Assembly (NCBI GenBank): GCA_964384105.1
Contig: CAYLJV010000006.1
Span: 1-64,000, forward strand
DNA: 64,000 nt
Source: Candidatus Hadarchaeota archaeon
GTDB lineage: Archaea; Hadarchaeota; Hadarchaeia; Hadarchaeales; JAGGTB01
Direction of reading: 5' to 3'
How positions within the stretch are numbered: the first letter of the stretch is position 1; every line of letters starts with the position of its first letter. A program made the position numbers and the translations under genes. The notes beneath the pieces are model-generated. The model saw only the letters and a program-made list of their open reading frames with translations, ran no database searches and was not told the origin of the DNA. Below, piece after piece: positions 1 to 64,000 of the stretch.

Positions 1-86
1 TTTTTTCACCAGTAAATAGTATAGCTTTCAATTAATTTCAATTTTTCTTTTTATACGCAGTGGTATCAAGTAGATCTGAAATATGC

Positions 87-620
87 TCATTGGCTCTTGA
101 TTCTCAGTTTTCCTATATCTTCCTGAATATTAACATTAAACCCCATGCTATCTGCAAAATCTCTTAGAAGTTTTCTTACAAACTTTCTAACTTTCTCTGA
201 GCTGACTAATAGAGTAAATTCGGTTTCAGAGACTTTATTTAGCCTAAAAAAGTTACATGCAGAAAGTCTCTCCAGTAAGTCCTCCAGAGATTTCACTTTA
301 GAAGATAATTGGTCTGCATGTGAATCAGCAACCTTTTTTGATTTTTCCCAGAATTCTCCCTTTCTGGATGATGATTCCAATATATCTAGGAAAAGTAACC
401 AGTGATCAACGTCTAATACTACGTGTTCCCCCTCAGATAGTAGATCTAGATATGTATTCAATTTATCTGTCCCGTGATCTCGGAATTCTTCGCTTTCATG
501 ATAAAATCTAATTGCTTTTCTGACTATACTACTTCTAGAGGAATCTGCTTCTTCATTCATTTCTTCTAGCAATTTTAAAGTATGGTCATCTAAAGCAACA
601 GTTATCCTTTTTGGATTCAT
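87..620 (-). CDS. CopG/ribbon-helix-helix family transcriptional regulator
   Basis: N-terminal RITVALD...SRSSIVRKAI fits an RHH motif; C-terminal domain unassigned; divergent from hisH. Confidence 0.8.
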   Translation of the reverse strand: MNPKRITVALDDHTLKLLEEMNEEADSSRSSIVRKAIRFYHESEEFRDHGTDKLNTYLDLLSEGEHVVLDVDHWLLFLDILESSSRKGEFWEKSKKVADSHADQLSSKVKSLEDLLERLSACNFFRLNKVSETEFTLLVSSEKVRKFVRKLLRDFADSMGFNVNIQEDIGKLRIKSQ

Positions 621-741
621 ATTATTGGCTCCGTTATATAGGAATTGAACACAGTTTTACTATTAGTATCCTCAGTTAAACATCTTTAATTATTTAAGAT
701 AAGAACCTAACTTCAATTGCGAATCTAAAGAACTGATCAAA

Positions 742-1332
742 ATGACAAAAGTTTCTGTTATTGATTATGGGATGGGGAATATAAAAAGCGTTTCTAACGC
801 CCTCAAATTTCTTGGTGTTGATGTGGAAGTTATAGATTCTGGAGATCTCTTAGACGGAGAAAAAATAATTATTCCAGGAGTTGGCGCTTTTGGTGATGCA
901 ATGAAAAATTTAGGACCATTTGTTCCAAAAATAGAAAGCGCGATCGAATCAGGAGTTCCAATATTGGGTATTTGTCTGGGGATGCAAGTTCTTTTTGAAA
1001 CTTCTGAGGAGTTCAGGCAGATTGAAGGACTTAGGGCTTTAAAGGGGACAGTGAAAAAATTGGAGACAAACCTAAGATTACCTCATATTGGTTGGAATTA
1101 TCTAGAAATCAAGAATAAAAACTGCCCTATACTAGATGTTCCTGGAGGATATGTCTACTATGCACATACTTACCACGCTAGACCAGAAGAAGATGTAGTG
1201 GTAGCAATTTCGGATTATGGAACGGATATAACGGCGGGCATATGGAAAAAGAACGTATATGGCACACAGTTCCATCCTGAGAAAAGCGGAAAGCTTGGAC
1301 TTAAAATCCTAAAAAATTTCGTGGAGTTGTGA
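742..1332 (+). CDS. hisH: imidazole glycerol phosphate synthase, glutamine amidotransferase subunit
   Basis: IDYGMGN, PGVGAF, GICLGMQ, PHIGWN and QFHPEKS motifs. Confidence 0.97.
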   Translation: MTKVSVIDYGMGNIKSVSNALKFLGVDVEVIDSGDLLDGEKIIIPGVGAFGDAMKNLGPFVPKIESAIESGVPILGICLGMQVLFETSEEFRQIEGLRALKGTVKKLETNLRLPHIGWNYLEIKNKNCPILDVPGGYVYYAHTYHARPEEDVVVAISDYGTDITAGIWKKNVYGTQFHPEKSGKLGLKILKNFVEL

Positions 1333-1335
1333 AGG

Positions 1336-2172
1336 ATTTTATCAAGAAGAATCATCCCTTGTTTAGACTGTGACTTAGCAGTGCCCGAGGGCCGGGTTGT
1401 GAAAGGAATAGAATTTAAAGAATTAAAGCCTGCAGGTCAGCCGGCAAATCTTGCTGAAAAATATTACGAAGAGGGGGCAGATGAAATAGTCTTCTTAGAC
1501 ATAACTGCTAGTTTAGATCGAAGAGAGACAATGGCTCACGTAATAGAAAGAACTTCACAAAATGTATTTATTCCCCTAACAGCAGGTGGTGGAATCAACA
1601 AACTAGATGACGCTAGGCGTCTTTTTAATTCAGGTGCTGATAAAGTCACAGTAAATACGGGTGCTATAAAAAATCCCTCTCTTGTTAATGACCTTTCTAG
1701 TAGATTTGGAAGCCAAGCATGTGTAGTCGCTGTTGATGCAAAGAGAAGACGGCTTACTTCTTCAGACTATCGAAAGAATAGAGTTATTATGGAAGATGGT
1801 CCAAACAGTTTTTGGTTCGAATGTTCTATATATGGGGGAAATAAGTTTACGGGAAAAGACGCAATCGAGTGGATTAAAGAAGTTGAAAAGAGGGGGGCAG
1901 GCGAGATTTTACTAACTAGTATGGATCGTGATGGTACTACAGATGGATACGATATCCTACTGAATAAGAAAGTTAGCGAGGAAGTGAATATACCCGTTAT
2001 TGCTTCCGGGGGTTGCGGTAGACCTGAACATATCCTAGAGGTCTTTGAGGAAACAGAGGTTTCTGCAGCCTTGGCAGCTAGCATTTTTCATTACGACCAA
2101 TATAACATTCAAGAAGTTAAAGAATATCTCGATAAGAATGGTATATCGGTCCGTAAGCCAATATTAGGGTGA
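1336..2172 (+). CDS. hisF: imidazole glycerol phosphate synthase, cyclase subunit
   Basis: GADEIVFLDIT, TSMDRDGT, IASGG, ALAASIFH. The conserved RIIPCLD lies upstream of the track's GTG (1381), so the start is placed at ATT 1336 (start uncertain). Confidence 0.95.
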   Translation: MLSRRIIPCLDCDLAVPEGRVVKGIEFKELKPAGQPANLAEKYYEEGADEIVFLDITASLDRRETMAHVIERTSQNVFIPLTAGGGINKLDDARRLFNSGADKVTVNTGAIKNPSLVNDLSSRFGSQACVVAVDAKRRRLTSSDYRKNRVIMEDGPNSFWFECSIYGGNKFTGKDAIEWIKEVEKRGAGEILLTSMDRDGTTDGYDILLNKKVSEEVNIPVIASGGCGRPEHILEVFEETEVSAALAASIFHYDQYNIQEVKEYLDKNGISVRKPILG

Positions 2173-2248
2173 ATACAATATTATCAGAAACTTTTTTGAG
2201 TTCTGCCAGAATATTATTCGTACAAAAAAGTTCAGTTAGGGTGAGATT

Positions 2249-4484
<2,236 letters not shown>

Positions 4485-4633
4485 ATGAATGAGACAATTT
4501 ATCCCTAAAAAATTAGTGTATTATTCTGCAATTCTTTTTTCAGTGACAATTTATAGAAAAACAATAAATAGCAACTAAGGGAAACCAGAAAGGATACCCA
4601 CCGCTAGTTTAACAAATAAATTCGTGTATTCAT

Positions 4634-5107
4634 ATGAGAAACAAGGAAAGAAAGAGAGAGCTGGAACAGATATTAAAATCTTATTCACCAGAAAAAGCTA
4701 ATCTTATTCCTATCCTACAAGAAATCCAAAAAAACTTTGGCTATCTCTCAAGGCCTGTGGTTCGAGAGATTTCAGAATATCTCGGTATTTCAGAAAGCAA
4801 AGTATATGGTATTGCAACATTTTACACACAATTCAGGTTTGAACCTCTTGGTAAACACCAAATCAAGATCTGTCATGGTACAGCATGTCATGTTAAAGGT
4901 TCAGAGGGCATTACAGAGACAATTGAAAATTATCTGGGGATTAGGATTGGTAAAACAAGTGAAGACGGAGTTTTTACTTTAGAAAGGGTCGCTTGCTTAG
5001 GGTGTTGTAGTCTAGCCCCCGTTATGATGATTGATGGAGAGGTCTATGGCAACCTCACCCGCGAAAGAGTAGAGGAAGTACTAGAGAATATTGGAGGAGA
5101 ACAGTAA
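4634..5107 (+). CDS. NuoE/HydC-like [2Fe-2S] subunit
   Basis: ATFY, CHGTAC, ACLGCC motifs. Confidence 0.93.
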   Translation: MRNKERKRELEQILKSYSPEKANLIPILQEIQKNFGYLSRPVVREISEYLGISESKVYGIATFYTQFRFEPLGKHQIKICHGTACHVKGSEGITETIENYLGIRIGKTSEDGVFTLERVACLGCCSLAPVMMIDGEVYGNLTRERVEEVLENIGGEQ

Positions 5108-6858
5108 TGACAAAAATTTTATTGGGGTATGCATCTTGTGGTATCGCCTCCGGTGCAAAGGCGATCAAAGAGGAGCTTGAAAAAGTTCTTACAAAAAATG
5201 ACTTGGATTTAGAGGTTAAAAAAGTAGGTTGTCTTGGGATTTGTCATAATGAACCAATTTTAGAGATAGAAGACGAGAATGGAAGATACACTTATGGGAA
5301 TCTTGAACCAGCCGATGTTGAAAAGATAGTGGATTCCCACTTGATAAACGATGAAAGATATGAAGAAAAATTAATTTCTTCTCCTGAAAAGGAATATGAT
5401 TATCTTTCTCAACAGGAAAGAATTGTACTCAGGAACTCAGGTACTATAGATCCTGAGAATATCGAAGATTACATCGAAAAGGATGGATACAAAGGCCTCG
5501 AAAAAGCTTTGAAAATGATCCCGAGAGAAATAATCGACGAAATAATTGAAAGTAGACTAAGAGGACGAGGTGGAGCTGGTTTCCCGACAGGGCTCAAGTG
5601 GGATTTTGTCAAAAAAGCTGAAAAAAATCCAAAATATTTGATATGCAATGCCGATGAGGGAGATCCTGGAGCTTTTATGGATCGGTCTCTCTTAGAAGGG
5701 GATCCACATTCTGTTATAGAAGGCATGATAATCGGTGCTTATGCTGTTGGAGCAAGTAAGGGATACATCTACTGTCGAGCAGAATATCCACTTGCAATCC
5801 GAAGATTGAAAATAGGGATTAGGGCAGCTCGAGAGAAGGGATTTTTAGGAGAAAATATCATGGGTACTAATTTTTCTTTTGATATAGCTATCAAAGAAGG
5901 TGCTGGAGCATTTGTGTGTGGAGAAGAGACAGCTCTTATGAGATCTATCGAAGGGGATAGAGGCATGCCTAAGCCTAGACCACCTTATCCAGCTCAGAGT
6001 GGGTTGTTTGGTAAACCTACCAATATTAACAATGTGGAAACCTGGGCGAACATACCGTATATAATCCGCAAAGGAGTAGACAACTTTTTGAAACTGGGAA
6101 CTGAGAAAAGCGGAGGTACTAAAGTTTTCGCACTCGCGGGTAAGGTGAAGAGAGGTGGGTTAGCAGAAGTGCCGATTGGTACTCCTCTAAGAAAAATAAT
6201 TTTTGAAATTGGTGGTGGTATAGAGGGAGATAGCGAGTTTAAAGCAGTTCAATTGGGAGGTCCCTCTGGAGGCTGTCTTCCAAAAGAATACCTAGATACA
6301 CCTGTGGATTACGAGACCTTGACAAAAGCAGGAGCTATTATGGGGTCCGGTGGAATGATTGTCATAGATGAATGTGATTGTATGATCAATATTGCAAGCT
6401 ATTTCCTTAATTTTACTCAAGAGGAATCTTGTGGTAAGTGTACTTTTTGTCGGGCCGGAACTAAACGAATGCTCGAGATGCTCGAAGCGTTCACAAGAGG
6501 TGAAGGTTCAACCGGGGATATAGATAAGCTAAAAAACCTTGCAAAAAACGTTAAATCCTACTCATTGTGTGGATTAGGTCAAACAGCACCAAATCCTGTG
6601 CTTACTACTTTGGATTATTTTTATGACGAATATGTTCAGCATTTGGAAGAAGGAAAATGCAAAGCGAAAGCTTGTAGGCCTTTAATAATGTATGAGATTA
6701 CAGGTGATTGTATTGGTTGCGGTACTTGCGCTAAAGAGTGTCCTGTAAATGCCATATCGGGGGAGAAAGGGGGGAAGTATGATATAGATCCTGAAAAATG
6801 TACAAAATGTGGTATTTGTGAGGAGGTCTGCCCGATGGACGCGGTTGAGGTGAAGTGA
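5107..6858 (+). CDS. NuoF/HydB-like FMN/NADH-binding subunit with N-terminal thioredoxin-like [2Fe-2S] and C-terminal 2x[4Fe-4S] domains
   Basis: GRGGAGFPTG, CNADEGDPGAFMDR, GAFVCGEETAL, ESCGKCTFCR, two CxxCxxCxxxCP motifs. Confidence 0.93.
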   Translation: MTKILLGYASCGIASGAKAIKEELEKVLTKNDLDLEVKKVGCLGICHNEPILEIEDENGRYTYGNLEPADVEKIVDSHLINDERYEEKLISSPEKEYDYLSQQERIVLRNSGTIDPENIEDYIEKDGYKGLEKALKMIPREIIDEIIESRLRGRGGAGFPTGLKWDFVKKAEKNPKYLICNADEGDPGAFMDRSLLEGDPHSVIEGMIIGAYAVGASKGYIYCRAEYPLAIRRLKIGIRAAREKGFLGENIMGTNFSFDIAIKEGAGAFVCGEETALMRSIEGDRGMPKPRPPYPAQSGLFGKPTNINNVETWANIPYIIRKGVDNFLKLGTEKSGGTKVFALAGKVKRGGLAEVPIGTPLRKIIFEIGGGIEGDSEFKAVQLGGPSGGCLPKEYLDTPVDYETLTKAGAIMGSGGMIVIDECDCMINIASYFLNFTQEESCGKCTFCRAGTKRMLEMLEAFTRGEGSTGDIDKLKNLAKNVKSYSLCGLGQTAPNPVLTTLDYFYDEYVQHLEEGKCKAKACRPLIMYEITGDCIGCGTCAKECPVNAISGEKGGKYDIDPEKCTKCGICEEVCPMDAVEVK

Positions 6859-9795
6859 ATGGAAACAGTGGAAATCTACATTAATGGAAATAAATACGAG
6901 ACTAATGTTGAAAATAGCGTTTTAGATGTGTGTAAAGAAAATGATGTATTCGTACCTACGCTCTGTGAAATTGATTATATAGAAGAGCCCTATGGTGGTT
7001 GTAGACTTTGCCTCGTGGAAATAGAAAATGGGGAAAATACTGAGATTACTACTTCTTGTGATACTCCCGTGCAAGCTGGGATGAAGATAAACACTGATAC
7101 TAATGAAGTTTTAAATGCCAGAAAAATGGCTCTCGAACTTCTTTTATCGGAACACACAGGTGACTGCGTTGCCCCATGTTCGTATGAATGTCCTGCAAGT
7201 TTAGATGTTCAAGGGTACCTTGCCCATATCGCTAATGGACGACCATCTAAAGCTGTAAAGTTAATCAAAGAAAAAACCCCACTGGCCATATCTCTTGGTC
7301 GTGCTTGCTTTGCTCCTTGCGAACAAGAATGCAGGAGGCAGTTAGTAGAAGACCCAATTGCAATAAGACAAGAAAAGATGTATGCGGCGGAAACTGACAT
7401 AAAAAACCCGTGGATACCAGAGATATCTCAAGAAACTGGGAAAAGCGTTGGAGTTGTTGGAGGTGGTCCAGCAGGCCTCACGGCTGCTTATTTCCTTAGA
7501 CTGAAAGGACATTCAGTTACCATATACGATAAAATGCCAGAGTTGGGTGGGATGATGAGATATGGCATACCCAATTATAGATTACCTAAAGATTTGCTCG
7601 ATAAAGAGATAAACTGGATTCTCGATCTCGGAATCGATATAAAAAACAATACTGAGTTAGGCGAGGACATACAAATAGAGGATCTTCGTCAAAAACACGA
7701 TGCTGTGTTTCTTGCAATTGGAGCTTGGAAAGGAATCAGTATCCCAATTGAGGGATACGAGCTACCTAACGTAATCGATGGAATAGAATTCCTACTTGGT
7801 CGTTATTTAGGGCGGGAGTTCAAACTAGGTAAGAAAGTTCTTGTAGTCGGCTGTGGAAACACGGCTATGGATGTTGCTAGAACCGCTCGAAGGATGAATA
7901 AAGATGTAACGGTTGTTTACCGTAGAGCTCTGGATCAAGCACCGGCAGAAAAAGAAGAGATCGAAGAAGCAGAAGAGGAAGGCATAAAATTCACGTTTTT
8001 GGCCAATCCCGAGAAGATATGTGGTTGTGAAGAGAATGGAGTTAGTGAGGTAACTTGCGCAAGAATGGAATTAGGTGAACCCGACGAATCTGGTAGACCT
8101 CGTCCTGTTAAAATTCCCGGTGAAGAATTTTCAATAGAAGCCGATTCAGTTATTATGGCTATTGGTCAAAAGTCAGATCTCGAACTCTTAAGTAAACAAG
8201 GATTGGACGTAGTGGAGCGTACAATAGCGGCAAATGAAAAGTTTCAAACCTGTTACGAGAATGTATTCACTGCCGGCGACCTTCTTCTAGGTCCTTCATC
8301 CATAGTAGAGTGTACTGGACAAGCACGTGTAGCTGCTTTTGCTATTGATGCATACCTAGACGGAAATCTGGAGGAATATACTCCGCCGAAGGATTACAGG
8401 ATACCGTTCGGTTATGTTCATAAAGAGGAGAAGGATGAAGATGATTTCGCAGATTGGGATAAGATTCCCCGAGCTTCGATGCCTAAGAGAAACCCCAAGG
8501 AACGAGCTAATAACTTCAGGGAAATAGAATTAGGGTTTGATGAAAAAAAAGCTAGAAAAGAAGCTGAAAGATGTGTTGAATGTGGCTGTTTAGACAGATT
8601 CGATTGCAAGTTGAGAGAGTATGCCACATTATATGATTCTGATCAGTATGCCTATGTTGGAAACAAAATAGAATATGAGCTAGACGATTCACATGAGTAT
8701 GTTCTTAGAGAGCCTAACAAGTGTATACTTTGTGGGTCATGTGTCAGGGTATCTGAAGATATCCATGACGAAACTCCTATTTATTTTGCCCAAAGGGGTG
8801 CTAAAACAATCATAACACCTGCTTTCGGAGATGAGTTAGGTAAAATTGATAGTGATCTTGTTGGTAATTTAGCTGATTCGTGTCCAACAGGTGCTTTAGA
8901 AGAAAAGAGCAATGAATTGAAACCCGGTCCTTTCAACACCACAGACAGTGGTGAATCCCGTTGTTTTGGTTGTGGGTTGGCATGCCCAGTTGAAGTTTAC
9001 AGTCGAGAGGATATACCAGTAAAGTTCAAACCAGTAAATCATTACGAAACTTATCTTTGTGATATAGGCAAGTTCGAAACTATCCCAGACTTGGAAAGTA
9101 GAAAATCACTGATTGAGAACAATGTATGGTCTCAATTGGAGGAAGTTTTAAAGAATGGGACTTTCGATATTGTCATTTCTCCAAATGCATCTTTAGAGGA
9201 AGTAAAGAAGCTCCAGAAGATCGCAAATGCGGTAGATGGAACTGTCACCTCACCGATTCCTGATAAGAAATCTACTGCTGGATTGGAAGACCTTTTGAAC
9301 ACTAGAAGAATATTTGTTGAAGACAACGCTCTTGATTATAATCCAGTACTAAAAATATTTGTCAAGAAAGCTAAAGAAAACGGTGCAGTTTTGATAGAAT
9401 CCTTGAGAGTATTAGGAAATGGGATAGCAATAGTTAAACCTTATACTGAGACCAAGTCCGAACTGATGATAGTTCCCCAGCCCGGATTGAACGGTTCTGG
9501 TTTAATTGACTTAGGCATATCAGAAGAGGATATTTCGGCGAGAACAGTGTTAATATTTGGTGGTAGTAATCGTTTGGACCAGCTAAAAGATAAAAAAATT
9601 ATCTATTTAACAGAGGAAGTGGATGAACTTACCAAGTTTGCAGATGTTGTTTTACCCATAAGGTCTTGGTTTGAGAAAAAAGGCACTGTGAAAAACACAT
9701 TTTGCGAGAAGGTAGAAATAAATCCGGTAATAGAGTCCACTTTACCAAAAAATTTGGAAGTATTAAATAGGATTATTAATCTTGTCAAAAAATAA
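6859..9795 (+). CDS. GltD-like FAD/NADPH subunit fused to NuoG-type Fe-S domains and a degenerate molybdopterin-oxidoreductase domain
   Basis: PTLC..CRLCLVE..SC, GRACFAPCEQECRR, GGGPAG, GCGNTAMD, CVECGC, CILCGSC, CFGCGLAC..LC, and an ADVVLP..WFEKKG tail; no H-cluster motifs. Confidence 0.85.
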   Translation: METVEIYINGNKYETNVENSVLDVCKENDVFVPTLCEIDYIEEPYGGCRLCLVEIENGENTEITTSCDTPVQAGMKINTDTNEVLNARKMALELLLSEHTGDCVAPCSYECPASLDVQGYLAHIANGRPSKAVKLIKEKTPLAISLGRACFAPCEQECRRQLVEDPIAIRQEKMYAAETDIKNPWIPEISQETGKSVGVVGGGPAGLTAAYFLRLKGHSVTIYDKMPELGGMMRYGIPNYRLPKDLLDKEINWILDLGIDIKNNTELGEDIQIEDLRQKHDAVFLAIGAWKGISIPIEGYELPNVIDGIEFLLGRYLGREFKLGKKVLVVGCGNTAMDVARTARRMNKDVTVVYRRALDQAPAEKEEIEEAEEEGIKFTFLANPEKICGCEENGVSEVTCARMELGEPDESGRPRPVKIPGEEFSIEADSVIMAIGQKSDLELLSKQGLDVVERTIAANEKFQTCYENVFTAGDLLLGPSSIVECTGQARVAAFAIDAYLDGNLEEYTPPKDYRIPFGYVHKEEKDEDDFADWDKIPRASMPKRNPKERANNFREIELGFDEKKARKEAERCVECGCLDRFDCKLREYATLYDSDQYAYVGNKIEYELDDSHEYVLREPNKCILCGSCVRVSEDIHDETPIYFAQRGAKTIITPAFGDELGKIDSDLVGNLADSCPTGALEEKSNELKPGPFNTTDSGESRCFGCGLACPVEVYSREDIPVKFKPVNHYETYLCDIGKFETIPDLESRKSLIENNVWSQLEEVLKNGTFDIVISPNASLEEVKKLQKIANAVDGTVTSPIPDKKSTAGLEDLLNTRRIFVEDNALDYNPVLKIFVKKAKENGAVLIESLRVLGNGIAIVKPYTETKSELMIVPQPGLNGSGLIDLGISEEDISARTVLIFGGSNRLDQLKDKKIIYLTEEVDELTKFADVVLPIRSWFEKKGTVKNTFCEKVEINPVIESTLPKNLEVLNRIINLVKK

Positions 9796-9813
9796 AAAAA
9801 AAAAGAAAAATAA
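9786..9813 (-). terminator. oligo-T tract, probable terminator
   Basis: long A-run on + (T-run on -) just downstream of the SBP stop, between convergent genes. Confidence 0.45.
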
Positions 9814-9829
9814 AGAGTTCTGAAACAGG

Positions 9830-11341
9830 TTACTGTTCCTCAATCGGGCCGAAGACGTCCTCAAGCCATGGGAATCCTTCTCCAGTCGCTTGACGTTCTG
9901 GATAATACACATTTATAGATCCACCGAGAGGCATTTCAACTGCACCTACTCCTTCTGGTAGCCAAACTCCACATTGGGGGTCATAGTATTTTTTACCATC
10001 CTTTTCTCCAACTATCCAGTTATGACTTGCGTGGTAATCTGTTTCTGGAGCTTCTTCACCTATTGGGTAGAAGGAAAATCTGTTGAAAACTTCACCGTCT
10101 TGATAAGTCACTAGTTCCACTTCTTCCATTGCTTCAACCCAGTTTCTACAAGACTCGCGTGCTTCAGAATCCCAAAAATCGCCAGTCTGACCGGCGGCTT
10201 TGAAAGCCATTAACAATGGTGTGTATGATTGGAAGGAAGTAAACTGCCAAAGTGGTCTTGATGTACCCCAATGGTCTATATAAGATTCGTAAACCATTTG
10301 ACCCAACTCTGAACTTGTCTCTTCACTGTAAGGTGTACTTACTACTCTTGCTGGAGCGCCCCAAGCATCACCTGCAGCGTCCTCCCAGAAGTAGGGACCC
10401 ATACCAGAGACGTTAATCCCAATCATTGGGATTCCAACTTCTAAGTCGACCCACTGTTTAACGGGTGGGAGATCCCTAACTGACTGTACAACTGTAATGA
10501 AATCAGGGTCCTTGGCAACTATCGAATCGTAAATCGGTGCATAATCGTCGGTTCCTGGATCAACAATCACTGTATCTATAATCTCGTAGCCCCTTCCGGG
10601 TAGTACTTCTTCTGCCATTTCCAATGTACCACGACCATAAGCTGTGTCTTCTATCATAGCAACAGTTGTTTGAAGTCCAGGTTCTGGGTAACCCTGATTA
10701 ACGAATTGTCGGGAAACTGTGTCAACCCACTCACCCAGGTAGTAAGCATGGTAGTAATCGTAGTCTTCGGTCATGAAGAAATTATATATATCATCCTCTA
10801 AGACTCGATCCAATGCTCTTACTGCTGAAGTAAAAACTGTAACATGTGGAATTTCGCTCTCTTTTACTCTATCCATCATGGCCAAAGTGACATCGTCAAC
10901 TGCTGATTCTATTATTATATCTGGATTCTTCCCTATCAACGTATTATAGGATTGCACACCCTCGGTAGTACTCTCAGCAGTATCATAAGGTCCTACTAGT
11001 TCAACTTTCCAGTTCGGATACTCGTCCTCATGTCTCCATATCTCATTATAATGTTCAGCGAATATCTGAACAACCCGCCAAGACGCTAAACCTTGGTCTG
11101 TTTCTACAGCTCCAAGCCAGCCGATTTTTATCGTTTTTTCTTCTTCCTCTTCTTCTTGCTCTCCCGGACCTGGACCTATTTTCTGATTGATCTCATCCAG
11201 AGTATCTTTAATCTCATCGTTAGAAGAAGAAATACTTCGGTTTGTCATTAGAGCTATACCAGAAATAACTATTGAGACAATAACAAGGATTATTATAGCC
11301 CACGTTACACCAGTAGTCTGTCCACTATTCTCAAATTTAAT
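9830..11341 (-). CDS. ABC transporter substrate-binding protein (LivJ/branched-chain amino-acid fold), membrane anchored
   Basis: TIKIGWLG, EDTAYG, GTDDYAPI after a hydrophobic N-terminal segment and acidic linker; start ATT 11341 or GTG 11350. Confidence 0.8.
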   Translation of the reverse strand: MKFENSGQTTGVTWAIIILVIVSIVISGIALMTNRSISSSNDEIKDTLDEINQKIGPGPGEQEEEEEEKTIKIGWLGAVETDQGLASWRVVQIFAEHYNEIWRHEDEYPNWKVELVGPYDTAESTTEGVQSYNTLIGKNPDIIIESAVDDVTLAMMDRVKESEIPHVTVFTSAVRALDRVLEDDIYNFFMTEDYDYYHAYYLGEWVDTVSRQFVNQGYPEPGLQTTVAMIEDTAYGRGTLEMAEEVLPGRGYEIIDTVIVDPGTDDYAPIYDSIVAKDPDFITVVQSVRDLPPVKQWVDLEVGIPMIGINVSGMGPYFWEDAAGDAWGAPARVVSTPYSEETSSELGQMVYESYIDHWGTSRPLWQFTSFQSYTPLLMAFKAAGQTGDFWDSEARESCRNWVEAMEEVELVTYQDGEVFNRFSFYPIGEEAPETDYHASHNWIVGEKDGKKYYDPQCGVWLPEGVGAVEMPLGGSINVYYPERQATGEGFPWLEDVFGPIEEQ

Positions 11342-11459
11342 ATCTCTCACCCCCTTTCTTCTTTGTTTGCATGTAATAATTAGACAGATAAAGGGTTTAA
11401 ACATTATGATGAGCAACACCACCGAAATCTCGGATGAAGCTAGATATTCAATCGATTAG

Positions 11460-12299
11460 CTAATTAATCTGGTTAGTTTTTTCAATATTGATAATATTAG
11501 AAAAGATATCCGAAATACCATATACATTTCCTTTTAGAATATATTCTGCAGGGCCACTCATTGTTATTTGGTCTTTATCATCGATTTTTATCTCTAAACT
11601 TCCGCCCAAAAGTCTCACCGAAATCTCACCTTTTACTAAGCCTTTTTTCTTGGCAGCAAAAGCTGTGGCACACGCACCAGTACCACATGCTAGAGTCATT
11701 CCCGCTCCTCTTTCCCATACATAACTAACAATATCATTACTAGAATTAATCTTAGCAAATTCCACGTTCGTTTTACTTGGTTGGAACATCTCAGCATTTT
11801 CTAGGATAGGACCTTTTTCTTGAGTGATTTCTTTGGAAGCTTCTTCAGTAAAAATGACAAAGTGTGGATTACCTACAGAAATTAGATCGCCCTTGAAACC
11901 TTCGACTTCAATTCCACTATTCACTACTTTTCCTTTTCCCATAAAAACCTCTATTTCTCCCTTTGAGATAATTTTGACATCTTTTATTCCGGATTTTGTT
12001 TCTATTGATAACTTATCATCCACTTTCTCTTTATCATATAGATAAAGGGCCACACATCTTATTCCATTACCACACATTTCTGCTTCTCCACCATCCCTAT
12101 TGAAAACCCTCATTTTGAAATCTGCTATTTCACTATTGTTTATGATGAGCATTTGATCAGAGCCAATACCAAAATTCTCATTGCACAAAGCTATCGCTAT
12201 TTGGCTATAGTTTAACCCAGTCTCTTTCATCAATCCTTCATTTATGTCCTCAACCAGGATTTGACTATTTCCTATACCATGCATTTTTGTGATTTCCAT
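11460..12299 (-). CDS. dapF: diaminopimelate epimerase
   Basis: KMHGIGN, AEMCGNGIRC, GNPH, ERGAGMTLACGTGAC. Confidence 0.97.
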   Translation of the reverse strand: MEITKMHGIGNSQILVEDINEGLMKETGLNYSQIAIALCNENFGIGSDQMLIINNSEIADFKMRVFNRDGGEAEMCGNGIRCVALYLYDKEKVDDKLSIETKSGIKDVKIISKGEIEVFMGKGKVVNSGIEVEGFKGDLISVGNPHFVIFTEEASKEITQEKGPILENAEMFQPSKTNVEFAKINSSNDIVSYVWERGAGMTLACGTGACATAFAAKKKGLVKGEISVRLLGGSLEIKIDDKDQITMSGPAEYILKGNVYGISDIFSNIINIEKTNQIN

Positions 12300-12304
12300 C
12301 GATA

Positions 12305-13489
12305 TCACTCGAAAATATTATTTTCAGTCAGACGATCCACTGCAATTGAAATATCTTTCAAAGAGGGTACGAGAGCAAATCTCAGGAAGTTGTCTCCGTT
12401 CTCAGATTTTTGTGCAACTGCACCACCGGGAGTTGCGTTTATCCCTTTGACTTCAAGTAAGTTTTTTACTGTATTCAAGGAGGTATTCCCTTTTGGAATT
12501 TTAGCCCATAGGTAAAAAGTCCCTTCTGCATACACTTTTGAAAAGCCAGTTTTTTCGAGAGCAGGTAGTAGTTTATCTTTCTTTTTCTGATATAGGGCTC
12601 TCATTTTTTCAACATGACTCTCATCCGATAGTGCTCCGATGGCTGCGTATTGAAGGATCTGTGACTGCCCTGAATGTAAGTTAGTCTGTACTTTTTTGAA
12701 AGGGTCCAAAAGCTCTTTTCTTCCAGCTACGAATCCAATTCTATAGTTTGTCATATTACTTCTTTTAGATAGAGAATGAAAGACTAGACCCACTTCACGT
12801 CCATCTCCAATATTGAATAGAGAAATGGGTTTTTTTCCATCGTCATAATACATTTCGGAATACGCCTCATCAGATACCAAAATGATATCGTTTTCTTTAC
12901 AGAAATCTACTGTTTTTTTAAGGAACCTCTTTGGTGCAATCTTCGTGGTCGGATTATTGGGGTAGTTTATCCACATAATCTTAGCTTTCTGAACTTCTTT
13001 TTCATCAAGCTCAGTTACCTTAGGTAAAAAATCGTTTTCCTCTTTCAAAGGCATGAGGATGGGCTTAGCTCCTCTCTGTTTAGCTCCGGTAGTATATGGG
13101 GGGTAACCCGGATCAGGAACTAATACGCAGTCACCTCTGTTGACGTAGGCCATTGGCAATGAAAAAACAGCCTGTTTGGAACCTAAAGTAGCTGTAATCT
13201 CTTTTTCTGGATTCAGTTTAACATTAAATCTCCTTTCAAACCACTCAGAGACGGCTTCTCTATAATTCATTTCTCCTTCATAACTGGGATATCCTCTCTC
13301 AGGGTGTATCACTGCTTCTTTTATCCCCTCGGAAACTGCAATTGCAGGAGTCGGTTCGGTAGGATCACCTACCCCAAAATCAATGACTTTTCCAGAGTAC
13401 TCTCTTTCAGCTTTCTTTTTAGCTTCCTCAACCTCAGCGAATGCATAGGGTTTGAGAGAGTTTAGGTACTTGCTTTTATCAATTTTCAT
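12305..13489 (-). CDS. dapL: LL-diaminopimelate aminotransferase (class I/II PLP)
   Basis: NYPNNPT, SDEAYSE, HSLSK..MTNYRIG; overlaps dapF. Confidence 0.82.
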   Translation of the reverse strand: MKIDKSKYLNSLKPYAFAEVEEAKKKAEREYSGKVIDFGVGDPTEPTPAIAVSEGIKEAVIHPERGYPSYEGEMNYREAVSEWFERRFNVKLNPEKEITATLGSKQAVFSLPMAYVNRGDCVLVPDPGYPPYTTGAKQRGAKPILMPLKEENDFLPKVTELDEKEVQKAKIMWINYPNNPTTKIAPKRFLKKTVDFCKENDIILVSDEAYSEMYYDDGKKPISLFNIGDGREVGLVFHSLSKRSNMTNYRIGFVAGRKELLDPFKKVQTNLHSGQSQILQYAAIGALSDESHVEKMRALYQKKKDKLLPALEKTGFSKVYAEGTFYLWAKIPKGNTSLNTVKNLLEVKGINATPGGAVAQKSENGDNFLRFALVPSLKDISIAVDRLTENNIFE

Positions 13490-13607
13490 ATGGATCACTT
13501 CCCGACTACTCTCATTGAGTAACAGAGTTTTTAATAATTTTATAGTTGGTCTTAGCTTGAGTTTTTAATTGAAAAATTAAAAAATTATAAAGGATTAATA
13601 ATCCCCA

Positions 13608-13691
13608 GAAGGCGGCTCCTGCGGGCTAGAGAAGAATGATTTGTTGGCGGGCAATACGGATGTTCTAGCATTACTAGTCGCCTTCACATTA
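13608..13691 (+). ncRNA. candidate box H/ACA guide RNA
   Basis: 10-bp basal stem GAAGGCGGCU/AGUCGCCUUC followed directly by ACA (13686-88); internal pocket; upper stem GCUAGAG/UUCUAGC; tandem GA pairs (K-turn-like); TTATAAA at 13585-91. Confidence 0.7.
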
Positions 13692-13694
13692 AAA

Positions 13695-14432
13695 TTAGGA
13701 AGGTTTTAATACTTCTTCAAAAATCATTTCAAATTCTTTTGGATGTTTCAGAAAATCTAGATACTGTGGCTGTTCTATTAAACTATACATATCCTTTTCG
13801 CTTTCTATTCCAAATTCTGGTAAATTTGTAGGTTCCACTCTCCTCATTTTGGGAAGTTTTCCATATTTTTCATTTTCAATGAATTCTCCACTAGTTAGTT
13901 CAAAGTAAGCAGCTCCCCCGTACTTGACAATATCCTTGTAAATTGAATCAAACGTTCTATTCACCCAATTGGCCATCTTCAATGTATTTTCTGTTGGGTT
14001 TATTGTGATGTGTCCATAATTAGGGGGTATTAGAACTTTTTCACCAGACTCAGCTTCTATTAACACTACATCTTCGATTTTATTCGAAGATGATTTTCTC
14101 TGAAGTAAATAATGAGCTTTCCCCTCTAAAACTTCATAGATTTCTGGGAAGCTTAATTCATTTGCGGCTTTTGGGTGATAATGTCCTTTTGTTTTAACGA
14201 ATTCTTTGCCCATTTTTAAAGGGGGAACAACTGTAATATCGTATCGCAGGCTTCTCGAGCGAATCTTTTTTTTGTCGTCTTTCTTCCAAAGGTCCCGATA
14301 CATGTAATAAAGTTCCTCATTTTCGTTGTTCTCCAACCATTCCTTATCGAGAATCACTTCCCCCATATCTTTCGCATATCTTATATCTGGCTCTCTTATT
14401 ATCTCTCCAAATTTGAGGTTTTTTTTGCTAAT
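13695..14432 (-). CDS. pgi: cupin-type (archaeal) glucose-6-phosphate isomerase
   Basis: LRYDIT, KTKGHYH, PEIYEVLEG, PPNYGH; start placed at ATT 14432 behind AGGTGA (first ATG is 14366). Confidence 0.9.
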   Translation of the reverse strand: MSKKNLKFGEIIREPDIRYAKDMGEVILDKEWLENNENEELYYMYRDLWKKDDKKKIRSRSLRYDITVVPPLKMGKEFVKTKGHYHPKAANELSFPEIYEVLEGKAHYLLQRKSSSNKIEDVVLIEAESGEKVLIPPNYGHITINPTENTLKMANWVNRTFDSIYKDIVKYGGAAYFELTSGEFIENEKYGKLPKMRRVEPTNLPEFGIESEKDMYSLIEQPQYLDFLKHPKEFEMIFEEVLKPS

Positions 14433-14486
14433 TTTTTATCACCTAAGCTTCCTAAACAATACTTTTACTAATTGAAATTTTTTAAA

Positions 14487-14900
14487 CTACTCCACTATTT
14501 CGTATTCGTAAGTCACTTCTGCTGATTGTTTTAGAATAGCGGATACAGAACAGTATTTGTTCTGAGATTTCTCTATTGCTTTTTTAAATTTGTTTTCTTC
14601 TACTTCTTTTCCTTTTATTTTGTATTTTATGTGAATACTTTCGAAGATTTTTGGATGTTCTTCCTTTCTGGTAGCAGAAATCTCTATATCTAACTCTTCA
14701 TAATTTACCCTCATTTTCTTTAGTATACTAATAACATCCATGCCCGTGCATCCCCCAAGAGCGATCAGAACTAACTCCATAGGTTTAGTAGCTGCTTCTT
14801 TTCCACCAAAGTCTGCAGGACCATCTAGGGGTACCCAGTGATTTGAATCACCTTTTCCAATCATGCTTAAACCTTCGACCTTCTTGACTTTCACTTTTAT
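14487..14900 (-). CDS. OsmC family protein
   Basis: PMELVLIALGGCTGMDV and KYCSVS; start ATA 14900 or GTG 14894. Confidence 0.9.
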   Translation of the reverse strand: MKVKVKKVEGLSMIGKGDSNHWVPLDGPADFGGKEAATKPMELVLIALGGCTGMDVISILKKMRVNYEELDIEISATRKEEHPKIFESIHIKYKIKGKEVEENKFKKAIEKSQNKYCSVSAILKQSAEVTYEYEIVE

Positions 14901-15033
14901 TGTACCACCTCCCCAGACTATCTTTTTGAAACTTATCTTATATCATTGGACAAAAATTTTTTGACCTGTAAATTTCCTAATCAACAAAGAAAAATTTCAA
15001 AAATATTAGCTTATAATTATCTAAAGGATTACT

Positions 15034-15639
15034 ATGGACAATGAAAAGATAAAGGCCGTACTATTTGATCTTGACGGAGTTCTTATAGATTCATTAGACT
15101 CATGGCATTCCTTGTACAATGATACGCTTACTCACTTTGGAAAAGAAAAAATGAGTATGAATGAATTTAAAAAGGCTTGTATGGGGGCTAGCCTAGAAGA
15201 AAATATGGAAAAACTCGGTATGGGTATGGAAGGTGCTACATATATTAGATCAAACGCTGTCAACTACGTTAACGAAATAAAAATTTTCCCAGAAACGCTC
15301 GATGTTATTGAATCGATAAAGAAAAAACAGGGAATAGTCACTAACTCACCACCTAACCGAACCAAAAAAATTTTGGATAAGTTTGACCTATGGGATTATT
15401 TTGAAGTTGTAGTGGATGCGGGAGATGTAGAAAATTTAAAGCCCGCTCCGGATTTAGTTCTCGAAGCTTGCAAAAGATTAGGAATTAAACCCAAAGAAGC
15501 CGTATTTGTGGGGGATAATCATGTGGATATCGAAGCTGGTAGAGCGGCAGGAAGCAAAGCCATTGGTGTAAAGATTGAGGGAGATATACAGATTAACAGT
15601 CTGATTGATTTACCTAAGATTATAGAAGACTGTGATTGA
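15034..15639 (+). CDS. HAD-superfamily hydrolase (phosphoglycolate phosphatase-like)
   Basis: FDLDGVL, VTN, KPAPD, VGDNHVD. Confidence 0.92.
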   Translation: MDNEKIKAVLFDLDGVLIDSLDSWHSLYNDTLTHFGKEKMSMNEFKKACMGASLEENMEKLGMGMEGATYIRSNAVNYVNEIKIFPETLDVIESIKKKQGIVTNSPPNRTKKILDKFDLWDYFEVVVDAGDVENLKPAPDLVLEACKRLGIKPKEAVFVGDNHVDIEAGRAAGSKAIGVKIEGDIQINSLIDLPKIIEDCD

Positions 15640-15640
15640 G

Positions 15641-16204
15641 ATGGAGAAAGGTGAAAAAAAAGTAATTGCGGTAACTGGAACCCCCGGAACTGGCAAAACA
15701 ACCTTTTCTAAAGTGTTTTCGGATGGTTTAGATTACAGATTAATAGATCTCAACGAGCTTATTGAGAGGGATGGAATTTATGAGCTAGATTCTGATGGGA
15801 CGAAAGTAGTTAATTCTCAAGACTTACAAAACTCCTTCAAAAAACATATGTCCGGAAAATCTGGCAATTTCGTGGTAGATGGACTCCTTTCCCACTTACT
15901 TCTGCCCGCTCAACTAGAGAAACTCGTAGTACTAAGAACTAAACCAAGCGTTCTGAAGAAAAGATTAGAGAGTAGAAACTATCACGAGGAAAAGATAAGA
16001 GAAAACATGGAAGCCGAAGCATTAGGGGTAATACTTCAGGAAGCGGTTGCTAATCATGGGACCGAAAATGTATATGAAATAGATACTACGCAAAACTCCC
16101 CATCTGAAACAGTTAACTTATTCAAAAAGGCATTAGCAGGTGGTAGATCGCTAAAGCCTGGATCGATTGACTGGTTGGAGGAATTTTACTTCGGATCAGG
16201 CTAG
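15641..16204 (+). CDS. adenylate kinase AK6/Fap7 family
   Basis: TGTPGTGKTT, RLESRNY..KIRENMEAE, YEIDTT, IDW. Confidence 0.9.
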   Translation: MEKGEKKVIAVTGTPGTGKTTFSKVFSDGLDYRLIDLNELIERDGIYELDSDGTKVVNSQDLQNSFKKHMSGKSGNFVVDGLLSHLLLPAQLEKLVVLRTKPSVLKKRLESRNYHEEKIRENMEAEALGVILQEAVANHGTENVYEIDTTQNSPSETVNLFKKALAGGRSLKPGSIDWLEEFYFGSG

Positions 16205-16366
16205 AACTCCTGCATGAAGAAGAATTTCAAATATTATAAATGCTATACAAACGCCTACAATCGCTTTTGGGCTTACTTTGGGTCCATGTGTTTCTGAGTC
16301 AAAGTATCTGATTAGGCCAGCACCAGTCGCTGGCATACTACCTTCATCTCGACCTCTACTAGCCAT
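16196..16366 (-). CDS. secG: protein translocase subunit Sec61-beta (56 aa, below the ORF-track cutoff)
   Basis: hand translation MASRGRDEGSMPATGAGLIRYFDSETHGPKVSPKAIVGVCIAFIIFEILLHAGVLA; GAGLIRYF plus a C-terminal TM helix. Confidence 0.93.
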   Translation of the reverse strand: MASRGRDEGSMPATGAGLIRYFDSETHGPKVSPKAIVGVCIAFIIFEILLHAGVLA

Positions 16367-16477
16367 TTTTCCCACAATATTATTTCAACTATTTCAACTA
16401 ATTAAAGATTTTCTCTGATCTGTAGAATTTCGATTCTAGAAATTAATAACGTATTGTTTCTATCGACTTTTTGCTTA

Positions 16478-16508
16478 AATTAGCCTGCTTAATTGTTGAA
16501 AAATAGTA
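16478..16508. repeat. dispersed intergenic repeat, copy 1
   Basis: AATTAGCCTGCTTAATTGTTGAAAAATAGTA; near-identical to 25547-25576. Confidence 0.7.
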
Positions 16509-16545
16509 CCGAGCAACAGAAGTATTTTCACGATATAGGAAATGT

Positions 16546-17088
16546 CTATTGAGAGTTAAAATTTACTTTTAATCCCCCGTCCTCCCTTAATCTAAAATGA
16601 TAAATACCGCAATATATAGAAACGAATTTTCTATTTTTGATGTTGCCGACTTCTATGTTATTAATAGATTCGTATTTTATTTTGAGACTATTTGGAATAA
16701 ATTCTTTTTTGTGATAATTCTGTTCTTTTGGGAAAATATTGAACACATCGCTGAGTGTTCTGGGTTCTTTTTTACTCTCTCTAAAAACTTCCAAGACGTC
16801 TTTTTCATTAATTTTTCTTTCTTCTGTTTGTACGTTTCTATTTTTGTCAAGAAGACTAATCCAGAGAGTTCCATTACTCCGAGAGATTAAATAGGAAATA
16901 TCACTATTACTTTCAATAATTTTTTCTGAATCCTCTTTCTTTAAATCATCCAGGAATTTCTTTTCTTCACTATCCTCAATTTTCATATTATGGAACGTAA
17001 TCGACTTGTTTTCCATGTTAAAAGAATAAGTCCAAGAAACTTCTTTTAACTTGTTCTCTAATTCTCTTTCAAGATTTACTTTTTTCAT
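16546..17088 (-). CDS. hypothetical protein
   Basis: about 180-aa K/E-rich ORF with no recognisable motif. Confidence 0.6.
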   Translation of the reverse strand: MKKVNLERELENKLKEVSWTYSFNMENKSITFHNMKIEDSEEKKFLDDLKKEDSEKIIESNSDISYLISRSNGTLWISLLDKNRNVQTEERKINEKDVLEVFRESKKEPRTLSDVFNIFPKEQNYHKKEFIPNSLKIKYESINNIEVGNIKNRKFVSIYCGIYHFRLREDGGLKVNFNSQ

Positions 17089-17150
17089 CTCTATCAACTA
17101 GTTGCTATAAATTTCTTGCAGAGTCGTTCGTGTTTCATTTCATAATATTT

Positions 17151-17678
17151 TTATCGATCAAAATAAGGATTCTTGTGTTCTCCCGATATGGGTATACCCA
17201 TTATAACAGTGGCATCTAAGACCCCCAAGTTTCTAGCAGCTACACCAATACGATACATTATTCGAGAGTCCACATTATGGATTGATGCAGTTTTCACCGC
17301 TGAGCCAAGCGCAACGCCAAGATCCAATAGTTTAAAAACACAGTTTGGCCCTAAGAATTCTTTTTCTAGTTTTTCTACTTTATTGAATTCATCACAGGAT
17401 TCAAATCCGCATGCTCCACAGTTTAATCCTAATCCTGTATGTTCTTTCGATCCAACTATTAGGAGAGCTGAGCTGCCCAAAACATTATTTCCGTCTCTTA
17501 CAAATTTTTCATCTTTTCTTTCTTTTCCAATTCTAATCATTTCTTTGCCAAGTTCTTCAAGATCAGATCCAACAAGTACTTTCAAAATTAGTGAATCCAT
17601 TCCTGCCGATTTCGGCGCAGTAATCGCAGAAATTTCCATATATTCGGCTACTCTTTCCAAAATATGCTCTTTATCCAT
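17151..17678 (-). CDS. DUF2148 ferredoxin-domain protein
   Basis: SAITAPK..G.D, NCGACGFESC, GPNC, DLGVALGSA, VDSRIMY, KNPYFDR. Confidence 0.88.
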   Translation of the reverse strand: MDKEHILERVAEYMEISAITAPKSAGMDSLILKVLVGSDLEELGKEMIRIGKERKDEKFVRDGNNVLGSSALLIVGSKEHTGLGLNCGACGFESCDEFNKVEKLEKEFLGPNCVFKLLDLGVALGSAVKTASIHNVDSRIMYRIGVAARNLGVLDATVIMGIPISGEHKNPYFDR

Positions 17679-17728
17679 TGTGATGCCTCGATTATCCTTC
17701 GACTTAAGAATATATAACGTTTAGATCT

Positions 17729-17953
17729 CTATAGTGCCTTTAAACCCGTTTTTTCTAAAGTATATGTGGTTTGACTAGGTTCAGAAGTGTCTGAAGTAGC
17801 TGTTCCATAGCAGGGTAATTTCTGTATATTCTCCTCTAATGTAATTTCTATATTTTCTCGTTTTTTGCGTTCTTTTCTAAAATGGTGGGCACACCACCAT
17901 TCATTCCTATATAGGAAAGTTGCATCCTTCCCACAATTACAACATTTTGCCAA
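17729..17953 (-). CDS. small hypothetical protein with Cys/His zinc-finger-like N-terminus
   Basis: CCNCGKDA...WCAHH; GAGGAG upstream of the TTG. Confidence 0.5.
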   Translation of the reverse strand: MAKCCNCGKDATFLYRNEWWCAHHFRKERKKRENIEITLEENIQKLPCYGTATSDTSEPSQTTYTLEKTGLKAL

Positions 17954-18413
17954 AATATCTCCTCGGTCCAGCCTGATTATAGACTTAGATTAGGGATTAA
18001 AGTGTTTTTCGTAGACTAATTGTCAACATATTGATGACTAGGGGTCCACAAGAGTTTATAGACTTCTATTACCCTTTTTTTGCGCTTTTTTAGAGTAGAT
18101 GAAATTCGAAAAATAGATATACTTTTTTAATTTTAATCTGCTAAGCTATTGAACAACATAATTATTGATTATCTAGCTCCAGACAGCAATTAATCCCTCT
18201 AATAATCTCTTAAAGAAAAACAAACTAATCACTTCATACTCCGGTTCCTCTTGTTGTTTCTGAGACTCTAGAGTTCGCAATTTATTTATAGAAAATTCAG
18301 TTTTTAATGAGCGTGATAGGTATTAGTAGGTAAAGTCCTAGAAGATATGAGACCGTCAGTGAAGCTCTAATTTTATCAATTTATTAATAGTTTATTCAGG
18401 AAAAGTTGAAATA

Positions 18414-18944
18414 ATGAGCATAAATCTCTTTGTCTATCTCTCAAGAGAGTGTGATCCAAAAAAGTGTACTGGTCTGAAACTAGTTCAGTTTGACAAAGTA
18501 AACGGTGTTTATTCCCTTGGAAATATACCAAAAAAATCTCTTTTTCTAAATCCTATTGAAAAGAAGGCTCTTTCTCCAGAAGATTCAGAATTAGCATTAA
18601 AAAGAGGGATAACCGGATTTGATTGCTCTTGGAAAAGGATTGCCGAAATCGAATCCTTGACGGGAAAATTGGAGCAACGAAGTTTACCTTACTTAGTGGC
18701 TGCAAATCCAACTAATTTTGGAATCCCAACTAAATTGAGTACAGTAGAAGCTCTTTCGGCAGCATTGTATATATTAGGTGAAAAAGAACAGGCAAGAGAG
18801 CTATTGAATGGCTTTAAATGGGGTCATACCTTTCTCGAAATGAATATGGAGCCGTTGGAAGAGTATTCAAATGCAGAAAATAGTCATGAAATCGTTGAAT
18901 TACAAAAAGAGTTTATGCCATCCCATCTTGAATCTAATAAGTAA
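18414..18944 (+). CDS. tsr3: 16S rRNA aminocarboxypropyltransferase
   Basis: ECDPKKCTG.KL, DCSW, LPYLVAANPTNFG, LSTVEAL, FKWGHTF. Confidence 0.95.
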   Translation: MSINLFVYLSRECDPKKCTGLKLVQFDKVNGVYSLGNIPKKSLFLNPIEKKALSPEDSELALKRGITGFDCSWKRIAEIESLTGKLEQRSLPYLVAANPTNFGIPTKLSTVEALSAALYILGEKEQARELLNGFKWGHTFLEMNMEPLEEYSNAENSHEIVELQKEFMPSHLESNK

Positions 18945-18953
18945 GTGGGTATT

Positions 18954-20087
18954 ATGGGCGAAGAGATTATAGAAAATTCCATTATTCTAAAAGGAGAAGA
19001 CTTGGAACTTGTTGAAGGTTATCTTCGGATAGAAAACGGAGTTATCAAAGAGATTGAAGAAGGTGACCCAGTCAAATCTGGAACGAATCTAAACAAATCG
19101 ATTATAATCCCCCCTTTTTTCAACGCTCACACCCATATCGGGGACTCGGTAGTAAAGGAGATTTATGGAAGTAAATCACAACCAGAGGTCGTGGGTGAGT
19201 GCGGAAAAAAGTTTGAAATCCTAGAGTCTGCCTCAAAAAAGAAAATAGTGAATAGTATAAAAGAGAGTCTCTTAGAAATGAGGGAATCTGGAACTTTCGC
19301 ATTCTGTGATTTTCGAGAAGAAGGAATTAACGGAGTTAACTTAATAAAGGAAGCGCAAAACGAAATCCCTAAATCTATCATTTTGTCTAGACCTACCATA
19401 GAAGAAGAAATAGAGGAATTGTTGATTGAGACGGATGGAATCGGAATTTCTTCCTTGGATTGTTACTCTTCAAGATTGATTGAAAAAATATCTAAAGGTG
19501 TTATGAAAAAAAACAAACACATTTCATTACATGTTTCAGAGACCGAGAAAGCTCACAAAAAATCAATTGAAGAAACAGGAAAGACGGAAATAGAGCGGGC
19601 TTTAAATCTTAATCCTTCTTTTCTAGTCCATGGTACTTGGGCCTCTGAAAAAGATTTGGAATTATTAAGAGATGATAACGTTCCCCTAGTCATGTGTCCT
19701 CGTTCAAACAGTTTATTAAGTTGCGGAATCCCCCCTATCAAAAAAGCGATGGATAAAGAAGTTGAATTATGGTTAGGTACGGATAATGTTTCTGTTTGTT
19801 CACCCATCATACTTGATGAGCTATCTTTTGCCTGGTCAATATTGAGATTGCAGTCAGAAGATGCAGGAGAAAAAGAGGCCAAAGAGTTACTAAAAGCTGC
19901 AACTATAAATCCTACCAAAAAAATGAAAGCTAGTTTTGGTTCCATAGAATGCGGCAGTAAAGCCGCTTTTGTAGTTTTAGAAAGAAAAAGAAATCTGACT
20001 AATTGTGAGAATTTGTACATGGGAATAGTAAATAGAGCAAGAGTTGACAATATCAAGTCCATTTACTATCCGAGAGAAAATGTTTAG
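18954..20087 (+). CDS. amidohydrolase family metal-dependent deaminase
   Basis: NAHTHIGD, HVSE, VHG, CPRSN, LGTDN. Confidence 0.88.
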   Translation: MGEEIIENSIILKGEDLELVEGYLRIENGVIKEIEEGDPVKSGTNLNKSIIIPPFFNAHTHIGDSVVKEIYGSKSQPEVVGECGKKFEILESASKKKIVNSIKESLLEMRESGTFAFCDFREEGINGVNLIKEAQNEIPKSIILSRPTIEEEIEELLIETDGIGISSLDCYSSRLIEKISKGVMKKNKHISLHVSETEKAHKKSIEETGKTEIERALNLNPSFLVHGTWASEKDLELLRDDNVPLVMCPRSNSLLSCGIPPIKKAMDKEVELWLGTDNVSVCSPIILDELSFAWSILRLQSEDAGEKEAKELLKAATINPTKKMKASFGSIECGSKAAFVVLERKRNLTNCENLYMGIVNRARVDNIKSIYYPRENV

Positions 20088-20163
20088 GAAAATATTTAGG
20101 AAATTATTTAAATCTGGTTAATGAGAAGAAAGCCGGTGGATAAGTTCCATAGGAGTATACTAA

Positions 20164-20997
20164 ATGAAAATTAAAGACGTTATGACTAAAGATGTTAAAT
20201 CAATCAATGTACCAGGAAGTAGAGATGACGCAATCGACCTCATGAAGAAATTAGAAGTTAGCGCCCTCCCCGTTCTCAATAAAAAAACGAGCGAATTAGT
20301 TGGTATGGTTGGACTAAGAGATCTTTTTGAGGATCCTGATGAAACGCAGCTTGGTATGCTCGTAAGACGTGATGTAACCACCATTTCTCCAGACCAGATG
20401 TTAGAGGAGGGAACCAGATTGATTTTGAATAAAGGTGTTAGGAGATTACCCGTAGTGAAAGATGGTAAACTCGTAGGAATAATCACAGTTGGAGATATAC
20501 TTTCGCGAGTTATCGCCGAGAAGGATGTGGAAACACCAGCTAAAGAATGTATGCAAGATTCTGTAACTACTATCTGGGAATCTACACCACTCAATGTCGC
20601 ACTAGAAATTCTTAATCTCTCTGGTGAGCGAGCGCTTCCTGTACTTGACAAAAATGGGGAATTTGTGGGAATGATCGGAGACGAGGACATAATTGGAGTA
20701 AGCGAAATCCAAACTGAAGAGAAAAAAGAATTGATGAGAGGTCGAAGCGAAACGGAGAAGTGGACTTGGGACAGTGAAGATATGGTTTATATCACGAAAC
20801 AAAGTCTTAAACCACCCAACAAGCCGGTTAAAGAAGTGATGTCTAAGGAACTAATAACCGTAACCAAGCGGACTCCCGTAAGCAAATGTGCTGAATTGAT
20901 GAGAACCCACGGGTTGAATCAGTTGCCAGTCATATCCGGGAAAGATCTGATAGGTATGATAAGCGATCAAGACATTCTAAAAGTTCTAATCAAATAA
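20164..20997 (+). CDS. four-CBS-domain protein
   Basis: repeated VMT../LPV../G.I...D CBS motifs. Confidence 0.92.
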   Translation: MKIKDVMTKDVKSINVPGSRDDAIDLMKKLEVSALPVLNKKTSELVGMVGLRDLFEDPDETQLGMLVRRDVTTISPDQMLEEGTRLILNKGVRRLPVVKDGKLVGIITVGDILSRVIAEKDVETPAKECMQDSVTTIWESTPLNVALEILNLSGERALPVLDKNGEFVGMIGDEDIIGVSEIQTEEKKELMRGRSETEKWTWDSEDMVYITKQSLKPPNKPVKEVMSKELITVTKRTPVSKCAELMRTHGLNQLPVISGKDLIGMISDQDILKVLIK

Positions 20998-21026
20998 TTA
21001 ATTTCTGAAGAATAGTGGTAGATCTA

Positions 21027-22553
21027 ATGTCCAAAAGTAAATACGAAAATGTTATGGAGATAGCAAGGAGGAGGGGTTTCATTTGGCCATCTTTTGAACC
21101 TTATGGTGGTTTGGCAGGTTTCTATGATCTTGGTCCACTAGGTTCTCTACTCAAAGAGAGAATTGTAGAAAGGTGGAGGCAACATTATGTTGTAAAGGAA
21201 GGATGCTTAGAGATTGATTCTCCGACAATCTTCCCAGAAGAAGTACTAAAAGCCAGTGGTCATGTGGATCATTTCACCGATGTTATGATAGAATGTACTT
21301 CATGTAGTTCGGTTTATGAGGTGACCGATTTAGTCAAGGAATTTACGGGGCAGGACATCGAGGGTAAAAGCAATGATGAAATGAAAGAGTTCATTGATAC
21401 TCACAATATTCGTTGCCCCGAATGTGGTGGTTCCTTCGGCAAGATTTATGATTTCAATACAATGTTCAAGACAGTGATTGGTCCAAAAGGGGACAGAAAT
21501 GGTTATTTAAGACCTGAAACTGCCCAATCGATTTTCGTTGACTTTAATAGGTTACAAAGGGTTGCTAGACGGCAGCTACCTTTTGGAGTAGCTCAAACTG
21601 GAAAGGGATACAGAAACGAAATTTCACCTAGAAAAGGTATCATCAGACTTCGGGAATTTACAATGGCTGAGGCGGAAATTTTCTTTGATCCGGATAACCC
21701 TACACATCCGAACTTCGAAAGAGTCAAAGACGATAATTTACGACTTTGGTTAGCTGAAGATCAAAAAAAGGACAATGAATCCCTTACCGAAGTAAGTACT
21801 GGGGAAGCCGTAAAAAAAGACCTTATAATTAATGAACTCACGGCATATCATATGGCTTTTGCGAAACGATTTATTTTGGATCTTGGAATACCCGAGGAAA
21901 AAATTCGACTTAGAGAACAGGTTCCTGGAGAACGAGCACACTATTCGAAGGAAACATGGGATTTGGAGGTCTACAGCGAAAAATTTGGTTGGATAGAAGT
22001 AGCAGGCATAGCATATCGAACAGATTATGATCTCTCACGACATTCAAAGTTTTCTGACACCGACATGAGTGTTTTTTATCAAGGAAAAGGAGAAGAAGGA
22101 AAACGGGTTTTACCACACGTGGTTGAACCTTCTTTCGGAATAGACCGACCACTTTACTGTGTACTGGAGCATTCTTTTGTTGGTGAAGGAGATAAGGGAA
22201 AATTCAAATTGGACAAGAAACTTGCACCCATAGAAGCTAGTGTATTTCCTTTAATTTCCGATGATGGACTTCCAAAGAAAGCTACTGAAGTCCTCATTAG
22301 GCTCCGAGAAAAAGAGGTCTTTGCAGAATACGATGATTCTGGAAGCATAGGGAGAAGATATGCAAGAGCCGATGAAGTTGGAGTCCCCTACTGCATAACT
22401 GTAGATCACCAAACTATGGAAGACTCTACAGTTACTATAAGAGACAGAGATACTACTGATCAGATAAGAATAAAAATAGACGAATTGGTAGAGGTCTTAA
22501 GGAAGCTTCTAAGAGACGAAATTGAGTTCGAAAAAGCCGGCGAACCTTTCTAA
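21027..22553 (+). CDS. glyS: glycine--tRNA ligase (alpha2 type)
   Basis: RRGF, LRPETAQ, RNEISPR, LREFTMAE, VVEPSFGIDR, SIGRRYAR.DE. Confidence 0.97.
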   Translation: MSKSKYENVMEIARRRGFIWPSFEPYGGLAGFYDLGPLGSLLKERIVERWRQHYVVKEGCLEIDSPTIFPEEVLKASGHVDHFTDVMIECTSCSSVYEVTDLVKEFTGQDIEGKSNDEMKEFIDTHNIRCPECGGSFGKIYDFNTMFKTVIGPKGDRNGYLRPETAQSIFVDFNRLQRVARRQLPFGVAQTGKGYRNEISPRKGIIRLREFTMAEAEIFFDPDNPTHPNFERVKDDNLRLWLAEDQKKDNESLTEVSTGEAVKKDLIINELTAYHMAFAKRFILDLGIPEEKIRLREQVPGERAHYSKETWDLEVYSEKFGWIEVAGIAYRTDYDLSRHSKFSDTDMSVFYQGKGEEGKRVLPHVVEPSFGIDRPLYCVLEHSFVGEGDKGKFKLDKKLAPIEASVFPLISDDGLPKKATEVLIRLREKEVFAEYDDSGSIGRRYARADEVGVPYCITVDHQTMEDSTVTIRDRDTTDQIRIKIDELVEVLRKLLRDEIEFEKAGEPF

Positions 22554-22671
22554 TAAATTTTTTTACATTCCTAATTTCGATTAATAGACGGAACTCCCCC
22601 TAAAAAATTAAAAACCAGTAATTTTATTCAGTAGATTTGAGGATATAAATCAACAGATGGAGGTGAGAAAT

Positions 22672-22938
22672 ATGGTAGGAGCACTAATTTTGGTAAACAC
22701 TGGAGCAGGTCACATGCATGATGTTTATGAAAGAACTAGAAAATTAGATGGAGTTGAACGAGCTGAGATGCTTACTGGACCTTACGACATTATGGTTATA
22801 GCAAGAGGAGAAGAAATTACTGAAATTACGAGTACTCTTATTGACAGAATTAGAGATATAAGCGGGGTTGAGGGAACTATTACAAACATTTTCATAAGAC
22901 CTCAGCGCCTGTACCCTGAATTGGGGAGCAAAAAGTAA
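22672..22938 (+). CDS. stand-alone Lrp/AsnC ligand-binding domain protein
   Basis: A.ILVN..G, TGPYDI, IRDISGV; GGAGGTGA before ATG 22672. Confidence 0.85.
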   Translation: MVGALILVNTGAGHMHDVYERTRKLDGVERAEMLTGPYDIMVIARGEEITEITSTLIDRIRDISGVEGTITNIFIRPQRLYPELGSKK

Positions 22939-23007
22939 AATAAAGATATGGAAACATCTCCCCCTCCTTCTCTTTCTAATTACTAACTTACGATTTTATT
23001 TGTTGAT

Positions 23008-23871
23008 TTATTCCAGAGCAGGTGGAACTTTCTTAAGGTCCTCACTCGTCAAATGGGAGTAAATTCGATCAGCAGTTTGAGTTGTAATACCTAAGAACTC
23101 CGCAATATATTTTATTGAGAAGCCAGCTCTTGCCATCTGAGAAGCTCTAGAATGTCTTAGCGAGTGAGGCCGATAACTTATTCCAAGAACCCTGTCCGTC
23201 CATTTGCCTACTATCAGCCTAATTGCCTCTCCAGATATTCTTTTTGGTTCGCCCTTGTTTAACTTGCCATAAGTTACGAATAAAGCGGGGTGATCGTCTG
23301 TTCTCGCTTCTAGGTACTCATCAATAATACTCAAAGTCTTATCACTCATTCTTCTTTGATGTCTTTCGGGTTTCCCTCTGGTTTTTTTCCTAGAGACCAC
23401 CATTATAGGAGGTCTATAATCGTTCTTATCGAGAGAAACAACCTCCCCTCGCCGAGCACCTAAATCAAAAGTTGTAGCTATTATTGCTTTATCTCTTTTC
23501 TTTAGAACACTTTCAACAACTTTTTGAACGTCTTTTGGATTTGGGTAGTCCTTACCCTCAACCACACTTTTTCGTTCTACCCTTGGGTTCTCTAGATCTA
23601 TTTCAGCACCCAGCTCTCTCTCGAAAAATACTTTGATTGCTGAAAAGTGCTTACTTTGACTTGCTTTTGACTGTCCTTGTTTAGAAAGATAGATAAGAAA
23701 ATCGTCAAGGCTTTTTTCATCAGGTTTTCGGTTATTTTCATCAAGCCACTCATCAAATTTCTTCAATGACCAGATATATTGCTTAACAGTGCTTTCACTA
23801 CGAGTTCTTCTGGCTCTATGGACGAAATCTCCTACCTTAATTACCTCAAATTGCCTTCTAGATACACTCAT
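23008..23871 (-). CDS. tyrosine recombinase (XerA/integrase-like)
   Basis: N-terminal SAM-like region, RDKAII..GARRGE, K, HSLRHS, catalytic Y (RIYSH); LGI replaces the usual LGH. Confidence 0.92.
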   Translation of the reverse strand: MSVSRRQFEVIKVGDFVHRARRTRSESTVKQYIWSLKKFDEWLDENNRKPDEKSLDDFLIYLSKQGQSKASQSKHFSAIKVFFERELGAEIDLENPRVERKSVVEGKDYPNPKDVQKVVESVLKKRDKAIIATTFDLGARRGEVVSLDKNDYRPPIMVVSRKKTRGKPERHQRRMSDKTLSIIDEYLEARTDDHPALFVTYGKLNKGEPKRISGEAIRLIVGKWTDRVLGISYRPHSLRHSRASQMARAGFSIKYIAEFLGITTQTADRIYSHLTSEDLKKVPPALE

Positions 23872-23907
23872 ATCAAACTACCCTTACACAAGTTTGAATA
23901 AAAGCCT

Positions 23908-24102
23908 TTTGTTTTAATTATAGTTAAAACAAATAGGGTGTCCATTCATAGGTATAAACAATTATACCTTTTAATTAAAGTATAATTAAATATACTAATA
24001 CTTAATAAATAAAAAAAATTAAATAATTAGGTATACTTAAATAAACCTATTAATTATAAATAAAATACCATCTTAAAAAAGGTATAGTAAAATATACCTT
24101 TT
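23908..24102. repeat. AT-rich array of palindromes with 6-bp spacers
   Basis: AGGTATA-N6-TATACCT-like sites at 23950, 23978, 24029 and 24080, plus TTTGTTTTAA-N6-TTAAAACAAA at 23908. Confidence 0.8.
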
Positions 24103-24543
24103 AAAAAAATATGGGGGTAAATGGCTAACTGATTCCTTTGATGAACATGAGTGGGTAGTCAAGCTGGGAATTTACGCATCTCCAGTTCTACTCAAGCCTC
24201 TTTGTACTTAGAAGTTGTATTAATTTTCAGGGATTGCCAGTCAGATCACAATACACATAGGACGAATTGCTTTTTTCATTCAAATCGACTATTGCTTCCG
24301 ATTCTGTTATATAAGGGTATGCTAAGGCAAATTCAAGGGCCTTTTGTCTCGGAAAGGTTCCCCAACGATTGATGATAAATTGCGCTTAGGGATATAGCCC
24401 CCCTTCAAACATGGGTTTTTCTCTGTCTCTAGGTGAATCAAAAAATTCATCTCCCGAATCGACCTCTTTCACCGTTATACCATTTTCTTTTTACGTTTGA
24501 AGTTCAAAAGTTATTCTAAGTTTAAAAAAGGATTCTGATATAA

Positions 24544-25500
24544 ATGGCTAAATGCGATTACTGTGACGAAGAAGTATTCATGCCTTACAAATGTGGGTAT
24601 TGTGGTGGAACATTCTGCCCAAAGCATAGACTACCCGAGAACCACGAATGTGAAGGTTTAGAAGAAATTTCAAAAAAATCAAAAGAAGAGGGACGCATAT
24701 ATCGGGATGTCAGTGAAAACCTGAGGCGTAAAACCCCCAGCAATGAACCTCCTAAAAAGTCACATGAGGTAACCTTTGAGATTGGTGACTGGCCGGAAGA
24801 TAGAAGAGAAAAAAGAAAAACATTTGGTTTTTTTGATATAATAAAAAGCTTTTTTCTTAGCAAAGCCACTACGACTTTCCTTTTTGCTATGATACTTATA
24901 TTCATTGGACAACTGATAGCACAAGGAGTGTTGGGGAGTAACTACTACAGATTAGGAGAATATGGAACTTTCATCTATTATCTTGCCCCGTCCTTAAACA
25001 CGGTGATAAATCGACCTTGGACTGTTATAACTTCTATATTTATTCACGGCGGGTTCTCCCATTTAATACTAAATGGAATAGTATTATTTTTCGTGGGATC
25101 TACTCTCGAGAAAATTGTTGGCAAAAAGAAGTTCACTTACCTATTTTTCGGTGCAGGAGCTATAGCAGCAATAGCTCAAATCGCCTTTACCAATCCAGAT
25201 ATTGTAGTCTTAGGAGCAAGCGGTGCCATTTTGGGCATTCTCGGTGCCTTAACTGTCCTAGCACCACGCATGCCAGTCTTTCTCTTTTTCTTAATTCCTA
25301 TGCCCCTCTGGGTATTGACACTTGGGTACGGGATTCTATCTGCAGTTATGGCATTCACTGGATTAGCTGGATCAATCGGTCATATAGCTCATCTCTCCGG
25401 ATTAATAGTTGGATTACTTTATGGATACAAACTCAGAGAGGATAGGAAAAAAGAATATCAACAATATATTCGAAGGCGCTTTGGCAGTAAACCATGGTAA
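24544..25500 (+). CDS. rhomboid intramembrane serine protease with N-terminal AN1 zinc finger
   Basis: CDYC..CGYCGGTFC..HRLPENHEC; H.GFSH..N, GASGA, AHLSG. Confidence 0.95.
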   Translation: MAKCDYCDEEVFMPYKCGYCGGTFCPKHRLPENHECEGLEEISKKSKEEGRIYRDVSENLRRKTPSNEPPKKSHEVTFEIGDWPEDRREKRKTFGFFDIIKSFFLSKATTTFLFAMILIFIGQLIAQGVLGSNYYRLGEYGTFIYYLAPSLNTVINRPWTVITSIFIHGGFSHLILNGIVLFFVGSTLEKIVGKKKFTYLFFGAGAIAAIAQIAFTNPDIVVLGASGAILGILGALTVLAPRMPVFLFFLIPMPLWVLTLGYGILSAVMAFTGLAGSIGHIAHLSGLIVGLLYGYKLREDRKKEYQQYIRRRFGSKPW

Positions 25501-25546
25501 AAGCCACAGAAACTATAAACTTTAATTTTATTATCCTTTCTGCCCT

Positions 25547-25576
25547 AATTAGCCTGCCTAATTGGGAAAAATAGTA
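25547..25576. repeat. dispersed intergenic repeat, copy 2
   Basis: AATTAGCCTGCCTAATTGGGAAAAATAGTA. Confidence 0.7.
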
Positions 25577-25615
25577 AACTAACAAGAGACGTAAAATTGA
25601 CAAGGCGAGATCCAG

Positions 25616-26594
25616 ATGGTAAACAACATTGTTTTAGGTCTATTTAGCAGCCTAATTGCTGCTGTTTTTTTAGGGATTTATCCAGTACCTCGGAAGTATG
25701 TAGATTTCGGAATAAACGACTATATGATAAGCATGACTATAGGCGTTTTTTTAAGCGGTTTTTTTTATAAGCACCCTCATCCTTCAGTCCGTACCCGAAT
25801 CACTTGGTTTTAGTCTGACATATAGTGAACTTAGTTTCGGCTTACTTGCTGGAAGTCTTTGGAGTATAGGGACTATCATGTATGTATACTCTGTAGACTG
25901 TATGGGAGTAGGAAGAGCAACTCCGATAAAAAACATAACAGCTGTTCTAGGTGTTCTGTTTGGTTTAATAGTCTTCCAGGAATACGAAGGCTTGAGTACC
26001 TTTAGTTTGATCACTTTGGCAATTGGAACGATTCTTATAGTGTATGCAGGGAAGATACTCGGCTTCATTCAGGGAAGTACCGGCATATCAAGACCATCCT
26101 GCCCGATTAATTTGGTGGTGCCAAAATTCATGGAGAAGAATAAAAAAACGGCACTAACGGCAGGATGGATACTAGCTTTAGGAGCAGCGTTATTATACGG
26201 ATTAACCTCTATTTCGCTCAAAGTACTCTCATCCTCCACAGAAAGTGTTTTTCAATTTTTACCAATAGTGGGTATTGGTGCTTTGGTAACTTCATTTGCT
26301 GCAGATAGAACACTCACTTCCACACACAGTTGGAGAAGAGAGCCTGTAAAAGAACATCTCTACGCTGTTCTAGGTGGGATACTTTGGGTTATTGGATTTA
26401 TGGGACTGACTCTTGGAATTAAATTCGTAGGACTTTCTATAAGCTGGCCAATGGCTATGTCAAGTACGGTTTTTGCTGTTCTTTATGCAATTCTTTTAGG
26501 AAAAGAAATCGACTTTAGCAATAATAAAAAAACGATAATTAAAGGCCTCTTAGTAGGAATTATCGGAATCGCTTTGTTAGGTAGCAGCATCTAA
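25616..26594 (+). pseudogene. DMT/EamA-like (GRP sugar transporter-like) membrane protein split by one frameshift
   Basis: ORFs 25616-25813 and 25878-26594 join into one multi-TM protein if the T8 run at 25759-66 is T7. Confidence 0.75.
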
Positions 26595-26639
26595 CTTTTT
26601 ATCTTCATAGAAGTCGAATTACGGATCAACAGAATGAAA

Positions 26640-26894
26640 CTACTTAGATTCCACGCCGCCCCACTTAGATATGTAGTATATACCAAATACACATACCAAA
26701 GTTATTACTATGGCAGCTACAATAGCAGTGAGAGCACCGGACATATTTTCAAACTTATCCACATTCAATCCACCCATGTTCATCAAACCTATAATTATAT
26801 CCCTCCAGATCAAAGCTATTATGAAACCAAAAGCTCCACCTATAGCAATAGCAATTGTCCTCTTTACTCCCACCTTTGAAACTCCTTCAGCCAT
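26640..26894 (-). CDS. small two-TM membrane protein (DUF5654-like)
   Basis: AFGFIIALIWRD and A..A.VIT pattern; GGAGGTGA upstream. Confidence 0.8.
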   Translation of the reverse strand: MAEGVSKVGVKRTIAIAIGGAFGFIIALIWRDIIIGLMNMGGLNVDKFENMSGALTAIVAAIVITLVCVFGIYYISKWGGVESK

Positions 26895-27109
26895 AATTCA
26901 CCTCCCAATTTTCAAAGAACAAATGAAATATATAAAGCCTTCAGTATCTGCTGTTTTTAAAAAAAGTTCTAAAAATTTTCTATAATGGAAAAATAGGTAT
27001 TAAGACTCTATTTAATTAGAAAAAAGCCTAAAATATAGACTTCCCGGAGAATAAGTGGATCGAGATTTACTAGACCTTGTTGGAACACTCAATTTAATGC
27101 CAACTGGAT

Positions 27110-27367
27110 TTAAACAAATTTGTATTCGGCAATGAAATTTTCCTCACATTCTCTATTGAATTCCAATAATTCTACGTCACTCCCTTTTGACTTTAGCTCA
27201 TATATCAGATCAACAAAGTATTCATCTACCCCACAGCTGTAGCAAAAGTATCCTTCAAAACGCACTTTAAATCGATCATTCCTTAATTCTAACAGCTCAG
27301 CTCTTACTAGAGGGCTTCGATATTTATTATAAGTCTCAATGGCTTTCTTTAAAGTCTGTTTATTCAT
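27110..27367 (-). CDS. conserved-looking hypothetical protein with CxxC
   Basis: YNKYRSP...F.G.FCYSCG..YF.D pattern. Confidence 0.75.
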   Translation of the reverse strand: MNKQTLKKAIETYNKYRSPLVRAELLELRNDRFKVRFEGYFCYSCGVDEYFVDLIYELKSKGSDVELLEFNRECEENFIAEYKFV

Positions 27368-27387
27368 TTTAAAATGAATGCATCAGA

Positions 27388-28644
27388 TTAGGTCAAATAT
27401 TTCAACCAAAGGCCCAACCAATCCTCGATATGTCTTGTCACCAGGAAATTTTTTCTGACATGTTCCTTACCAGCTCTTCCCATTTCATCTCTTAGTTGTT
27501 CATCGGAGAGAATATCCATTACTTTCCTAGCAACATTTTCGTAATCATGAGGATCCACAAGATAGCCATTAACACCATCCATAATCTGGGCTTCAATTCC
27601 ACCTAAATTGGACCCTACAACAGGTGTTTCTTTCCATAAAGCTTCGGAGACCGCTGTTCCAAAACCCTCTCTAAATGACTTTCTTAGTACAACATCGGAG
27701 GCTCTTTGCACTGAATTAATCATCAAATCTGGAGCATTTATTATCAAACTTACGTCCTCCAGCTCCTCCACTTTCCTTTCAAGTTGATCATACAATTCTT
27801 GTCCTTCCGGGTCGTTTCCCCCCATCCAACCCAACATCACGAGTTGGCAGTCTATTTCCTCTCTTATTCTCTCGTATACTTCCAGAACTCCCAATGGATC
27901 CTTATTTTTGTCTAACCTCGCAATATCCGAGATTATAGGTCTATTATCATCCACCCCAAGTTCTTCAAGATTATTTTTAATCACCTTTTCACTGATCTCC
28001 TTATTTTTATCGGACAGAGGATCGATTGACGGATGGATGACCTCATAATTTTCTAAAAAACTTTCCTTTACAAAGCCGTCCATCTGAAGAATGAACTGAT
28101 CATAAGCCACAGCAAAGGATTTCACGTAATCCCAAACATCAGCATTGGGGTTAGAAAGATTCACATGACAACGCCAGAGCCACGGTTGTTGCTTTTTATA
28201 GTGCATAAGCAGGGGGAGCGGATGAACTCCATGGATGGTTATCAGGTCATGATCTATATGAGTGAAAATTGAGAAATCTCTAATAGTTTCTTCAAAAATT
28301 TTCTTTTCGCGATTAGATAGGCTTACGTCGCTACCCAAAAGTGCATCGTCAAGTTTTTTAGCTACCTCAAAGAAATCGACATTACCTACTATGGACCTCC
28401 ACCCTGCATTAACTCCGATTTCATTTAATAGAGGTGTAATACTTTTCAGTATTTCAGCGACTTCTCCTCCATAATATGTGGAGCTGATTTGGAGTATGTG
28501 GTATTTAGAAAGCTTACTTCCTTTCCGATAGATTTCGGAAACCTTTGACTCTCCTATGAAATCTCTGTAATCCGCAAGTCTTCTTCTCAAATTATCCTCT
28601 TTTATATCGATTTCAAGCGCAAAAAGTGTTTCGTTTGACTTCAT
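27388..28644 (-). CDS. GT4 glycosyltransferase, trehalose synthase TreT-like
   Basis: SSTYYGGEVAEIL, WRCH, PSIDPLS.KN, DPEG, KSFREGFG..VSEALWK. Confidence 0.8.
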   Translation of the reverse strand: MKSNETLFALEIDIKEDNLRRRLADYRDFIGESKVSEIYRKGSKLSKYHILQISSTYYGGEVAEILKSITPLLNEIGVNAGWRSIVGNVDFFEVAKKLDDALLGSDVSLSNREKKIFEETIRDFSIFTHIDHDLITIHGVHPLPLLMHYKKQQPWLWRCHVNLSNPNADVWDYVKSFAVAYDQFILQMDGFVKESFLENYEVIHPSIDPLSDKNKEISEKVIKNNLEELGVDDNRPIISDIARLDKNKDPLGVLEVYERIREEIDCQLVMLGWMGGNDPEGQELYDQLERKVEELEDVSLIINAPDLMINSVQRASDVVLRKSFREGFGTAVSEALWKETPVVGSNLGGIEAQIMDGVNGYLVDPHDYENVARKVMDILSDEQLRDEMGRAGKEHVRKNFLVTRHIEDWLGLWLKYLT

Positions 28645-28695
28645 TTCAATAAACAAAGATAAATATTAACTTTAAAAATTGTTAATGAAATACCG

Positions 28696-29010
28696 GTGGT
28701 TATATTGATTGAAAAACTCGGTGAATTAATTGGAAAAGTGATAACTGATAGAGCTTCGGAGAAATTCGAAGAGTTGGAAGACGCACTAGAACACCTTTAC
28801 TGGTGGGAAAAAGATTACAAGATTAAAAAAACCGAAAATACCATCATATCTAGTGGTATCTGCCCAATATACGAAAAGTATCCCGAGTGGTGTGAAGATG
28901 GGTGTTTGAGGTTCGCCCAAAAAATTGGAGACGAATATGGTTATTCCGTAGAGAGAACGAAAAGAAAACCTGACGAGGAAATCTGTGAATTCAGATTTGA
29001 GAAAAGATAG
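28696..29010 (+). CDS. hypothetical protein (CP..C..C..C; V4R/ligand-binding-like)
   Basis: CPIY..WC..GC..ICEFRF; start uncertain. Confidence 0.65.
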   Translation: MVILIEKLGELIGKVITDRASEKFEELEDALEHLYWWEKDYKIKKTENTIISSGICPIYEKYPEWCEDGCLRFAQKIGDEYGYSVERTKRKPDEEICEFRFEKR

Positions 29011-29071
29011 ATTTCATATCTAGTCTTCCCATAAAATTCAAAAAACATCATCAGAGATAAGTAACCGTAAG

Positions 29072-29413
29072 ATGATCGAGTCTTATTCTTTTGGGGAAAT
29101 AGAAATAGACGGAAAAAAATATACTAACGACGTTATTCTGTTTCCAGATCGAGTTGTGAATGACTGGTGGAGGAAGACTGGTCACTCACTGTCTATAGAT
29201 GATATCGAAGAAGTAGTAAAAGAAGAACCGGAGGTTCTGGTAGTGGGGACCGGTGCTTATGGCCGAATGAACGTCCCGTCTGGGACAAAAGACTATTTGA
29301 AATCGGAAGGAATAGAACTGATTGTAAAAAAGACCAAAAATGCATACAAAACATACAACGAACTTAAAAATAGAGGCAGGGATGTAGTGGGAGCTTTCCA
29401 CTTAACCTGTTAA
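29072..29413 (+). CDS. Mth938-like (DUF498) protein
   Basis: IESYSFG.I.IDG..Y..D, VGTG..G, FHLTC. Confidence 0.93.
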   Translation: MIESYSFGEIEIDGKKYTNDVILFPDRVVNDWWRKTGHSLSIDDIEEVVKEEPEVLVVGTGAYGRMNVPSGTKDYLKSEGIELIVKKTKNAYKTYNELKNRGRDVVGAFHLTC

Positions 29414-29449
29414 CTTTGGTTTTCCGTTAACTCTTCACTTCTGAAATTT

Positions 29450-29562
29450 AGAATATTTACCCTTTGATGTTATATTGACTAAGGTAAATTTTAGAAGCTC
29501 CAAGCTCGTGTGCCATAAACGCGGCTCGATCTCCATCAGTGAAGCCGCCAATTATAGAGTCC
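29450..29562 (-). pseudogene. mptE: fragment of 6-hydroxymethyl-7,8-dihydropterin pyrophosphokinase (MptE/DUF115)
   Basis: minus-strand translation GLYN/GGFTDGDRAAFMAHELGASKIYL, with a frameshift and no start; ends approximate. Confidence 0.75.
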
Positions 29563-29583
29563 ATATGATTCCAAAGTATATCC

Positions 29584-30006
29584 TCACTCAAAGAATTCCT
29601 TAACGTATTTATCAAAACTAGATTCATTTTCTTCAGAGTCCACGATCTCCAATTCTACTTCTACCCCTCCTGAATTGAATGCCTTCCAAGAATTCTCGGT
29701 GTAAGGATATGCTATGATTATATGAACTGATCCAAATCCTTCAAAGAATGATAGATCCGCTTCCGAGGGGTCCGCTCTTGGAGAAGGGTGACTATGCACC
29801 GAGCCACAGGCATCTGAAGAAAGGGGGAGCATGTCCAGTCTCATAATAGCTGATCGGTCAGAGGAGAATGTTCCAGGTAAAAGAAGTATCTCACTGATGA
29901 TATCTCCACTGGACCTCAAAATACCTGCAAATTCATTAGGATGAGAGGTTTTCGAAGCGTGCAAAAACATCATCAGAACTTCTTTATCGATTTTTTTAAT
30001 CTTCAT
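29584..30006 (-). CDS. JAMM/Mov34/MPN+ metalloprotease
   Basis: HPNEF, HSHPS...PS.AD motif. Confidence 0.92.
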   Translation of the reverse strand: MKIKKIDKEVLMMFLHASKTSHPNEFAGILRSSGDIISEILLLPGTFSSDRSAIMRLDMLPLSSDACGSVHSHPSPRADPSEADLSFFEGFGSVHIIIAYPYTENSWKAFNSGGVEVELEIVDSEENESSFDKYVKEFFE

Positions 30007-30132
30007 AAAAATCTCAAACTATTTTTTACTAATCGTTTTAGCATCTAATAATTTTAGGTCGCTATTCTAGAAATCATCAAAAAATAATAAGTTAACTATA
30101 AGTAGCATCTTCATCGATTTAATTTCTCAGTT

Positions 30133-30149
30133 AATTAGGCAGGCTTATC
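30133..30149. repeat. dispersed intergenic repeat, copy 3 (inverted, partial)
   Basis: AATTAGGCAGGCTTATC is the reverse complement of GATAAGCCTGCCTAATT. Confidence 0.5.
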
Positions 30150-30188
30150 GGAGGAAAAACTGGATCAGATTAAGAACAATCAAGTAAC

Positions 30189-31190
30189 TTAATCTAAATT
30201 TTTTCTAATTGCCTCTGTAGTAGAGACCATTTTCTTTAGTTTTTCTATCGATTCTTCTTTGGTTCTTGTTTTCAGACCACAGTCTGGGTCGATCCAGACT
30301 TGCTCGAGGTCCAAAACTTCAAGCGCTCTTTTTATCCGAGACTCAACCGTTTCTTTATTTTCTACAATATGTGAATGTACGTCGATCACTCCAAATGAAA
30401 GATCCTTAGTAAAAGGCTTTTTCTCAAAAAGAGTAGTCAGATCAAGATCGCTATTGGACATCTCCAAGTCAAAATTGTCTACCGGCAGATTGAGCATCTC
30501 AGGATAAATAAACTCAAAAGCACCGTAACATATGTGTGTGATGAAATAAGCGTCCAAGTCTTGAGTAACTATTTCCATGGCTTTTTCGGCGAAAGCAGGT
30601 AACTCTTCTGGTCTTGTTGAAATAGCGGGTTCATCAACTTGTATAATTTTAGCTCCAGCTTTTATCAGTGATTCGACCTCTTTTCGAAGATTTTCTGCTA
30701 GTGCTAAACATGCAGATTCTCTATCAGGATAATATTCATTAAAAGACCAATCCATCATAGTGTAAGGTCCAGTAATAACTCCTTTAACAGGTTTATCAGT
30801 CAGACTTTGAGCAAACTCCCAAGTATCCAGAGTTATAGGCCCATTCCAATCAATTTCGTTCTTTATTATCGGCTTTCTATAATATCTGTTATCATAAGAT
30901 CTAACAAGACCACTCATCTCGAATCCAGCAAGATTCCTAGCAAAGAAAGCCGCCATGTCACCTCGGTCCATTTCCCCATCGACTAAAATATCTAAGCCTA
31001 TCTCCTCTTGGATTTCTATCCACTCTTTAGTGGCTTCTTCTTCGATAGGCCTAAGTTTCTCCTGGTTCAAATTATCTTTCAAATATTCCCTTCTTGCTTT
31101 CTTCAGTTTTTCCGGTTTTGGGTAGCTTCCAACAGCGGTAGTAGGTAGGATGGGTAAATCAAGTCCTAGATCAGTCAGTTTTTTCCTCAT
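30189..31190 (-). CDS. metE: cobalamin-independent methionine synthase, catalytic half of split MetE
   Basis: TTAVGSYPKP, DGE..R, QVDEPA, Zn ligands HICY / E / PDCGLKT. Confidence 0.9.
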   Translation of the reverse strand: MRKKLTDLGLDLPILPTTAVGSYPKPEKLKKARREYLKDNLNQEKLRPIEEEATKEWIEIQEEIGLDILVDGEMDRGDMAAFFARNLAGFEMSGLVRSYDNRYYRKPIIKNEIDWNGPITLDTWEFAQSLTDKPVKGVITGPYTMMDWSFNEYYPDRESACLALAENLRKEVESLIKAGAKIIQVDEPAISTRPEELPAFAEKAMEIVTQDLDAYFITHICYGAFEFIYPEMLNLPVDNFDLEMSNSDLDLTTLFEKKPFTKDLSFGVIDVHSHIVENKETVESRIKRALEVLDLEQVWIDPDCGLKTRTKEESIEKLKKMVSTTEAIRKNLD

Positions 31191-32170
31191 TCTATAACAC
31201 CTTCTGCATTTTCAGCGATTTCTACCATATGTTGTATCTTTTCATATGCTCTTTTTCGAGGTAGATATTCCAGTCCACATGAAGGATTCAAATAAATCTT
31301 ATCGTGAACGATCGAGGAAGCGACCTTTTTGACAGTGGAAACTACCTCTTCGGTTTTTTCCATTTTAGTATTTCGTGCATCTATGAGGCCGAGTCCCAGA
31401 AGTTTATCAGATCCCCTACTCTCAATGAGGTCGGGAAGTTCCGGACTATAGGTGAAATCCAGACCAAGAAAGTCAATCGGTAAATCCTGAAATCTATCGT
31501 AGAAATTAGTTGAGTCTCCAAAGTAGACATATAGGTCTAACTGTGAACTTCCTTTTGCTTCTGCCACTTTTTCTATACCTGTAGCGAAAATTTCGTAGTC
31601 ACCCTCCTCTCCTAAGATAGCCGGCTCATCTATCTGTATTTCTTTCGCACCGGCTCGAACCAATTCTTCAACTTCGTTAGAGACAATGTCAGAAAAGGCC
31701 AAAGTTAGATCTTCAATATCATTATAATATTTGTCAATCGAATACTTAGAAAGTGTATATGGGCCGGTCAGAACGGGTTTTAACGTTTTTTTGGAAATTT
31801 TATCTGCGTATAGAAATTCACTTTTGACAGTAGGCTCCTTCCAGCTAACTTCATCAACAATTACTGGTTGTCTAAAGTAGAAATTTGTGTCAAAATATCT
31901 GAGTAGTCCGTTTATATCGCATCCTTCAATATTCCTGGCAAAATGAGAAATTGGATCGTACCATCTCAGTTGTCCATCCGTTACAATATCAAGGCCGGCC
32001 TTTTCTTGTTCTCTTATGACTTCTTTCGTATAGCTCTTATAGACCTCCTCGAGCTCATTATCCGATATCTCACCGGTTTCCCATTTTTGATAAGCTTGCC
32101 TTAGACGTAATTGTTCCTCACTTTCCCCTACTCTCGGATAGCTTCCCGAATTCCCAGTTAAAATTTCCAT
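31187..32170 (-). CDS. MetE N-terminal-half homologue (non-catalytic partner)
   Basis: GSYPR, TDGQLRW.D, RYFDTNFYFRQP, QIDEPA; lacks HxC; overlaps metE. Confidence 0.85.
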   Translation of the reverse strand: MEILTGNSGSYPRVGESEEQLRLRQAYQKWETGEISDNELEEVYKSYTKEVIREQEKAGLDIVTDGQLRWYDPISHFARNIEGCDINGLLRYFDTNFYFRQPVIVDEVSWKEPTVKSEFLYADKISKKTLKPVLTGPYTLSKYSIDKYYNDIEDLTLAFSDIVSNEVEELVRAGAKEIQIDEPAILGEEGDYEIFATGIEKVAEAKGSSQLDLYVYFGDSTNFYDRFQDLPIDFLGLDFTYSPELPDLIESRGSDKLLGLGLIDARNTKMEKTEEVVSTVKKVASSIVHDKIYLNPSCGLEYLPRKRAYEKIQHMVEIAENAEGVIE

Positions 32171-32272
32171 TTTCTTACCTTCTCGTCAACAATAGAGTCA
32201 GTAATCTTAATAAATTTCTTCATTAATTCCAAAAATTTAACGGGTCACTAAAAAAATATAATCCTGAATAAG

Positions 32273-33424
32273 ATGGTCATAAGAAAATTTTATAGAGAAA
32301 AACTAAATCCGAAAACGATAGATGAAGCTTCGTCATCGCACTGTTTTATTGAACTAGAAACCAAAATCAGTAAAGCAACCCTCACATACTTTGATCACAA
32401 AAATAATAGAACATATCTCCTGGAGGAGGTTAGCGTACCAACCTCATCTTTTGCTTCTTCTAATGAAGAAGAATATAAATTCATTGACAATAATTGTATT
32501 TCCAAAAGCTCTATAAACAGTTTAGTCTCCCATCTGTTTTCCAATCTCTCAAAAGAATCGAAAGAAGGTATAAATTTTTTATTAGCTCACTCTGATCTGT
32601 TTGGGAATTTAAATAGACCTCAGGAAATTGTTGAACCGATTTCAGAAATAACCGAATATTGTAAAGAAGTAAATAAAAAACAGATAAATTCGGCGGAAAT
32701 AAATGCGCCAAGGATAACCGCTAACGAAATCAAATCTAAAATGGTTGCAGAAGGAGCTAAAAATATATTGAAGAACAATATTGAAACGTTTCCCCGATTA
32801 TATATAGACATATCATCCTGTATTTCAGGATTATCTTGCTCCAAGGGCAATCATAAAAGGGTTACAGGCCTCATTACGGGACTTGGATATACTATTCTGG
32901 ATGCAATGCTACCGGGTGAAAATGTTTTGGAGAAAGTTGAATCAGATACGGACAAAGTTTACGAATCTATTTCCGAAGAGATTTCCTCTAAAGTAGCAAA
33001 ATTGATAGAGACAAAAAGAGTTCCAACGGGCTCGACTAGATTTGGTAGAGTACCTGTTAGTGTAGAGTATTCCCATGAAAAAAACATAAAACTAATAGGT
33101 TGCGATGTTGGGAAAAATGGTGACAAGCTCGGGGAAATAGCTAAGCTAGGCTCAGAATCCATATCTTATGGGAAAGCAACATTAAAACGAACGGCCGATG
33201 AGGTTTTCGCAAGACTAATAATAAAGATGATAGAACGCTTTTACGAAGAAGAACTTATAGGAGAAGAGTCACGTGTTTGCATTTCAAGTATAAACAACTC
33301 TAACGAAGAAAGAATCAATTTAGTTTTGGAAAAATTAGAGAATAGAGGATTCGAAAAGATTGCGGAAAAAGTGGTGTTTGTTGAAAATCCCGCTAGTTTT
33401 GGAACAAATATTTTTAGATCATAG
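32273..33424 (+). CDS. divergent methanogenesis marker 14 (DUF2114)-like protein
   Basis: RVP....RFG.VPV, LIGCDVG.NG..L, VVFVE recalled from that family; N-terminal motif degenerate. Confidence 0.7.
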   Translation: MVIRKFYREKLNPKTIDEASSSHCFIELETKISKATLTYFDHKNNRTYLLEEVSVPTSSFASSNEEEYKFIDNNCISKSSINSLVSHLFSNLSKESKEGINFLLAHSDLFGNLNRPQEIVEPISEITEYCKEVNKKQINSAEINAPRITANEIKSKMVAEGAKNILKNNIETFPRLYIDISSCISGLSCSKGNHKRVTGLITGLGYTILDAMLPGENVLEKVESDTDKVYESISEEISSKVAKLIETKRVPTGSTRFGRVPVSVEYSHEKNIKLIGCDVGKNGDKLGEIAKLGSESISYGKATLKRTADEVFARLIIKMIERFYEEELIGEESRVCISSINNSNEERINLVLEKLENRGFEKIAEKVVFVENPASFGTNIFRS

Positions 33425-34723
33425 ACTAACAGTGCCACCGTTGTGGGATATTCGAACGTCCTCTATGCCTTCCTCCCTCGCTAATTCTGCGCATGAACTT
33501 AATTTCTCTCTACCGCCATGAGCAGGAATGACAACTTCTGGATTGAGAAGACGCATCATCTTTCTGTGATCTTCCTTCATCGCATGACCATGAGAGTGCA
33601 CATCCATCTCGAGTTTGGCTCCTTTTTGTTTCAGTTTCCTCTCTAGGTACCTTCTGTTAAGTTCATTTACAGGAGTGGGAATAGTAACACTTGAAAAAAT
33701 TACTAAGTCGTTACTCTCAATAGAATATGGATATTCACCATCAGTAATTCTAGACAACATTGCATTTGGCTCACCTTGGTTTCCAGTAGCCAAAAGCAAA
33801 TAATCTGACTTATCTCTAGAAACTTCTTCTAGTATGTCTTCTACTTCCTCCTTGTAACTTGCTATCTCTATTTCCGAAAGGTCTATTAAACTCCGTTTTT
33901 CTGCATCCTTAGTGTACTCTTTTAAGGATCTACCTAACAAAACAATATCTCTCCGCCCATTATTTGATTCAATTATATTGTTGAGTCGAGCTATATTAGA
34001 GGAAAAAGTAGTTACGATTATACCTTCCCGTTTTTCGTTTTCTTCAGATATTATCCTCTTGAGATCTTTTTTTGTTTCCAACTCTGACTTGGTTTTGCCA
34101 GGTTCATCGGCTCTAGTACAATCAACGATATAGACCTTAACGTCTTCACGACCTAATTCCTCTAGCTTCTCATAATTCACAGGCGATCCAAGAGTTGGAT
34201 TATCATCGAGTTTAAAATCAAGCGAATAAACAACTGTTCCTTCATTTGTTCTGAGAACTGAAAGAGCCGTTTGTGGTATACTATGAGTCATGTCAACCAA
34301 TTCTAGCTCAAAATCATCTGATATCTGAAACTTTTCGTTTGTATCCATTCTAACTATATTATTATTCACATATTCTCTATCGTCTTCGATGAATCTTTCA
34401 ATTAGATCTCCAGTGTAAGGAGTCGCGATAATTGGGCAATCATACGCTCCTGCTAGCTTTGGAACCCCCCTGCAATGGTCTTGGTGGCCGTGACCGATTA
34501 CTATGGCCTCAACATCGTTTCGACGCTTTTTAATTTCTTGATCATTAGGAACGACTTTTGACTCAATTGCTTCTACTGTTTTCATTTCTTCTAATTTTAC
34601 TCCCTGTTCAACAACTCTTTCTATATCTGCACCCATATCGAAGATAACGATCTTTTCATCTACCTCTATCGCAGTCATATTACCCCCAACTTTTTCATAA
34701 CCACCGATTGTGTAAACTTTCAT
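33419..34723 (-). CDS. rnj: ribonuclease J (beta-CASP)
   Basis: IGGYEKVG.NMTA, HGHQDH, HSIP, DFK, TG.QGEP, HSHGHA, PAHG. Confidence 0.9.
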   Translation of the reverse strand: MKVYTIGGYEKVGGNMTAIEVDEKIVIFDMGADIERVVEQGVKLEEMKTVEAIESKVVPNDQEIKKRRNDVEAIVIGHGHQDHCRGVPKLAGAYDCPIIATPYTGDLIERFIEDDREYVNNNIVRMDTNEKFQISDDFELELVDMTHSIPQTALSVLRTNEGTVVYSLDFKLDDNPTLGSPVNYEKLEELGREDVKVYIVDCTRADEPGKTKSELETKKDLKRIISEENEKREGIIVTTFSSNIARLNNIIESNNGRRDIVLLGRSLKEYTKDAEKRSLIDLSEIEIASYKEEVEDILEEVSRDKSDYLLLATGNQGEPNAMLSRITDGEYPYSIESNDLVIFSSVTIPTPVNELNRRYLERKLKQKGAKLEMDVHSHGHAMKEDHRKMMRLLNPEVVIPAHGGREKLSSCAELAREEGIEDVRISHNGGTVSL

Positions 34724-34901
34724 TTTCTGCACCTTTCGAAGAATTACTTGTCCCCTATAATAAAAAGCCTCCTGTTCAGGCCCCTAAAAAGGCTAAAATT
34801 AATACTAATTGGAACTATAATTTACTTAAAATCAATCCACAATGGAGTTTATTTGCCTTCCAAGAACTTAAGAATCACAATCTTGTCATTATAAAATCCA
34901 A

Positions 34902-35489
34902 CTAAATAATCTCCGCTAATCTCGCTCCAAAGATTATGGAGAATTCAGCAAAAACTATCGCACCAATAATTTCTGGAATAGCCGCCCCTAAGTCATACGG
35001 GATGGTAGTTAACAAGACAACCGATATTAAACCCAATATTACGATCGAGAGAGTGAATATTCCCCATATCCTCTCCGATTTCCGTAAGATCTTACCAGTC
35101 CCAATTATTATCATACCCAAGGTACAGAGAGTATAGAATATTACCGAGACTATAAAGTGAGGCGAGGTTCCCATTGGGAAAACACCGATCATAATTAAGA
35201 AGAAAGTCCCTCCACCAAAAAGCAAGCCCCCGATATTTTCTAGTCGGCTTTGCAACAGCTTGCTAAGGCCTAGGGTGAAAATTAGGCCTGTGGAGCCAGC
35301 GAGCACTAAACCAAAATTAAAAATAATATTATAAGGTGTGTTGACCGCTCCCAGCTCACTAAGTGCATTATCTGCGAAACTAAACCAAGGATGCACTAAT
35401 ATGGATATAGAAATAAACAGAAATGCGATAATGGGACTCAAAATTCCAAATAGACCCATACTTTTTAGAGAAAATATATCCTTCATCAA
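34902..35489 (-). CDS. DUF998 membrane protein
   Basis: HPWFSF..NALSELG, FN.GL, GVFP, AIPE. Confidence 0.85.
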   Translation of the reverse strand: MMKDIFSLKSMGLFGILSPIIAFLFISISILVHPWFSFADNALSELGAVNTPYNIIFNFGLVLAGSTGLIFTLGLSKLLQSRLENIGGLLFGGGTFFLIMIGVFPMGTSPHFIVSVIFYTLCTLGMIIIGTGKILRKSERIWGIFTLSIVILGLISVVLLTTIPYDLGAAIPEIIGAIVFAEFSIIFGARLAEII

Positions 35490-35588
35490 TAGTCATTGTG
35501 GAATTTTAATTTAAAAATGGCATAGATACTGTTAAGTTAAGGAATAAAAATTAACAGAGAGTAGTAGTATTGGTAAGGTGATGAATCA

Positions 35589-35828
35589 ATGACTTTATTT
35601 TTTGTATTGATAAATCTGGAACCTCAAGAGGATAAACTAGAAAAAGTAAAAGAAGAAGTAGATAAAATACCACAGGTTATTGAATCCTACATCGTCTTCG
35701 GCAGATGTGATATAATTGCTAAAATGGAAACTGAAACGATGTCAGAACTAGCTCAAATAGTAAGATATAAAATAAGATCAATAAAAGGTATTGAAAAAAC
35801 AGAAACTTTGACTGTTTGGGGAAAATAA
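35589..35828 (+). CDS. stand-alone Lrp/AsnC ligand-binding domain protein
   Basis: FVLIN, VFG..DII, IRSIKGI..TETL. Confidence 0.85.
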   Translation: MTLFFVLINLEPQEDKLEKVKEEVDKIPQVIESYIVFGRCDIIAKMETETMSELAQIVRYKIRSIKGIEKTETLTVWGK

Positions 35829-35855
35829 AATATCATAAACTAAAATTCAATCACA

Positions 35856-36035
35856 ATGAAACGTATGAAAGGTAGACACCTAGCTTTTCTGGGAATCTTA
35901 TTGGGCTTAATCAATGTGGGAATTCCCTATCTATTTTTGAGAGATGTTTCCTCCTTTTGGGGTTCATTCTTGTTCTGGATTCTAGTAACGGTTGGGGTAT
36001 TATCCGTTGGTCTCTGGAAGATAAGACAATGGTGA
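35856..36035 (+). CDS. 59-aa two-TM accessory protein of the SSS transporter (not in ORF track)
   Basis: MKRMKGRHLAFLGILLGLINVGIPYLFLRDVSSFWGSFLFWILVTVGVLSVGLWKIRQW; ends 1 bp before the symporter. Confidence 0.8.
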   Translation: MKRMKGRHLAFLGILLGLINVGIPYLFLRDVSSFWGSFLFWILVTVGVLSVGLWKIRQW

Positions 36036-36036
36036 T

Positions 36037-37500
36037 TTGTTGAGGCCTTTATATATTTACTTAGCTGTTGCAATTTGGGCATTTTTCGGAATTGGTATCG
36101 CTCACCTAGCCAGAAAAAGGATGGGAAAAGGCATACCAGACTTTTTCATTGCGAACAGGAAAGTGGGGGGATTCATATCTGGAATGACGTACAGTGCAAC
36201 TACATATAGTGCATTTATGATGATCGGGCTAGTTGGACTAGCCTATTCCTCAGGTGTCGGGGCTTTAGGTTTTGAGTTAACATACCTGATCTTTACAGTT
36301 TTTCTTCTTTCTATATTCGCACCCAGATTTTGGATAGCTGGTCGAAAATATAACTATATAACTCCCCCCGGAATGCTCTCAGATAGGTATGAAAATAGAT
36401 ATGTGGGAGTAATTGCGACCCTGATAGCACTCGCAATGTTGATTCCTTATGCCTCAGTACAGTTAATGGGTTCCGGTTTTCTGTTCAGTGGAATGACTGG
36501 TGGAAGAATTCCATTCATTTTTGGTGTAATTCTCATGGCTATCTTCAGTGGTATTACTGCTCTATGGGCCGGTTTCCGATCAGTTTCCTGGACGGACGCA
36601 TTTCAAGCCATAACAATGATGATTAGCAGCATTATCCTGATTTTCTATGTTTTCTATCATTTCTTCGGGTCTCCAATAGAGTTCTTCTCAATTGTCAGTT
36701 CGGAAACTCCAAACCTTCTGAAAATTTCTTGGGATATTGAAAGATTCATTGGACTTTCCCTCCCTTGGGCCTTTTTTGCATTAAGTAATCCACAGGTATC
36801 CCAGAGAATGTTCGTTTCCGAGAATATCAGCAGCTTGAAAAGAATGATAATTTACTTTTCTATTTTTGGTCTGGTATATACTGTGATAACTACTCTGCTA
36901 GGTTTCTCCGCGGCTAACATAGTTCCGAGTCTGGCTGAAGCAGACACGGCAATGCCCACCCTTCTCAATCGAGTTCCCACAGTTCTTGGATTACTAGTTT
37001 TTGTAGGAATATTCGCTGCGGCCACCTCCACCCTTGGGTCTATTTTACTGACTCTCAGCTCCCTATCTGTCCTTGACATTACCCGCTCTCTAAAACCGGA
37101 TCTACCTGAAAAAAAAGTGTTGATGATAGGGAAATCGATCATTCCCGTGCTATTAATCATCTGCATTCTTTTTGCGCGATTGAGACTTAATCTCATAGCA
37201 GTGCTCTCTAGCATGGCTTCTGGTGGTCTTCTGGTTTCAGTTCCTGTATTCATAGGAGCATTTTTCTGGAAAAATGGTTCCGCACAAGGAGCGATCTGGA
37301 GTATGATAATCGGGGGAGTAGCAACAGGGGCGATGTATATATTAAACTGGTATCCGTTTGGATGGTGGCCTTCGGTCTGGGGGTTTGCAATATCAATAAT
37401 AATCTTCGTAGCCGTTAGTCACATTACTAAAAAGCCTGAAAAAGCGGAAGAATTTATTGAAGACATCAATAAGAAGATAGAAAAACGTGATTATTTTTGA
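36037..37500 (+). CDS. sodium:solute symporter family protein
   Basis: FFIANR, ATTYSAF..G..G, SVSWTD, PQVSQR, AAATST; many TM helices. Confidence 0.93.
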   Translation: MLRPLYIYLAVAIWAFFGIGIAHLARKRMGKGIPDFFIANRKVGGFISGMTYSATTYSAFMMIGLVGLAYSSGVGALGFELTYLIFTVFLLSIFAPRFWIAGRKYNYITPPGMLSDRYENRYVGVIATLIALAMLIPYASVQLMGSGFLFSGMTGGRIPFIFGVILMAIFSGITALWAGFRSVSWTDAFQAITMMISSIILIFYVFYHFFGSPIEFFSIVSSETPNLLKISWDIERFIGLSLPWAFFALSNPQVSQRMFVSENISSLKRMIIYFSIFGLVYTVITTLLGFSAANIVPSLAEADTAMPTLLNRVPTVLGLLVFVGIFAAATSTLGSILLTLSSLSVLDITRSLKPDLPEKKVLMIGKSIIPVLLIICILFARLRLNLIAVLSSMASGGLLVSVPVFIGAFFWKNGSAQGAIWSMIIGGVATGAMYILNWYPFGWWPSVWGFAISIIIFVAVSHITKKPEKAEEFIEDINKKIEKRDYF

Positions 37501-37559
37501 TTTACGATAAAAAGAGAACACATAGTTAATAAAAAATAAATAGAAGAAACCCGGACTGG

Positions 37560-37835
37560 TTATTCGCCTTTTAGATTTTCTGAAATCTCTTTGAGATACT
37601 GCTTCATCTCACGGATATCTGCCTGGATCTCTTTCATAGCCTGTACTAACATCTTATTTTGGCCGCCACCTTGCATACTAGCCATTCGTCTCATCAACGA
37701 TGCGCCACCCATCCCGGGCATTTGACGGGGGCCACCTCCACCCTGCATCTCTTTCATCATCTTTTTGCGCATTTCTCTTCTCTTTTCATCAAGGCTTTTT
37801 GATTCTTCTTTTTCGGAATTTTGTTCTTTTTCCAT
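37560..37835 (-). CDS. hypothetical Met/Gly/Gln-rich protein with coiled-coil ends
   Basis: 91-aa ORF with a low-complexity core. Confidence 0.65.
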   Translation of the reverse strand: MEKEQNSEKEESKSLDEKRREMRKKMMKEMQGGGGPRQMPGMGGASLMRRMASMQGGGQNKMLVQAMKEIQADIREMKQYLKEISENLKGE

Positions 37836-38043
37836 TCTACCAGAAATTCAAGCTTTCTCTTCCCTTAAAAACTTTGATTAGAAGATAAAATTAGATAGTC
37901 AAAGATTAGTCCTAACATCCTATTCTGGCATCTACAAACGATTCAATTCACTCTGTTTCAAACAATCTCAGGATAATCTCCAAATTGAACCAGATTAATT
38001 CGGAAGGAAAAGAATTATTCAAAAATCACTGGATTTAGCTGAA

Positions 38044-38290
38044 CTATATGATTCTAAGTTCAGACGGTATTCCATAAGCCGATATTGATACATAAACATG
38101 GAGTATGACCGATCCGATGAACATCCACCAATAGTAATAATGCCACTGGTAGAATTTTTGATAAATTGGATATTTCATGAATTTTTTAGAGTTTCAACCT
38201 GGTAAGCATCGACAGAAAGCAGAACCAGCACTAGAAATACAAGGTTCGTTATGCCCAAAATAAACGATAATTTTATTGCTAGATTAATTC
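38044..38290 (-). pseudogene. frameshifted small membrane protein
   Basis: pieces LSFILGITNLVFLVLVLLS / CRCLPG / KFYQWHYYYWWMFIGSVILH..AYGIP in changing frames; 5' end approximate. Confidence 0.55.
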
Positions 38291-38448
38291 CGATAAAGAC
38301 CGAACTATCTCTATGAATATTACACGCTAACTTTCATTTAGATGGATAGTGACCCCGTAACCGATTCTAGATGTATAGTCTTTCTATATAGTAATGTTTC
38401 TACAATTTTTATTGGTTTTAGTAAACAAATAATCATTCAGATAATAGA

Positions 38449-38925
38449 ATGTTTGAAGATAAAGGGATTAGTTCTGCTGTTATTGCAGTAATAGCCATTG
38501 TAATAATTGTTGTAGTTGGGGTAGGCGGTTATTTGGCAATGACTGACAACGGAGATGAGGGGCCCGCCGATAATGAAGGTCCTCCGATATCCATGACTTG
38601 GGAGATGGAAGACACTCAGTTTTTACCCCAGACTATAGAAGTCGATGTTGGGGACACTGTAAGGATAGTTAACAATGATTCTATCACCCATACCTTTGAT
38701 TCACAAAACCCCGAAACCGGCGATGTAGTGATAAATGAAACCATTGGAGGAGGAGAATCGATAACGTTCACCTTTGATACGGAAGGTGTCTGGGAGGTTT
38801 GGTGTAGGATTCATAGCGACGGCACCGAGACTGAGCCTGCCACCTCAGGTATGAGAGGTCGGGTTGGGGTCGGCGTTTCAGTCGAGGAAAATGATGAAAA
38901 TGGGGGGAACGGTGGCATCTACTAA
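38449..38925 (+). CDS. membrane-anchored cupredoxin (plastocyanin/halocyanin-like)
   Basis: F.PQTIEV..GDTV...N.D...H, WCRIH, GM; KG/ISS plus hydrophobic N-terminus. Confidence 0.85.
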   Translation: MFEDKGISSAVIAVIAIVIIVVVGVGGYLAMTDNGDEGPADNEGPPISMTWEMEDTQFLPQTIEVDVGDTVRIVNNDSITHTFDSQNPETGDVVINETIGGGESITFTFDTEGVWEVWCRIHSDGTETEPATSGMRGRVGVGVSVEENDENGGNGGIY

Positions 38926-39045
38926 TCATCCTCTTAATTTGAGGGAGAATACGAATATCTCCTTAAAGATATTCCCTAATGAACCTCAGATTCTCAGATG
39001 AGTCAACGCAGCTTCTTCATAAAGATAGAATGGAGGTGATAAAGT

Positions 39046-39237
39046 ATGACAAAAGTACCTATAGTTAATAACGGTCTTTGTAAAGGACATGAGATTTGCG
39101 TCAGCGTAGCTCCGGAAGTTTTTGAAATGGTCGATGGAAAAGCCGAAGTGAAAAATCCGAAAGGAGCAGGCAAATCTACGATAGAATCTGCAATTAATAG
39201 TTGTCCAGAAAAAGCAATTAGCTGGAAAGATGAATAG
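39046..39237 (+). CDS. monocluster ferredoxin (CxxHxxC...CP)
   Basis: CKGHEIC..APEVFE..CPEKAI; GGAGGTGA upstream. Confidence 0.9.
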   Translation: MTKVPIVNNGLCKGHEICVSVAPEVFEMVDGKAEVKNPKGAGKSTIESAINSCPEKAISWKDE

Positions 39238-39410
39238 GCTGGATTTTTGAATCGAATGTTTCAAAAATGCCTGAGTGCAATGCACTTTGTATATCTCTAA
39301 ACTTCTTCAAAAAGATTATAACTAGTAAAAGCCTGTCTATCTTCTAAATCAACTTTAAGCTGTAATACTGTAATAGAAAAATAGGATAAATCTAAATCTT
39401 TTCCGAATTT

Positions 39411-40181
39411 TTAATAGTTAGACTTCTCGATTTTTTCTAGAGTTTGGAGTAGGGAATGAAGGGTTTCCTCTTCCCCCTCAATTTTTCTTTCGATCCCAGT
39501 GAGCTGAGCTTCTTCAACTAAATTGTTCTTAATTTTTTGGTAGTAATCCTCGTCTACTTCACGTTTTACTACTGTAGCAAAAACATCTATCGGCATATAG
39601 TAATGATTTTCGTATAAGTAATCATTTACTATGACTTTCGGGTGAGTGTAAATAACATCGAGCAATATCTCTGGTGAGAATTTATTTTCATTATATTGAC
39701 ACAGTATGACCATTTCTTGTCCTTGGAGGAATTCATTCAATTTAGATTCATATTCCATAAGCCTCTCAACTCCCGGTGTATTACTAAAGAACCAAGTCAT
39801 TTCACCAGTACCTCTCAATCCGGTATATCCCTGACTTAATGCCTCCTCCTTCGCTTTCGATAACAGTTGGAACATTTTCTCGGGTTCGAAATATCCATCT
39901 GTTAAATAGGATTCTCTCTTCGTCAAAAATTCAAACTGGCCTGAATTGAGGGCCTCATCTATGTCAATACCCTCATCTCTAAATTTTCCTATAATGTTTT
40001 CTTTATCCCTGTCATCAAAAATGTAAAGACATTTTTCATTTCTCTCAAGGCCAATCTCCATAAAGGAAGCTAGAGCGGTTAACTTTTCTTCTCCACTATA
40101 AATGCAACAGATATGAGACCCGTGATCCAATTTCTCAAAACTCTTCCTAAACTTTTTATTTTGCAATGAGTGCACTCTCAA
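39411..40181 (-). CDS. stand-alone MEDS sensory domain protein
   Basis: GSHICCIY, GL..NEKCLY, LRGTGEMTW, YE..LN, LCQY, THP. Confidence 0.9.
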   Translation of the reverse strand: MRVHSLQNKKFRKSFEKLDHGSHICCIYSGEEKLTALASFMEIGLERNEKCLYIFDDRDKENIIGKFRDEGIDIDEALNSGQFEFLTKRESYLTDGYFEPEKMFQLLSKAKEEALSQGYTGLRGTGEMTWFFSNTPGVERLMEYESKLNEFLQGQEMVILCQYNENKFSPEILLDVIYTHPKVIVNDYLYENHYYMPIDVFATVVKREVDEDYYQKIKNNLVEEAQLTGIERKIEGEEETLHSLLQTLEKIEKSNY

Positions 40182-40257
40182 ATCTCCTCAATCTATAATC
40201 TAATTCGTAAACTTAAAGCTTATTATTCGTTTAACAATATGCATCTGAATCAGTATC

Positions 40258-40521
40258 TCAGAGTATAGAACAAATATTTCTAACTTTTTTTAGAGATTCC
40301 AGTAATAACTCGCCTCTCTTCGTGATTTTATAGCGACCATTTTCCTCAGATTCAGTTCCCTTCATCTCGAGAAAACCTTCTTTAATAAGATTATTGAGGT
40401 ATCTACTAGTCATATCCCAATCCAAGTTTGCAAAACGAAGAATTCGAGTTTTAGTGCAACTATTTTCTGTTTTTACGGTTTCGAGAATATCTTCAATGAT
40501 TTTTACCTTGCTTCTCGTCAT
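40258..40521 (-). CDS. winged-helix DNA-binding protein
   Basis: RSK..II.DIL, KTRI...ANL, YL..L, Y.IT.RG. Confidence 0.88.
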   Translation of the reverse strand: MTRSKVKIIEDILETVKTENSCTKTRILRFANLDWDMTSRYLNNLIKEGFLEMKGTESEENGRYKITKRGELLLESLKKVRNICSIL

Positions 40522-40727
40522 CAGTTTATACGTAACTCAATAAACCAATAAATCTTCTGGGTTTTTTGTAAAAGAGATTATTATCGTTGTTGTGACCAAA
40601 ATCCAAACTACTCGCATTCATAAAACAAGGGCAATAATAGGAAGAATGTCTGTATTTTCATATTTTCCAAATATAGCTAAATTTATCATTATGATAGCAA
40701 TATACATTCAAACGCTCGGAGGCTGAG

Positions 40728-41009
40728 ATAATTAGGAGTAAAGTAAGCATCGTTCGTGATATCTTGGATTCTCTAAGAGAAAATAGTGAAGTCAGTAAAA
40801 CAAAAATTATTCAATTGGCTAATCTAGATTGGAACATGGCAAGTCACTATTTAAATAGTCTTTTGAAAGACGGATTCATTGAAAAGTATTCATGTGATAA
40901 AAAACAAAAACGCTGTGATATTTGTTATAAACTTACTAAGAAGGGAAGAGTGTTTTTTGAGGCCCTCAAGAAATTGGAAAATGCTCTTCCTTTGCTAAAA
41001 GGGGACTAG
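40728..41009 (+). CDS. winged-helix DNA-binding protein (paralogue of 40258-40521)
   Basis: IRSKVSIVRDIL..KTKIIQLANLDW; start placed at ATA 40728 after GGAGG. Confidence 0.85.
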   Translation: MIRSKVSIVRDILDSLRENSEVSKTKIIQLANLDWNMASHYLNSLLKDGFIEKYSCDKKQKRCDICYKLTKKGRVFFEALKKLENALPLLKGD

Positions 41010-41290
41010 CTTTCATCAACTCATATATTCGGTAATGTATACCTGCGAGAGAAAACAGAGATATGAAACTAATCAAATCCCCCAAGTTTTCTTAAAACGA
41101 TATGCGAGTTGTATTGATAAGATTTAGTAAGCGTTATTTATCAAAGATTCTAGTGTTACTTAAATCATTGAAAATCGGGCTTTTCGGATAAGCAAGGAAG
41201 ACGAATAATAAATTGAAATTTTAGAAATGGAAAATTTGAGGATGCCCATCTTATCAATAGACGATCAGGAAAACTACCAGAGACAGATGA

Positions 41291-41566
41291 TTAAGTTACG
41301 ATTAATCTCTCAATCTGGTTAAAATTTCTCAGAAATTCGAAACCATAGTCTGTAGTAGAATAATAACCCTCCTTTAGATCATCATTTCTACTACTTTCAA
41401 ATTCGATCAGGTCATTTTCCAATAGTAAGTCCAGATATTTTTTACCCATTTCAAAACTCATATTCGCCTTCTTGCAGATCCGAGTTTTAGTGGTAGGTTT
41501 CCTAGCAATTGAGAGTATCTCATTAATAACTTCTAACCTCCCCCGTCTTCTATTCATTTTCTTCAT
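41291..41566 (-). CDS. winged-helix DNA-binding protein
   Basis: RR.RLEVI.EIL, KTRI..KAN, YL..L, TT..G. Confidence 0.88.
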   Translation of the reverse strand: MKKMNRRRGRLEVINEILSIARKPTTKTRICKKANMSFEMGKKYLDLLLENDLIEFESSRNDDLKEGYYSTTDYGFEFLRNFNQIERLIVT

Positions 41567-41703
41567 TTACAATAATAAATCTATGAATTATTAAATAAAC
41601 TAAGGAAAACTATATAGTCATCCTTCTTAGTTTCCATTTTCTTCAAAAGGTACTGTTAATATAATAATAAAGAAATTTGAAAGTAGTTTCTATACAGGGA
41701 ATG

Positions 41704-41733
41704 TTAAACATATAGAGATTAAACATATAGAGA
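41704..41733. repeat. 15-bp tandem duplication
   Basis: TTAAACATATAGAGA twice. Confidence 0.85.
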
Positions 41734-41756
41734 TGAACTTATTCAGGTAGTTTACT

Positions 41757-42242
41757 CTAAATGTAAATAGATTCCACTTTTTTTGAAATCAATTTTCTCG
41801 TGGTATACTTCCTGATGAATTCATCAATTCTTTCGATTAACTCATTCCTATAATCCAAGACTGGCACATATCCAACGCTATCGTTTATCGGGTCTACTAC
41901 AGTTTTCTTTTTTCCTTGAGCATTCTCTTTTGTGAGCGAGCTCTTCAACCAAGTTCCAATATGAACCTCGACAAAGAAATCTTCGGGACCACCCACCACA
42001 GTAACAGACAGCTCTCTTAATGCCCCTTCTATTTTTTTAGGAACACTAGCTCGTACCGCTGTCAAACTCCTAATCCTTTTATCTTCATCAAAATCACTAG
42101 AAAGCTTTCTGACAATCTTAAATTCTTTCTCCCTCCGAAGTTCATCTTCTATATTATTGAATAAGGAGTCGATATTTATTCCCAAATCCTTGTATCTCTT
42201 TATGAATAACAAACTCTTCTCCCCCACTATAGTCCATCCCAC
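41757..42242 (-). CDS. hypothetical protein
   Basis: 161-aa ORF overlapping the end of the glycosyltransferase. Confidence 0.7.
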   Translation of the reverse strand: MGWTIVGEKSLLFIKRYKDLGINIDSLFNNIEDELRREKEFKIVRKLSSDFDEDKRIRSLTAVRASVPKKIEGALRELSVTVVGGPEDFFVEVHIGTWLKSSLTKENAQGKKKTVVDPINDSVGYVPVLDYRNELIERIDEFIRKYTTRKLISKKVESIYI

Positions 42243-43711
42243 TCTACGCTTTCTCTGTTACCACATTTCCAACACTCAAACACTGCCCCTGTCTTATCTC
42301 TTTTCTTAACTCTCATAATTTTCTTACATTCAGAACATACTCTGGGTACTACGTTATTCCTATCGTATCTTTTAGAACCACAAATAGGACAACAATACTT
42401 TTTAGATCTATTTGCCAGAGTAAAATGACCAACATAAGAACAGTTATTACATGATGCCAACCAAGTACTTTTTTCTTTGCCCCTCTCGTTTCTATACTTA
42501 CTATTTAGCAACCTACGATTGGCTAAATCATCAAGGACTGCACTTGATTCTGATTCGGCATAAATCTCCAAAAGCCTACGCCCAATCTTATCCCAGCTGA
42601 AGTTCTTCAGTTTCCTCTTTCCATTCTTACCCATCTGTTGTGCTAGATTAGGATCGTCAATAGCAAAGTTTATGCCCCATGCAATTGGTTCAGGGTCGGG
42701 GGTTGTCTTTATCCCATCATAAAAGTTCTCAATGTTCTCACTCAAGCCACCAACGTTAGAAGCCACAACTGCATTTCCAGCACTCCAAGCTTCGAATAGA
42801 ACCAAACCAAAAGGTTCGTTTCGGCTAGGGATACACACTAAATCGCTAGCAGTCAAAAGGTCCAGTTTCTCACTCTCGGTTATGTATCCTGGAAACCTAA
42901 TGGAGTTAGAAATCCCTATTTCGTTAGCCCTCGATTCCAAATAGTTTCTCATTCCACCATCACCAACCATCAAGAACTCCGCATCACTTCTATGATCGAG
43001 GACATAGGGGACGGCATTCAACATAATATCTGGTCCTTTCTGGTAATCCATTCTTCCAAGAAACATAACCATCGGTGCTGAAGAATTAACACCAAACTTT
43101 TCCTTTACTTTGCTTGCATCTGCATCCCGCTCAAGATCCGTCACAAAAGAACCATTGGGTACTACATTGATCTTTTCTGAGGGTATTTGGTAAATACTTT
43201 CAAGTTCATCTTTCATAGTTTGAGAAACAGTGACGATTTTGTCCGATACGTAACCCGCCAACCATTCCTTCTCAGCTATTCTTCCTGAATTACCGTAAGT
43301 TCCTTTTTCACCGCCACAACGACCGTATTCGGTTGAATGATAACTCATAACCGTTTCGTGATCTTGAAGTCTATCTAATGCATCAGCAATCATCCAGTCG
43401 TGACCATGAATAATATCGAATCTTCCTTCGTCTCCCTCAACTTCGCGAACACAATTTGTCATTGATTTGCACATTTTTTCTGTATGTTCAAATATGCTGC
43501 CTCTTGGATTAAATTTGCATCTGTGATAGTGAACTCCATTTATGAGATTGTGGTCTTCTTGTTCGGCCTCAGATCGAGTGAATACATGAACCTCTTGTCC
43601 ATTGTCTGCTAAACCTTCAGCCATTCCAGTTACAGCCTGAGCGAGCCCACCTACTCGTATTGAATGAAGAGACTCCCAAGAGAGCATTCCAATTTTTAGA
43701 GTTTCACCCAT
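42227..43711 (-). CDS. GT4 glycosyltransferase with C-terminal four-CxxC extension
   Basis: SWES..VGGL, HGHDW, HSTEYGR, GR...QKG, PSRNEPFG..EAW; tail CNNC, CPIC, CSEC, CWKC. Confidence 0.92.
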   Translation of the reverse strand: MGETLKIGMLSWESLHSIRVGGLAQAVTGMAEGLADNGQEVHVFTRSEAEQEDHNLINGVHYHRCKFNPRGSIFEHTEKMCKSMTNCVREVEGDEGRFDIIHGHDWMIADALDRLQDHETVMSYHSTEYGRCGGEKGTYGNSGRIAEKEWLAGYVSDKIVTVSQTMKDELESIYQIPSEKINVVPNGSFVTDLERDADASKVKEKFGVNSSAPMVMFLGRMDYQKGPDIMLNAVPYVLDHRSDAEFLMVGDGGMRNYLESRANEIGISNSIRFPGYITESEKLDLLTASDLVCIPSRNEPFGLVLFEAWSAGNAVVASNVGGLSENIENFYDGIKTTPDPEPIAWGINFAIDDPNLAQQMGKNGKRKLKNFSWDKIGRRLLEIYAESESSAVLDDLANRRLLNSKYRNERGKEKSTWLASCNNCSYVGHFTLANRSKKYCCPICGSKRYDRNNVVPRVCSECKKIMRVKKRDKTGAVFECWKCGNRESVEWDGL

Positions 43712-43996
43712 TCACAACCCACACTTTAAGAGCGACCAATCGTTACCGAAGTAAGACTGTTCGCCGCTACCTCCACGAATTCAAAGATACGGCTTTTCAC
43801 AAGCCACCAACCCGGTCCCATATAGGAAAAGTGGATTCCAATTAAAATAACAAAGAGAAAAAATTCTAGATAGTTCTACTATATAGTCTTACTAGTAAGC
43901 TATTGTCCATAACAATCTGAAAGAAAAATGACAAGCTTCTCTCTTATTCACGGAATTATGAATATGATAAAGATAGACACTCATAAATCTAAAAGT

Positions 43997-44079
43997 ATGG
44001 GGAGTGGCCGGCTCAATTGAGTATAAAGTTTGTTAACCCAGGGCTCGGAGGCTGGTTTAAGCCGACCCTTTACTCCCAT
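43997..44079. other. GC-rich imperfect inverted repeat (structured RNA or MITE-like element)
   Basis: ATGGGGAGTGGCCGGCTCAA ... TTAAGCCGACCCTTTACTCCCAT in an AT-rich divergent intergenic region. Confidence 0.55.
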
Positions 44080-44307
44080 TTCTCCTTCTTTTTTCTTAAA
44101 AATAAAGGCTGTAGAAAAAAGTCTATGTAGTAAAACTCTATCGAAGGAAAAAGCAAGCAACTAAACACCAACTATTATCTCTACCTCAAGGACTAACTGA
44201 GCGATATTGAGAAACAATAAAACCGGAAACACTTAATCACATACCCAAGAAGTGTAAGTTCTAATTCAGAAATTATTAATAATATCAGGGGGTTAAACTG
44301 TAAGAAG

Positions 44308-44562
44308 ATGCCAGAAAAAAAGGGGAGAGTTAAAAAAATAAATGTTCTAGGGGAGACCTGCCCTGTTCCGCTCGTCGAAACTAGAAAAGCTATCAGAAGT
44401 GCATCAGAAGGAGACATCATAGAAGTCACGGGTAGTCACTCAGCCTCGAAAGAAGAGATTCCAATGGCTGTAGAAGAGATGGGATTAGAACTTCTAGAAG
44501 TATCGGATGAAGGAGAAAATTGGAAAATTAGGATTAGAATTCCAAAAGAGGAGGGAGAATAA
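44308..44562 (+). CDS. tusA: TusA/SirA family sulfur carrier
   Basis: GETCPVP (CPxP) motif. Confidence 0.9.
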   Translation: MPEKKGRVKKINVLGETCPVPLVETRKAIRSASEGDIIEVTGSHSASKEEIPMAVEEMGLELLEVSDEGENWKIRIRIPKEEGE

Positions 44563-44981
44563 TTTCTGAAAAAGTTACTTTGATTGTGCATAGTGGGGAT
44601 ATGGATAAGGTTTACAGCGCTTTCATTATTGGTAATGGTGCGTTGTCCATGGGCATGGATGTTTCCATGTTCTTCACCTTCTGGGGTTTGGAAAGATTGA
44701 AGAAGGGCCAGTTGGAGGAGGGTTCACTCTCAAGGAAGAACATGATGGGTTTAGGAAAGTGGATGATCAACAAGAAGATGAAAGAAGCCAACGTCCGCTC
44801 GCTAGAAGACTTACTTCAAGACTACGTCGAACTCGGAGGAAAAATCCTCGCCTGCGACATGACCATGGAAATCATGGGGATAAGCAAACAAGACTTACGC
44901 GACGAAGTCATAACCGACTACTGCGCAGTCGGAACCTACCTCAAAGAAGCAAAAGAATCACAAATCACACTATTCATTTGA
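44562..44981 (+). CDS. DsrE/DsrE2-like sulfur transfer protein
   Basis: SGDMDK, FFTFWG, LACDMTM; start placed at ATT 44562, overlapping the tusA TAA. Confidence 0.9.
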   Translation: MSEKVTLIVHSGDMDKVYSAFIIGNGALSMGMDVSMFFTFWGLERLKKGQLEEGSLSRKNMMGLGKWMINKKMKEANVRSLEDLLQDYVELGGKILACDMTMEIMGISKQDLRDEVITDYCAVGTYLKEAKESQITLFI

Positions 44982-44991
44982 GGGATTCTAA

Positions 44992-46158
44992 TTGAATAAA
45001 GACTTAGTTTATTTGGATAATGCAGCTAGTACTCGGATGGATGAACGAGTCCTAGAAGCTATGAAACCCTATTTCTTTGATACATACGCTGTAGCGACCT
45101 CCGAGTTTGCTTATAGCATGGGTATAGAAGCCAAGGAAGCTCTTAACAACTCAAGGAAATCGATAGCTTCCTACATTGGATGCTCCCCAAATGAGTTGAT
45201 ATTTACCTCCGGAAGTACAGAATCCAGTAATTTAGCATTGAAGGGCGTTGCAAATTCCTTGAAAAAAGAGAGAAACCATATTATAACCTCCAAAATTGAG
45301 GATTTTCCTGTACTTAATAGCGCAAAATCTTTAGAGAAAAAAGGCTTCGAGGTAACTTATCTAGACGTAGACTCTGATGGACTAGTCGATTTGAACCAAC
45401 TAAATGAAGAGATCAATGATGACACACTTCTAGTTTCGATTCAGCACGCGAACCAAGAGATAGGAACTTTGCAAAAAATTGGAGACATAGCAGAAATATG
45501 TAATGACAACGATGTCCTCTTCCACACCGATGCCACACATACTTTCACTAGAGTTCCTCTTGATTTAAGTAAGATGCCAATCGATTTAGTTACATTCTCG
45601 GCCCATACAATCCATGGCCCTAAGGGAATAGGCGGGCTTTACGTGCGCGAAGGAACACCTCTTGAGAAACAGATCGATGGTGGATTTCAAGAAAACAATC
45701 TGAGAGCGGGAGTAGAGAATATACCAGGAGCTGTTGGTTTTGCGAAAGCCGTCGATTTAGTTGATGAAAAGGAAAACAAAAAACTAGGGAATATGAGAGA
45801 CAAGCTCATAGATACGTTACTCAAAGAAGTTTCTGATACAACACTAAACGGCCATAGGAAACAAAGAACTCCACAAAATGCAAACATAACCTTTCATTAT
45901 GTAGAAGGCGAATCGATAACATTGCACTTAGATATGAAAGGATTTGCAGTTAGTACTGGGTCTGCCTGTTTCAGCAAATCGTTAGAGGCAAGCCACGTTA
46001 TAACAGGTATAGGTGGTGACCATGAAAGAGCTCACGGCTCTGTAAGGTTTACCTTTGGTAGGTACAACGAGATGGCAGAGGTCGAAAAAACTGTAAATGC
46101 TGTTTCAGAAGTTGTTGAAAAACTTCGAGAGATAAGTCCTTTAGGAAAAGAAGAATGA
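44992..46158 (+). CDS. IscS/NifS homologue lacking the PLP lysine
   Basis: YLDNAAST, FTSGSTES, GPKG, GSAC present, but SAHT replaces SAHK and IED replaces IEH. Confidence 0.9.
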   Translation: MNKDLVYLDNAASTRMDERVLEAMKPYFFDTYAVATSEFAYSMGIEAKEALNNSRKSIASYIGCSPNELIFTSGSTESSNLALKGVANSLKKERNHIITSKIEDFPVLNSAKSLEKKGFEVTYLDVDSDGLVDLNQLNEEINDDTLLVSIQHANQEIGTLQKIGDIAEICNDNDVLFHTDATHTFTRVPLDLSKMPIDLVTFSAHTIHGPKGIGGLYVREGTPLEKQIDGGFQENNLRAGVENIPGAVGFAKAVDLVDEKENKKLGNMRDKLIDTLLKEVSDTTLNGHRKQRTPQNANITFHYVEGESITLHLDMKGFAVSTGSACFSKSLEASHVITGIGGDHERAHGSVRFTFGRYNEMAEVEKTVNAVSEVVEKLREISPLGKEE

Positions 46159-46185
46159 AGTATTATGGAACGGAAGTGATAAAAT

Positions 46186-46821
46186 TTGGAATCACCATAT
46201 AGCGATAAAGTAATTGAATATTTTCAAAACCCGAAAAACGTCGGCGAAATAAAGAATCCAGACGGAAAAGCAAAAGAGGGAAGTCCAGCTTGCGGGGACA
46301 TGGTTTCCCTTTACATAAAAGTTGATGAAGAGACAAGGAAGATAACGGATATAAAATTCAAATCTTATGGTTGTGCTTCCAATATAGCCACGGGATCGAT
46401 AATAACCGAAATGGCAAAAGGAAGGACGATTGATGAAGCTAAGAAAATTACTTGGAAAGACGCAGCAGATGAGCTTGGAGGTCTCCCTTCCGTGAAAACA
46501 CATTGTTCTGTTCTAGCTGTTGATGCTTTGAAAGAAGCAATTAGAGACTACGAAGAAAGGCATGGGCTTGTAAAAGAAAAGGAACCAACCACCGAAGAAA
46601 TAGTCAAGGAAAGACTAAAACATGTTATGAATCCACTCACTGGATTAGACGTAATTAATACCAATCTAATCAAAAACATTGAGATCGGAGATGAAAAAAT
46701 CACTATAGATGTGGATTTACCTGAGGGCCACCAATTTGCGTCCGCTGTTAAAAATGATATAAAGGAAAAACTTGAAACTCGGTGGGATATAGAAGAAATA
46801 AAAATCAACTTCAAAAATTAA
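46186..46821 (+). CDS. iscU: IscU/NifU scaffold fused to a DUF59/SufT-like domain
   Basis: YF.NPKNVG, ACGD, GCAS, KTHCS; C-terminal L..V.NP.TG.D. Confidence 0.88.
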   Translation: MESPYSDKVIEYFQNPKNVGEIKNPDGKAKEGSPACGDMVSLYIKVDEETRKITDIKFKSYGCASNIATGSIITEMAKGRTIDEAKKITWKDAADELGGLPSVKTHCSVLAVDALKEAIRDYEERHGLVKEKEPTTEEIVKERLKHVMNPLTGLDVINTNLIKNIEIGDEKITIDVDLPEGHQFASAVKNDIKEKLETRWDIEEIKINFKN

Positions 46822-46836
46822 TTACCACTACTCAAG

Positions 46837-46916
46837 TCAAATCAACCGCTCAGATCGCTCTGCCTTTGCTTTACAATCGGACAAACTGGGGAGGTATTTC
46901 TCGCACATACATATCC
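46837..46916 (-). pseudogene. remnant rubredoxin-like tail of a ferredoxin:disulfide (glutaredoxin) reductase
   Basis: GYVCAR...CPI/KAKAERSERLI* immediately after the glutaredoxin, frameshifted, no start. Confidence 0.55.
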
Positions 46917-46926
46917 TCTCCGTCAG

Positions 46927-47220
46927 TCACTCCAATGCACCTTTTATTTCGTCCTCTTTAAAACCAACGATAACTTCATCTCCATCATCTATCACTACAG
47001 TCGGGAGGTTCATATGAGGGTTATACTCTTTGAGTTGTTTACGAGCTTTTTCCTTAGCGTTTCCTTCAAGCTTATCTATATCAACATACTCATATTCAAC
47101 ATCAAGTTCTTTCAGCAATTTTTTCGTCTTTTTACACCAGCCACATGTACTTAATGCATAAAGCCTTACACTTTTCTTTTTTCTACTTCCCGATACTTTT
47201 TCGAAAATATCCATAATCAT
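46927..47220 (-). CDS. glutaredoxin (NrdH-like)
   Basis: LYALSTCGWCKKT, NP...P...I.GF. Confidence 0.92.
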   Translation of the reverse strand: MIMDIFEKVSGSRKKKSVRLYALSTCGWCKKTKKLLKELDVEYEYVDIDKLEGNAKEKARKQLKEYNPHMNLPTVVIDDGDEVIVGFKEDEIKGALE

Positions 47221-47261
47221 TCCTCTATTGATTATCGTTATACTTATTTAAAATTGAAAAT

Positions 47262-48131
47262 TTACCTTTCAGTTAGGTTTTTTATCTTTCCAAAATACTT
47301 CTGATGATACTCCTCTGCTTTATAGAAATCGGAAACTGGGACAATTTCAGTTACTATCTTGGTATACTGTCCTTTTTTCTCAAGTTTTTCTTTAACCGTT
47401 TCAGCTATTCTTTTCTGCCTTTCATCATAATAATAGATAGCAGAACGGTATTGATTGCCAATATCCGGACCCTGTCTATCTATTTGAGTTGGATCATGAA
47501 TCTCGAAGAAGAATTCAACCAGTGTTTCATAATCTATTTCTAGTGGGTTATAAGTTACCTTTACGGCTTCCGCATGTCCTGTTTTACCACTACAAACTTC
47601 GCTATATTTGGGGTCGGAGGTTTCACCACCCGTATAGCCCACCATAGTCGATACCACACCCTCAAAACTATTGAACTTGTGCTCAACACCCCAAAAACAG
47701 CCAGCTGCAAAAATCCCTTTCTCACAGAATTCGTCTTTCGGCCTGAAGTTTAGAGACGCCGAATTTATACAATAGTGTTTTCCGGTAGGTGGTGGACCAT
47801 CGTCAAATACATGCCCCAGATGACCACCACAGATAGCGCACTTCACTTCCGTTCTTTTGTATCCAATCTTAAAGTCATCTGAGAATTCCACAGCCTTAAC
47901 CCTAATCGGTCCAGTAAAACTAGGCCAACCTGAACCATGATCATATTTAGCTTCAGAACTAAAAAGAGGATTTCCGCATCCTGCACAAAAATAAACCCCA
48001 GATTCATACTTGTCGTTATATTCTCCACTGCCAGGTCTCTCAGTCTCCCCCTCTCTCAAGACTCTGTATTCTAAAGGAGAAAGTAAATTCTCCCAATACT
48101 CATCAGATTTTATTAATATCGGATCAGGCAT
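47262..48131 (-). CDS. msrAB: methionine sulfoxide reductase MsrB-MsrA fusion
   Basis: TE..GSG, GWPSF, GHLGHVF.DGP, YCINS; GCFWG, GHAE, QYRS, AEEYHQ. Confidence 0.95.
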   Translation of the reverse strand: MPDPILIKSDEYWENLLSPLEYRVLREGETERPGSGEYNDKYESGVYFCAGCGNPLFSSEAKYDHGSGWPSFTGPIRVKAVEFSDDFKIGYKRTEVKCAICGGHLGHVFDDGPPPTGKHYCINSASLNFRPKDEFCEKGIFAAGCFWGVEHKFNSFEGVVSTMVGYTGGETSDPKYSEVCSGKTGHAEAVKVTYNPLEIDYETLVEFFFEIHDPTQIDRQGPDIGNQYRSAIYYYDERQKRIAETVKEKLEKKGQYTKIVTEIVPVSDFYKAEEYHQKYFGKIKNLTER

Positions 48132-48267
48132 TTTAGACCAACAAAGCAGGCATCTATATTGATAATGTCAACAACTTGCTAAAAAAGAATCTTTTTTGTC
48201 TTCGGTATTATCCACTAGTGATTAAATTATTAATTAATTGAACTAGAGAAAGTCAATAGTTGACCAT

Positions 48268-48565
48268 TTGTCTAAAAAAAAGCCCCAACCACCTGTCCAG
48301 ACTCAACAGTCTACCATGACGAAGAAGAATATATCATAAAAATAGAGCTTCCGGGAGTTTCAAAAGAAGACATAAAACTTGCTATGCTACAAACCTCAAT
48401 GTGTCTCACAGCAGAAGCAGAAAATAAGCAGTATCGCGCCTGCTGGACTCTAGCACACCCGGTTGAACCTGAGAAAACTGAAGCCAAAATAAAAACGGGT
48501 TATTAACAGTAAAAGCACCATTAAGTAAGTCTCTGAAAGGTAAAAAAATAGAAATAAAAGAGTAA
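48268..48565 (+). pseudogene. Hsp20/alpha-crystallin small heat-shock protein with two frameshifts
   Basis: IELPGVSKEDI..L.HPVEPEKTEAK / NGLLTVKAP..KKIEI; frameshifts in A-runs near 48274-81 and 48490. Confidence 0.8.
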
Positions 48566-48600
48566 AAATCTGGTCAGCAAGTTTTAGTAAGACGCTAACC

Positions 48601-48984
48601 TCATTCTACTTTTATTTCTTTTTCTCCTTGCCATAATCCATGTAGATTACATTTAGCCCAAGCTTTCAATGGATGAGCATGGTCTAGTTTTATAGTAGTT
48701 TTCATAACATAGTGACTCTTTTCAGGAGTTAGCGAAAGTCTCGCTAGAAAAGTATCACCAGAATACAGCTCCATCCACTCTATGAAATGCCCCGGCTCAT
48801 TTGGATGTTCTTTGTATTCACCCACCTTAACAGTCACTTCAAACGGCTCATTCTCCTTCACCTTATCCGGCGCTTCTATGACTACTGCATGCTTCTTTTC
48901 CAGTGCGTTCATCTTTTCCTTGTCTGTCGTTTTAGGAACATTTACTCCACAGAATAGATCATCCTCACAAGATTTTTCAGCCAA
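48601..48984 (-). CDS. superoxide reductase (neelaredoxin, class II SOR-like)
   Basis: EKKH, HPNEPGHFIEW, CNLHG; TTG start after GGAGGTGA. Confidence 0.9.
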   Translation of the reverse strand: MAEKSCEDDLFCGVNVPKTTDKEKMNALEKKHAVVIEAPDKVKENEPFEVTVKVGEYKEHPNEPGHFIEWMELYSGDTFLARLSLTPEKSHYVMKTTIKLDHAHPLKAWAKCNLHGLWQGEKEIKVE

Positions 48985-49111
48985 AAAGTTCACCTCCCCA
49001 GTATTTTGGTTATATGGATAAGACGAATTAACCATATATTAAATTTTGTGAAATTATTAACTCCAGAACTAAAAAATAAAAAAGGAATCGGAGGTTCACT
49101 AGTATCTACTG

Positions 49112-49615
49112 TTAAGATACTTTCTTCAAGATTTCTTTCATAAAATCAGGGAGATCCGGTGGATGTCTCGAAGTTATGAGGTTCTCATCAACTACCACAG
49201 ATTCATCAACAAAAGTACCACCTGCATTCTCCAAATCATCTTTTACCGTCCAATAGCACGTTGCATTCCTTCCGTCTAGTAAATGAGCACTCATCAAAAG
49301 TTGTGCTCCATGACACACTGCAGCTATTGGTTTATCCTCTCGATCAAACTCCTTTACCAGATCTATAACTTCCGGAGCCTCTATTCGAAGGTGTTCCGGA
49401 GACCGGCCTCCCGGGATAACTAGCAAATCGTATTTTTCAACACTTGCGTCCTGTATGCTGATATCTGCTTCAAACTCAGTACCGTGTTTTCCTTTTATGG
49501 ATTTTCCATTTGGGGTCGCAATATCCACGTCGATGTCCTCTTCTTGGAGTCTATAGAATGGATAAAAAAATTCACTATCTTCAAACCTATCAGTGGACAC
49601 TATTAGCGCTCTCAT
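49112..49615 (-). CDS. pfpI: PfpI/DJ-1 family protein
   Basis: FEDSE, IPGG..P, VCHG, TSR.P.DL. Confidence 0.93.
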   Translation of the reverse strand: MRALIVSTDRFEDSEFFYPFYRLQEEDIDVDIATPNGKSIKGKHGTEFEADISIQDASVEKYDLLVIPGGRSPEHLRIEAPEVIDLVKEFDREDKPIAAVCHGAQLLMSAHLLDGRNATCYWTVKDDLENAGGTFVDESVVVDENLITSRHPPDLPDFMKEILKKVS

Positions 49616-49788
49616 GTTGATTTCTCTAACTCACTTAGATATTAAAAGGCTTTTGACATGTATGATGAATGGAAACCAGAAGAGACAACTACCAATCCGA
49701 GAATCGAGCTAACCAAATATGAAGTCAATCAAATGTATCTCAACAAGAGCGAAACACCTATAATTCTAGGTAACTAAAATATCCAAAG

Positions 49789-50202
49789 ATGAAAAGAATA
49801 TTAATCGCAGTCGACGGTTCCGAACCGAGTAAAAAAGCATTTGAATATGCATTAGATGAAGCAGAAGACCTAGGAAACAAATTAACTATTTTGAGAGTAG
49901 TCCAAAGTTTACCATATGGTGGAGAAACAATAGAAAAGATATACAAAGAGGAGATTAAAGAAGCGAAGGAATTCACGAAGAAGTTAAAGAATAAAGCGGA
50001 GAAAAAAGATGTCAAAGTAAATGATAAAGTCATAACTGGATCCAATGTGGCGAATGAAATAATAAGATTTGCCGATAAGGGGAATTATGACTTAATAGTC
50101 GTTGGAAGTAGAGGAAAAACGGAACTCGAGACAGTAACTCTTGGATCTGTTTCTGAAAGTGTAATTAAAAGATCACATATACCAGTACTAGTGATTAGAT
50201 AG
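49789..50202 (+). CDS. universal stress protein
   Basis: ILIAVDGS, DLIVVGSRG, LGSVSE.V. Confidence 0.95.
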   Translation: MKRILIAVDGSEPSKKAFEYALDEAEDLGNKLTILRVVQSLPYGGETIEKIYKEEIKEAKEFTKKLKNKAEKKDVKVNDKVITGSNVANEIIRFADKGNYDLIVVGSRGKTELETVTLGSVSESVIKRSHIPVLVIR

Positions 50203-50387
50203 TATCTCAGTAACTTTGTTGTTTTATTTTTTTAAATTAGAGTTACTAGCGTCTTTTTAGGTATTTATAAAATTAATATTTCCGTTATCAATTCAGATGG
50301 CTCAAAATATGGCCTAATGAGAAAAAAGAAATTTTAAATCCAAAGACTTCATAATAATTAATCGAAAATAGCTTTATTGTGATAAAT

Positions 50388-50627
50388 ATGGTTGAAGCAT
50401 TTATTCTTATAACCACTGAAATAGGAAAACTAAGAGGGGTCTACACAAAGATAAAGAATTTGAGCTTCGTCAAAAAGACGAATATAATAACGGGACCTTA
50501 TGATATTGTGGCTTTATTCGAAAGTGAAGATATTTCAAACTTGCGAAACTTAGTAGTGGAAAACATTAGAGAGATTGAAGGAATAAAAGATACAACAACT
50601 GCAATAATAATCGAAGTTAAAAGATAA
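50388..50627 (+). CDS. stand-alone Lrp/AsnC ligand-binding domain protein
   Basis: AFILI..E.G, TGPYDI, IREIEGI..T.T. Confidence 0.87.
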   Translation: MVEAFILITTEIGKLRGVYTKIKNLSFVKKTNIITGPYDIVALFESEDISNLRNLVVENIREIEGIKDTTTAIIIEVKR

Positions 50628-50697
50628 TTAGTCTAGCGCTATACCAAGTCTACTAAAATTTTAAAAAGAATCACCACGAAATTTAGCTCTGATTAAT

Positions 50698-50805
50698 ATG
50701 GATAAAACCGATGTAAGAAAAAAGAAATATTGCCCATACTGCGGTTCTAAGCTAGAAACACACGACCATGAGATATGTGGGAACTGCGGCTCTGATCTTG
50801 AATAA
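50698..50805 (+). CDS. 35-aa zinc-ribbon microprotein (not in ORF track)
   Basis: MDKTDVRKKKYCPYCGSKLETHDHEICGNCGSDLE. Confidence 0.7.
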   Translation: MDKTDVRKKKYCPYCGSKLETHDHEICGNCGSDLE

Positions 50806-50895
50806 TAGTCTACTTAAAATATAACGTGACTTCGAAGAGATCAGACAAAAATCAGCAATGAAAAATTTGCTGGGCTTCATACTATTTTTTAGTTT

Positions 50896-51870
50896 CTATA
50901 AGGCGATAACTAATTTTCCAAAGTAGCTTTTCTCAATAACCGCTCTTTGTGCCTCACGAGCCTCTTCTAGGCTGTAAACTTTTGCTATTCTAGGTCTAAG
51001 CATTTTCTTTTCCATAAGTGTTGCAATTTTTCCCAAAATAGATCCAAACTTAGTAAACCTAGGAGTATTAAACATACTCATCAATTGCAATGTAATCTCT
51101 TTATTTCGACCTACTGCCGTGTTAGAAACAATTACTTCTTTATCCGATTCACCAATACCTATAATTCTCCCGTTGAATCTTGAAACTCTTAAATCGAATT
51201 CTAGATATTTTTCTAGCATATGATCCAAGATAACATCTGGGCCCCCCTCCGTTGCTTTCATAACGGCCTCATCCAAATCTCTCCGATTATAAAAGAAAAC
51301 ATTATCAGCACCAAGCTCCTCAACCTGATTTCTTGCTTCATCTGTCCCAACTGTTGAAACAACCCCTGCCCCAATTGTCGAAGCAAGCTGAACTGCCGTA
51401 TGGCCTATACCGCCACTACCTCCATGTATTAGACATTTCTCGCCTGGTTTTAGATCTGCGTGATCTATCAGTGCTCTCCATACTGTAACGCTTACTAAGG
51501 CGATCGCAGCACCTTCCTCGAAACTGACATTTTTTGGTAATTTCGCGATATAGTCTTCTGGTACCGTAACATACTCTGCATAGGTACCTTGGTGGTCTTT
51601 ACCCAATCCCGTACCAAAAACCCTGTCTCCAATTCGAAAATCTGTCACATCCTTCCCAACAGATTCGACTTTACCTGAAAAGTCAGAACCCGGAATCATT
51701 GGAAGTTCTACAGGCTCGTATATGCCTTCTCTAAAATAGGTGTCGACGGGATTCACACCAGCTGCCTCTACTTTAACCAATAATTCATCGTCATCTGGCT
51801 TTGGCTTAGAAATTTCTTTCAATTCCAGGACATTGGGACCACCATGCTCCTGGTAACGAATAGCTCTCAT
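50896..51870 (-). CDS. NADPH:quinone reductase (zeta-crystallin/MDR family)
   Basis: AAGVNPVD..R.G, PGSDFSG, HGGSGGIG, GKLV. Confidence 0.92.
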   Translation of the reverse strand: MRAIRYQEHGGPNVLELKEISKPKPDDDELLVKVEAAGVNPVDTYFREGIYEPVELPMIPGSDFSGKVESVGKDVTDFRIGDRVFGTGLGKDHQGTYAEYVTVPEDYIAKLPKNVSFEEGAAIALVSVTVWRALIDHADLKPGEKCLIHGGSGGIGHTAVQLASTIGAGVVSTVGTDEARNQVEELGADNVFFYNRRDLDEAVMKATEGGPDVILDHMLEKYLEFDLRVSRFNGRIIGIGESDKEVIVSNTAVGRNKEITLQLMSMFNTPRFTKFGSILGKIATLMEKKMLRPRIAKVYSLEEAREAQRAVIEKSYFGKLVIAL

Positions 51871-51909
51871 GTCCTTATCTACCAAAATCAATTTGTAAAC
51901 TATAATTTA

Positions 51910-52716
51910 TCAATCTTTTAGATATTTATCAAACCATTCAATAGAAAGCGAAATCGCTTTACTAAGATTATTCCGATTAGAAAACAAGTGATTAGCGTTA
52001 TATACAATCTCTAAACTTTTTGGTTGGTTAGCGTTATCATACAACTCCTTGGCATGAGTTAAAGGGACGATCTCATCACAGCTTCCGTGAATTATTCGTA
52101 CAGGAGAGATTTCCTTTATACATTCCTTTGTATCGTACCTTTTCATATCACTGTAGAATTGCTTTTTGAACTTCCTTCCAGACGGAAGTTTGTAATATTC
52201 CCCGTCTCGCTCTGGTAATTTTGGCTCGCCATATCTCGGGACTTGAAAAGGTGTTCCCATAGTCACAACCGATTCTGCTCTTTGGTCTTTAGAACAAATA
52301 GCGACCATGCCGCCTAGACTGTGACCGAAGACTCCTATAGAATCCGGCGAAAGTATATCCCCCTCTCGCAAGAAATTCATTGCCGCTTTGTAGTCTTGGA
52401 TTCTATCGGTAAGCGTAGTATTCTCAAACTTCCCCTCACTCTTTTGATCTCCCTCTCCGCAACCTCGAAAATTGAAACTTAAGCAGCTATACTCTGACTT
52501 CACAAAACCAGTTGCAATTTTCTTCCAAAAATTTAGGTCTTTATTAGCGGTAAAGCCGTGTAGCATCACGATGCACGGAGCATTTCTATCCAAAGTCCTA
52601 ATGTCACCCCTAATTTTGAAACCCTCAGAACGAAAAGTAATCGGTCTTTCCACTTTCAACACCACAAACAACTGAGCTCGGAAATAATTTATTAATTTCT
52701 GAAATTTGGCATCCAT
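51910..52716 (-). CDS. alpha/beta hydrolase
   Basis: HGF, GHSLGG, HG..D..VP, ANH; true start probably near 52660. Confidence 0.88.
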   Translation of the reverse strand: MDAKFQKLINYFRAQLFVVLKVERPITFRSEGFKIRGDIRTLDRNAPCIVMLHGFTANKDLNFWKKIATGFVKSEYSCLSFNFRGCGEGDQKSEGKFENTTLTDRIQDYKAAMNFLREGDILSPDSIGVFGHSLGGMVAICSKDQRAESVVTMGTPFQVPRYGEPKLPERDGEYYKLPSGRKFKKQFYSDMKRYDTKECIKEISPVRIIHGSCDEIVPLTHAKELYDNANQPKSLEIVYNANHLFSNRNNLSKAISLSIEWFDKYLKD

Positions 52717-52766
52717 TGATAAGTAGATTAAAAAATTCTAATACCTCACTAATACTTGGCAAAAAA

Positions 52767-53387
52767 ATGAAAAAGAGAAGGCAGATTTGGGATAAACGCT
52801 ACAAAGAAGGTGATAAACACCGCAATAAAGAACCCTCTCAATTATTAACCGATTGGACACCGAACTTACCACCCGGTAAAGCTCTCGATGTCGCATGCGG
52901 GGCAGGAAGAAATGCAATTCATCTGGCCAAAAAAGGGTACTCTGTTGACGCCATTGACTTTTCAGAAGAAGCACTCAAAATAGCTAGAAGAAGAGCGAAG
53001 AAAGAAAATGTGAAAGTAAACTGGATATTAGCGGACTTGGATAAATATGAATTCGCAAAAGAAAAATATGATCTCGTAGTGGTCTCCTATTTTCACCACC
53101 AAGGTAGGCTATCAGATATTAAAAAAACTCTGAAACATGGTGGATTCATCGTTTATGAACACCATATAAATACAACAGACCCAATGGATCATGGCCCCAA
53201 GGATTCGAAATACAGATTCGAACCCAATGAACTGTTGAATAGTTTCTCCGATTTTCAGGTACTGGACTATCAAGAGGGGGTAGGCTTGGATGACGCAAAA
53301 AGTAAATCTGCTGTAGCAAAGATAGTCGTAAGAAAAACCAAAACTCCCAAAAGTAACCTGCCTCCGTTAGTTCACGAAAAATCTTAA
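52767..53387 (+). CDS. class I SAM-dependent methyltransferase (TehB-like)
   Basis: WD.RY, ALDVACGAGRNA, D.S. Confidence 0.9.
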   Translation: MKKRRQIWDKRYKEGDKHRNKEPSQLLTDWTPNLPPGKALDVACGAGRNAIHLAKKGYSVDAIDFSEEALKIARRRAKKENVKVNWILADLDKYEFAKEKYDLVVVSYFHHQGRLSDIKKTLKHGGFIVYEHHINTTDPMDHGPKDSKYRFEPNELLNSFSDFQVLDYQEGVGLDDAKSKSAVAKIVVRKTKTPKSNLPPLVHEKS

Positions 53388-53409
53388 TAAAAAAATATAG
53401 AGGAAGAAA

Positions 53410-54366
53410 CTAGACTTCAACGTCCAAATCCATTTCTTCAACTAGCTCTTTGTATCTGTTTCTAACGGTAACTTCAGTTACATGAGCGATTCCCGCAACT
53501 TCCTTTTGAGTTCTCCTTTCACCTGTGATCAAACTTGCCAAGTATATTCCAGCGGCAGCTGTTCCGGTCGGACCTTTTCCTGAAGTCAAACCCATATCCT
53601 GAGCTTTTCTAATTATCTCCATAGCTTTCGACTGAGCCTCACCAGACAAACCTAATTCACTTCCAAATCTAGCAACGTAATTCTCGGGCGAGACTGGAGG
53701 TAGATGTATATCCAACTCCCTAGTTAGAAATCTATAACTTCTTCCGATTTCCTTTTTATCTACTCGGCTTACTTCAGCTATTTCTTCAAGGGTCCTAGGC
53801 ATCTGATTTTCTCTACAACCAGCATATAATGTTGCTGAAACGACTCCTTCTATAGAACGACCTCTTATGAGATCCGCATATACTGCTTCACGATATATCT
53901 TTGAAGCCGTCTCCCTAACATTTCGGGGTAATCCCAGCTGAGATGCCATTCGGTCCATTTCGGAAAGAGCAAAAGCCAAATTTCTATCTTTAGCACCTGA
54001 AACTCTAACACGCCTTTGCCATTTTCTAAGCCGATACATTCTAGAACGTCGCTCTGGCGAGAGACTTTTACCTTTACTATCTCTGTTTCTCCAATCTATT
54101 TGAGTTGAAAGCCCTTTATCGTGGATTGTATAGGTCATAGGAGAACCTCCTCTGCTCCTTTCTTCTCTTTGTTCCTGATCAAAAGCACGCCACTCTGGGC
54201 CCCTATCCTTCATGCCCTCCTTCAATATCCTACCACATTTATCACATACCATAATATTCCGTTGGTAATCCTTAATCACGGAGGTGTTGCCACAGGCTGG
54301 ACATTCTTTTCCAGTAACTTCCTCTCTTTGAGTCTTCAACTGACTTTTTTCTTCTGCTTCTGCCAT
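53410..54366 (-). CDS. tfb: transcription initiation factor IIB
   Basis: Zn ribbon [42 protein letters not shown]. Confidence 0.98.
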
Positions 54367-54584
54367 TTTTTACACCTTTATCCACCGGTTTATAGAGAAA
54401 ACCCGATAGCGAGGTCTATGGATATTTACCTTGTACAGAGACGATATTCCTGTAATCTCGGTACTAGTAACTTACTGGACTCTCCCTAACTAGTCTAAAA
54501 ACCGGTTTGATACTTATTTATAAATGTTCCTATGTTCTTACTTATAAAGATTACGGTTAAACAGCTCGGGCTTAATTAATTCAA

Positions 54585-55253
54585 CTAAAACGTCACATAC
54601 CAATAGTAAATCAGATAAAAGCCTGCTATAAGAAGAACAATTCCGGAAATCTTTTTGACATACTTTCTTGCTTTAGTAACATTCTCGATAAGAACATCTT
54701 TTGAAAGGGCGACCGCTACAGAGATAATTACCATCATCAATCCCATTCCAAAAGTATAAGATAGGAAAACTAACAAACCGCTCCCAAACCCCCCAGTACT
54801 CATTGCAGAAAAAACTACCATAAGGAACACAGGAAATACACAAGCTAAAGAGCTAAAGGCATATGCGGAACCAAATAAAAAAAATGAAGAATTTGATTTT
54901 AATTCAAAGGAAAATTGAGATAAGTAAAGATCCCCCTTATCAAAAACCCATAAAAGACCCAAAATGACTAACACGGGAGATATGAATAATAGAACTAATG
55001 GAAGAAATTCCCTTATTTGGGATCCAAAAATAGAAACTACCGAACCTATCCCGCTGAAAACAACTATAAATCCAAGAGTTGCCACTGAACCATATTTAAC
55101 CCCTCTTAAAATACTTGATAAAGTATTTTTGGGTTCTTCTGTTTCTCTTCCAAGAAAATAAGATAAATAAGCCGGTAAAAGTGCAAAAGAACAAGGATTT
55201 AAGAAAGCTAAAATACCTGCAGAGAATGCAAGTCCCATTAATCCAATTAGCAT
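54585..55253 (-). CDS. ccdA: CcdA/DsbD-beta membrane electron carrier
   Basis: FLNPCSFALLPAY and ACVFP; six TM helices. Confidence 0.9.
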   Translation of the reverse strand: MLIGLMGLAFSAGILAFLNPCSFALLPAYLSYFLGRETEEPKNTLSSILRGVKYGSVATLGFIVVFSGIGSVVSIFGSQIREFLPLVLLFISPVLVILGLLWVFDKGDLYLSQFSFELKSNSSFFLFGSAYAFSSLACVFPVFLMVVFSAMSTGGFGSGLLVFLSYTFGMGLMMVIISVAVALSKDVLIENVTKARKYVKKISGIVLLIAGFYLIYYWYVTF

Positions 55254-55262
55254 TTAATATCA

Positions 55263-55802
55263 CTAGTAGTCATTAATTATATCTGAAATAGTATTTGCTG
55301 AAACTATTCCCACCTTTTTAAAAACAATTTCACCACCAGTGGATAAGATATAGAGGGTTGGTATCCCTGAAACTTCATATTCAACTCCAACTCGAGGACC
55401 ACTTGCAAAAATCCAATCATCGCCGAATTCTTGTTTGAAATCTCTAATAGTTTTATTTTTCTCAGTTGGATCGACATCTATAGAGATAATTACAACATTA
55501 TCTTCACCATACTTTTCATAGATCATTTTAAGTTCGTCCATTTCAATCTTGCAGGGTGTACACCATGTGGCCATAAAATCCAAAACAACAAATCTATCTT
55601 GATAATCATCGAGACTGAAACTATTACCATTTATATCCTCAAGAGAAAAGTCAGGGGCTAAATTTCCTACATTTAAGCCAACTTGATTGCTCTCACTTTC
55701 AGAACTGGATCCAACGAAGAAATCACTCTTAGCAAAGAATAAGGAAACTACCACAATCAACACAATCCCTATTACAATCCATTTTCTTGAACTTGATTTC
55801 AT
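55263..55802 (-). CDS. TlpA/ResA thioredoxin-like disulfide reductase
   Basis: N-terminal TM, APDFSL, ATWCTPC, IPT. Confidence 0.92.
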   Translation of the reverse strand: MKSSSRKWIVIGIVLIVVVSLFFAKSDFFVGSSSESESNQVGLNVGNLAPDFSLEDINGNSFSLDDYQDRFVVLDFMATWCTPCKIEMDELKMIYEKYGEDNVVIISIDVDPTEKNKTIRDFKQEFGDDWIFASGPRVGVEYEVSGIPTLYILSTGGEIVFKKVGIVSANTISDIINDY

Positions 55803-55828
55803 TTATTTACCCTACTGAATATTACATG

Positions 55829-55846
55829 TATTCAAATATTTGAATA
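55829..55846. promoter_or_regulatory. perfect 18-bp palindrome, candidate operator
   Basis: TATTCAAATATTTGAATA, about 27 bp upstream of the TlpA start. Confidence 0.55.
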
Positions 55847-56039
55847 TACTAATATAAAAAGATTAAATTTCGGTGTATCCGAACTGTTAGACAGAGTGAA
55901 AAATTCTAAATGTTATTCTGAAGACAGATAATTGAGGAGTAAAAAATCCCCCCAATCCAGCCTCCGACAAAAGGGTGAATCCTAATATTAATACGAAGAC
56001 CTATACAAAAAAGTTTTTACTTTACTTATGAGGGTTAAT

Positions 56040-56429
56040 ATGAAAGAAATAAAAATCAATTCAGAAAAAAGAAAACAATTCATAAACATAACATCAAATA
56101 TTAGAAAAATAGTAGATGAATCAGGAAACGGAGAAGGAAATTGCTTTGTATATTGTCCCCATACAACCGCAGCAATTACGATAAATGAGGGAGCCGACCC
56201 AGCGGTACAAGAGGATATAATGCGAGCCTTAGATGAGATCATTCCTAAAATCGAATTTAGGCATATGGAAGGCAATTCCGATGCTCACATAAAATCTTCA
56301 TTGATAGGACCGAGTGAAACAATCCCGGTTGAAAATGGAAGTCTTAAACTAGGTACTTGGCAAAAAATATTCTTCTGTGAATTCGATGGTCCTCGGCCTA
56401 GAAAATTTTGGGTTCAAATAAACGAATAG
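56040..56429 (+). CDS. yjbQ: YjbQ/UPF0047 family protein
   Basis: PHTTAAITINE, H.EGNSDAHIK, LGTWQ, EFDGPR. Confidence 0.95.
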   Translation: MKEIKINSEKRKQFINITSNIRKIVDESGNGEGNCFVYCPHTTAAITINEGADPAVQEDIMRALDEIIPKIEFRHMEGNSDAHIKSSLIGPSETIPVENGSLKLGTWQKIFFCEFDGPRPRKFWVQINE

Positions 56430-56473
56430 ATCTTGGACAACTTGGCTTTAAATTTCTATAAAAGGTAAACTAA

Positions 56474-57235
56474 ATGAAAATAATTTATCACGAGAAATTT
56501 GAAAACTCGGACTATGCAAGAAATCCTGCCGCCGAACGGGGACGAATAGAAAGCATAAAAAAAGAGCTTAAAAATGCAGATTTTTCTTTTGTGAAACCAA
56601 AACCTGCGAGTGAAAACGACTTAGAATTAGTTCATTCAAAAGCGCACATAACCAAAATAAAGGAGAGAAGCGAGCTTCTATTCGAAGTAGCCTCTTTAGC
56701 TGCTGGAGGTGCCATAGAAGCTGCCGAAATTGCATTTGAAGGAGAACCCGCTTTTGGCCTTATAAGACCACCTGGACACCATGCCTCCTCCAACTCCTGT
56801 TGGGGTTTTTGTTATTTTAACAACATGGCTGTAGCTCTGGAAAAACTTCGCACGGAATGTAAAATAGACTCTGCATATATACTGGATTTTGATTTGCACA
56901 CCGGCGACGGAAATATTAACATTCTTGGAGGCAGACCGGGAATTCAAATTCTAAACCCCGAAGCGAACTATCGAAGAGAATACTTAGACGAGATAGAGGA
57001 AAATTTTGAAAATGAGAAAAGCTACGATATAATTGGAGTATCTGCAGGTTTCGATGAGCACGTCGAGGACTGGGGAAACAAACTCACTACCCCAGATTAT
57101 GAAGAAATAGGTAGTCTTGTAAAAGAATTTTCTGAAAGAAAAAGTAAAGGGCGGAGATTCTCAATTCTAGAAGGTGGATACAACCACCGTGTACTAGGGA
57201 AAAATGTAAAGAGTTTCCTGAATGGTTTTAAATAA
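56474..57235 (+). CDS. histone deacetylase family protein
   Basis: RPPGHHA, GFCYFNN, DFDLHTGDG, SAGFD, EGGY. Confidence 0.95.
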   Translation: MKIIYHEKFENSDYARNPAAERGRIESIKKELKNADFSFVKPKPASENDLELVHSKAHITKIKERSELLFEVASLAAGGAIEAAEIAFEGEPAFGLIRPPGHHASSNSCWGFCYFNNMAVALEKLRTECKIDSAYILDFDLHTGDGNINILGGRPGIQILNPEANYRREYLDEIEENFENEKSYDIIGVSAGFDEHVEDWGNKLTTPDYEEIGSLVKEFSERKSKGRRFSILEGGYNHRVLGKNVKSFLNGFK

Positions 57236-57311
57236 TCGGCTTAATCTCTACCTTTAAAATAACTAGACCGTCATTAGTACTGTCCGCCAAAACGATTTCT
57301 CAATCTAGATC

Positions 57312-58598
57312 CTACAGCCGTCTATCTGAACCTGCTAAGCGAGTACCGCAAAGTCCTGCGACTTCTACTGCCCTAGATAGTTCTACCGCATCCACATATT
57401 CGATCGTATCTTGCGGAGCATGGTAGTATGGATGTATGTGACCCCAATCTCCGATCCAAGTATTCTGAACCCCAATGTCCCTAAATGGAGCATAATCACT
57501 AAAAGTTAAATCGACGCCATCTACAATGTCAATATCCCATTCGAGCATTTCAGCAGTTTCAACGACAAAATCATCCATAGGTTCTGAAGCCCAAACCGTA
57601 TTTTTTGATGTTAGTGTCGAACTCACGGTATCTAAGTTAAACATTCCAACACAATTATCCGCTAGTTCCTCCCGTCGATTTTGAACATAGTTCACCGAGC
57701 CAAAACAACCCGTCTCTTCACAACCAAACAGTACGAACTCCATTGTTCTTTTCGGTTGGAATTCCGAAGAACTAATACTTCTAGCTAGTTCTAAGACGCT
57801 TGCTACTCCAGTACCATTATCCCAAACTCCGGGAGTAGTAAATTGAGTATCGTAATGACCACCTAAAACGACCTTTTCTTCGGGATACTCATTTCCTTCA
57901 ATCTTTCCTATCACATTGAAAGTTTTATTCACCGAGTAATCCGCCTCGTTTCTAATATTAACTTCTACAGAGCCGGCACTTAACAAACTCAGAATTCTAT
58001 GTCCCTCAGCCATCGGAAGCATGGCTCCAGTAATATCAACAGGAAAACCCTCTGGACTTTCAACCATCTCCTCAGCAGTGGAAGTACAATTGTAAAATGC
58101 TCCAGAACACCGTCTAATCAAGTCCTGTAGACCCGTCATCCTAGCATCTGATATTGTTAGAAGGCCCGCTGCACTGTAATCTTTCACTAAAGGTGCGACC
58201 ATGAAGGGGGCATCGTTTATAGCCATAACAATTTTGTCCTCAAATTCTACACCATTTTCCTTCAAGAACTCGAAATCCTGCTTTGAACCCGCTCCAACAT
58301 AAACGATCTCTCCACTAATCTCCTTATTCGCATAATAAGCGACAGGAGCACATTTCACATCCCTTTTGACCGGGGATCTTAACTCAACTTCGGTAGAAAT
58401 AGGGAACCATTTAGAAAATTCAAACTCTTCCAATTCGACATCAATACCATCATTGCTTTTCATTTCCTCATATCCGTATTCCCTCGCTTCTCTCTCGCCT
58501 TGAGTACCAGGCCACTTTCTTCCAATATTCTCCCATTTCAATAGATGTTTTTTAAGTTGAGAAACCGAAAGTTTTGGTGAAATCTTAGTATCACTCAA
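57312..58598 (-). CDS. M28 family peptidase with PA domain
   Basis: GGHYD, G.WDNGTG, EE.G..GS, NLD, SD..PF, YH...DT. Confidence 0.9.
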   Translation of the reverse strand: MSDTKISPKLSVSQLKKHLLKWENIGRKWPGTQGEREAREYGYEEMKSNDGIDVELEEFEFSKWFPISTEVELRSPVKRDVKCAPVAYYANKEISGEIVYVGAGSKQDFEFLKENGVEFEDKIVMAINDAPFMVAPLVKDYSAAGLLTISDARMTGLQDLIRRCSGAFYNCTSTAEEMVESPEGFPVDITGAMLPMAEGHRILSLLSAGSVEVNIRNEADYSVNKTFNVIGKIEGNEYPEEKVVLGGHYDTQFTTPGVWDNGTGVASVLELARSISSSEFQPKRTMEFVLFGCEETGCFGSVNYVQNRREELADNCVGMFNLDTVSSTLTSKNTVWASEPMDDFVVETAEMLEWDIDIVDGVDLTFSDYAPFRDIGVQNTWIGDWGHIHPYYHAPQDTIEYVDAVELSRAVEVAGLCGTRLAGSDRRL

Positions 58599-58686
58599 AA
58601 TGTCACCTCCTATTTGAAGATATACTTGGAACGTATAAAATTTTTAAAAATAAAAAAGAGATTGAAGGATGTTCCTAGCTCATAAT

Positions 58687-59103
58687 TTATATGTTAGGAC
58701 TAACTTCCTTAACTACCGTAACAGTGCAATGGGCTTTTCTCAATACACCCTCTGCAACACTACCTAAAACAACCCTTGCAATGCCACTGGCACCAATGTC
58801 TCCAACAATTATGTGATTGAAGTTATTCTCCTCCGCAAACTTTACAATATCAACGTCTGGTGCATTACCTTTCACCAGAAGATGAGTGTCAACTTCGATA
58901 TCCTCTTTTTTTCCTATCGATTTGGCTTCTTTCAAGATTTTTTCACGTTTTCTAACTTTTTTAGTATTCGGTTCTGGCTCTTGGATAGAATTAACAGCCG
59001 TAATCTTCTTCAATCCCTTCTTTTTTGCTTCCCAAATAGCATAACGAAGAGCATTCGTGCTTCTATCAGAACCATCAATCCCCACGAGAATATTCTCTAC
59101 CAT
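58687..59103 (-). CDS. universal stress protein
   Basis: ILVGIDGS, IIVG, LGSVAE.V. Confidence 0.93.
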   Translation of the reverse strand: MVENILVGIDGSDRSTNALRYAIWEAKKKGLKKITAVNSIQEPEPNTKKVRKREKILKEAKSIGKKEDIEVDTHLLVKGNAPDVDIVKFAEENNFNHIIVGDIGASGIARVVLGSVAEGVLRKAHCTVTVVKEVSPNI

Positions 59104-59175
59104 TTTTACACCTCCTTTTCAATCCGTTTATTAATTCCACTCGAATAGTTGGGATTTAGCAATTAACTGAGGCTA

Positions 59176-59271
59176 CTACTCAGCATAGTTATCAGGATGT
59201 TCTTTCTTGATATGTTTGTTTAATTTTTCTCCATCAGGAAATTTTTCTTTACACAACCAACAACTTGGCAT
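59176..59271 (-). CDS. 31-aa C2H2 zinc-finger microprotein (not in ORF track)
   Basis: MPSCWLCKEKFPDGEKLNKHIKKEHPDNYAE; C-x2-C-x12-H-x4-H; GGTGA 3-4 nt upstream. Confidence 0.75.
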   Translation of the reverse strand: MPSCWLCKEKFPDGEKLNKHIKKEHPDNYAE

Positions 59272-59433
59272 TTTCTCACCCTAACCATCAATTTAACGGT
59301 ATCGTATATAAATGGGCTATCGATCTTTAAAAGTAAGGTCGAAATAATGCGTTTTCTTTTTTGTAGGAACTGCCCGTATATGTAGCAAAAATGTGTCGTC
59401 TTTCTAGGATTATTTAAGGTTACTTAGCTAGAA

Positions 59434-60639
59434 TCAGCCTTCGAAAGGAGGCCTCACTCCTAGTTCTAATTCGACGGTTATGATCTCTCCATCTCTCAAA
59501 ACCCCAAAGTCGACTATATCTCCAGGAGTTTTATTAAGTTCAATATAAGACAAAACATCCTCTAAACTGATTATTGTTTTATCGTCAATGGTGAGAAGGA
59601 CATCTCCTCGTTTCAGACCTGCTTCACCAGCTGGGCTATCACTAATGACTTGTTCTATCAAAAACCCTCTGACTCGATCTAGCCCCCTTTCTCTAGCAAT
59701 CTCGTAGTTAACATCTGTTCCAGTAATGCCAATCCATGGATGTTTATATTCTCCTTCCTCCATCAAAGCAGTAGCTACTTTCCCCACAAGATTAGAAGGA
59801 ACAGCGAAACCAATACCGCTGAAAGTACCCGTACTACTTCTTATTGCGGTTGTTATTCCAATTACACTACCGTTAAAACTCAAAAGTGGACCTCCTGAAT
59901 TTCCAGGATTTATAGCAGCATCCATTTGAATAACACCTGGTATCCCATAACCACTCTCCGTTTCCAGCAATCTATTTACTTGACTAACTATTCCGGTGGT
60001 AGTTGTTCCAGTCAGACCAAATGGATTACCTATGGCAATTATTCTATCCCCGGGCTCCACCTTACCTGAGTCAGCTAAATTTAATGGATCAGGAAACTCT
60101 TCAACTTCTGCTCTATCTACTCTCAAAACTGCAACATCACTATAAACATCTGAACCAACAAGAGCAGCTTCTATTGTTTCACCATCAGAAAACTTAACAA
60201 GAATACTAGTCGCCCCCTCAACTACATGATGATTAGTAAGGATATGTCCAGTGCTATCAAAAACAAAACCTGACCCCTGGGCCGTTTCTTTCGTAGTACC
60301 AAATATTGTTGAGCTTGTCTTCTCCACAGTAATATTCACAATTGACGGCGCAACTCTCTTGTAGATATCATCTACCGGCCAATCACCTGTGGATTCGTTA
60401 AGAATATTTTCTAAGAGTTCCACTCTTCCCTGGAGATTTCTTAATTTCGTTTCTATTTCTGCTGAGTTCCCTGCGTTCAAGTCATTGCTATTTCCATCGT
60501 ACCACTCGTTTATAGCCATTCCCGCTATGGCACCAGTAACTAACGTTATAATTAATATGATAACTAAAGCTGCAGAGCCGATACCCTCACTACCAAAAGG
60601 TTTTCTATTCTCTTCACAAAATGAAATTTTACTAAGCAT
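59434..60639 (-). CDS. HtrA/DegP-like serine protease with PDZ domain
   Basis: GSGF, TNHHVV, D.AVL, INPGNSGGPL; N-terminal TM. Confidence 0.95.
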   Translation of the reverse strand: MLSKISFCEENRKPFGSEGIGSAALVIILIITLVTGAIAGMAINEWYDGNSNDLNAGNSAEIETKLRNLQGRVELLENILNESTGDWPVDDIYKRVAPSIVNITVEKTSSTIFGTTKETAQGSGFVFDSTGHILTNHHVVEGATSILVKFSDGETIEAALVGSDVYSDVAVLRVDRAEVEEFPDPLNLADSGKVEPGDRIIAIGNPFGLTGTTTTGIVSQVNRLLETESGYGIPGVIQMDAAINPGNSGGPLLSFNGSVIGITTAIRSSTGTFSGIGFAVPSNLVGKVATALMEEGEYKHPWIGITGTDVNYEIARERGLDRVRGFLIEQVISDSPAGEAGLKRGDVLLTIDDKTIISLEDVLSYIELNKTPGDIVDFGVLRDGEIITVELELGVRPPFEG

Positions 60640-60769
60640 TAAAACACCAATTCCTTCAAACGTTTCGTTGGGGGTAACTATATTTTATTAAGGTATTAAA
60701 CTCCTATCCTTCTGAGAAAATCTAGAGAAATAAAAAAAGGGGTTTGGTTCTAGCTTTTCTAACTTAAGT

Positions 60770-60991
60770 CTAGCCGTATTCTACAAACTTCTCGGTCAGC
60801 TTATAGTAACCATTGCCTATCAAATATGTCCCCCCACCGCCGCAAACCAATCCGACTATAGTAAAGAACAATTTAGCTCTAAAAAAGCCAGTAATCTCAG
60901 GGGATACTGTAAACATTACTGCAATAGGGATAAAAATTAGTATTGCGCCCACTAGAACCTGTAAAAAGGCAAAATCTTTTCTGAAGACCAT
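60770..60991 (-). CDS. small two-TM hypothetical protein
   Basis: 73-aa ORF with two hydrophobic segments. Confidence 0.6.
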   Translation of the reverse strand: MVFRKDFAFLQVLVGAILIFIPIAVMFTVSPEITGFFRAKLFFTIVGLVCGGGGTYLIGNGYYKLTEKFVEYG

Positions 60992-61129
60992 TTTCTCAGT
61001 ATTAAATTTCTTATTAAAGTTAATAGGTTTTTTGTAGAACTATAAAGAGACGAAAACAGATAAACAAACTAAAAACCGATTAAAATTTATAAACTTCCAT
61101 CAATAACTCAATTTAGGTGAATATTAATA

Positions 61130-61657
61130 ATGGAGAATTCTGTTCTTACCACAATAAAAGAAAGAAGAAGTATCTACAATTTTAAAGAGGAGTCAATTGA
61201 CGACGATAAATTAGAAGCTATTTTAGAAGCCGGTCGTTGGGCCCCTTCATGGCAGAATAAGCAACCATGGAATTTTGTGGTCATAAAAGACCAGGAATTA
61301 AAAGAAGAAATAAGCGAGTATGTACCTACTATCTTCAATAGGGGAGTAAAAGATGCACCAGTTTGCATAGCAGTTTTTGTAGATCCGGAAATTGAACCGA
61401 ATCATTATATAGAAGACGGTTCCGCAGCAACTCAAAACATGCTTCTAGCTGCTCAGAGTCTAGGATTTGGGTCTGTTTGGATAGGTGTCCTAGACCTAAA
61501 AAAGAACAAAGGAACCGCAGAAGAAAAAATAAGAGAAGCTTTGGACCTCCCCAAAAAATGGAGACTAATTTCAGTACTTCCAATAGGAGTTCCAAAAAAG
61601 GTACCCGAAACGGGCAGAAAAGACCTTTCAGAAATTGTAAACTGGGATCATGCCTAA
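61130..61657 (+). CDS. nitroreductase family protein
   Basis: RRS, WAPS..N.QPW, QNMLLAA..LG.GS.W. Confidence 0.93.
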   Translation: MENSVLTTIKERRSIYNFKEESIDDDKLEAILEAGRWAPSWQNKQPWNFVVIKDQELKEEISEYVPTIFNRGVKDAPVCIAVFVDPEIEPNHYIEDGSAATQNMLLAAQSLGFGSVWIGVLDLKKNKGTAEEKIREALDLPKKWRLISVLPIGVPKKVPETGRKDLSEIVNWDHA

Positions 61658-61733
61658 AAAATAACCAGTAACCACCCATTTTCACTTTTTTTAATTAAAT
61701 TTTTTGTCAATAAGCTCTATAAAGATAGATAAG

Positions 61734-62387
61734 ATGAAGCAAACACTGACCGACCTAGAAGACAAGAAGATAAATTCTTACACGATCTCAATAGGTAAAA
61801 AAACCGAGGGAAGATTTCCTGAGGAAACTAATTTTAAATTATACCTAAAAAACAGAGAGGGAAAGGTAACCGAGGCCCCAGTTCTTTGGGGAAAGTATTT
61901 CAGAGGCCGAGGAAAAACATACGGCCCTTGGTTTGAAATTGATTTTAAGAGAAAAATCGGATTTGACTCCCATTCTACCGAGCTTTCCAATGAGGAGTTG
62001 AAAAAACTATTCAAAAGAATAATCGATCTGCTTCCTCCAGGTGGAAGAATCATGGTGGTATACGCCGAACACAAAGAAACAGAAGATGCCCTTCAAAAAA
62101 ACATACCAAGCCCTGCTACTCCAATCGGCTCCTTATTGTTTTGGGCAGGATGTGTTTGGTTTAAAGACTGGTATTTCCCCGAAGGCGGACGAGAAGGAAA
62201 TGTAAAGCTTCAAGGGGAAAAACCAATCAATGAAGATAGTAAAAAAGAGGGTCTGTCAAAAATTAAAAAAGAATTAGAGAGATTCCTAGAAAGAGAAAAA
62301 AGTCGAAAAAGCTCCATTTTCGCAAAATCGAAGAAAAGAGCAAAAGAAATATTAAAAGAAGTAGATAAATCGCTTGAAACCAGCTGA
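61734..62387 (+). CDS. DUF1122 family protein
   Basis: F.GRG..Y.PW.E, WFKDWYFPEGGREG..KLQ. Confidence 0.88.
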   Translation: MKQTLTDLEDKKINSYTISIGKKTEGRFPEETNFKLYLKNREGKVTEAPVLWGKYFRGRGKTYGPWFEIDFKRKIGFDSHSTELSNEELKKLFKRIIDLLPPGGRIMVVYAEHKETEDALQKNIPSPATPIGSLLFWAGCVWFKDWYFPEGGREGNVKLQGEKPINEDSKKEGLSKIKKELERFLEREKSRKSSIFAKSKKRAKEILKEVDKSLETS

Positions 62388-62458
62388 TCCTTAGAAATTT
62401 CTAAAGTTGCCAAACTGCGCCCTTTATACATAGAAATAGGTACAAGAATCTGAATTTC

Positions 62459-62788
62459 ATGGCGGAAGAGAAAGAAAGCGAGGGTATTGAAAGGGAAAAC
62501 TCTAGAGAAAAATTAGAAGAACTCGTAGGAAGAATGTAGAACATGTCCAACGGAGAAACCACTAATCAACTACCCGGTTCTCTAGTGGGTTTGGGCCAAT
62601 AAGTGGAAACAAAAACAAACAAAGAGATTCTGAAAATAAAACCCTGATCCGAGAGATAAATCAAATAAATAGATGTTAAAGAAATAAAGAATTGTTTTAA
62701 CGAACTTGTGGAGATCTTAAAAGCTGAAAAAGGGCAGTCCTCATCAGAAAATCTGAAGAACTTACACCTCAAGGAAACCCATAAATAG
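62459..62788 (+). pseudogene. possible decayed ORF of unknown family
   Basis: protein-like K/E-rich frame from an ATG, interrupted by five in-frame stops. Confidence 0.3.
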
Positions 62789-62832
62789 TATGAATTGAGA
62801 AAAGGACGACCTAGAGAGAAGGTGGTCAAACA

Positions 62833-63114
62833 ATGACTAATACTGAACAAATATGTGCCGTTCCTGGATGCGAAAATGAGCTTACGGAAGAACAACAAGG
62901 AAAAAGAATAGTGATATGTTCCGGCTGCGAAGCAGCAAAGATGCATATCTGCGAAGCCTGCGGAAAGAAAATAAGTGTAAACAGGATTCAAGATGGAGCA
63001 ACTCTATGTACGCAGTGCGAAATGAATCCCTCTGATTTGGACCTAGAAGAAGAAATGGAATCCGAACTCTCGGATTACGAAATGGAATCCGAACAAGAAG
63101 ACTTCATGGTTTAA
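62833..63114 (+). CDS. Cys-rich zinc-finger protein with acidic tail
   Basis: CAVPGC, CSGC, CEAC, CTQC, then an E/D-rich C-terminus. Confidence 0.7.
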   Translation: MTNTEQICAVPGCENELTEEQQGKRIVICSGCEAAKMHICEACGKKISVNRIQDGATLCTQCEMNPSDLDLEEEMESELSDYEMESEQEDFMV

Positions 63115-63211
63115 AATCAATTTTGCATTGTTCCGTAACCAATCGTACAGGAAAAACCGGTACCTAAGAAGATTTAATAAATTAAATACGAAGACCATAG
63201 CGGGTGAAAAA

Positions 63212-64000
63212 ACGTACGAAGTAACTTCGCCAGGACAAATCTTCCTTTTTGGGGAGCACGCGGTTGTTTATGGGGAGCCTGCTTTAGCGGCCGCAATAAA
63301 CATCCGAACTAAGGCCAGGTCAGAAGCCAATGAAAATAAAAGATTCAGAGTTTTTTCCGAAAGAATAGGCAGGTTAGAAGGAAAAGTTAAGAAAGAGAAT
63401 GGCACTTGGAAAATAATAGATAGAGAAGGAGACTTAGAAGAACTTAATTTTGTAACAAAAGCAGCGGAAATTACCTTAAACTATGTTAAAAAAGGAGAAG
63501 GTATTGACCTAGAAATAGAATCAAAATTACCTTCAGGATCAGGCTTGGGAAGCTCCTCCGCCGTAACTACGGCTACTATCGCTTCTGTGTCTCTCGCACT
63601 TGAAGAGAGATTAAACAGAAAAGAAATTTCTCAACTCGCATTCGATACAGAAGTTGCTATACAAGGTGCGGCAAGTAAAACTGGTGTAAACGTTGCAAGC
63701 TATGGGGGATTTCTAAAAATTGAAAGAAACGAGATGGAAAGATTAAGAACTGCTCCCGAACTGAAAATAGTGATCGGATATACCGGAAAATATGGCAACA
63801 CCGGAGAATTAGTTAGGAAAGTCAAAAAATTAAAAGAATCCCGACCAAAAATTATTGAGCCTATAATCGAAACCATCGGGAAATGCACCGAATCTGGAAT
63901 TAACTCTTTAAGAAAATCTGATCTTCAGAAAGTCGGCGCCTTGATGAACGCAAATCAAAACCTTCTTGAAGGTCTTCAAGTCAGCTCACCTGAACTCAGA
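63212..64000 (+). CDS. mevalonate kinase-like GHMP kinase (runs off the window; not in ORF track)
   Basis: PGQIFLFGEHAVVYG, LPSGSGLGSSSA, QGAAS, NQ.LL..L.VS.PEL; start uncertain (ACG 63212 after GGGTGA, or TTG 63128). Confidence 0.85.

Follow-up and report, generated by a model that had tools for sequence, protein, structure and literature searches.

The window examined here, a 64,000-nt stretch of a Candidatus Hadarchaeota contig, contains four adjacent genes, tusA-dsrE2-iscS*-iscU::DUF59, whose IscS homologue (IscS*) has lost the Schiff-base lysine but keeps the loop cysteine. In the best explanation of the available data, which we hold with moderate confidence, these genes would act as one operon-like unit that assembles Fe-S clusters in the manner of minimal ISC (MIS) systems, with a PLP-less IscS* offering its Cys326 and with TusA and DsrE2 tied to the IscS*-IscU pair and delivering sulfane sulfur. 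The four-gene module occurs in many anaerobic archaea and bacteria. A previous sequence-only reading of this DNA had proposed that inorganic or low-molecular-weight sulfur bypasses cysteine on its way to IscU; its observation is confirmed and its interpretation partly supported.

The module bears on how anaerobic archaea and bacteria supply sulfur to their Fe-S clusters, be it independently of cysteine desulfurases or next to them. For M. acetivorans, SufBC and IscSU2 were both reported to be deletable (PMC10500019, PMC7585200). Minimal iscSU pairs, that of A. fulgidus (iscS2U2) included, are described as not complementing E. coli, even when sulfide is supplied, and the authors ask what is absent (bioRxiv 10.1101/2024.03.20.586028). 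TusA and a DsrE-family carrier are concrete candidates for the absent parts. They span at least 11 named phyla and also adjoin a paralogue of the A. fulgidus protein whose crystal structure is known.

Organisation of the locus

The four genes occupy positions 44308-46821 of the forward strand, as established from the ORF map and Pfam matches. The relevant features are:

43712..44307, no strand: intergenic, presumed promoter region between tusA and a divergent glycosyltransferase gene (ORF map, sequence)
44308..44562, + strand: tusA, 84-aa TusA-family sulfur carrier (PF01206, E 4.8e-21, 74.8 bits)
44580..44981, + strand: dsrE2-like gene, 133-aa DsrE/DsrF/DsrH-like carrier (PF13686, E 6.8e-38, 130.5 bits)
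44992..46158, + strand: iscS*, encoding a 388-aa homologue of type I IscS/NifS (PF00266, E 4.7e-71, 240 bits)
45301-45303, 45454-45456, 45529-45531 and 45538-45540, + strand: iscS* codons for D104, Q155, D180 and H183 (residue mapping)
45607-45609 and 45967-45969, + strand: iscS* codons for T206 and loop Cys326 (residue mapping)
46186..46821, + strand: iscU::DUF59, 211 aa (PF01592, NifU_N, E 1.9e-45, 154.5 bits; PF01883, E 1.9e-11, 44.5 bits)
about 46186-46575, + strand: IscU scaffold domain, aa 1-130 (PF01592)
about 46600-46800, + strand: DUF59/FeS_assembly_P domain, aa 139-205 (PF01883)

The spacers between the co-directional genes measure 17, 10 and 27 nt on the ORF map, and the gene content and intact iscS* frame given by the sequence-only reading were both borne out. 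An Rfam scan of positions 43500-47300 returned no family above threshold, the single sub-threshold match (sR30) lying inside dsrE2.

The active site of IscS*

Structures of E. coli IscS assign PLP-contact roles to H104, N155, D180, Q183, S203, H205 and T243. When IscS* is aligned with E. coli K-12 IscS (E. coli numbering), the Schiff-base Lys206 is seen to be replaced by Thr (codon ACA, motif S-A-H-T), and the other PLP contacts are partly replaced (H104D, N155Q, Q183H, T243V) and partly retained (D180, S203, H205). N35V is a further change, and T76, C328 and R354 are further unchanged positions. The loop cysteine, Cys326 in IscS* itself, is encoded by TGT within G-S-A-C-F-S. The earlier description of an IscS homologue deprived of the Schiff-base Lys and of other PLP contacts, with the loop Cys retained, agrees with codons and alignment, and each of the motifs it gave (IED, DATH, SAHT, VATS) was confirmed.

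The fold and family of IscS* are those of class-V aminotransferases (PF00266, 240 bits vs 21.5 required). The protein nevertheless scores below every NCBIfam equivalog cut-off, for example NifS (446.9 vs 530.75) and IscS (393.7 vs 643.2), and in the PDB it matches 9wep (3.5e-100) best, followed by A. fulgidus IscS2 (4eb5/4r5f, 3.8e-99). IscS* is a full-length IscS without the Lys needed to hold PLP as an internal aldimine, so that it most likely cannot desulfurate cysteine.

Conservation of the family

Eighty-one orthologues were compared, namely that of the window and those of 80 further loci (45 archaeal and 35 bacterial records). They share 66-77% identity with the window's IscS*, and their mean pairwise identity is 70% across the two domains of life. 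T206, H183, Q155 and C326 are present in 81/81 and D104 in 79/81, R354 is conserved in 100% of this K-to-T family, and the loop motif STGSACFS occurs in 76 of the 81. Thr206 is specified by all four codons (ACA 18, ACT 13, ACC 30, ACG 20), and synonymous variation is seen at each of T206, H183, Q155, C326 and D104; at 66-77% protein identity synonymous sites are saturated, so that codon turnover at these residues took the place of dN/dS. Recurrence in 81/81 orthologues with synonymous codon turnover places the pocket changes beyond chance or sequencing error.

These data bear on the possibility that IscS* is a decaying pseudo-enzyme, or carries a lesion private to the window's genome, for which the missing Lys, taken alone, would speak. 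This can practically be dismissed, given the intact frame, the Thr in every orthologue and its four codons, the 70% mean identity over two domains, and an orthologue in 6/6 genomes of the window's genus. None of the syntenic relatives carries SAHK, the finding that the sequence-only reading had named as the sign of private decay, and the Thr therefore represents a conserved state. Its further argument, that several coordinated pocket changes speak for repurposing rather than decay, has weak support: although invariant in the K-to-T family, the pocket residues share this property with 39% of all columns, and in sister clades their positions rank among the least conserved.

The gene order is conserved as well. 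tusA, dsrE2, iscS* and iscU::DUF59 follow each other in one order and on one strand in 69/80 loci, and 7 of the 11 exceptions are contig ends with less than 600 nt on the cut side. The other four are real (L011, L019, L045, L079), and in two of them, from Methanococcoides (L079) and a Chloroflexota member (L011), tusA and dsrE2 are missing within 5 kb. No conserved fifth gene was found within 5 kb of the cassette in the 80 loci. Across 2415 pairs, identity values of one protein correlate with those of the others (r 0.74-0.83).

Association of TusA and DsrE with loss of the lysine

Linkage to tusA/dsrE genes tracks pocket-degenerate IscS in several clades, an association that is new here. It is found in 31/32 loci of the A. 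fulgidus K-to-D type and in 0/64 loci of canonical IscS, counts that overstate the number of events because related genomes are not independent. In the window's phylum together with five other genomes, TusA/DsrE genes accompany K-to-D proteins in 10/11 loci and Lys-retaining IscS in 0/23, and the K-to-T cassette is complete in 8/11 (two contig ends and one real absence). A second sample comprised 301 genomes from the phylum of a cassette-bearing Methanosarcina genome (centre G043); among its best 30 loci, TusA and/or DsrE adjoined 21/21 K-to-D proteins and 0/9 canonical ones, and Pfam confirmed these neighbours as TusA/DsrE. A set of 80 metagenome loci, obtained with a single query protein (P0005), gave 0/48 for canonical IscS. 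In the same set, proteins with the Lys kept but the pocket changed were linked in 6/11 loci, 9/11 having IscU-DUF59, and K-to-L proteins in 3/6, or 3/3 where flanks were full. There are exceptions to the association: in the K-to-Q group (SHSDAADQ) TusA is found in 3/12 loci, 1/4 of those with full flanks, and NadA follows the gene instead. Finally, one genome encodes an IscS matching PDB 4eb5_A (A. fulgidus IscS2) at 381/382 residues, and a paralogous locus in it is arranged as tusA-dsrE-iscS-iscU.

The co-occurrence that the sequence-only reading had suggested looking for is therefore present, and is broader than expected, extending over Lys-less or pocket-degenerate IscS of several clades. 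The Lys was lost repeatedly in the wider IscU-DUF59 clade, and the loop Cys is kept in 100% of all four Lys-less groups. K-to-T and A. fulgidus K-to-D proteins fall into different clades in the trees, with a single PLP-less clade not rejected (p-AU 0.164). Since Lys-retaining relatives also show the TusA/DsrE2/DUF59 linkage, the relay is probably older than the loss of the Lys. Conserved synteny, co-variation and the clade-wide association together make a functional coupling of TusA/DsrE to the PLP-less IscS-IscU pair a well-supported reading of the genomic record. As a separate observation, the gene next to a Lys-bearing class-V gene (L108) encodes a 216-aa protein that matches the TusA profile weakly (3e-05); L108 lies outside the count, which was made at E<1e-100.

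Sulfur carriers and the IscU scaffold

TusA belongs to PF01206 (74.8 bits vs a cut-off of 28.6) and carries Cys18 in a C-P-V-P motif (codon 44359-44361). This residue is present in 73/74 aligned homologues, the remaining row being a gap, and an alignment of 24 TusA proteins from cassettes has 19 columns without variation. The protein stays under the cut-offs of the NCBIfam TusA, YedF and YeeD equivalogs, its best match being the YedF selenium-metabolism model (40.3 bits vs 79). For the 133-aa protein the name DsrE2-like fits best: it matches PF13686 with 130.5 bits (cut-off 25) and the NCBIfam DsrE2 equivalog (NF047629) with 67.8 vs 210. Its Cys92, in the motif ILAC (codon 44853-44855), is kept in 75/75 and aligns with the Cys of the PDB relatives 3pnx and 2qs7. 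A predicted IscS*-TusA complex gave ipSAE values of 0.08 and 0.06 vs a mark of 0.32, which counts neither for nor against an interaction.

The IscU domain possesses the ligands and motif expected of a scaffold (C36, D38, C63, H106, C107, LPSVK), with the Cys and His ligands present in 77-78/78 rows, and its closest PDB structure is A. fulgidus IscU (4eb5_C, 5.5e-41). IscU::DUF59 scores below the NCBIfam IscU and NifU equivalog cut-offs. The DUF59 part (residues 139-205) matches PF01883 with 44.5 bits vs 23.5; the match extends into this part in 75/80 loci, and IscU-DUF59 is present overall in 75-77/80. DUF59 proteins usually carry a conserved Cys, and the part fused here has H182, kept in 73/78 rows.

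Other sulfur and Fe-S genes in the genome

A canonical Lys-bearing enzyme of the IscS/NifS/SufS type is encoded in 6/6 cassette genomes checked, the window's own included, each having at least one protein with the signature T/S-H-N-D-Q-x-H-K-T-C-R, and the sulfur could consequently still originate from cysteine. A SufB homologue and another iscS-iscU pair are likewise encoded in the window's genome, and the module can therefore not be taken to be essential. In the same genome a YeeE-type sulfur transporter gene adjoins a tusA, and tusA and dsrE2 are paired a second time beside a stand-alone DUF59 gene and hemerythrin genes.

Proposed mechanism and alternative explanations

In the preferred model, IscS* most likely still dimerises and docks IscU. 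By homology with the A. fulgidus complex, its Cys326 would act as persulfide acceptor/donor, as fourth cluster ligand, or as both. TusA (through Cys18) and the DsrE2-like protein (through Cys92) would be persulfide or thiosulfonate carriers, whose most likely role is to supply Cys326 and/or IscU with sulfane sulfur that does not stem from IscS* catalysis. The transfer order of the sequence-only reading (DsrE, TusA, IscS Cys, IscU) is a candidate by analogy, and the family annotation of DUF59 suggests that this domain probably helps to pass the cluster to client proteins. In evolutionary terms, the relay was probably recruited first and made the catalytic site dispensable, as the series from Lys kept, through pocket relaxed, to Lys lost several times would indicate.

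The canonical desulfurases of the cassette genomes give weight to an alternative that is unlikely, namely a cysteine-dependent relay in trans. Here a SufS/Csd-like or IscS2-type enzyme would load TusA/DsrE2, these would serve a catalytically dead IscS*-IscU scaffold, and sulfur delivery by the module would be a specialised side route and no cysteine-independent system. Besides the full canonical signature in all six genomes, this agrees with the report that E. coli TusA receives persulfide from IscS (PMC13066941), and with the Lys-retaining members of the wider clade linked to TusA/DsrE2, which imply that the carriers can work with an active desulfurase. Against it stands the finding that none of the 80 loci has a canonical desulfurase gene within 5 kb, and the same organisms occur in sulfidic anoxic settings, non-cysteine Fe-S sulfur having been reported for M. 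maripaludis (cited in PMC10500019 and PMC13066941). Rather improbable is a purely structural IscS*, which would stabilise IscU and lend it a Cys ligand while free sulfide enters chemically and TusA/DsrE2 buffer, remove or redirect sulfane sulfur, in detoxification or in regulating cluster assembly, or withdraw sulfur from the complex. A role of this kind was proposed for A. fulgidus IscS (PMC7585200, bioRxiv 10.1101/2024.03.20.586028), E. coli TusA is stated to compete with IscU on IscS and to modulate it (cited in PMC13066941), and DsrE4-type proteins were proposed to detoxify reactive sulfur species (PMC11094781). Left unexplained are the loop Cys, kept throughout the four Lys-less groups, and the kept carrier Cys, and the failed complementation by A. 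fulgidus iscS2U2 alone, even with sulfide, suggests a missing part (bioRxiv 10.1101/2024.03.20.586028).

Involvement of the module in some other thio-cofactor pathway (thiolation of tRNA, or trafficking of molybdopterin, thiamine or selenium), in place of general Fe-S assembly, has little probability. TusA- and DsrE-family proteins do act in E. coli tRNA 2-thiouridine and Moco synthesis (PMC13066941), and the best NCBIfam match of the window's TusA is the selenium model, albeit far under its cut-off. Yet the IscU retains all its cluster ligands and is fused to an Fe-S assembly DUF59 in nearly all loci, and the 80 loci share no gene of the MnmA, ThiI, MoaD or SelD type within 5 kb. A selenium role is unlikely; Methanosarcina species, which carry the cassette, are not known to have selenoproteins. 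Very improbable, too, is that IscS* is still a PLP enzyme acting on cysteine or a related substrate, with the cofactor held non-covalently or through another Lys. The retained D180, S203, H205, T76 and substrate-carboxylate Arg354 (invariant in the family) would allow it, but four or five PLP contacts (K206, H104, Q183, N155, T243) were replaced jointly and invariantly, and the A. fulgidus K-to-D protein is reported inactive (PMC7585200). Moreover, in sister clades the pocket positions are among the least conserved columns (that of Q183 at the 7th percentile), as expected if PLP chemistry is dispensable.

The preferred model can be extended into a bolder proposal, which we consider tentative and rather doubtful, in which the PLP-less IscS is no orphan scaffold but the hub of a third mode of ISC sulfur input and the K-to-T pocket was re-fixed as a new ligand site. 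If true, TusA/DsrE would load sulfane sulfur from an inorganic or low-molecular-weight source onto the IscS loop Cys, the dispensability of PLP chemistry would account for the repeated Lys loss, and the failure of such organisms' iscSU alone in heterologous complementation would be explained. The pocket could then bind a metal, e.g., Fe(II), with D104, Q155, D180, H183, H205 and T206 as candidate ligands, making IscS* a joint sulfur and iron donor.

Comparison with known systems

The PLP-less state of the K-to-T family was already noted in 2020 for M. acetivorans IscS1, described as lacking the essential Lys, insoluble alone and lying among four genes of unknown function (PMC7585200). The cassette would be the counterpart of M. 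acetivorans IscS1/IscU1 (MA0808/MA0807, isc1; Deere et al. 2020, PMC7585200). Orthology is suggested by Methanosarcina loci (e.g., L046, L087) that fall in the K-to-T clade with 67-69% identity and the identical four-gene order, by the family motif STGSACFS in the IscS1 loop, and by the 24 kDa given for IscU1, consistent with a DUF59 fusion (PMC7585200).

Two-gene cores of IscS-like and IscU-like proteins without chaperones, ferredoxin or IscA define MIS (Garcia et al. 2022, per PMC13066941), and the cassette resembles them in this respect. As summarised in that source, MIS has no extra components and MisS is a cysteine desulfurase. The constant tusA and dsrE2 (69/80 loci), the DUF59 fusion and the loss of the desulfurase site therefore place the cassette outside the MIS definition. 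The E. coli IscS-TusA-TusBCD relay employs the same three families (IscS, TusA, DsrE-family) and passes persulfide between conserved Cys, but there an active IscS provides the sulfur, which moves on to tRNA thiolation, whereas IscS* most likely cannot provide it and IscU is in the operon. TusA and DsrE-family genes also stand side by side in the DsrE3A/DsrE2B-TusA relays of Metallosphaera and Hyphomicrobium, which are described as feeding dissimilatory sulfur oxidation (sHdr, rDsr) (PMC11094781), while here the carriers are tied to an Fe-S scaffold in anaerobes.

A structural precedent is the A. fulgidus IscS2-IscU complex (PDB 4EB5, 4EB7, 4HVK; D199K variant 4R5F), where the Lys is likewise lost, the loop Cys kept and a three-Cys IscU adjacent, and whose clade likewise has tusA and dsrE as neighbours. 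The Lys-to-Asp change is reported to abolish desulfurase activity, and the IscS Cys to ligate the [2Fe-2S] cluster on IscU (PMC7585200, PMC13066941, bioRxiv 10.1101/2024.03.20.586028). This fourth-ligand role was seen solely in the A. fulgidus crystal structures. The A. fulgidus type differs from the window's in having Asp for Lys, H104 kept, Ala at Q183 and R354 mostly lost, and its IscU is plain, without DUF59. Finally, the DsrE partner of that type has PF02635 as best Pfam match in 4/7 tested, as opposed to PF13686 in the window.

The four-gene cassette and the active site of IscS*

The cassette is formed by four ORFs, all on the + strand and separated by spacers of 17, 10 and 27 nt:

44308-44562, +, TusA (Pfam; C18-P-V-P motif)
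44580-44981, +, DsrE/DsrF/DsrH-like (DsrE2-like) protein (PF13686; Cys92)
44992-46158, +, IscS*, a class-V aminotransferase of the IscS/NifS type, 388 aa (Pfam)
46186-46821, +, IscU domain fused to DUF59/FeS_assembly_P (Pfam; C36, D38, C63, H106, C107)

Matches to the NCBIfam equivalogs NifS, IscS, IscU, TusA and DsrE2 fall below the curated cut-offs, meaning that the cassette proteins are relatives rather than standard members of the named families. Because the glycosyltransferase gene upstream is divergent and the glutaredoxin and MsrB-MsrA fusion genes downstream lie on the opposite strand, the unit comprises the four genes. The latter two (46927-48131, -) converge on the operon 3' end and give it thiol-redox surroundings, a neighbourhood that is not conserved at the other cassette loci. 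The upstream gene (42227-43711, -) encodes a GT4-family glycosyltransferase whose Pfam match spans residues ~6-381 only, its C-terminal tail of about 100 aa being rich in CxxC pairs and zinc-ribbon-like, as judged from the translation.

The Schiff-base Lys of cysteine desulfurases is needed for desulfuration. When aligned to the IscS of the E. coli K-12 isc region, whose numbering is used here, IscS* presents the substitutions N35V, H104D, N155Q, Q183H, K206T and T243V, while retaining T76, D180, S203, H205, C328 (its own Cys326) and R354. The sequence-only reading, which had reported a Thr in place of the Schiff-base Lys together with a preserved mobile-loop Cys, is confirmed in full, the corresponding codons being ACA (45607-45609) and TGT (45967-45969). 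The motif of TusA, Cys92 of the DsrE2-like protein and the five IscU residues listed are likewise present. Thus, the Lys and four further PLP contacts have been lost and every carrier and ligand Cys has been retained.

Spread and conservation of the K-to-T family

Scanning one genome for every species gave 237 relatives of IscS*, the best 80 of which (66-77% identity to the window protein; 45 archaeal and 35 bacterial, with taxonomy taken from record titles) form with it the family with Thr at position 206, hereafter K-to-T. The archaeal members belong to Methanosarcina, Methanothrix, Methanomethylovorans, Thermoplasmata, Hadarchaeota, Heimdallarchaeota and Methanobacteriaceae, and the bacterial ones to Dehalococcoidales, Halanaerobiales, Thermodesulfovibrionales, Syntrophales and others. 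Thr206, His183, Gln155 and the loop Cys are each found in 81/81 sequences; at position 104, 79 sequences have Asp and two have Asn. Close homologues therefore do not retain the Lys, which rejects a private decay in the window's lineage. All four Thr codons are in use at position 206 (18, 13, 30 and 20 sequences), with two codons each for D104, H183 and C326; such constancy despite synonymous turnover indicates that the amino acids are kept by selection. In a comparison of the 81 members with 115 canonical sequences, 22 positions were family-specific (at least 95% in the family, at most 10% in the canonical set), including the PLP-pocket-lining positions 35, 104, 105, 151, 155, 183 and 206, and Phe327 directly after the catalytic Cys. 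Against 1.84 billion library representatives, the family reduces to a single cluster at 50% identity together with two fragments; the full-length match that comes next shares only 54% identity.

The order and common strand of tusA, dsrE2, iscS* and iscU::DUF59 seen in the window recur at 69 of these best 80 loci. In seven of the 11 exceptions the truncated side retains less than 600 nt, and four are real: iscS* stands alone at L011, dsrE2 is missing at L019 and L045, and both carriers are absent within 5 kb at L079, on a Methanococcoides chromosome. Clustering of ORFs of at least 70 aa from the 80 loci did not reveal a fifth gene common beyond single lineages. The four proteins co-vary in pairwise identity (r 0.74-0.83, 2415 pairs), and the archaea/bacteria label requires five changes on a FastTree of the IscS* set (81 sequences), at least two of them being forced by the starred branches. 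All 6/6 genomes of the window's genus contain an orthologue (67-77% identity); none was detected in 34 genomes from other genera of its order, where the best match reached at most 48% identity. Taken together, the cassette looks like a self-contained module moved between lineages, within the reach allowed by bins and title-based taxonomy.

Linkage of TusA and DsrE to the state of the Schiff-base lysine

Neighbours within ~1.5 kb of IscS-like genes (E<1e-100 to the IscS profile) were surveyed in the window's phylum and in five other cassette genomes, after removal of duplicate loci. None of the 23 loci with a Lys-retaining IscS had a TusA or DsrE neighbour. Where Lys206 is replaced by Asp (K-to-D, the A. 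fulgidus-like S-N-D type), tusA, dsrE and a plain iscU were found at 10/11 loci, the eleventh being cut by a contig end. The K-to-T set was complete at eight of 11 loci and cut at two, with the carriers truly absent at one (Methanococcoides). A Lys-bearing class-V gene that fell below the threshold (L108) lies next to a gene for a 216-aa protein that matches the TusA profile weakly (3e-05).

The same association emerged from a separate sample of 301 genomes, drawn from the phylum to which a cassette-bearing Methanosarcina genome (G043) belongs. Among the best 30 loci, TusA and/or DsrE accompanied 21/21 K-to-D genes (both at 11, DsrE only at four, TusA only at six) and 0/9 canonical IscS. Pfam verified all ten neighbours tested at six loci, four as TusA (PF01206) and six as DsrE-family (PF02635/PF13686).

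A metagenome scan with P0005, the sister of the K-to-T family, added 80 loci. Canonical genes showed neither TusA/DsrE (0/48) nor IscU-DUF59 (0/48). Those that keep the Lys in a changed pocket (e.g., H-Q-D-Q-K or H-Q-D-L-K at positions 104, 155, 180, 183 and 206) had TusA/DsrE at 6/11 loci and IscU-DUF59 at 9/11. Replacement by Leu (K-to-L) was linked at 3/6 loci, and at 3/3 where the flanks were full; replacement by Gln (K-to-Q, SHSDAADQ) was accompanied by TusA at 3/12 and by DUF59 at 0/12. Unlike in the window, the order at linked metagenome loci is iscS-iscU::DUF59-tusA-(dsrE2). The expected co-occurrence thus holds, TusA/DsrE tracking Lys-less or pocket-changed IscS, and the PLP-less state is tied to these carriers in several clades, though only weakly in the K-to-Q group.

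The K-to-Q group (L220-L249; S-H-S-D-A-A-D-Q, with K206Q and H205D) is followed by IscU. By translation only, the downstream ORFs were NadA (quinolinate synthase)-like at all five loci inspected and rubrerythrin-like at four of them, and an Nfu-like ORF lay upstream at both loci inspected on that side.

In one of the genomes surveyed (G242), an IscS shares 381 of 382 positions with the A. fulgidus IscS2 chain 4eb5_A of the PDB and is preceded solely by a truncated dsrE (94 aa), with no tusA. Its paralogue, which differs from 4eb5_A at about one in eight positions as read from the alignment (E 4.8e-228), sits within a complete tusA-dsrE-iscS-iscU cluster; the locus of the crystallised paralogue looks like a partial duplicate. 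The full cluster has a further DsrE2-like gene ~0.5 kb beyond iscU (L183/L163). At three other loci (L170, L175, L178), the IscU beside a K-to-D IscS is extended at its C-terminus by ~130 aa to a length of 264 aa, and matches of FMO-like and Pyr_redox_3 type to it are weak.

Evolution of the PLP pocket

The first tree excluded 15/153 rows whose lengths fell outside 360-460 aa. In a quick IQ-TREE analysis of 71 chosen rows, the K-to-T family was monophyletic (SH-aLRT 99) and nested in a pocket-degenerate clade of 17 rows (98); the A. fulgidus-like sequences formed a group of their own (16 rows, 85). A tree uniting all 33 PLP-less rows was not rejected by the AU test (delta lnL 29.0, p 0.164), so that one and two PLP-less origins are indistinguishable. 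A FastTree to which 20 of the 80 metagenome loci were added gave a 31-row clade (96), in which the members with sufficient flanks carry DUF59/TusA/DsrE2 linkage. Here a Lys-retaining protein (L194; H-Q-D-Q-K, with TusA, DsrE2 and DUF59) adjoins the K-to-T family, and Lys-less and Lys-retaining proteins pair as sisters (L189 with L207, 99; L193 with L198, 99). Such mixed pairs point to several losses; in these quick trees, with the root assumed at E. coli, the Lys was probably lost repeatedly within a clade that already carried TusA/DsrE.

Several coordinated pocket changes had been taken as a sign of repurposing. Positions 155, 180, 183, 206 and 354 are indeed 100% conserved in the K-to-T family; however, conservation of at least 95% is reached by 39% of all its columns, which makes the pocket invariance unexceptional, and the argument for repurposing is weak. 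Conservation in the sister clade (21 rows) is 0.29 at position 183 (7th percentile), 0.48 at 206 and 0.57 at 104, among the lowest values, with C328 and R354 both at 100%. The A. fulgidus-like clade (28 rows) has Asp206 in 82% and has mostly lost R354. The loop Cys is at 100% in all four groups, and R354 in the three others. Our reading is that PLP chemistry has come under relaxed selection throughout the linked clades, and that the K-to-T family has perhaps fixed a new constraint.

Relation to described systems

The K-to-D IscS of A. fulgidus is described as inactive, with its Cys ligating the cluster on IscU, in three sources (PMC7585200, PMC13066941, bioRxiv 10.1101/2024.03.20.586028). Deere et al. 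noted in their main text that M. acetivorans IscS1 (MA0808) is without PLP-binding residues, including the essential Lys, and suggested that it may function like A. fulgidus IscS; TusA, DsrE and DUF59 go unmentioned in that main text (PMC7585200). When produced alone in E. coli, IscS1 is insoluble (PMC7585200). The IscS1 loop motif STGSACFS is that of the K-to-T family, the 24 kDa of IscU1 is compatible with a DUF59 fusion as in the window, and Methanosarcina loci fall inside the family, showing that its PLP-less state had already been noticed. The family and its missing Lys (M. acetivorans) and the PLP-less principle (A. fulgidus) are therefore in print. A 2026 review still portrays MIS without additional components, and its TusA passages deal with E. 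coli (PMC13066941). No account joining IscS, TusA, DsrE2 and IscU was found in the full texts searched, and Garcia et al. 2022 or subscription TusA reviews might mention the linkage. Within the literature covered, four elements appear to be new: a four-gene architecture that stays constant in both domains, the inclusion of the IscU::DUF59 fusion in this cassette, the finding that TusA/DsrE linkage also covers the A. fulgidus type, and the series of repeated Lys losses inside a carrier-linked clade.

Proposed function and alternatives

TusA and DsrE-family proteins bear persulfide or thiosulfonate on their Cys. Synteny and clade-wide linkage lend strong comparative support to the functional tie, proposed from the sequence alone, between these carriers and a PLP-less IscS-IscU pair. 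In the reading that we favour, to which we give an even chance, IscS* would act as a PLP-free partner of IscU, TusA and DsrE2 would exchange sulfane sulfur with Cys326 of IscS* and/or with IscU, and DUF59 would help in cluster delivery. The direction of sulfur would likely be inward, towards IscS*/IscU, because IscS* is unable to make persulfide itself. The relay order DsrE to TusA to IscS* Cys to IscU, and the cysteine independence of the module, are put forward as hypotheses.

The origin of the sulfur bears on the closest competitor. The window's genome (1.6 Mb, 90% complete) encodes a SufS/Csd-like enzyme with the full desulfurase signature (L001) and one SufB homologue, and at least one canonical desulfurase is encoded in each of five further cassette genomes, which include two complete chromosomes (Dehalococcoidales and Thermodesulfovibrionales). 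The cassette would thus be an addition and not the sole route, with cysteine as a possible ultimate source. This counts for a cysteine-dependent relay in trans, in which the persulfide is made elsewhere, an option that we hold to be unlikely. Somewhat less probable still is a scaffold-only role of IscS*, with TusA/DsrE2 serving for buffering or outward transfer, and that the cassette serves another thio-cofactor pathway seems improbable. Residual PLP activity of IscS* is very improbable.

The window's genome has a second iscS-iscU pair (L002, G000:C1:293836-294984) with a plain IscU, an O-acetylhomoserine sulfhydrylase-like neighbour (judged by translation) and an IscS that keeps Lys206 and carries N155D, D180N and Q183A; it may represent a compensated PLP pocket. 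Fourteen same-order relatives (within L135-L151) share T-N-D-N-A-S-H-K, which includes H104N in addition, while the signature of a fifteenth (L140) is T-N-D-D-A-S-H-K, D180 being retained.

The favoured reading can also be set beside other sulfur genes of this genome. A third TusA gene placed directly after that for a sulfur transporter of the YeeE/YedE type (PF04143; L265, G000:C1:280500-287000) shows that a putative inorganic-sulfur entry route exists, which is no proof of flow. The pair resembles the YeeE-YeeD thiosulfate uptake pair, and its surroundings include DUF169, a SepSecS/SepCysS-like class-V enzyme, a ThiS-ThiF fusion and a DtxR/FeoA-type iron repressor. A second tusA-dsrE2 pair (L264, G000:C1:452500-460500; features at 4332-4995, -, and 5065-7707, +) is identical to that of the cassette at 129/133 positions of DsrE2 (97%) and 48/71 of TusA (68%). 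It is divergent from genes for hemerythrin/DUF438, a stand-alone DUF59, a second hemerythrin and a radical SAM/SPASM protein, an arrangement that fits TusA/DsrE2 as a candidate portable sulfur-handling unit linked to Fe-S or iron proteins.
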